64,000 nucleotides of DNA from Eledone cirrhosa (taxonomy: Eukaryota): the NCBI GenBank assembly GCA_964016885.1, contig OZ024740.1, positions 111,352,001 through 111,416,000 of the forward strand. Direction: 5' to 3'. The notes beneath the pieces are model-generated. The model was not told where the DNA came from, made no database searches, and saw only the letters and a program-made list of their open reading frames with translations. The stretch's first letter is position 1. The number at the start of each line of letters is the position of its first letter. Both the position numbers and the translations under genes were made by a program. Below are positions 1 to 64,000 of this stretch, in pieces.

Positions 1-796
1 GGAGAAGTGGTAAAGTGATGGAGGAGTAGTAATTGTCGATGTCGAATTGGATAAAACGGCAATGTTCCTTGTTACATATGCCGTTGAACCAATCAATCAC
101 CGCGAAAGAATTGTTCCACAGTGCGAGAGGGGCCAAACTTCTAATTTCAGGTATAATTCTATCAAGAATCGTTTTACTAAGTCTACCTAAATCGGACTTC
201 GTAGGGTTAATAAGCCGAATAGAGGGGTTGTTCGGAAAATTGGATTTGTGATCCTTCAGGGTAAAGTGGGGAGAGATAGGATCCAGAGGTTCGGTCCGGT
301 CCAGGATGTTGAGATCAGATGTGATTTTAAACCCAGCATCGTTGATTTCATTGATGACGCACCGATTAGTTTTACGGTAATCCTTAGTTACAGCATTATG
401 TAGTAGTTGATGGTAAGTACTGCGCTCCACTTGATATAGGTTGCCAGTTTTGTCGGAATGGACGTGCACGGCGTTAGAATCCTTAATAGAACGAATTCTA
501 TTCTTCAGGTCTTGCTGGAAGGAATTGCTCCTATTCCGAAATTTGATATTCCGAGTGAGTTCCAAGACATCATTTTCGAAGGGTAGCAATGCTGGGTTCC
601 ACGGAGGGTTATTATAGGATTTAAATCCAAATTTATCCTGTTTGTTGTCTGCTTTTCGCGGATTATCGAAATAAAAGGCACGCCAACGCAACCATTTAAT
701 GAACGCGTCTGTTTTCTGTATCAGGAGTTTTAGGTATGTTTTCCTGCTTGGTACGGGTATGTTCTTTGTAGAAATATTCAGATGTTGTTTCTGCAT
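1..796 (-). CDS. Penelope-like element reverse transcriptase, N-terminal part (ORF runs off the left window edge; absent from the ORF track)
   Basis: Manual translation from the ATG at 796 is open to base 2: MQKQHLNISTKNIPVPSRKTYLKLLIQKTDAFIKWLRWRAFYF...HSDKTGNLY...TLKDHK...IRLINPTKSDLG...FIQFDIDNYYSSITLPLL. It is collinear with the 25523-27985 PLE ORF (DKT motif, RT motif A). Confidence 0.9.
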   Translation of the reverse strand, partial: MQKQHLNISTKNIPVPSRKTYLKLLIQKTDAFIKWLRWRAFYFDNPRKADNKQDKFGFKSYNNPPWNPALLPFENDVLELTRNIKFRNRSNSFQQDLKNRIRSIKDSNAVHVHSDKTGNLYQVERSTYHQLLHNAVTKDYRKTNRCVINEINDAGFKITSDLNILDRTEPLDPISPHFTLKDHKSNFPNNPSIRLINPTKSDLGRLSKTILDRIIPEIRSLAPLALWNNSFAVIDWFNGICNKEHCRFIQFDIDNYYSSITLPLL

Positions 797-932
797 GATG
801 AATATAAATTAGTAGAGTGCTCAACCGAAGGAGCCAAATAGTAATAATAATAAAATTGAAGACTAAAATCCAAAGAGGGCTCGATAAGGAAAATATATCA
901 AATATATAAGAACCGTAGAGCAAATATTTATT

Positions 933-1431
933 CAAATAACAGATTAAAGTTTAAGCAAAGAATGGCTGCTTTCACCCTTAACGGGATCTTCTGAAACTAA
1001 CAAAGTCAATCAGTAAACGCAGAACTGGATATTTCAAAAAAACGTTGCAACCGGAGGAAGACAGGAAGACGATACTTTGGTTCGTGGTAACGTTCGCTGG
1101 CAAAGAACGGGAAAAAACGAATAATACGTCATTAATAGGAGCGGTGAAAAACAATTACGCGCAAAGACAGAACCACGTTTATGGTATAAAAGAGGTCGTA
1201 GACTAATGTTCTCTTAGGTGGTGCATAGAGACGTTCTCTGGCAATGAACGAAAAAACGAAGATAATAAGTCAAATGTGGAGCGTGGAGAACAATAGCACG
1301 CAAAGACAAAATCACGTAAATGGTAAGCAGAAGTCGTAGACTTGCGTTACAGATTGACTTTGTTAGTTTTAGAAGATCCCGTTAAGGGTGAAAGCAACGA
1401 TTCTTTGCTTAAACTTTAATCTGTTATTCTA

Positions 1432-1439
<8 letters not shown>
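933..1439 (-). mobile_element. Pseudo-LTR of the left-edge PLE with a short inverted duplication, ending in (TA)n
   Basis: 933-1020 is the reverse complement of ~1345-1437. Contains ~140 bp internal tandem subrepeats. Lies upstream of the PLE ORF and abuts (TA)n. Confidence 0.8.
948..998 (-). ncRNA. Variant type I hammerhead motif (sense to PLE ORF); further copies at 1365-1415(+), 1508-1558(-), 2058-2108(+, mutated)
   Basis: Minus strand: agttt-CAGAAGA-t ccc gttaa ggg t-GAAA-gca...tgc-TT^-aaact. Stems I, II and III can all form; U4A core variant. Confidence 0.6.
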
Positions 1440-1490
<51 letters not shown>

Positions 1491-1491
<1 letters not shown>

Positions 1492-2123
1492 TAAAATAAC
1501 AGATTAAGGTTTAAGCAAAGAATCGCTGCTTTCACCCTTAACGGGATCTTCTGAAACTAACAAAGTCAATCTTTAAACAAAGAAGTGAATATTTCAAAAA
1601 AAGTTGCAACCGGAGAAAGACAGGAAGACGATACTTTGGTTCGTGGAAACGTTCCCTGGCAAAGAACGGGAAAAAATGGATATAATACGTCATTATTTGG
1701 AGCGGTGAAAAACAATTACACGCAAAGACAGAACCACGTTTATGGTATAAAAGAAGTCGTAGACTAATATTCTCTTAGGTGGTTCATAGAGACGTTCTCT
1801 GGCAATGAACGGAAAAAACGAAGATAATACTTCATAAGTGGACCGTGGAGAACAATTGCACGCAAAGACAAAACCACGTAAATGGTATAACTGAAGTCGT
1901 AGACTTTTCACCGCTCCAAATAATGACGTATTATATTCGTTTTTTCCCGTTATTTGCCAGGGAACGTTTCCACGAACCAAAGTATCGTCTTCCTGTCTTA
2001 CTCCGGTTGCAACGTTTTTTGAAATATTCCCTTCTGCGTTTAAAGATTGACTTTGTTAGTTTCAGAAGATCCCGTTAAGTGTGAAGGCAGCGATTCTTTG
2101 CTTAAACTTAATCTGTTATTTTA

Positions 2124-2129
<6 letters not shown>
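1491..2129. mobile_element. Solo fold-back pLTR copy of the same PLE family between (TA)n tracts
   Basis: 1491-1885 repeats 933-1340; 1905-2129 is the inverted copy of 1491-1710; (TA)n on both sides. Confidence 0.8.
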
Positions 2130-2178
<49 letters not shown>

Positions 2179-2180
<2 letters not shown>

Positions 2181-2258
2181 AACCCACTCTACTCCCTAAG
2201 TATTGAGTACTTTGGTGCGTTATGGTCCATCTGGTTCCTTACCTCAATTCCTTCGTTA
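2179..2258 (+). mobile_element. Short (TA)n-inserted 3' terminus of a PLE-like family (also 44502-44650, 63401-63486, 63533-63659)
   Basis: The sequence ccactctactaccctaagtattgagtactttggtgcgttatggtcc...ttccttcgtta-(TA)n recurs at 44.57 kb and 63.58 kb. Confidence 0.6.
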
Positions 2259-2276
2259 TATATATATATATATATA

Positions 2277-2829
2277 TTTAGAAGTATTAGTTGTAGATGT
2301 TATCGCCACTTTAGCGGGGTGGTAGAATCAGTGGTCGTTAGTTGCCAGTGTGGTAAGTGATAGTATCCTCGTTGGATTATCTTGTTGACATAGACGTGAG
2401 GTAAGGTCCCTCGATCTATTTACCATCTATTTACAATATTCCTTTCGTCAGGTCGCCAATTCCAGCAGCATGGATTAAAGATGTTATTGAGACACGAGTA
2501 ACATAATAACGACTTCAACCGCAGTAATTAGAGATTAAATGTTTGTTTATTTATATGGTTGAAGTTACAGATAAAAAGAGGTTACCAAAGGGAATGTGCC
2601 ATTGCGCCGTTAAGCCGGCGAGGCTAGGGGTGCAATATCTCACTGCTACATTATGCGTGTTGCTGGCTCGAAGTTTCTGGTACAAGAGCGAGATTCTTCA
2701 AATCTTCGCGGGGAATTTCTTCCTCAGGGCGCGTAGGGATACATCCTCTTCTACTGGCGCTGATTGGCTGAACTGAGCCAAATCACGCACAGAGAATGTA
2801 TGTGAGCCCGCGGAATGTAGGTCACTACA
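2277..2829 (-). repeat. 3' LTR
   Basis: Direct repeat of 4421-4973; preceded on the minus strand by a purine-rich PPT. Confidence 0.85.
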
Positions 2830-4420
2830 TCACCTCCAACCAGATTTTCAGCCGAAAATCGATAACGAAGAAACCAAGGACCCACATATTATTAAATCAG
2901 CAAGAACAAATGCTGAAAGAGCACATCAGTGAAAAAATAATTGAGCAGAAGGTTGCATGCAAGAACAAAAAATGAGGCGCTACGGGCCGTGTTGAGCCGC
3001 TGTGTCAAATGACCAGTTGTTTTGTTGTTTATACGTGACCGCCAAAGGTCTAACAAAAAACGGATAAAGTCTGACATGGGCGAAGTTGCTGTTCTTGCAT
3101 TAAATGTTAATGATAAGCGTTGTACCAGTAGCTGTGAACGAAGCTATTATGGTAGTTTACCAGTGCTGGCGAGAAAATGATGGCCCCCAGATATATTGTC
3201 GAATGTGCTGTGGAGCCAGGAAAAAAATGGCTGGTTGCTTTGTAAAGAACAAAAGGCAAGTTTAATCTGTAGGTGGGTTGCAGTGTAAATTCCATAATTC
3301 GGGCGCATCCACAGAAGTGGCCGAAATGTTGACAAGTCCAGTTCAATTTGTTGCTTTCCCAGCGAGTCGGGCAAAAACAACAATACGGATGGCCGTCATG
3401 GACGTTCAGTGTGCAACGAGATGCGAAGCTGTTTGAGTTCAGCTACAATTAGTATTCTCGTGTTGCGGTGACTGTTTAAATCCAGTGGATTAAGCACTGT
3501 GAGCTGCTAGCATGTGACAGCATCTCAACCAGGTGAAAAGGGACTCGCAGAATATTACGTTTGAAGAACATATACCAAGAACAACATGTTGATGTGTGAT
3601 AAAAAAAAATGTGTGCATATGCAGGCATGTAAAACAGCAAAGAATGTGAATGAACAAAAACCATGAGCAAGCAAATAGCAAAAGAGCACAAAACAAGTAA
3701 ATGCTTTCTACAAAGAAATATGGGAATGTAACAAACTGATAATTCAAAGTCAATCTAGGGGAGCAGAGAAATTGCTCAATAAGTTCAAAGTTTTTCAAAG
3801 TCAAATAGTTCACACATCACCAGTGTACAGACACTAGTTCTATCTGAAAACTGAAAAAGAAGTTTGTTAATGCCGTTAGGGGTTAGATGTATGGTCTTTT
3901 TGTGAGATTTCGTGGCCATCTTACCGTCCCGCCACACGGTAGTGTTGCTTATTGTTAAAGCAATGTCAAAGAATCTTCTGTAGAGTAGGAGTCACCAAAT
4001 ATGGCAGTCACGTCTGACGCCATAATGGTGAGAAAACTACTGTCGCAAATTCTCGCGTTCCTGTGGTAACGAGACAGAAGGTATGGTGGTTGCGTCGGTA
4101 AAGTTACAAGCCGTTTTGAAATTTCCGATGTGTGGTGGTTGGCGTCGGTAAGGTTATGAAGCTGCCACTCACTGTTCCCTGTATTGGCCAGTGGTTAAAC
4201 AACGCTGTCGCTGCTGCTGTCATTGCTGTTGTCAAGCGTAGCCATGACATGTCGGTAGCCATCTTGAAATTTTTTCGTGGCGAAAAAGTTTGCGAAATAC
4301 TGCTAATTTTTCAAAAATCTTAAAAGGAATATTCTGGATTTTCGCAAGTTGCGACGTGGCAATAAAAGTTAAACTGAATGAATAAGATGGGCTGCGTGAT
4401 ATTCTTACGTCGGTCACCAC

Positions 4421-4973
4421 TTTAGCAATATTAGTTGTAGATATTATCGCCACTTTAGCGGGGTGGTAGAATCAGTGGTCGTTAGTTGCCAGTGTGGTAA
4501 GTGATAGTATCCTCGTTGGATTATCTTGTTGACATGGACGTGAGGGAAGGTCCCTCGATCTATTTACCATCTATTTACAATATTCATTTCGTCAGGTCGC
4601 CAATTCCAGCAGCATGGATTAAAGATGTTATTGAGACACGAGTAACATAATAACGACTTCAACCGCAGTAATTAGAGATGAAATGTTTGTTTATTTATAT
4701 GGTTGAAGTTACAGATAAAAAAAGGTTACAAAAGGGAATGTGCCATTGCGCCGTTAAGCCGGCGAGGCTAGGGGTGCAATATCTCACTGCTACATTATGC
4801 GTGTTGTTGGCTCGAAGTTTCTGGTACAAGAGCGAGATTCTTCAAATCTTCGCGGGGAATTTCTTCCTCAGGGCGCGTAGGGATACATCCTCTTCTACTG
4901 GCACTGATTGGCTGAACTGAGCCAAATCACGCACAGAGAATGTATGTGAGCTCGCGGAATGTAGGTCACTACA
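4421..4973 (-). repeat. 5' LTR
   Basis: Direct repeat of 2277-2829; followed on the minus strand by a PBS at ~4407-4419. Confidence 0.85.
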
Positions 4974-5647
4974 TATATATAGCTGGCCATTGTGACTCGG
5001 GCCATCCAAATACGTGTATATAATTTCTGAAGGGCATTATATGTATTCTTCTTGCTATATATATGTATATATATATATATATTCACGTTGTACGGTCTGC
5101 TTCTCTGACCGCTCATGAAATTCACCCAGATTATGCTGATCGGATAACTATCATGTGGCTTGCTGTTTTCCCAACCTTCGGTTTGCTTTTCCTTCTGTTG
5201 TTTACTTGTCTCACTCGTTTTACTCGATTCACTTGTCCCAATAACTTATTTTAGTTATTGCTCGCACCAACCTGAGGTATCTGATTTTTAATGCGATGAA
5301 ATACCAATGATGGTTGGCAAATCACTGATGAGGGACTAATTTTATAATATGTAATCCATGTGCAACCATGCAGTATTCTTCTCCCCTTGTTTTTCATATA
5401 TATATATATATATATATATAGATAGATATATATATATATATATAGTGAAAACTGGGACGGGAACAAAAACAGAGATGCAGTACAAACGAAGCTTTATTAG
5501 GTTCATACATATATAAATATATATATATACAAATATATATATATATAGAGAGAGTGATTACCTTAAACGGGATCATCTGATAAGCGTTTAATCTACCTCT
5601 CCCTCTCTCTCTCTGTCTCTGCCTCTCTCTTCCTTCTTTCTCCCCAT

Positions 5648-5696
<49 letters not shown>

Positions 5697-5709
5697 CAAG
5701 TATACATAT

Positions 5710-5899
5710 AATTGTTTCTACTTTTGGCACAAGGCCAGCAATTTCCCAGTGTATTACTGGTACTTTATTTTATCGACCCCGTAAGGATGAAAGGCAAAGT
5801 TAACCTCGGCGGGATTTGAACTCAGAATGGCAAGGGCCGTAACTCTATGCGTCAAAGCATGGCGTCCGACCCTCTACCGATACTGCCAATTCACTAAAC
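5710..5899 (-). mobile_element. tRNA-derived SINE (family A)
   Basis: A-box-like tggcagtatcggtaga, B-box gagttcaaatccc, conserved core gcctttcatccttacggggtcgataaaataaagtaccag. Confidence 0.85.
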
Positions 5900-5900
5900 C

Positions 5901-6150
5901 TCATATAATGCCCTTCAGAAAATATATCTCTCAAAGGCCAGCTATTGCATAGAGTAATATACGAAAACAAAAAATCCAAACCAAACCAATATGAAACTAA
6001 ACGACCCCCCCCCACTTCCCTCACACACAAAGATATATATATATATATATGGATTTTTTGTTTTTGTGAATTATTTTTTCTTTTTCCTGCAATAGCTGGC
6101 CTTTGAGAGACGCTACACCTAAATATATAGTTTCTGAAGGGCATTATATG
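5901..6150. mobile_element. Small inverted-repeat (MITE-like) element with internal (TA)n
   Basis: catataatgcccttcagaaa...ggccagctattgca is inverted against tgcaatagctggcc...tttctgaagggcattatatg; a related end occurs at ~4980-5043. Confidence 0.5.
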
Positions 6151-6153
6151 TAT

Positions 6154-6342
6154 ATTGAAGGGCGGTAAATTGGCAGTATCGGTAGAGGTTCGGAGATGCT
6201 TTCCAGCATAGTTACGTCCCTTTACGATCTGAGTTCAAATCCCGCCGAGGTTAACTTTGCCTGTCATCCATACGGTTAGATAAAATAAAGTACCAGTAAT
6301 GTACTGGACAATTGCTGGATTTGTGCCAAAAGTAGAAACAAT
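6154..6342 (+). mobile_element. tRNA-derived SINE (family A) with target-site duplication
   Basis: A/B boxes and core present; attatatgtat duplicated at 6143-6153 and 6341-6351. Confidence 0.85.
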
Positions 6343-6489
6343 TATATGTATTCTTGCTTTTTTTTCTTACACAAACCCACATACACGTAAACAGTTGAAC
6401 GTAGAACAGGGACAACATATATATAGAGAGAGAACAGTAGACCAGTGGTAACACATATATAGAAAGAGAAAGAGGGAGAAAGAAGAGAG

Positions 6490-7290
6490 TGAGGTAAAGA
6501 GTATCTTCCTGGACCCAGAAGGTTAGCTGTTGGTACTGCAGGTGACCAACAGCGAAGGGTATGCTTTCGAACTAGTGGCTCTCTATGCTCCAACAGGGGC
6601 TGGACGGCCTGATTTCTTCAGGTGCCTCAAGATTTTTATAGGAACGTCTCGCACTTTAGTGTTAGTGGACAATTGGTGCGGTATCTTAGGCCCACGTTGG
6701 GACCGTGTATTAATAGTAGATGGGAGAGAAGGGTGTAAAAGTCATGACATTTCCAATTGCCTGACAGGTACCGACTGGATTCCCGAATGTTCCAATGTGG
6801 ACATGTACAAACAGCATCTGGTCATCTAGATCGTGTCTAGTTAGGGTAATTTATAGGGAAGTAGATACCGCTAGGGTAGGTTTTAGATAATTTAAAGTAT
6901 TCAACACTGACCACAAATTTCTCTGTACAGTCGACTTGGATGGGCTTCATAAACAGGGATCCAGTTACTGGAAGCTGAACATGTCCTTTTCCGTGCGCAA
7001 AGCCTTTAGAGAACGGATTAGTAAATTAGTTAGTGGGGGCAAACATCATAAACAAATGGTGATTTGCCCAGAAAAGAGCGATTAGAGTAGAATCGTTAAA
7101 GAGTGGCGATAGAGAAAACTAGACTAGAGAGTGGGCTATTTAGAAAGTTAGAAGAGGTTTTATGAAAGGCAATGCAACTGACGTACTTGCGGCGAGATTG
7201 GCTCTCGGCGAATTCTTCAATGTAAAGTATGAATGCTGCGTTGCTGCATTGATGGGCTCGGGTGGTGGAGACGCGGCGTGACAACAAAGC
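6490..7290 (+). pseudogene. Decayed Tx1/L1-type LINE ORF2 (APE endonuclease region) fragment
   Basis: LVALYAPTGAGRPDFFRCL...GTSRTLVLV and a later YWKLN motif parallel the 39289-39996 ORF; many stops and frameshifts. Confidence 0.75.
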
Positions 7291-7490
7291 CACAATCCGG
7301 CTTTGACAGACCACGAGAGGCGGATGTTGCTCGATTCCAAGGGGATGTGTGCGGCTTTTCAGGAGCTCTTGCTGTTATCGTTGTTATAGCTCTTATAGCC
7401 GTTGTAGCTGTTGTATTACCACTATTCCTATTATTATTCCTGATATTGATATCATTGATATTACTATCGCTGTTGTTATTCTTTTGCTCT

Positions 7491-7680
7491 ATAAATTGGC
7501 AGTATCTGTAGAGAGTCGGACGCCATGCTTTGCAGCATATAATTACAACCCTTTACGGTCTGGGTTCAAATCCCGCCGCCAAGGTTAACTTTGTCTTTCA
7601 TCCTTACGGGGTCGCTAAAATAAAATACCAGTAATGAACTGGTTTAATTGCTAGCCTTGTGCCAAAAGTAGAAACAATTA
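7491..7680 (+). mobile_element. tRNA-derived SINE (family A)
   Basis: Same A/B box and core sequence. Confidence 0.8.
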
Positions 7681-7954
7681 TTTTTGTTTATAACTGTTAC
7701 TGTTGCCATTGCTGTAGCTCTTATTACTATTATCATGGTTGTTGTTGTTGATGTTGTTCTTATTACTGTTAATGTTGTAGTTATTACTAATTCTGTTGTT
7801 ATAGCTGTTAATATAAATACTGTTGTGGTGACTGTTATTTCTATCTTTCTTGTTATTACTAGTATTGTTGTTATTGTTATTACTGTTATTGCTGTTGTCT
7901 TTGTTATTACTACCCATGTTGATGTGGTTGTTTTTATTATTATCGGTGGGCTGG

Positions 7955-8178
7955 AGGACGGCGGATTGGCTGTATCGGTAGAGGATCGGACACCATGATT
8001 TACAGCATAGAGTTACGGCTCTATATGACCAGAGTTCAAATCCCGCCGAGGTTAACTTTGCCTCTCATCCTTACGAGGTTGATAAAATAAAGTACCAGTC
8101 AATTACTGGGGTCGATTTAATTGACTTTCCCCTACTCCAAAATTGCTGTGCTTGTGCCTATATAAGAAACGATTATTA
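7955..8178 (+). mobile_element. tRNA-derived SINE (family A)
   Basis: Same A/B box and core, with ggggtcgatttaat 3' part. Confidence 0.85.
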
Positions 8179-8182
8179 TCGG

Positions 8183-8398
8183 TTGATTGACAGTATCGGT
8201 AGAGGGTCGGATGCCATGCTTTGCAGCATAGAGTTACGGTCCTTTATAGTCTGAGTTAAAATCCCGCCGAGATTAACTTTGCCTTTCATCCTTACGGAGC
8301 CTATAAAATAAAGCACCAGTAATGCACTGGGGTCGATTTAATCGAATTTCCTCGCCCCTTAAAAACATTGCTGGCTTTGTGCCTAGAAACAATTATTA
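8183..8398 (+). mobile_element. tRNA-derived SINE (family A), tandem with the previous copy
   Basis: Same sequence; ends in an (ATT)n tail. Confidence 0.85.
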
Positions 8399-10185
8399 TT
8401 AAGATAATATTAATGCTGATGCTGAAGGTGGTAGTGCTGGTGATGAGGTCAAAGATGACATAAAATGATGGTTTATGTAGTTGACGAAAAGGAATATTAA
8501 GAAAAGACTGCTGATACATAGGTCTCTTAAATATCGTCCATTGCGGAATGAACAGGAGAAATATACAAGCAAAAATAAAAATAAACATTGAAAGAATATC
8601 ACGTGGTGACAAAGTGAATATATGTGAGAGTGTTATATATATATTTGTGTGTGTCTGGTCGTAGTGACTGTATGACGAGTTGTGGAATATGAGAGGGTGA
8701 GAAGAGGATATAGAAGATGTAATGACAGAGTTAATATAGACAAGGCATAGCTGTATGTATGCATGCGCGTATGTATATATGTATTTATGTATGTATGTCT
8801 GTGTGTGTGTGTATATATGTATACATATATATATATATGTGTGTGTGTAAATATATATATATATGGGTGTGTGTATATATATGTGTGTATAGGTGGGGGG
8901 GTGCATGCGTGTGTGTGTGTGTGTGTGTAGAAAGGTTAGTTCGACGAAACTAATTCAGAAATATATAAGCTCCTTGAAATCCGTCATAAATTACTCCCAG
9001 TAATTGATTCTAATTTATTTGAAAAGGAACGCCTGAAGAATTGCTGAATCGCCATAAATCAGAGCTTCAGAGATAACTGCAGACCAGGAAGAACAAGGTG
9101 GGGCTGAAAATAAGCACCTGGATATTTGATTCCTGGATACTAACTCTAAAAAGTGTGCCTTTTTCTTCAAGTTATACGCCCATTCTCTCAAATAAAACAA
9201 TTTCAACTTGTGTTTTGGTCATCTGATGACCCTAGATTTTGACAATTCTTGCTCTGACCACACTAAAAGATTACTAATCCTGCAATGTATACTACACAGT
9301 CTACCTCCTCCACGGCAAATATTGTTACTTGGCATAGCATACGATGATCCCAACCGCTTTGGATATTTCCATAACTTGACGAAGATTTTTAGTGATTTAT
9401 TTATTGATCACATGAAGTTATAATATTTAAGTTATGTACAAATTTGTATGAAAAATGTAATCATTTAAAGTTTAGTCATGCACCTCTATGAGGTCTATAC
9501 CTTATGCAGCCATCCCATCAGCCTTAATGACTCCCATATCCACATATATTTCATCGGATTTTGACAAATAGTATATCCGAACAATGCCCCTCTTGTTAAA
9601 ATAGACTATCCAAGCTCATCAACTGCTGTTCCTCTCCGTCCCAATGATGTGTTAGTAATACTGGATCTATTCTGGAGCGATGGGCAGAGCATGTAATGGA
9701 TCTTTTCCCTAATCGATCCACAATAGAAAGAAATGCTATAAATGTGCTTTCTCGACATCATATTCGGTCCATCTATACGCCCTGAATTCCTAGCAGAATC
9801 GTAGATGTGCCATCGTGACATACGTCTTGGGCATTTAAACTTGTCTGAATTTATCCCTCAGTATGAAAGCAGTATGTTTCTTCAAGTGAATCACATCTCA
9901 GTAACTGTTGGAAAGTCGTTATCTGAATCTTCTTTAGGCTCAATCTTGTTATTCTCTTCTTTTTCTTTTGTTATTTTACTGGTTTTAGTCATGCTGAGCA
10001 CCGCTTTGATTTTTGCCGATCACATCAACCCTAGTACTTTATTTTCAACTGTGGAACTTATTTTGTCGATCTTTTTGTCGAAATTTTTGTCGTCGAACTG
10101 CTAAATTACTGTACATAGTCACTGGTACACGCGTGAACATACACACACTCACGCGCGTGCACACCTGCACAACACACACATACGC

Positions 10186-10281
<96 letters not shown>

Positions 10282-11212
10282 ACATTTATATCTATATCTA
10301 TATATCCCCAAAGCCCAGTCTCTAGTTAAGATATTTAATTTAATAAAAAAACTTAAAATTATACATTCCCAACAACAAAACCAGATGGAAAATTTTAAGA
10401 AAATCTCGTAAGAGAAGGTAAAAACCTCACATCTGTCTTATACCACTTTTCCCGATAATGACGACTGTGACGCCCTGATTATTGTCGTATCTACATAGAA
10501 CAGGAAGTTTCAGAAAAATGTCTGATTGACTGGCTGACAAACTGATGGCCGTCTGATTAAATATCTCACTGACTTTTGTCTGAATTTCTATGATGAAGAG
10601 TTATTACCCTTCTATTGGAGAACTTTCCCTTGTTGACTTTTAATATATATTTTTTCTATTGCTATCACCACTCTTTATTTTCCTCATTGGCATTGTTATA
10701 TCTACTGTATCTCTTTGTTGATTTCTTCTTCCCTTTACTCGATGTAAAGCCCACTTTGTGTTCAACTTCCTCCCCATATCGTTCCCAATGTCATGCGCCC
10801 TTGTAGCCAATAAAAGAAATCATTATTATTATTATTATCATTATTATTATTAGTGTTATTATTATATACTGATTTATTCGAACTAGATGGTGACACTAGT
10901 CAGAATAAATCAGTTTATCATCTATCTGACAAAATCTGAATGACGAAAATGCCACCAATGACTGACAGAATAAATCAACCAATCAATGAAAAGAATGGAT
11001 GACTATCTCTTGTCACGTGCACACAGGCGTGCAGCCTGCCAAGTGTGGTGATTGGTGATTTACAACTAATGGTAGAGAGGAGTCAGTATTTCGTCAGGGT
11101 TTTTACTTTGCCGACTTTTTATTTAATTTTTGCTTTTTTGCTGTTTTTGATTAAAATATTTTAGGGTTTGGAGTTATTATCGTCGTTTTGATCAATATTA
11201 TCGTGATAACAA

Positions 11213-11372
11213 GTGGGTTGGCAGTACCAGGAGAGGGTCGCATGCCATGCTTTGCAGCAGAGAGGTTTGCAGCGAGGTTAACTGTGCCTTTCATCCTTAC
11301 GGGATCGATAAAATAAAATACCAGTCAGGCACTGGGATAATTGCTGGCCTTGTGCCAAAAGTAGAACAAATT
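11213..11372 (+). mobile_element. tRNA-derived SINE (family A), internally deleted
   Basis: Core gcctttcatccttacgggatcgataaaataaaataccag and 3' ggccttgtgccaaaagtagaa. Confidence 0.75.
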
Positions 11373-11984
11373 ATCATAATAAATAGTGTTCTAACTCTTA
11401 GTAGTAGCATGCTCGAATGGGCACGAATGATGCCTTGCAGCATAGGGTACCGGTTTCGGTCCTACCCCATGGTATCTTGGACAAGTGTAATTTACCATCA
11501 GCTCAGGCCTCCTCAAGCCTGGTGAGTGAATGAGAATAGATACAAACTTTGGCGAAGCTTCTCAGATAAATTCTAATGGTCAAACTTGACACAAACTATT
11601 TCACGCTAAATAGCCCTCACAATGAGGTAAGGGTGAATGTGTCTGTGGAATTCTCAGCTTACGTGCGCATAAATTCAAATGGGTAAATGAAAAATTTATT
11701 TTATTTAATTGAGAAGAAAGCATGGAATGTAAAATAGGAAAATATAAAAAAAACAGAAGAGGAAGGGAAAGGCAAGGACTCTAGTATCACAAACGAATGT
11801 GGATAGGGAGGGGCGGGATTGGGCTCTGATCCTAGGGCGCGGCGGAAATAGGGCTACACACAGGACTACAAAAGTATTCCCGCCGACAATGGCCCACGGC
11901 TCCCACTGCAGCAGCCACCCCACCTCACAGAACTCCTTGTTCAGACGGGCCGCCGACGTTCCGATCTTGCGGAGGAGCTCAGTA

Positions 11985-12385
11985 GTATGCTGAGGTCTTG
12001 ATGGCTACCGACGCGAAGAGGAAGCGGCCGGACAATGCCCGATATTTGTTTATTTTCCTTTTCTCTGCACAGCGGGCCGCGCCACCGGGGTTTGTAGCTG
12101 AAGCGACTAAGTAGAACGTGTTACATGTGGCGGTCTTCGAATGGGAAGAGGGGGATTCCATAGGGGCGATTGCCGTCTCCGTGGTCAAGATCCGCCGGCT
12201 CCAGTTATGATGCGAAGCCAGCTGCGTCCAGTCTTCTTCTCAATATGTCGTTGAGAACGGCATGTCGGGGGGAACCGGCCTGCGCTCTGGCGGCAAGACA
12301 GTGGGTGCAGGCCGAACTTGTCAACGACCGCCTCGCAGCGGCATTTATGTAGCTGACACACGTGGAGGCCGAGGCGTTGAACCAC
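11985..12385 (-). pseudogene. CRE-clade non-LTR retrotransposon C-terminal fragment (Zn-knuckle + restriction-like endonuclease)
   Basis: Across frames: KCRCEAVVDKFGLHPLSC...RHAVLNDILRRRLDAAGF...GAARCAEKRKINKYRALSGRFLFASVAIKT, typical of CRE-type C-termini. Confidence 0.75.
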
Positions 12386-15040
12386 TCTGATACGAGTACG
12401 CTCATCATCAAGAAGAGTACATGTTTATGAGAAGGGATGTGCCATAGATTGGACAACTGACACACATACCGATGGAGGTCCATCCTATTTTATTCCAGTG
12501 ATATTACTGTTGTGAAATAATACATATATTAAGAACCAGAATGCATTTAAAAAAGAAAACAAATATTGCTTCAAGAATTATACTTGGAAAAGAAAAAGAA
12601 AATCAAAAGAGAAAAAGAAAGAAGGATCAAGCAATGAAGGAAAGGATGAGTCGTTTAGTACGCCTGCAGTCAGTGCTCCGTGAACAAAACAGCAAATGTT
12701 TTACCGCGGAGAATGGCCAGAAAAACCCGCTGCAACAGCCATCCTATCTCATGGGGATCCTTTCTCAAGCGGGCCACCGTTTTTTCCGACTTGGAACTTA
12801 CTGTTCTACTACAATACATCGGACCGTCCTCAAACGGTTGCAAAAGAAGCGTAGTACATTGTTCTTCTTTTTATCAGAAGAGTTTACGCGTTTCTGGACA
12901 AAGTGAGGCTGTGAATTGTCCTCCAAGACCCTTCTCACAGCGCAACATAGGAGAGAGAGAGAGGAGTAGGAATACTTGACTTCTATACTTGATTGTACTT
13001 CATCAATTGATCTCGAAAGGATGGAAAGTAAAGTTGAGCTCGGTGTGATTTGAGCACAGTGTATAGATTAGAGACGGAAATCGCAAGTCATTCTACCTGG
13101 TTTTCTAACGACTTTGCCAATTCATTGCATTAATTCTTGAGAATGGTACGATAGAATAGGAAAAATATTCTATTAAAAAATACCAAAATACGAGGAACAT
13201 TTACAATTCGAACGAGTCAAGTGGTATGATGATGTGTGAATTTTATTATTTGGGGTGGATTTGTTCTTGTATTAACGTTTGTAACTGATATTTGCCGATA
13301 TCAGAGAACTACTAGTTTGGGACGCTCGCTTTTATATCTTAGCAACGCTGACGTTTAAAACAGCGAATTGACAGGGTGATTAGTGCGTCTGAAAGAATAC
13401 TTTGTGGTATTTGTTCCGAGTTCAAATTCCACTGAGGTTAACTTTGCCTTTAATCCTTTAGGGGGTTGATACATATAATATTAGTCAAAGGGTAGATGGG
13501 GATAGCCGGAATTGTATAAAGTGTTTTGCGGTATCTCTTCCGGCTCAGTTCATTCTGAGTTCAAATCCCGCCTCCTGTCACCGGAAAAGTGATGAGGCTC
13601 CTGCCAGCAGTTGTCACCAACAGATAATGGCAATGAAAGGAACAATGAAAACCTAGTTTCCTTAGTTCGATCTGGAAAATCAGCTTCTTTCTTTAGGAGG
13701 AGGTTAGTGACTAATGGGTTTGAGGTGAAATTTGAGAACTAGCTAATGTTAGTGATATTAATTGTGACGAAAATGGTTGTTGATAGTAGTTGGTGGTATA
13801 AAAGAGTAGTGGGTAATTACAACAGTTAATAGCAAACTCGCCAGACGGGAAAACACAGGGAAGAATTTTAAACACCGAGTCTGTTTAGATTTGACACTGT
13901 AACTAAATTATTAAGAATATGTTTAGGTATTGAGAATTGGAAGTGATGACGTTGTAGGTGAAGAAATAAGAAGGTGGTGGTAGAGTGTAAAATTGATGGA
14001 TGGAAACAATCTGGTTGTAGGAGGAGCTGAGGGTTGAAGGATTCGAAATACAACAGTACAGTATCCACACCACCACTAAGAAAAAGCGCTGCATTAACAA
14101 CTATAACAACAATGACAACTAAATATAACGACTATTACACAAGCTACAACAGTCAAAAGCAGAAACACAAGAAAATGGAGATGTATGACTGATAGGCATA
14201 CAAACAGAGTGTCGTATGTGTTTGGTGGGGTGAGGTGACAGATTGAGGAAGTATGTGTGTGTGTAAGTATGTGAGAGAGAGAAAGAGCTAGCGAGAGAAG
14301 TAGAGAGGTAGAGAGAGAGAGGTACATAGATAGATAGATAGAGAGAGAGAGAGAGAGGGAGAGAGAGAGGACTGATAGGACAAGTAAAAGGTTGAAATAT
14401 GTCAACAACAATAACAACTAAAATTTGGAAGTACAATAACCACCACTCAGAGTAGTAACAACCTTAGAATGAAAATGTGGCAAAGTTGATTGCATTTGTG
14501 AAAATAGTGTGGAAGGGAAGATAACAGTAATGGGGGTTGTGTTATTCATGAAGGACAGTTTGGCCTGAAGCTAAAGTCTTGACAACGCCAAATGTTCATT
14601 CATATCGTGATGATGATGACGATGATGACGATGATGACGATGATGATGATGAAAATGACGGCGGTAGTTCTAGCGGTTTGTCTCCTGGTGAATGACTGGC
14701 GTCAATGGATGTGATTGTGTCATTGGTAGAATGACGGAGGCATATGCACATACCCGGCTGTAATGGTGGTGTAGAAATGTTGTTGGCTGAGGTGGGGTGC
14801 CAATAGTGTTAGTGGTAGCGGCTTCAGCATCGCTGATGGTGGTAGATGGAGGTGGTATAATCACTGATGAATGTGATGCTAGTGATAGTAGTAAGATCCA
14901 TGTGGGGTGACGGCAGTGGCGGTGGTTTCGTTGACTTATGATTATGCCTGTCAGTATTGCAGCGAATCTGAAGTCATGTTATTTTAGATATTGTATTGTT
15001 AGTTTTGGTGGGTGGTGGTGGTGGTGGTTTTGATAACAAC

Positions 15041-15074
<34 letters not shown>

Positions 15075-16015
15075 GCGCTTCTGACATAGTGTATGTTAGG
15101 GTGATAAGTAGTAGATAGAGGTGCGTGACATTTGTAGCAGTAGCAATGCAGGTAGTTATAATAATGTGTGTGTGTTGTGATGCTTTGTATGTGCTGAAGA
15201 TAATAGTGTGTGAATTTGGATTTGACATTCTAGCAACGGAAACGATGGTCGTTACACAGTTTTTGTTGGTATTGTAATAGCAGCGGACGTGAAGATATTG
15301 GATTTTGGTGTTGGTACTATTTATTGAGAGGCTCTCATACTAGTATTAGTGACTGTCACTTCTGTTGACGATGTTGATGGTATTTTTCATGATGCTCTCA
15401 TATTGGTGATGGTGACTGACATCTGTTGTTGTTGTTGTGGTGGTGGTGGTGGTTGTAGTGGTGGTGTTAATAAGTAGTATTGAATGGTAGTAAGGTTGTT
15501 CTTGGTCATATGGTAGTGGGCTTAGTTAGTATTGGTGGTAATGATTGATGTTTGTGGAAGTGGTGGTAGTACAGTTGGTGATGATAGCTGATGTTGTAGT
15601 AGTGATGATGTGATTGGCAAAAGAAAGATGAGTTGTTACTAATAGTGGTGTGGTGGTATTAGTGCTGAAAGAGTTGACGAGGTTAATTGTAAAGTTGGAT
15701 GGATGGTGTATTTGTTTCTGAGATTTGATGTTGAGCACAATTGACTGGCACCATTGCGATGACGTGGATCTTCATATATATGTTACTGTGGTAATCATTG
15801 CTATTGTTTAACCCTAGGTCTACTTTGATCAGCAGGCACAAGGTCCTAGACCATGATATAGTTTTAGCGTTTGCATGTGACTACATTATATATTATATTA
15901 ATTTCCACCTGTACATTATATAACACGTTAAATAATGATTTGAGGCAGATACATGTGTTATGTCTAGCGTGTCAATAATCCATATAGAAGCTCGTTGGTT
16001 GTCATTATTTATCTA

Positions 16016-16205
16016 GGGAGGTGGATTGGCAGTATCGGTAGAGGGTCGGACGCCATGCTTTCCAGCATAGTTACGTCCCTTTACGATCTGAGTTCAAATC
16101 CCGCCAAGGTTAACTTTGCCTTTCATCCTCACGGGGTCGATAAAATAAAGTACCAGTAATGCACTGGGTAATTGCTGGCCTTGTGCCCTAAGTAGAAACA
16201 ATTAT
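16016..16205 (+). mobile_element. tRNA-derived SINE (family A)
   Basis: Near-complete copy with A/B boxes and core. Confidence 0.85.
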
Positions 16206-17084
16206 TTATCTAGCTGGTAGTAATTCATTTCATGGTGATGTTCGTGGTAAAATTAGTCATAATAATAATAGTGGTGTCGGTGGTATTAAAGGTATTGTTG
16301 GTGGTACTTTTCATGTTCTGCTTTAATTGTGAATCTCTTTTGGGTAGTAGATGGTGTTGTTATTAATAATGTTAGTTTGGTGATATTGCTGTTAGAGTTC
16401 TTCTAGTGGCCTTAGTATGAGTCTGACAGACTTACGATTCCGAGCCTTGCGAGGAAGTGCACATCTATCACCCTCAAGAAACGAATAATTAAATCACTCC
16501 TGTAGTTTAGTATGAGGGTGACGGTCAAAGCAAACCTCACAACTGTATACTTCCTGCATGCGATATTTAAATGTAATTCTGAATTTTATAAGTCATTAAG
16601 TATTTCCAAGAGTACTCTATCGCATATCCGGTCACAATCCAATCCCCCAACAAACGTCATCGAGCATATTCCAATGTTCTTAGCAAGGGCGTAATTCTAT
16701 TTAGGATCCAAGAGAGAAAGAAAATACCACTAACATCTCATGAACAGTGTTATATACAGCACAGCCTCTCACAGTGAAACATCACATCATCTGATATCTT
16801 ATACAATATTAAATAACTAGAATGAACTAATTTCGACTTACCGACACATGCTGGAATCTTTTCTCGATAATTTCAAAAATTGACATGCCATCAGCATTTA
16901 ACAGCTGAAGCAGAAACTGCCGAGCCTTCACTACATCTGAACTTCTTCAGTTTGTCAAGGGTGTTCTCTGAATTTGGATGCAATAGTATACGCATACCTG
17001 GTCCTGACATCCTCATAAGCCAGCGCTTCCCACTATATTCTGTAGGTTGAGCTGGACCTGCTAATACTATGAATGTTTCTTGAC

Positions 17085-18245
17085 TATTTAGCCGCAGTTG
17101 ACAGCTCAGTCACTCTCTTAAAAACAACAACCAACGCAGGATCGAGGAGATCCGAAACAAAAAAAAAACACAATTACTTTTGTTTCCGATTTTCCTTACA
17201 TCATGTACACATATGGATGTTTTGTGCTGGAAGAATGTGTTCATAACAGAGAACCAATTACTAGAATAGAAATATAATAAGGCCTCTCCATTTTCATGAA
17301 GACCAGGATCGCTGATCATTCCAATCATTCCTTTCCGTGTCAGGGGATCAGTGCCAACGCGACATTGAAGCCTGCCATTAGGAAATATGAGTCAGATTTA
17401 ACTACATCTAACGCTGCAATTGCTTTATCAAGGAAGGATCTGTATGCAGACTATGGTTCTGCAGGATTGTGGGATAGCAGGACTGTTTTGTGTTGCCTTG
17501 AAGTCGTTATATGAATTCCCTGGTATTTGTGTTCGGATAAATGGTACTAAAACAAAAGCAAGCAATGTGGGTATCGGACTCTACTAAGGATGTGGTACGA
17601 AGACTGCTGCGTGTAGGATCAGTCGTATGGAATATGCAGACGATATGGTACTAGTTAACTTGTCGGAAGATGATTTCCGACATGCAATGTACAGGTGTTC
17701 TGCTGAATGTTGTAGAGAAGGAATGAAAATCAGTAATGCGAAAACTGAGAAACCCATCCTCTCGTGGAAGCTTGTGCAGTGTTCTCTATATGTGAGAGGA
17801 GGTCCATTGAAGCAGGTGCAAAACTTCAAGTATCTCGGGTTGTTTTCACAAATGATAAAAAGAAGAAGGTTGAATTGAATGCAAGAAATGCAAGCGCTCC
17901 TTCTCGCATGCGCGAATTTTGCCTATGATCATGAAACTTATGCAAATACCGTAAAGCAAATCGAGAGGGTGCATAGCTCGGAGATTAGGGAGTCGTTCTA
18001 AGTAAAGAAGCTACTTCTCCGAATTAGAGATCCCAGTGCCATTACTACGGACATAAAATTAGAATGTCTAAGGAAAGAATCGCTGGACAGATTTTTACAG
18101 ACAGAGCCCAACGGTAGGAGGCCTGGGGGTACACCACAAGGTAGACGCCTGGATAACATTCATGAGCTCAGAATTATCTGGGTTGGGGATCCAACCGGAC
18201 ATATTGGAGAGGGTTACTTCAGATTAGACGCTCTGGAAGATGAAG
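17085..18245. pseudogene. Decayed RTE-type LINE fragments (APE part on -, RT C-terminal part on +)
   Basis: Minus: NGEALLYF...SVMNTFFQHK. Plus: EYADDMVLV...GMKISNAKTE...LKQVQNFKYLG. Confidence 0.65.
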
Positions 18246-19589
18246 AATAATAGCTGCCACTGCCAATATACAAGACTTGACCACCAATGATCTACAGTAG
18301 TTATGATTACATTAACTAAATCTATTTTGTTACATTGAAACCCACTGAATTGCACGGTCATCAGACTCAATGAAACCGCACATAAGCATAGACACTCATA
18401 CATATACGTGGGTATACGTCTTTATTTGTATATGTGTGTATACATAGATATATATGTGTGTGTATGTGTGTTTGTGCATGTGTAAGTGTGCATACGCTTA
18501 TATGTACCTGTGTGTATTTATGGAAAGTTGTTATGTTCCTCTGTGTAAGGATCAAGTGCACAGCCAATTGTAAAATTTTCTGGAAGCAAAGTAAAAAAAG
18601 CAAATATAAACAATATAATTATAAAAACGAAAAGCGCCTAGAACGTTAATGAACTCTTAAACAAAAATAAGATATTTTGAAAAATACTCCTCACTACTAC
18701 TGCTACCAACACATTATCACCACAACCACCGTCTCTTTACTACAATTGCCAACACCACCACTGACACCACTATCACTGATAGAGTCGAGCGTGTGACGAG
18801 AGAGTAAGGTTTAGTATTACTATCCAATACACACCATATTGCTTAATTTGCAACGTTCGGTCGAGATCAAATGAAATTTTAATTTAAACTACCTCTACCT
18901 CACTTAAACACCACAGAATCGACACTCAATTTTGTTAGGGCAATTTACTACGTGTAATAATTACCGGTCATCCATGAAGTGAATATCCTGAGATAAGTGC
19001 TTTTCCCTTCACCTAATTTTTATACTTTAGTATAAATTAGTTCCATTTTATTAGACATGGCAAGAGAAACAAGCATCGGTACAATGCGAATATCTCAAGT
19101 ATCGCCATCCTCTTGAAATACCTAAGTGGATATTGTTATTTTTCACAGCGGAGTTCCCATTCCATTGTTATTTGGGAGACAATACAAAATGGCTTCCATA
19201 TTCTCATTGTTGATTTAAACAAGGAAAAAAAAAGTTTAAATATGTGTCGACCTTTCCAGCATTGTGTTAAGCTTGTCTGAATACAAAATGTTAACCAAAG
19301 CAAGAGTCAGGCAATTCTTTCGCGCTTTCCATCATCCAGTACAAACTTTTTGTTATTTAAAAAAATAAATAATAGCTGTTGTGGATGCAGCAACCATTGT
19401 GTGGATTAGATGTACGCTTCGTAATCATCTCCTCCCAGGTTCGACCTCACACTATGGCATAATGAGCAAGCGGCATGGGTGAAGTATCAAATACAGAGAT
19501 AAATAAAGGAAAAACAAGGAAACCAAAGGGGAAAGTATTAATTTAAGGTGTGGGGGGACGGTGGCAAACCCTACACCATAGTTGCAGCC

Positions 19590-19793
19590 TACTAACATAA
19601 TATCGAAAGCATTGCAGCAGAAAACAACCAACGATACTTGCCACATCAGCCGTATCAACTCACAGAGTCGTTTCGTTGGGCGAGATGTCCTCCTCCCTAT
19701 ACGGTGGACAGCACTGGGACCTGAAACAGAGGAGGTCTTAATGGCAATCGGCATAAAAATGAAACGGTCAGACAATGCCTGGTATTCAGTCAT
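19590..19793 (-). pseudogene. CRE-clade retrotransposon extreme C-terminal fragment
   Basis: YQALSDRFIFMPIAIKTSSVSGPSA...IGRR...QVSLVVFCCNA is homologous to the end of the 12 kb fragment. Confidence 0.6.
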
Positions 19794-20329
19794 GGGTCCA
19801 ACTCAGCATTGTGGGTGAAATTAGATGACCAGAAACTATGGAATCAATTTCGAATGGACTGTAACTGTAATTCAAACGTACAACCTTGACACACATTGTA
19901 TCACGCTGATTCGGCCAGGGATTATTGTAAAGGCACACGTGTATGGAATAATATTCAGCCACTTACACGTTGATTTAAAGAGTGATATTTAATTGGATGG
20001 GAGAACTGAATTCTCTGGGTTTAGCAATTGGCAGTTCTGTGCCTGCGGAACTTTTTTCGAAGATATAGCACTGTTAAGAAATATTTCTTTCGTTCCGACC
20101 CGAAAGTCCTCCAGAAATGTCGTATCAGAATGTTCTTGTGGTTGTTCAGAGTGGTTCCAGACCATACTTGATCAATCCGTCAACCAAACCCTGAGAGAAG
20201 GCGAGTATTGTTTTCGGGCTGCTGACTGTGTTGTCCAGTTGCTAGACGCTCTTCTTTGGTCAGCGCTTGACCAAGGACTGTAGCTCTTCTAAAAACATAT
20301 CTGACAAAGGGAACCAACGCTGGTTTGTC

Positions 20330-20790
20330 ATCATCGTCACTGTCATCGAAGTTGAGGTATTAATGTAAGGGTGCTAGTCTCAGAACGTGACTAGCATTAT
20401 CATCAATGGCATCTCGTGACATTCACGGTGAGTGTATTGGCAGATGGGTTTCCTGATCAGTGTAACTTGTTCTTTCCATAAGAAACGAAAGAGTAATAGT
20501 TTCCAAAGTGGTCAAATGTGTTTTTCTTGCCGGCGGGAGGAGGGGACTTAGCACAATGTTCAGGCGGCAGTATACCACTGAGGCAATTTAAGTGTTCGCC
20601 ACTTTATCTGGAACTTTCAGTGACTGCATTCCTTCAGCCCATTTCTTAATGAGACTGACAACACCGACTGGGACATATTGCAAGTTCTCATGCACTTGTA
20701 GGTCCCATTCGAACCAGATCCCGACCATCTTAACCGTGCTTTGACCCAGCAACAGAAATTTCAGCGGGGTGACATGAACTTGATTTTCCA
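20330..20790 (-). pseudogene. Tx1/L1-type LINE ORF2 fragment (post-RT region)
   Basis: TVKMVGIWFEWDLQVHEN parallels PVKLLGVWFGPDLQVEKN in 40500-41405. Confidence 0.6.
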
Positions 20791-20799
20791 TGAGTCAAT

Positions 20800-20960
20800 T
20801 TGCAGCATACGTTCTGAGTTCAAATTCCGCCGAGGTTAGCTTTGCCTTTCATCCTTACGTGGTCGATAAAATAAAGAACCATTAGCGCAGTGGGATCGGG
20901 TTTGTCAATTTCCCCTTTCCTTCAAATTGCTGGCCTTGTGCCTAACATAGAAACTACTAT
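20800..20960 (+). mobile_element. tRNA-derived SINE (family A), 5'-truncated
   Basis: B-box, core and 3' end present. Confidence 0.75.
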
Positions 20961-21138
20961 TTATATATATATAGATACTTTCTTGTTACTTTCTTGTACA
21001 CACACACAAATTCATGCACACACACACATACGTACATATATATATATATATGTGTAAAGAAGTAACAAGACATGAAAGAAGAACAAACATGGAAGAAAAG
21101 ATGAATATGTATAATACTTGTATATCACATAAGCGCCG

Positions 21139-21190
<52 letters not shown>

Positions 21191-21647
21191 CACCCATAGA
21201 TACCCAGCGCTTTCTCTTGATCATTAACATCTTCTCTTACAACTAATACAGGCCGACTATATATGCTCACTCCGCTTTTCCCTGCACTGCTCTGTATACA
21301 CACATACACACCCTTATTTTCATATACGTTTGCTTATAGCTTCGTATTTACATGCACACACACTCTTTTACTCACATATACACACGCATTTCCTCTTAGT
21401 TTCGTACGGACGAATTATAACATACACACACATGCTTACGCACGTGCACAAGTAAAGCCCTTTTAACAAAACGTTTTTTTTTTCCATTTCAGGTAGACGC
21501 GCTCCATCATCCACTTTTCTAAAAAATAAATCATACACAAAACGCCAGCACCAACAATTTTGCAAGAGATGTCAACATGAATGGACCTGTTATTTTTTCC
21601 ATTTCCAAACCGCCCGTGCCCCTCAATCTATCTTATTTCTCATTCTT

Positions 21648-21683
21648 TCTTCTGATGAAGGACTAGCGTCCGAAACGTTAAGA
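21648..21683 (+). ncRNA. Minimal type I hammerhead ribozyme motif
   Basis: tctt-CTGATGA-a ggac tagc gtcc-GAAA-cg-TT^-aaga; palindromic AACGTT in stem III. Confidence 0.8.
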
Positions 21684-21764
21684 CCCTCTTCCTGCTATAT
21701 CAAGAGTTAACCTAATATATCCCTTCCATATACTGTACCGATTGTGTTGTTATTTCTATTTACC

Positions 21765-22193
<429 letters not shown>

Positions 22194-22201
<8 letters not shown>

Positions 22202-22572
22202 TAAAAAAATAATTAATAAAACAAAGAAACAGTTCCTTATATTAAACAAAAAAAGTTCATTATTTAACGATCGTTTCTAGGACATATATGTGTTAGAATT
22301 GGCATGCATATTCAAAAGATCTATGTACAAAATTATACAAACTATCAAGGAGAATATACATACCATCACATATATATGCTGTCTTCAGAATATATGTGAT
22401 GGTATGTATATTCTCCTTGATAGTTTGTATAATTTTGTACATAGATCTTTTGAATATGCATGCCAATTCTAACACAAATATGTCCTAGAAACGATCGTTA
22501 AATAATGAACTTTTTTTGTTTAATATAAGGAACTGTTTCTTTGTTTTATTCATTATTTTTTTAATATTTTAT
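22194..22572. repeat. Near-perfect ~380 bp palindrome (fold-back PLE-type remnant) containing an HHR with a very long stem II (22261-22392, minus)
   Basis: Arms are reverse complements (the ORF track gives near-identical peptides on both strands). Minus strand: CTGAAGA...~105 nt...GAAA-cgatcg-TT^. Confidence 0.85.
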
Positions 22573-22703
22573 CTTGACTCTGTATTCCGTTTATCTTTCA
22601 CCGAAAGTGATTTTTGAATGCATCTCTTCTTTCCATGATATCCGGTTTACATTGAGTTCTTCATACGGATTGGACACTACCGTAAACTTTTGGTAGATTT
22701 ATC

Positions 22704-22745
<42 letters not shown>

Positions 22746-23270
22746 AAATATCGAATTGTCGTGGATTATGTGAGGGGCATATAATCTGAAAGATACACTC
22801 CCCTGACCATGAAAATGTCGAAGTACATGAAGTCCATATCATCCCTTCGCTGTGCATTTCCAATACTTTTAATATTTTTAATGCTTGCACTATTTTTAAT
22901 GCTTATATCATTTCTCCACACACAGACTATAACAATCATATAAAGAATTTGCCCCCAGATCAACCAACCTAACACTCTTGTTTACCTACCTAAGTGCTTC
23001 TACTACACGTAACTCTCTGCCACACTATATAAACAAGACGCACGTGCTTGCCACACATATCACATTTGCACTATATAACCGCTTATTTTCATGGTGTATT
23101 TTAACCTGTATTTTTGATTTTTGATTGTACTTTTTAATATGAATGTAATCTCTAAGTGTGTACTGCCACTCTAAATGCTATAATGAATGTTGACCCACAA
23201 TATTTGCATATGTATCTGTATGTCTCTTGGGTGAAAAGGAGGTCATATAACTGTCCATTCATTAATAAAT

Positions 23271-23317
23271 TGCTCCGAAGAATCCAAACCTCGGTTTGGA
23301 GGAAACAGTTGTAAGCA
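23271..23317 (+). ncRNA. Type I hammerhead motif, U4C core variant, in a (TA)n-bounded remnant (22740-23525)
   Basis: tgct-CCGAAGA-a tccaaac ctcg gtttgga g-GAAA-cagttg-TA^-agca. Confidence 0.7.
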
Positions 23318-23673
23318 CATAAATGTTTTGAACAGTTCTTTGATTCTTATGTTTCATATAACTGCTCTGTAAATCATCTGATGTTTTTACATTGAGCTAC
23401 TTAACTTACTGGTAATAAGGTAGTAATATATTACTGTCTACCACTATTTAGGGTTTGTATAAAAAAATACATATAACTGCAAAAGGTTTTTGTATTTACA
23501 TAACCATAAATAGTATAATTAATACTATATATATATATATATATAGTTAGGGTAAACATTGATGTAATTCAAATCAAGCACTGAACGTACTTATTCCACA
23601 TAGGAGTGACGGAGTAAATATCGAATAAGGAAAAGCGAAGTAGTTTCAGATGTTCAAGTTCTTTAATAATAAT

Positions 23674-23747
23674 GCTGTGATATATATTTCAATGGCGAAA
23701 GTGGCCACACTGTTCTGTGGGCCAGTCTCGCGACATCGTCAGACAGC
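23674..23747 (-). ncRNA. Type I hammerhead ribozyme motif
   Basis: gctgt-CTGACGA-(43 nt stem II)-GAAA-tatata-TC^-acagc. Confidence 0.75.
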
Positions 23748-24058
23748 TTGTTACATAATAAGGTTATGTTTCCGAGTCAATCAAAATTGAATCGACATGG
23801 GAACGGACGAAGTATGTGCTTTTGGGTTCTTCATCGGTTCCCCTGTGAGTACCAATTCACCCCCACTGGTCTGCGCAGGCGCAGGTCCAGGGGGATGTTG
23901 ACCATTAGCTACCGCAGATTTAAACGAAATTCGCTTAGTCAGTTCCCTCTCTCAGCCAGACAATGACCCATTCAAGCCAGTACCATAGTTTACTGCTACC
24001 CATCCCGTCTGTGGCAGTCAGCCGAAAGCCATATTATGTAACCTTATTATGTAACATA

Positions 24059-24130
24059 CTGTCTGACGATGTCGCGAGACTGGCCCACAGAACAGTGTGG
24101 CCATTTCGTCATTGAAATATATATCACAGC
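24059..24130 (+). ncRNA. Type I hammerhead ribozyme motif (inverted copy of 23674-23747)
   Basis: ctgt-CTGACGA...GAAA-tatata-TC^-acag. Confidence 0.75.
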
Positions 24131-24177
24131 ATTACTATTAAAGGACTTGAACATCTGAAACTACTTCGCTTTTCCTT

Positions 24178-24209
<32 letters not shown>

Positions 24210-24323
24210 AGTTGAAATAAAATGAAAACGAAATTTCATTTCTCACTCTTAGTACGGCACTTACTTAAATGTAAGTATGTGTGTATACGTACATACATAT
24301 ATGTATACAGACGTACAGTAGCA

Positions 24324-24412
<89 letters not shown>

Positions 24413-24442
24413 AGATCAAAAGATGGTTAAAGGAGTTCCATA

Positions 24443-24511
24443 TATTTTATTATGCGCATTTCAAAAAACAAACATCATGCAATAATATTTGTGTTTTCAT
24501 CAGATAAAACA
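24443..24511 (-). ncRNA. Type I hammerhead ribozyme in PLE 3' pLTR
   Basis: tgttttat-CTGATGA-stem II-GAAA-tgcgca-TA^-ataaaata. Confidence 0.8.
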
Positions 24512-25522
24512 GGAGAACATGATATGAAGGCTAAAAAACACTTGTGGATAGTGCAGTTTTAAATCAACATATGAAAAGTGGTTTTAGATGGATGTGTGAT
24601 ATTGGGAAAAATATTTTATTTAGAGAGGGGGGGGAGGATGAAAAGGGAAGGAGATGAGAGGGAGAGATGGGTGATAGAGAGAAAGAGATAGTTTTTATAA
24701 CTGAGAGGAGATATATTTTTTACATAGAGAGGTTGAAAACCGTTGGAAGATACTGTATAAATTAAAAATTTTGAAAATTAACGAAGGGAGGATATGTGCG
24801 AGGAAAAAATATTTTATTTAGGGAGGGGGGGTGGAAAGGATGAAAAAAAAAAAGGGGGGGGGGGAGGAGATGAGAGTGAAGGTGGAGGGGGAGAGATGAG
24901 TGATAGAGAGAAAGAGATAGTTTTTATAACTGAGAAAAAGATATATTGTTTTAATATAGAGAGGTTGGGAACCGTTGGAAGATAATGTATAAATTAAAGG
25001 AATTTGAAAATTAACGAAGGGAAATTATGTATGAAGATAGAGAGAAAAAAATAATAATTGTTGGTGAATATTCTAACGTCAAAAAAAGAAATGTATGTAT
25101 TGTGGCAATTTCAAAATTAGCGAAGAGAAAAATTGTTAAGGTTTGTGTGTAGAAGGATTTGAGAAAAATAATGTGAAGTTAAAGTTTGTATATTGATTGA
25201 ATTGATAATATGTGCGAATAAAGAGTTAATATGTATTAATAATGAGTTCGTTGATGGGGAGAAAAAAATAATAATAAATTAAGGATGAAATTGAGATTAA
25301 AAAGATTTATGATAGAGAGAAAAAATAATAATGATTGCGGATGAATATTCTAATGTCAAAAGAAATGTTATGATTTTACAAGAAGATAGAATGAGGGTAA
25401 TGAGTAAACGAGTATTATAGAGTGTATAATGCCCTTTAAAGTAAGGTAGATGGGTATATTTTAAAGAGGTGTATGTATATGTGCCTTTGAGAAAAGATTC
25501 TAAATTGATAAAGAATTGAATA

Positions 25523-27985
25523 TTAACTGTATACTTTGTGAAAAGTTCTATGGAATTTATGCAGGCAGATAGAAAACAAATCTGTGCGTCTATTTATTAT
25601 AGAATCTAGGTTAGAGATAATGGTAAATGTTTCATTTAGGCAGAGATTACAGATTTTAGATAGAGAGCTGTTCAAGTATGAGGATGCAGAAGAAATCTTC
25701 TTCCAAAAGATGGTATATTTAATGTTTTTGTCTTTTAAGGACCATATGAGTTCTGAGAGAGCAGTGTTAGTTCTTTTAAGTTTGTATTTGAAAGATGAAT
25801 GATGATTATAGAGACGAGCTTTAAAAGAGGTGGAAGTGGAGCCAAAATAGGTGAAGGAATTGGTGCTAGTTATAATTTTACATTCATAAATTAAGTTTTT
25901 ATCGAGACAATGGTTGTTGAGAGGACATTTATTTTTAATGCGGCAGTTGCAATTAGAGAGATTATTAATGAGTGATCTAGTGTTATCTATAGAAGGAATT
26001 GGATTGGAGAAGTTGTTTGCGATAGGAATAATAGGAATAATAGTTTCTTGATTTAGAGTTGGATTATGAACATTTAGCGAAGTTGTGTTTGACGTTGTAT
26101 TTGGGTTTACAGAAGTTAGCCTAGGGTTTACAATGACGTCGGGAGTACTATTACTGTTATTATGAAATTCAATATTGGAAGGAAGAGATTTAGTATTTAA
26201 TATTTTGTTGTTGTGTTTAGAGATGATGTTGGAAATATTGGAGGATGTAGAATACGAAAATTTGATGGTGTGTTTGTTAAATATTTTACTATAGATATGT
26301 GAGGGAGGGAAGCATTTATTTAAGGCACTAAAAAATAATTTAGGAATATTGTTATTAATAGAGATGGAGAAAGGAGCATTATACCAGATTATGTTTTTGT
26401 ATCTAGGTCTTTTATTAAAATTATTGGAATGGTCATGATTAATTATTCTACTGTAAGTTTTTCTAGAATTTGTTTCTTTATTATATTTGATTTTATCTGG
26501 ATAGCCGGCTTTAGAAAGTGCGTTATTATAGTAATTGGCGTTAGCATCAAAGATGTTTTTATTAGAAGATATGTTAGATATTCTATTTCCAATATTATTA
26601 ACTATAGCATTCTTGATATTGGTAGGATGGTTAGATTTAAAGTTAACATAATTAAGGTTCTCATTGTTTTTATGGTAAGTGTAATATAGGCCAGTGTCAA
26701 GATTAAGAGATACATCCAAGAAATTAGCTAGTTTGATACTATTATCAAATTCAATTTTTAGGTTATGTTGGTTAAAGAGATTACGTATATTGTTCTTAAT
26801 AATATTAAGTTTAACTATATTGCAATTTAGGATAGTAAAGAGTCCATCGTCACGATAAATTCCACCGCGAAGTTGAGGAATTTTCCGACTCAAAGAGTTC
26901 AAAATGAAGATACCAATTAAATCAGTCAATTGGGATGAATCGGATGCTCCCATTGTGATGTCGAAGTTGTTAGAGGTATCGGCTCTGGTCCAATATTCGT
27001 TGCTGAACTCTAGGATGGTTTTACGTGCGGTGAGGATGATGTGAAGTTCATCTGTGGTGATGTCAGAATATTTAAGTGCGAAAGATAGAGCATTATTGAG
27101 AAGTGAAGGCGAAATGGAGGAATAGTAGCTGGCAATATCAAATTGAATAAATTTTAGTTTGTTTTTATTATCCAATTTGTTGAACCAGCCAATCACTTCA
27201 GAAGTACCAAACCATAAATTTAGGTTCAAAGAAGAGCAATTAGAACTAACCTGTGGGATAATCCTATCCAAGATGGCTTTACTAACAACCCCCAGATCAG
27301 ATTTAGAGGGGGCGATTAATCTAACAGATAGTTCAGTGCGAAGATTGTTTTTGTGATCCTTGAGATTTATCCTCGGAGTTCTTGGGAGGAATGGTTCGGT
27401 CTTTTTTTCAATGCCAAGTTTTGACATAATCTCATAGGCTTCAAGGTTTATGCATTCTACATTTTCATGGTTGGTTTTACGATACTTTTTCCTAAGTTCC
27501 TTTAGGATAAGGTTGTTATAATTATCCTTGGAAATACCATATAGGTTATTGGTTTTGTCAGAGTGGACTAAAACATTTTTTGAGGAATTTAGGTTAGAGA
27601 TTGTGTTCTTGAGATTTACAAGGTGCTCTTGTCCTTTGTAAGGGTATCTCTTGAATTTAAGATTTTTTATAATTTTAGTTAATTCTTCCTCGAATTGTAC
27701 TAGATTTTTGTTGGAAGGAGGATTTCGTCTAGAATTAAAAAGATGATCGAGGAAGTTGTGTTCTTTGGTATGAAAGTTCCCTTTTAGGCGCTGGTCATAG
27801 AAATAGGCTGTCCATCTAAGTCTTCTTACGAAGGAGTCAGTTTTTTCAATAAGAAGTTTGGTGAATTCAGATTTACCAGGTATAGGAATGTCTTTAGTTG
27901 AATTGGTTATGTTGTAATAATCCATATTGTAGAAGAAGAGGTGAAGGACCATCAAAAGGTATCCAATATGAGAGTAAGCGCTCAA
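25523..27985 (-). CDS. PLE polyprotein: reverse transcriptase + C-terminal GIY-YIG endonuclease (intact; probable ATG at 27925, ~800 aa)
   Basis: HSDKTNN, RT motif A QFDIASYYSSI, B' ITMGASDSSQLTDL, C YRDD; linker CNCRIKNKCPLNNHC; GIY-YIG-like NLIYECK...TYFGSTSTSFKARLYNHH...CNLCLNE. Confidence 0.95.
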   Translation of the reverse strand: MSAYSHIGYLLMVLHLFFYNMDYYNITNSTKDIPIPGKSEFTKLLIEKTDSFVRRLRWTAYFYDQRLKGNFHTKEHNFLDHLFNSRRNPPSNKNLVQFEEELTKIIKNLKFKRYPYKGQEHLVNLKNTISNLNSSKNVLVHSDKTNNLYGISKDNYNNLILKELRKKYRKTNHENVECINLEAYEIMSKLGIEKKTEPFLPRTPRINLKDHKNNLRTELSVRLIAPSKSDLGVVSKAILDRIIPQVSSNCSSLNLNLWFGTSEVIGWFNKLDNKNKLKFIQFDIASYYSSISPSLLNNALSFALKYSDITTDELHIILTARKTILEFSNEYWTRADTSNNFDITMGASDSSQLTDLIGIFILNSLSRKIPQLRGGIYRDDGLFTILNCNIVKLNIIKNNIRNLFNQHNLKIEFDNSIKLANFLDVSLNLDTGLYYTYHKNNENLNYVNFKSNHPTNIKNAIVNNIGNRISNISSNKNIFDANANYYNNALSKAGYPDKIKYNKETNSRKTYSRIINHDHSNNFNKRPRYKNIIWYNAPFSISINNNIPKLFFSALNKCFPPSHIYSKIFNKHTIKFSYSTSSNISNIISKHNNKILNTKSLPSNIEFHNNSNSTPDVIVNPRLTSVNPNTTSNTTSLNVHNPTLNQETIIPIIPIANNFSNPIPSIDNTRSLINNLSNCNCRIKNKCPLNNHCLDKNLIYECKIITSTNSFTYFGSTSTSFKARLYNHHSSFKYKLKRTNTALSELIWSLKDKNIKYTIFWKKISSASSYLNSSLSKICNLCLNETFTIISNLDSIINRRTDLFSICLHKFHRTFHKVYS

Positions 27986-28129
27986 CCGTTAAGGAGCAAG
28001 TTAATGTAGGAGGTGAGTTTTATTGTAGTACAATAAAGCAATGCAGATATCGGATAAGAAGCACTCTACAGTTTGTGGGACTGGAGTATGCATAATATAA
28101 GATCAAAAGATGGTTAAAGGAGTTCCATA

Positions 28130-28200
28130 TATTGGATTATGCGCATTTCAAAAACAAACATCATCATGCAATAATATTTGTGTTTTCATCAGATAAAAAA
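28130..28200 (-). ncRNA. Type I hammerhead motif in PLE 5' pLTR (stem I 3' strand mutated)
   Basis: Core and ATGCGCAT palindrome intact; ataaaa has become atccaa after the cleavage site. Confidence 0.65.
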
Positions 28201-29452
28201 GGAGAACATGATATGAAGGCTAAAAAACACTTGTGGATAGTGCAGTTTTAAATCAACATATGAAAAGTGGTTTTAGATTGATGTGTGATATTGGGAAAAA
28301 TATTTTATTTAGAGAGGGGGGAGGATGAAAAGGGAAGGAGATGAGAGGGAGAGCTGGGTGATAGAGAGAAAGAGATAGTTTTTATAACTGAGAGGAGATA
28401 TATTTTTTACATAGAGAGGTTGAAAACCGTTGGAAGATACTGTATAAATTAAAAATTTTGAAAATTAACGAAGGGAGGATATGTGCGAGGAAAAAGTATT
28501 TTATTTAGGGAGGTGGGTGGGGTGGAAAGGATGAAAAAAAAAAAGGGGGAGGAGATGAGAGTGAAGGTGGAGGGGGAGAGATGGGTGATAGAGAGAAAGA
28601 GATAGTTTTTATAACTGAGAAAAAGATATATTGTTTTAATATAGAGAGGTTGGGAACCGTTGGAAGATAATGTATAAATTAAAGGAATTTGAAAATTAAC
28701 GAAGGGAAATTATGTATGAAGATAGAGAGAAAAAAATAATAATTGTGGGTGAATATTCTAACGTCAAAAAAAGAAATGTATGTATTGTGGCAATTTCAAA
28801 ATTAGCGAAGAGAAAAATTGTTAAGGTTTGTGTGTAGAAGGATTTGAGAAAAATAATGTGAAGTTAAAGTTTGTATATTGATTGAATTGATAATATGTGC
28901 GAATAAAGAGTTAATATGTATTAATAATGAGTTCGTTGATGGGGAGAAAAAAATAATAATAAATTAAGGATGAAATTGAGATTAAAAAGATTTATGATAG
29001 AGAGAAAAAATAATAATGATTGCGGATGAATATTCTAATGTCAAAACAAATGTTATGATTTTACAAGAAGATAGAATGAGGGTAATGAGTAAACGAGTAT
29101 TATAGAGTGTATAATGCCCTTCATCCTTTCCACCCCCCCCCCTCCCTAAATAAAATATTCTTTCCTCGCACATATCCTCCCTTCGTTAATTTTCAAAATT
29201 TTTAATTTATACAGTATCTTCCAACGGTTTTCAACCACTCTATGTAAAAAATATATCTCCTCTCAGTCATAAAAACTATCTCTTTCTCTCTATCACCCAT
29301 CTCTCCCTCTCATCTCCTTCCCTTTTCATCCCCCCCCTCTCTAAATAAAACATTTTTCCCAATATCACACATCAATCTAAAACCACTTTTCATATGTTGA
29401 TTTAAAACTGCACTATCCACAAGTGTTTTTTAGCCTTCATATCATGTTCTCC

Positions 29453-29522
29453 TGTTTTATCTGATGAAAACACAAATATTATCGCATGATGATGTTTGTT
29501 TTTGAAATGCGCATAATAAAAT
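29453..29522 (+). ncRNA. Type I hammerhead ribozyme in PLE 5' pLTR
   Basis: tgttttat-CTGATGA-aaacacaaatattatc gcat gatgatgtttgttttt-GAAA-tgcgca-TA^-ataaaata. Confidence 0.8.
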
Positions 29523-29667
29523 ATATGGAACTCCTTTAACCATCTTTTGATCTTATATTATGCATACTCCAGTCCCACAAACTGTAGAGTGCTTCTTATC
29601 CGATATCTGCATTGCTTTATTGTACTACAATAAAACTCACCTCCTACATTAACTTGCTCCTTAACGG

Positions 29668-32129
29668 TTGAGCGCTTACTCTCATATTGGATACCTTTTG
29701 ATGGTCCTTCACCTCTTCTTCTACAACATGGATTATTACAACATAACCAATTCAACTAAAGACATTCCTATACCTGGTAAATCTGAATTCACCAAACTTC
29801 TTATTGAAAAAACTGACTCCTTCGTAAGAAGACTTAGATGGACAGCCTATTTCTATGACCAGCGCCTAAAAGGGAACTTTCATACCAAAGAACACAACTT
29901 CCTCGATCATCTTTTTAATTCTAGACGAAATCCTCCTTCCAACAAAAATCTAGTACAATTCGAGGAAGAATTAACTAAAATTATAAAAAATCTTAAATTC
30001 AAGAGATACCCTTACAAAGGACAAGAGCACCTTGTAAATCTCAAGAACACAATCTCTAACCTAAATTCCTCAAAAAATGTTTTAGTCCACTCTGACAAAA
30101 CCAATAACCTATATGGTATTTCCAAGGATAATTATAACAACCTTATCCTAAAGGAACTTAGGAAAAAGTATCGTAAAACCAACCATGAAAATGTAGAATG
30201 CATAAACCTTGAAGCCTATGAGATTATGTCAAAACTTGGCATTGAAAAAAAGACCGAACCATTCCTCCCAAGAACTCCGAGGATAAATCTCAAGGATCAC
30301 AAAAACAATCTTCGCACTGAACTATCTGTTAGATTAATCGCCCCCTCTAAATCTGATCTGGGGGTTGTTAGTAAAGCCATCTTGGATAGGATTATCCCAC
30401 AGGTTAGTTCTAATTGCTCTTCTTTGAACCTAAATTTATGGTTTGGTACTTCTGAAGTGATTGGCTGGTTCAACAAATTGGATAATAAAAACAAACTAAA
30501 ATTTATTCAATTTGATATTGCCAGCTACTATTCCTCCATTTCGCCTTCACTTCTCAATAATGCTCTATCTTTCGCACTTAAATATTCTGACATCACCACA
30601 GATGAACTTCACATCATCCTCACCGCACGTAAAACCATCCTAGAGTTCAGCAACGAATATTGGACCAGAGCCGATACCTCTAACAACTTCGACATCACAA
30701 TGGGAGCATCCGATTCATCCCAATTGACTGATTTAATTGGTATCTTCATTTTGAACTCTTTGAGTCGGAAAATTCCTCAACTTCGCGGTGGAATTTATCG
30801 TGACGATGGACTCTTTACTATCCTAAATTGCAATATAGTTAAACTTAATATTATTAAGAACAATATACGTAATCTCTTTAACCAACATAACCTAAAAATT
30901 GAATTTGATAATAGTATCAAACTAGCTAATTTCTTGGATGTATCTCTTAATCTTGACACTGGCCTATATTACCCTTACCATAAAAACAATGAGAACCTTA
31001 ATTATGTTAACTTTAAATCTAACCATCCTACCAATATCAAGAATGCTATAGTTAATAATATTGGAAATAGAATATCTAACATATCTTCTAATAAAAACAT
31101 CTTTGATGCTAACGCCAATTACTATAATAACGCACTTTCTAAAGCCGGCTATCCAGATAAAATCAAATATAATAAAGAAACAAATTCTAGAAAAACTTAC
31201 AGTAGAATAATTAATCATGACCATTCCAATAATTTTAATAAAAGACCTAGATACAAAACATAATCTGGTATAATGCTCCTTTCTCCATCTCTATTAATAA
31301 CAATATTCCTAAATTATTTTTTAGTGCCTTAAATAAATGCTTCCCTCCCTCACATATCTATAGTAAAATATTTAACAAACACACCATCAAATTTTCGTAT
31401 TCTACATCCTCCAATATTTCCAACATCATCTCTAAACACAACAACAAAATATTAAATACTAAATCTCTTCCTTCCAATATTGAATTTCATAATAACAGTA
31501 ATAGTACTCCCGACGTCATTGTAAACCCTAGGCTAACTTCTGTAAACCCAAATACAACGTCAAACACAACTTCGCTAAATGTTCATAATCCAACTCTAAA
31601 TCAAGAAACTATTATTCCTATTATTCCTATCGCAAACAACTTCTCCAATCCAATTCCTTCTATAGATAACACTAGATCACTCATTAATAATCTCTCTAAT
31701 TGCAACTGCCGCATTAAAAATAAATGTCCTCTCAACAACCATTGTCTCGATAAAAACTTAATTTATGAATGTAAAATTATAACTAGCACCAATTCCTTCA
31801 CCTATTTTGGCTCCACTTCCACCTCTTTTAAAGCTCGTCTCTATAATCATCATTCATCTTTCAAATACAAACTTAAAAGAACTAACACTGCTCTCTCAGA
31901 ACTCATATGGTCCTTAAAAGACAAAAACATTAAATATACCATCTTTTGGAAGAAGATTTCTTCTGCTTCCTCATACTTGAACAGCTCTCTATCTAAAATC
32001 TGTAATCTCTGCCTAAATGAAAAATTTACCATTATCTCTAACCTAGATTCTATAATAAATAGACGCACAGATTTGTTTTCTATCTGCCTGCATAAATTCC
32101 ATAGAACTTTTCACAAAGTATACAGTTAA
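29668..32129 (+). pseudogene. PLE RT + GIY-YIG ORF with a single -1 frameshift near 31258 (possibly a homopolymer sequencing error)
   Basis: Matches the minus ORF apart from a few substitutions. It reads agatacAAAAcataatc versus AAAAA in the other copy; the downstream frame continues to TAA at 32127-32129. Confidence 0.85.
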
Positions 32130-33140
32130 TATTCAATTCTTTATCAATTTAGAATCTTTTCTCAAAGGCACATATACATACACCTCTTTAAAATATACCC
32201 ATCTACCTTACTTTAAAGGGCATTATACACTCTATAATACTCGTTTACTCATTACCCTCATTCTATCTTCTTGTAAAATCATAACATTTCTTTTGACAAT
32301 AGAATATTCATCCGCAATCATTATTATTTTTTCTCTCTATCATAAATCTTTTTAATCTCAATTTCATCCTTAATTTATTATTATTTTTTTCTCCCCATCA
32401 ACGAACTCATTATTAATACATATTAACTCTTTATTCGCACATATTATCAATTCAATCAATATACAAACTTTAACTTCACATTATTTTTCTCAAATCCTTC
32501 TACACACAAACCTTAACAATTTTTCTCTTCGCTAATTTTGAAATTGCCACAATACATACATTTCTTTTTTTGACGTTAGAATATTCACCCACAATTATTA
32601 TTTTTTTCTCTCTATCTTCATACATAATTTCCCTTCGTTAATTTTCAAATTCCTTTAATTTATACATTATCTTCCAACGGTTCCCAACCTCTCTATATTA
32701 AAACAATATATCTTTTTCTCAGTTATAAAAACTATCTCTTTCTCTCTATCACCCATCTCTCCCCCTCCACCTTCACTCTCATCTCCTCCCCCTTTTTTTT
32801 TTTCATCCTTTCCACCCCACCCACCTCCCTAAATAAAATATTTTTTCCTCGCACATATCCTCTCTTCGTTAATTTTCAAAATTTTTAATTTATACAGTAT
32901 CTTCCAACGGTTTTCAACCTCTCTATGTAAAAAATATATCTCCTCTCAGTTATAAAAACTATCTCTTTCTCTCTATCACCCATCTCTCCCTCTCATCTCC
33001 TTCCCTTTTCATCCTTCCCCCCCCCTCTGTAAATAAAATATTTTTCCCAATATCACACATCAATCTAAAACCACTTTTCATATGTTGATTTAAAACTGCA
33101 CTATCCACAAGTGTTTTTTAGCCTTCATATCATGTTCTCC

Positions 33141-33208
33141 TGTTTTATCTGATGAAAACACATATTATTGTATGATGATGTTTGTTTTTGAAATGCGCAT
33201 AATAAAAT
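33141..33208 (+). ncRNA. Type I hammerhead ribozyme in PLE 3' pLTR
   Basis: Same motif as 29453-29522. Confidence 0.8.
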
Positions 33209-33333
33209 ATATGGAACTCCTTTAACCATCTTTTGATCTTATATTATGCATACTCCAGTCCCACAAACTGTAGAGTGCTTCTTATCCGATATCTGCATTG
33301 CTTTATTGTACTACAATAAAACTCACCTCCTAC

Positions 33334-33417
<84 letters not shown>

Positions 33418-33569
33418 CAGGTACACATACATATATGCACGTATTAGTTTAGCGGACGCTTATTATAACGCCGCTTTGTTCGTTTGTAAACAAACTGAAC
33501 AGCCTGAATTTTTATGCCGTACGGTGTTAAGGCAACCACGTCACCTTTTTGTTCACCACTGACACAGGA

Positions 33570-33612
33570 ACGATGTACTAGTTTCAAGCTTGTTAGCTAT
33601 CATCAGCACCGT
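33570..33612 (-). ncRNA. Minimal type I hammerhead ribozyme motif
   Basis: acggtg-CTGATGA-t agc taacaa gct t-GAAA-ctag-TA^-catcgt; palindrome ACTAGT. Confidence 0.8.
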
Positions 33613-33863
33613 ATACCCATCTGACAGATAGTTGAACGTTCGAAAGTATATACTTTCTTTATGAAAATTAACGGCTGAGAAGCCTAATTTGCATATCGAG
33701 TGAGCTAAGTCGGTCAGGCATACCGAAAACGATAAGTTGAAATAAAATGAAAACGAAATTTCATTTCTCACTCTTAGTACGGCACTTACTTAAATGTAAG
33801 TATGTGTGTATACGTACATACATATATGTATACAGACGTACAGTAGCATGCATATATATATAT

Positions 33864-34476
33864 ATGGTGGTGGCTGCCAACTCGTTTTCGAGAACGGCCA
33901 CTACTTTATATCCATGTAGGAGAACCCCTACCAATGCGCTGAACGACTGTGACTTTTTAGTCCAGCCGGCGACTTGAAAACTCTGGTACAAACACTACAC
34001 TTGTGACAACTATTGACACATAGTGCTGGGCCCATGGTACCATGTGACGACAAGTGCAGAGAGATCTCCAGATATAAAGCAATGCTTGTGCCGTGAAGCT
34101 TTTATAGTGAGCAAAGGCACTGCACAAAGCCAGTCCCACTCTCTTAACCAAGATGATATTTACCAAAAAGAAAAACAAGTCAACATCATTGGATACCATC
34201 AGGGTTGCAGGTGTTATATCAGAGTTTTCCTTCTCATAGAATTCTGCCTTGACAAAGGCTAAGGGGTCATCTCTCCCGGTGATTTTGGATGGCCATTGAC
34301 ACTTAAGAGCTCCTTTGCCCTTTGACAGGTTTTGTTTTTAGTCCTGCAGGATGTCCAATGTCACCCGCCTCACCAAGAAACCTTGGTGGGGTTGCCAGTT
34401 TAGTCGCCAACGACCCGACCATGAGACAGGTTGTACTGGGATACATGTTACCAGTAGCACCAACTGGTGACCTGAC
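33864..34476 (-). mobile_element. Bipartite non-autonomous RTE-derived retroposon
   Basis: The 3' part encodes a C2H2 finger HKCSVCTRVFKSPAGLKSHSRSAH, as at RTE ORF ends. Five copies in the window; others end in (ATGT)n. Confidence 0.65.
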
Positions 34477-34793
34477 ATATATATATATATATATATACAT
34501 ATATACATACAGGTACACATACATATATGCACGTATCAGTTTAGCGGACGCTTATTATAACGCCGCTTTGCTCGTTTGTAAACAAACTGAACAGCCTGAA
34601 TTATTATGCCGTACGGTGTTAAGGCAACCACGTCACCTTGTCAGTGTTGAAAAAAAGGTGACGTGGTTGCCTTAACACCGTACGGCATAAAAATTCAGGC
34701 TGTTCAGTTTGTTTACAAACGAACAAAGCGGCGTTATAATAAGCGTCCGCTAAACTGATACGTGCATATATGTATGTGTACCTGTATGTATAA

Positions 34794-34840
<47 letters not shown>

Positions 34841-34919
34841 TGCTACTGTACGTCTGTATACATATATGTATGTACGTATACACACATACTTACATTTATA
34901 TATATATATATATATTTCT

Positions 34920-35587
34920 AGGGCGGGTAAAATTTCCGAGATCCATGGACGAGAGTTCTCTTCAGCGGTCTCTGTCTCTCATTTTCGCTGCCATGTCCTG
35001 CGTCTCCAACAGGCCAGTGTCTGTCCTTAGTGCATCAACAGGCGTTAACCTTGGTCTTCCTCTTCCAGTGTGTCCATGTAGGGGCTCCCACAGGGGCACT
35101 GAGTGCAATGTGAACTATGGATGTCGGTGAATATGTCCAGCTAACCTCAGTCTCCTCTGTTTCCCTTTTGAGCTGACATTTGGGAGGCTCCCATAAAGCT
35201 CTGTGTTTTTCATCCTCAGTATATACTGATTAATGTTCAGAGCCACCCTCAGCATTCTCGGGTAGCACCCATCCACCATCTGTGGACCATCACTGCCTGA
35301 TGATCTTACAGGCTTATGGAATCCCCAAGAAGATAGTGGACCTGATATCACTGCTCTACACCAACACTAATGTCCAAGTCATTACACCTGATGGGATGAC
35401 ATAGTTCTTTGAGATACTGGCTGGTGTGCTCCAGGGAGATACATTGGCTCCCTACCTTTTTATCATCGTAGTGGGCTATTGTATGCGCCTTGCACTGGAG
35501 AAACACCAGGACTCTGGCTATACTGTAGCACCGGCTCAGACCAGGAGAGTTAAGGCGAAAAAGATATCAGATGCTGAATTTGCCGAC

Positions 35588-35590
<3 letters not shown>
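34920..35590. pseudogene. RTE-type LINE fragment with internal inversion
   Basis: Plus: GVLQGDTLAPYLFIIVV...EFADDI. Minus: DGCYPRMLRVALNI...RRLRLAGHIHRHP. Confidence 0.75.
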
Positions 35591-35648
<58 letters not shown>

Positions 35649-35956
35649 GCAAAACTACGAACACACTAAGATAGACTTATCCAATCCAGCGTACACATAC
35701 ATACACACAGGCAAACACACATGGACACTTTCATTTGCTTCCTGATTTACATTAAACTGATTTACTTACTGACAGACAATCAATTTGGATAGACACCATT
35801 AAACATACACACACAAATATGTGTGTGTCTCATAGACGGTATAAGTGTGTTTGTGTTTATACAGTATATTTCTATATGTGTACAGATATACGGCAATGCG
35901 TACATGTATGTATTTATATACCTATTTTTGTCAATCTATCTATCTATCTATCTATC

Positions 35957-36920
35957 CTGGGTCAAGAAAAGACCGAAAACGATGGGCGCCTGGCACATTG
36001 AATGCGCTGAGGCGCTCACAGTCCTCTGGCAAGCGGGTGCAGCAATCAGTGGAGATTCCACTTCGACATTCTATAGAGGGATTGTACGTTATAAGGGCGA
36101 CGACGTGCTCGGAGAGGCACTGGGCGTCGAAGACGATGAGCTCACCAGTCTGTTTGGTAGGACTTTCCACCCGGGACCTATGGACAACTTCCAGAGGTCC
36201 CTGGCCTGGCAGTGCAACCGAGGTGCTCTACCGGTTCGTGACAAGATCTACAGGCACGGACACCCTGGCAGGGATCCTTCCAAGAGGGTGTGTCCAAGAT
36301 GCGCGCAGGACATTGAAACAGTCCTGCACGCAATTGTACACTGCCCGGGCGTAACTGACCTGTGGAACTATGCAGAACAACTGCTGTCGCGTATGGGACA
36401 AATCCAGTTGACTGCCGAGTCCATAGTAATGATCAAACCTCTTTCAAAAAGAGAGGCGATTTTCCTCTGTACGGTGGCTATGGTGAAAGAAGTTAGATGG
36501 TGGACGAGATCGAGAGGACTGAGGACAGATGCCTTTCTCTCCGGACAACAATTGATTCCCTTCTTTAAGTATCACTTTAGAAGGAGAATCAGAGTGGAGA
36601 GACAGGCACTGCACCCCAGTAAATATACTGAAAGGTGGGTGAATGAAGCGAAAGGTGGATCTTCTCTGTTTATAAGCCTGTATGTTGAAGAAAAGAGCAA
36701 AAGGAAGAAAGGAGCACTTGCACAACACGCTCCTGGAGTTGAGGGCTGTTCAATCTACGGGGTATTAAACAACTTATTTGTGGCGCGTGACCCCTATTGG
36801 GGATTTCGATTGTTGTAATTGTTTGTTTTTATATTTTTTACACGACTGTATGTAAAATCCCCGGCATGTCTTTGTATTGTCCCCTTTTCTTGTGCGCCCT
36901 TGTGGCTAATAAAGACATTT
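35957..36920 (+). mobile_element. 5'-truncated Tx1/L1-type LINE (ORF2 C-terminal zf-RVT-like region + 3' UTR) in (TATC)n
   Basis: LAWQCNRGALPVRDK...CPRCAQDIETVLHAIVHC. The 3' UTR matches 41690-41945; aataaa is followed by (TATC)n. Confidence 0.85.
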
Positions 36921-37519
36921 ATCTATCTATCTATCTATTTATATATCTATCTATCTATCTATCTTTCTGTTTGACGCGTGAAAGATCGCGGGTAAGATTT
37001 TTTCGAAATTTATTTACGAAAAACAGAACAAATTGTTTGAAAAAACATATTATTTTGTAGATTAACCCCCAAGCTGAATTGTCAGCTGGGTGGTAATCTC
37101 ATTTTATTTTAAAAATTGTTTTAAAATATCAAATTTTACAAACTAAATAACTTGAACAACACAAGAACGCTGGAGAACGTCAATAGAGAAAAGAGAGAGA
37201 AAGAGGCAGATATTAACGTTATAGCTGCTTCTGCTACTATGGACGTCGTCATAGATAGGACTGTCAACAAAGGGGAAAAAATGTTACCACTTGAAGATTT
37301 TAAAATTTCTACCGTCGAAGAAAAATAACAATAACGGAGAAAAATAACAATAACACACAGGAAAACACAGGAATTAAACCTATTAACATACATACACATG
37401 AAAAAGACATCAACAACTCCACAGATACATCTACACATAAAGTTTCACCTCATCAAGGAACTGAGATTTCCAACATCGAGGCTAACAACGATAACAGCAA
37501 CACCACACAAAAAAAAAAG

Positions 37520-64000: not shown

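What the first reader, a model, noticed from the sequence alone, without database searches (positions are those of the whole stretch)
24208..34899. Retrozyme-like ~480 bp HHR unit whose internal (TA)n serves as a landing pad, with filled and empty sites side by side
Seen: a non-coding unit occurs as about 1.5 tandem copies plus an inverted partial copy (24208-24327 / 33413-33853 / 34503-34639 / inverted 34640-34899). It carries a clean minimal HHR at 33570-33612(-). The (TA)n inside the unit, between ...gtagcatgca and catacaggtacac..., holds the 9 kb PLE dimer in one copy and a 613 bp RTE-derived element in the next, and is empty in the inverted copy (34795-34838). Known: non-LTR retrozymes are short HHR-containing tandem repeats that yield circular RNAs and are proposed to use PLE machinery. 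Inference: a non-autonomous ribozyme retroelement that carries and spreads the microsatellite target used by PLEs.
Basis: partly seen in the sequence, partly recalled or inferred. Interest (0 to 1): 0.75.

Follow-up and report, generated by a model that had tools for sequence, protein, structure and literature searches.

The report
Hammerhead retrozyme with Penelope insertion footprint
A non-coding repeat of about 480 bases with a hammerhead-ribozyme pattern sits at thousands of TA-repeat sites in this animal genome with the same two fixed ends as a resident Penelope-type retrotransposon, so it is likely copied by that kind of enzyme, possibly from a circular RNA, while its inner TA tract is hit by other elements no more often than any other TA tract.

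Summary
The unit (441 nt plus a TA linker) is a dispersed family: 10,314 exact copies of its hammerhead core in the 3.0 Gb genome, in arrays of 1 to about 13 units. Insertions sit in (TA)n as two head-to-head arms. In 25 of 25 classifiable cases one arm starts at unit position 379 and the other at 320 (p=6e-8). The nested 8.9 kb element is a Hydra-clade Penelope-like element (PLE) and follows the same one-tail rule (18 of 19). The hammerhead and RNA fold are kept, with compensatory changes, in a ~76% identical sister family. So this is a non-LTR retrozyme, likely moved in trans by a Hydra-type PLE enzyme; which family is open. The landing-pad reading fails: 5 of 146 inner tracts are filled, neither nested family is enriched there, and the sister family has only a 12-nt linker. 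Cleavage, expression and circles are untested (no RNA run listed). The kind is published, and this scan has reported the same footprint elsewhere in this genome, probably for this same family.

The parts
24207..24327 (-). Terminal stub of the left arm (unit 320-441); its outer end is the distal, 'tail' start site joined to (TA)n
   Evidence: 100% identical to 33732-33853; 42 of 82 stubs in 52 loci start here
24328..24404 (.). Left half of the first inner TA linker, split by the PLE
24405..29121 (-). Hydra-clade PLE, minus arm: terminal repeat, 90-nt tail, 821-codon open frame (25523-27988), terminal repeat ending at the no-tail site; own hammerhead at 24445-24509
   Evidence: motifs RWT, DKT, CxCX5C, CxxC and CxH match the Hydra description
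29120..33337 (+). Hydra-clade PLE, plus arm, head-to-head with the minus arm; frame split by a 1-nt loss; ends at the tail site; hammerheads at 29455-29521 and 33143-33207
   Evidence: 98.9% identical to the minus arm; 1-nt gap
33338..33412 (.). Right half of the first inner TA linker
33413..33853 (-). One full unit (441 nt, 38% GC, no frame over 98 codons); RNA sense is the minus strand; fold z-score -5.6
33570..33612 (-). Minimal type I hammerhead pattern; predicted cut between 33576 and 33575
33732..33791 (-). The 59-nt 'tail' between the two fixed start sites (unit 379 and 320)
33866..34476 (-). 611-bp non-autonomous element nested in the second inner TA linker; C2H2 zinc-finger remnant near its 3' end; RTE origin likely, parent not found
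   Evidence: 27,863 exact matches to its 3' end; zf-C2H2 E=5e-5, below the curated cut-off
34505..34639 (-). Truncated unit (1-135), inner end of the left arm
34639..34899 (+). Inverted right arm: unit 152-1, empty TA linker (about 34795-34838), stub 441-379 ending at the proximal, no-tail site in (TA)n

Best explanation
This is a high-copy, non-coding hammerhead repeat (a non-LTR retrozyme) that is likely pasted into (TA)n microsatellites by the enzyme of a Hydra-type Penelope-like element, probably from a circular RNA. Shown: thousands of dispersed young copies; outer ends in (TA)n; two head-to-head arms; one arm starting at unit 379 and the other at 320; the same rule in the resident Hydra family; a conserved hammerhead and fold. 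Inferred steps: arrays are transcribed; the hammerhead cuts (likely as a dimer, since stem III is only a self-complementary 6-mer); monomers are ligated to circles; the PLE endonuclease cuts both strands of a TA tract; the two DNA ends prime copying at two fixed internal sites 59 nt apart, with 2-3 nt of TA overlap; copying runs round the circle for a variable length; the two copies join head-to-head. The TA tract inside the unit is carried in the RNA at the tip of a long stem and likely grew by slippage; later elements land in it as in any TA tract.
For: Copy number and dispersal. End rule 25 of 25, 76 of 79 fixed ends in TA; Hydra family 18 of 19, abundant and young (7,557 matches; many intact 821-codon frames among 131 scored matches). 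Two internal start sites that leave a one-sided tail were shown in vitro for a Poseidon PLE (PMC11167929); Hydra elements target (TA)n and carry hammerheads (PMC8557442). Selection on the RNA: 4 of 43 hammerhead positions differ from the sister family against 91 of 396 elsewhere (p=0.049), and they are N7, loop II and a G-U to U-G swap in stem I; 10 of 113 predicted pairs show two-sided changes. Template is not a cut linear monomer: 1 of 76 arm ends lies near the cut site, 3.4 expected at random. Units within an array differ by a median 0.47% against 4.4% between loci and share linker interruptions in 105 of 174 pairs against 331 of 6,496.
Against: No RNA evidence of cleavage or circles was obtained. 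The U-U mismatch at the base of stem II and the missing stem III may make cleavage weak; 8 of 9 Xenopus retrozyme dimers did not cleave in vitro (bioRxiv 10.64898/2026.07.22.740005), and PLE insertion in vitro did not need hammerhead cleavage. No sequence shared with the terminal repeats of two Hydra families, so the partner family is not identified. Fusions with PLE-type elements are weak evidence: 4 of 6 obey the end rule, 3 expected by chance, and unit arms also abut RTE-type elements at 4 loci. For 11 of 57 units in multi-unit arrays the nearest relative lies in another locus, and L083 and L101 are not homogeneous. The two-sided changes are mostly single events between two lineages.
Confidence: 0.72

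Rival explanations
1. Same PLE-type enzyme, but the template is an uncut linear read-through transcript of an existing array (or the enzyme re-primes on one RNA); the hammerhead is not needed for movement.
For: PLE insertion in vitro used unprocessed RNA and hammerhead mutants still inserted. A young, homogeneous parent array would also give homogeneous daughters. L101 mixes alleles of two subfamilies in one array.
Against: A linear copy cannot be longer than its parent, yet arrays of 10 or more units at 0.14% divergence exist (L112). The hammerhead is the best-kept part between sister families.
Confidence: 0.2
2. Landing-pad: the unit carries and spreads the TA target that PLEs need, as a functional part of its life cycle.
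For: The tract is inside the unit and is copied with it; both inner tracts of the left arm here are filled; 5 of 146 inner tracts in 52 loci are filled; the young family's linker (median 41 nt) is longer than the sister family's (12 nt).
Against: Inner tracts are about 0.47-0.65% of all TA tracts of 16 nt or more (extrapolated). Hydra no-tail ends next to a unit linker: 6 in one orientation against at least 2,371 ends, about 0.2-0.5% after doubling. The 611-bp element: 9 in one orientation of 27,863, about 0.07% after doubling. No enrichment. The sister family spread to over a thousand sites with a short linker. The patterns miss long linkers and some subfamilies, so both counts are lower bounds.
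Confidence: 0.05
3. The unit is the solo terminal repeat of a rare or extinct coding PLE, or a satellite amplified at the DNA level.
For: Xenopus retrozymes are homologous to PLE terminal repeats. Only part of the genome's copies could be inspected.
Against: No repeated unit-to-frame junction in 52 unbiased loci, 30 best-match loci or 30 sister loci; the sequence beyond the tail continues into the next unit, not into a frame; fixed asymmetric ends and inversions at dispersed sites do not come from unequal crossover.
Confidence: 0.03

Closest known systems
Metazoan non-LTR retrozymes (Cervera and de la Pena 2020, PMC7229834; passages and Discussion read)
   Same: Short non-coding tandem units with a type I hammerhead, low GC, thousands of copies, highly self-paired fold, PLEs proposed as the mobiliser and circles as the template.
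   Different: Unit about 480 nt (their RNAs 170-400 nt); minimal rather than canonical hammerhead; a microsatellite inside the unit; two-armed insertions with fixed unequal ends, which the parts read do not describe; circles shown there, untested here.
Li, Clavereau and Pollet, bioRxiv 10.64898/2026.07.22.740005 (abstract to discussion read; supplements closed)
   Same: Retrozymes as non-autonomous passengers of PLEs; units of 51-972 bp.
   Different: Their link is co-occurrence and homology to PLE terminal repeats in Xenopus; here no such homology was found and the link is the insertion footprint.
Hydra clade of PLEs (Craig et al. 2021, PMC8557442; section 11 and passages read)
   Same: The nested 8.9 kb element has the clade's motifs, a hammerhead, (TA)n targeting, inverted copies and a one-sided tail; the unit shares the last three.
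   Different: Tails here are 90 nt (PLE) and 59 nt (unit) against 30-40 bp described; the unit encodes nothing.
Poseidon PLE of Anolis in vitro (Frangieh et al. 2024, PMC11167929; main text read)
   Same: Both strands cut and extended; copying starts at two internal RNA sites whose spacing is the tail.
   Different: Another clade; no difference in start site between strands was seen in vitro, whereas genomic insertions here use one site per arm.
MRC1 and other non-autonomous Chlamys PLEs of Chlamydomonas (passage in PMC8557442)
   Same: [quoted passage not shown]
   Different: They resemble their autonomous partners at the 3' end; most Chlamys elements lack hammerheads.

Membership tests
Non-LTR retrozyme | Type I hammerhead in each tandem unit | tested here: met
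   Core pattern intact in 67 of 75 full units (loci were chosen by an exact core match, so this is biased upward); kept in the sister family
Non-LTR retrozyme | Short tandem repeats at many loci, no coding frame, low GC, no LTR layout | tested here: met
   10,314 cores, 52 loci per 100 cores; GC 38%, longest frame 98 codons
Non-LTR retrozyme | Highly self-paired RNA fold | tested here: met
   z=-5.58, 0 of 100 shuffles as good; 10 of 113 pairs with two-sided change
Non-LTR retrozyme | Self-cleavage of the transcript | not testable with these tools
   Pattern only
Non-LTR retrozyme | Expression as monomeric circular RNA | not testable with these tools
   No run on record as RNA was offered
PLE-mobilised non-autonomous element | Inverted truncated copy and a tail at one end only | tested here: met
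   25 of 25; sister family has the same two ends
PLE-mobilised non-autonomous element | Same target as the autonomous partner | tested here: met
   76 of 79 fixed ends in TA; Hydra ends in TA
PLE-mobilised non-autonomous element | Sequence shared with the partner's terminal repeat or tail | tested here: not met
   No match beyond simple-repeat words to two Hydra families or elsewhere in 1.16 Mb of fetched DNA; other Hydra families were not examined in full
Hydra-clade PLE (nested 8.9 kb element) | RWK-like and DKT motifs, CxCX5C linker, CxxC and CxH, C-terminal endonuclease, hammerhead, (TA)n target | tested here: met
   Read from the translation against the paper's list; no tree built; Pfam and PDB gave no useful match
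RTE-derived element (nested 611 bp) | Homology to an RTE parent | tested here: inconclusive
   C2H2 remnant; resemblance to RTE ends is recalled, no parent found in the window

The most novel reading that the evidence does not exclude
A Penelope enzyme dimer recognises a retrozyme circle by shape alone, with no sequence borrowed from its own ends, and copies it by rolling circle from both ends of one DNA break, one subunit bound to each of two start sites. The strict one-tail rule would be the genomic record of that asymmetric dimer, and the few unit-PLE fusions would be cases where the complex held two different RNAs.
Probability: 0.35. Interest if true: 0.75.

Novelty: new member of a known kind. 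Interest (0 to 1): 0.45.

Why it matters
Which enzyme moves animal retrozymes, and whether a circle is the template, is proposed in print but was not shown in the papers read. A young 480-nt non-coding unit with two mapped start sites, a known target and an intact candidate enzyme in the same genome makes both questions directly testable in vitro. The strict one-site-per-arm rule also bears on how PLEs make inverted copies and one-sided tails. The landing-pad idea adds little.

Tried and rejected
Rfam scan: no hit on this hammerhead among rows shown. RNA runs: no RNA holder listed; the three runs offered are contigs of one sample and of unstated kind, and laying them showed only presence. Naiad identity for the PLE: rejected, the endonuclease is C-terminal. 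A shared start signal: a small bulged hairpin (RCUC paired with GAGY) can be read by eye just after the start sites of the Hydra family and of two neighbouring families, but in this unit the same words pair at long range in reversed order, so it is not established here. Hammerhead conservation within the young family was not used, since loci were chosen by that motif. One last pattern search used a wrong motif and found nothing; it carries no information. Literature: six searches found no paper describing fixed unequal ends or an inner microsatellite in a retrozyme; the library lacks most subscription papers, and the preprint's supplements and those of Craig et al. were not seen.
Full report
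Observation. With the two nested inserts removed, the locus reads unit 320-441, TA, a full unit, TA, unit 1-135, an inversion, unit 152-1, TA, unit 441-379 (unit position 1 = window 33413). A minimal type I hammerhead pattern lies at 33570-33612 on the minus strand. It is the only one of this unit at this locus.

Copy number. The window lies in a 3.0 Gb genome. The 36-nt core has 10,314 exact matches, control 0. I fetched all 52 loci that hold the first 100 matches on contig C1, which extrapolates to roughly 5,400 loci. Copies are 87-98% identical to the window's unit and stand in arrays of 1 to about 13 units. The unit is 38% GC and has no frame over 98 codons.

Footprint. Of 82 terminal stubs, 42 start at about unit 320, 37 at about 379 and 3 elsewhere; 76 of the 79 fixed ends join (TA)n, with 2-3 nt shared with the TA run (read). 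The inner ends vary. Among 27 two-armed insertions, 25 have one end of each kind, none has two alike, and 2 have a damaged stub (p=6e-8 for 25 of 25). Exact junction patterns give 388 and 1,085 genome-wide matches for single variants of the two ends.

The nested PLE. The 8.9 kb insert is two head-to-head arms meeting at about 29120, 98.9% identical. Its 821-codon frame has RWT, DKT, CxCX5C, CxxC and CxH, the Hydra-clade marks listed by Craig et al. (PMC8557442, section 11), who also report hammerheads and (TA)n targeting. One arm ends 90 nt beyond the other. The family has 7,557 matches to its hammerhead flank and many intact frames. In 20 paired loci, 18 have one tail and one no-tail end, 1 has two no-tail ends and 1 could not be classed. 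Frangieh et al. (PMC11167929, main text) showed in vitro that a PLE protein cuts and extends both strands and starts at two internal RNA sites whose spacing is the tail. The unit therefore shows the PLE footprint in full. That a Hydra-type enzyme moves it is inference.

Which partner. The unit shares no sequence with the terminal repeats of two Hydra families or with other DNA among 1.16 Mb fetched. Two of 52 loci are direct fusions with the window's Hydra family (L077, L074), and four with other TA-targeting families (L068, L091, L069, L109). Four of these six obey the one-tail rule and two appear not to; unit arms also abut RTE-type elements at four loci. The partner family stays open.

Selection on the RNA. 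A sister family, 73-78% identical with 1,592 first-look candidates, has the same two ends at matching positions. Majority letters differ at 4 of 43 hammerhead positions and 91 of 396 others (p=0.049); the four are the variable core position, loop II and a G-U to U-G swap in stem I. Ten of 113 predicted pairs show two-sided changes, several in long-range helices next to the start sites (20 sequences); these are mostly single events between two lineages. The monomer folds at z=-5.58.

Template. A linear monomer cut at the hammerhead would stop copying at unit 163. Only 1 of 76 arm ends lies there, 3.4 expected at random. Units within an array differ by a median 0.47% (133 pairs) against 4.4% between loci (2,642 pairs) and share linker interruptions far more often (105 of 174 against 331 of 6,496); L064 has 6 variants fixed in its six units and absent from the other loci. 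This fits rolling-circle copying of one monomer, as proposed by Cervera and de la Pena (PMC7229834, Discussion). It does not exclude uncut transcripts of young arrays, and L083 and L101 are less uniform.

Landing pad. Five of 146 inner linkers are filled, by five different elements. Inner linkers are about 0.47-0.65% of the genome's TA tracts by extrapolation. The Hydra no-tail end lies beside a linker 6 times in one orientation; the denominator is at least 2,371 (a shortened end form) and nearer 6,000 if the full form that dominates the sampled loci is added, so about 0.2-0.5% after doubling. The 611-bp element does so 9 times of 27,863. Both counts are lower bounds, but neither shows an excess. 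The sister family's linker is 12 nt (41 copies not selected by the query: 6-16 nt, one 64) against a median 41 nt in the young family. The tract closes a long stem in the fold, so it likely grew by slippage at a tolerant place.

Known kind and novelty. This is a new member of the non-LTR retrozymes, slightly larger than the first-described ones and within the range of Li et al. (bioRxiv 10.64898/2026.07.22.740005, abstract to discussion read), who argue for a PLE link from co-occurrence and homology. Six searches found no paper with the fixed unequal ends in a retrozyme. Earlier notes of this scan report the same footprint for several families in this genome, two of them at 465-467 bp and probably this family; a look-up by sequence returned nothing. 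Those notes call the animal a cephalopod; I did not test that. Cleavage, expression and circles remain untested.

Noticed in passing
L124, L126-L131, L133, L139, L160 and others; window about 33079: Many short two-armed copies of the Hydra family have both arms ending at one point (PLE position 3518-3521, window about 33079, a CATATG palindrome about 120 nt upstream of the hammerhead cut). It may mark the element's transcription start, giving miniature inverted elements of about 430 bp.
   Followed up: partly
window 44504-44650, 63400-63660; L061:4649-5018, L068, L091: Another TA-targeting family with two fixed ends about 80 nt apart and head-to-head arms; fused to unit arms at two loci.
   Followed up: partly
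window 1377-1547; L063, L069, L091: Palindromic ends of a second Hydra-type family whose protein is about 39% identical to the window's.
   Followed up: partly
window 44946-44990 (+) and 45291-45348 (-): Two further type I hammerhead patterns of other families; the first is the only hammerhead row that Rfam showed (31.7 bits, cut-off 34).
   Followed up: no
L146:1000-2000, L192-L221: Sister retrozyme family, period about 420-425 nt, ~76% identical, short linker, same two ends.
   Followed up: yes
window 34918-41405: Fragments of non-LTR elements with endonuclease and reverse-transcriptase Pfam hits begin just right of the array.
   Followed up: no
window 45535-45920, 62180-62708, 63054-63383: Three more, 5'-truncated copies of the 611-bp element, with (ATGT)n or (AT)n at the 3' end, outside any unit.
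   Followed up: partly
L061-L221: At least ten other type I hammerhead families occur in the fetched flanks, several with long stem II.
   Followed up: no
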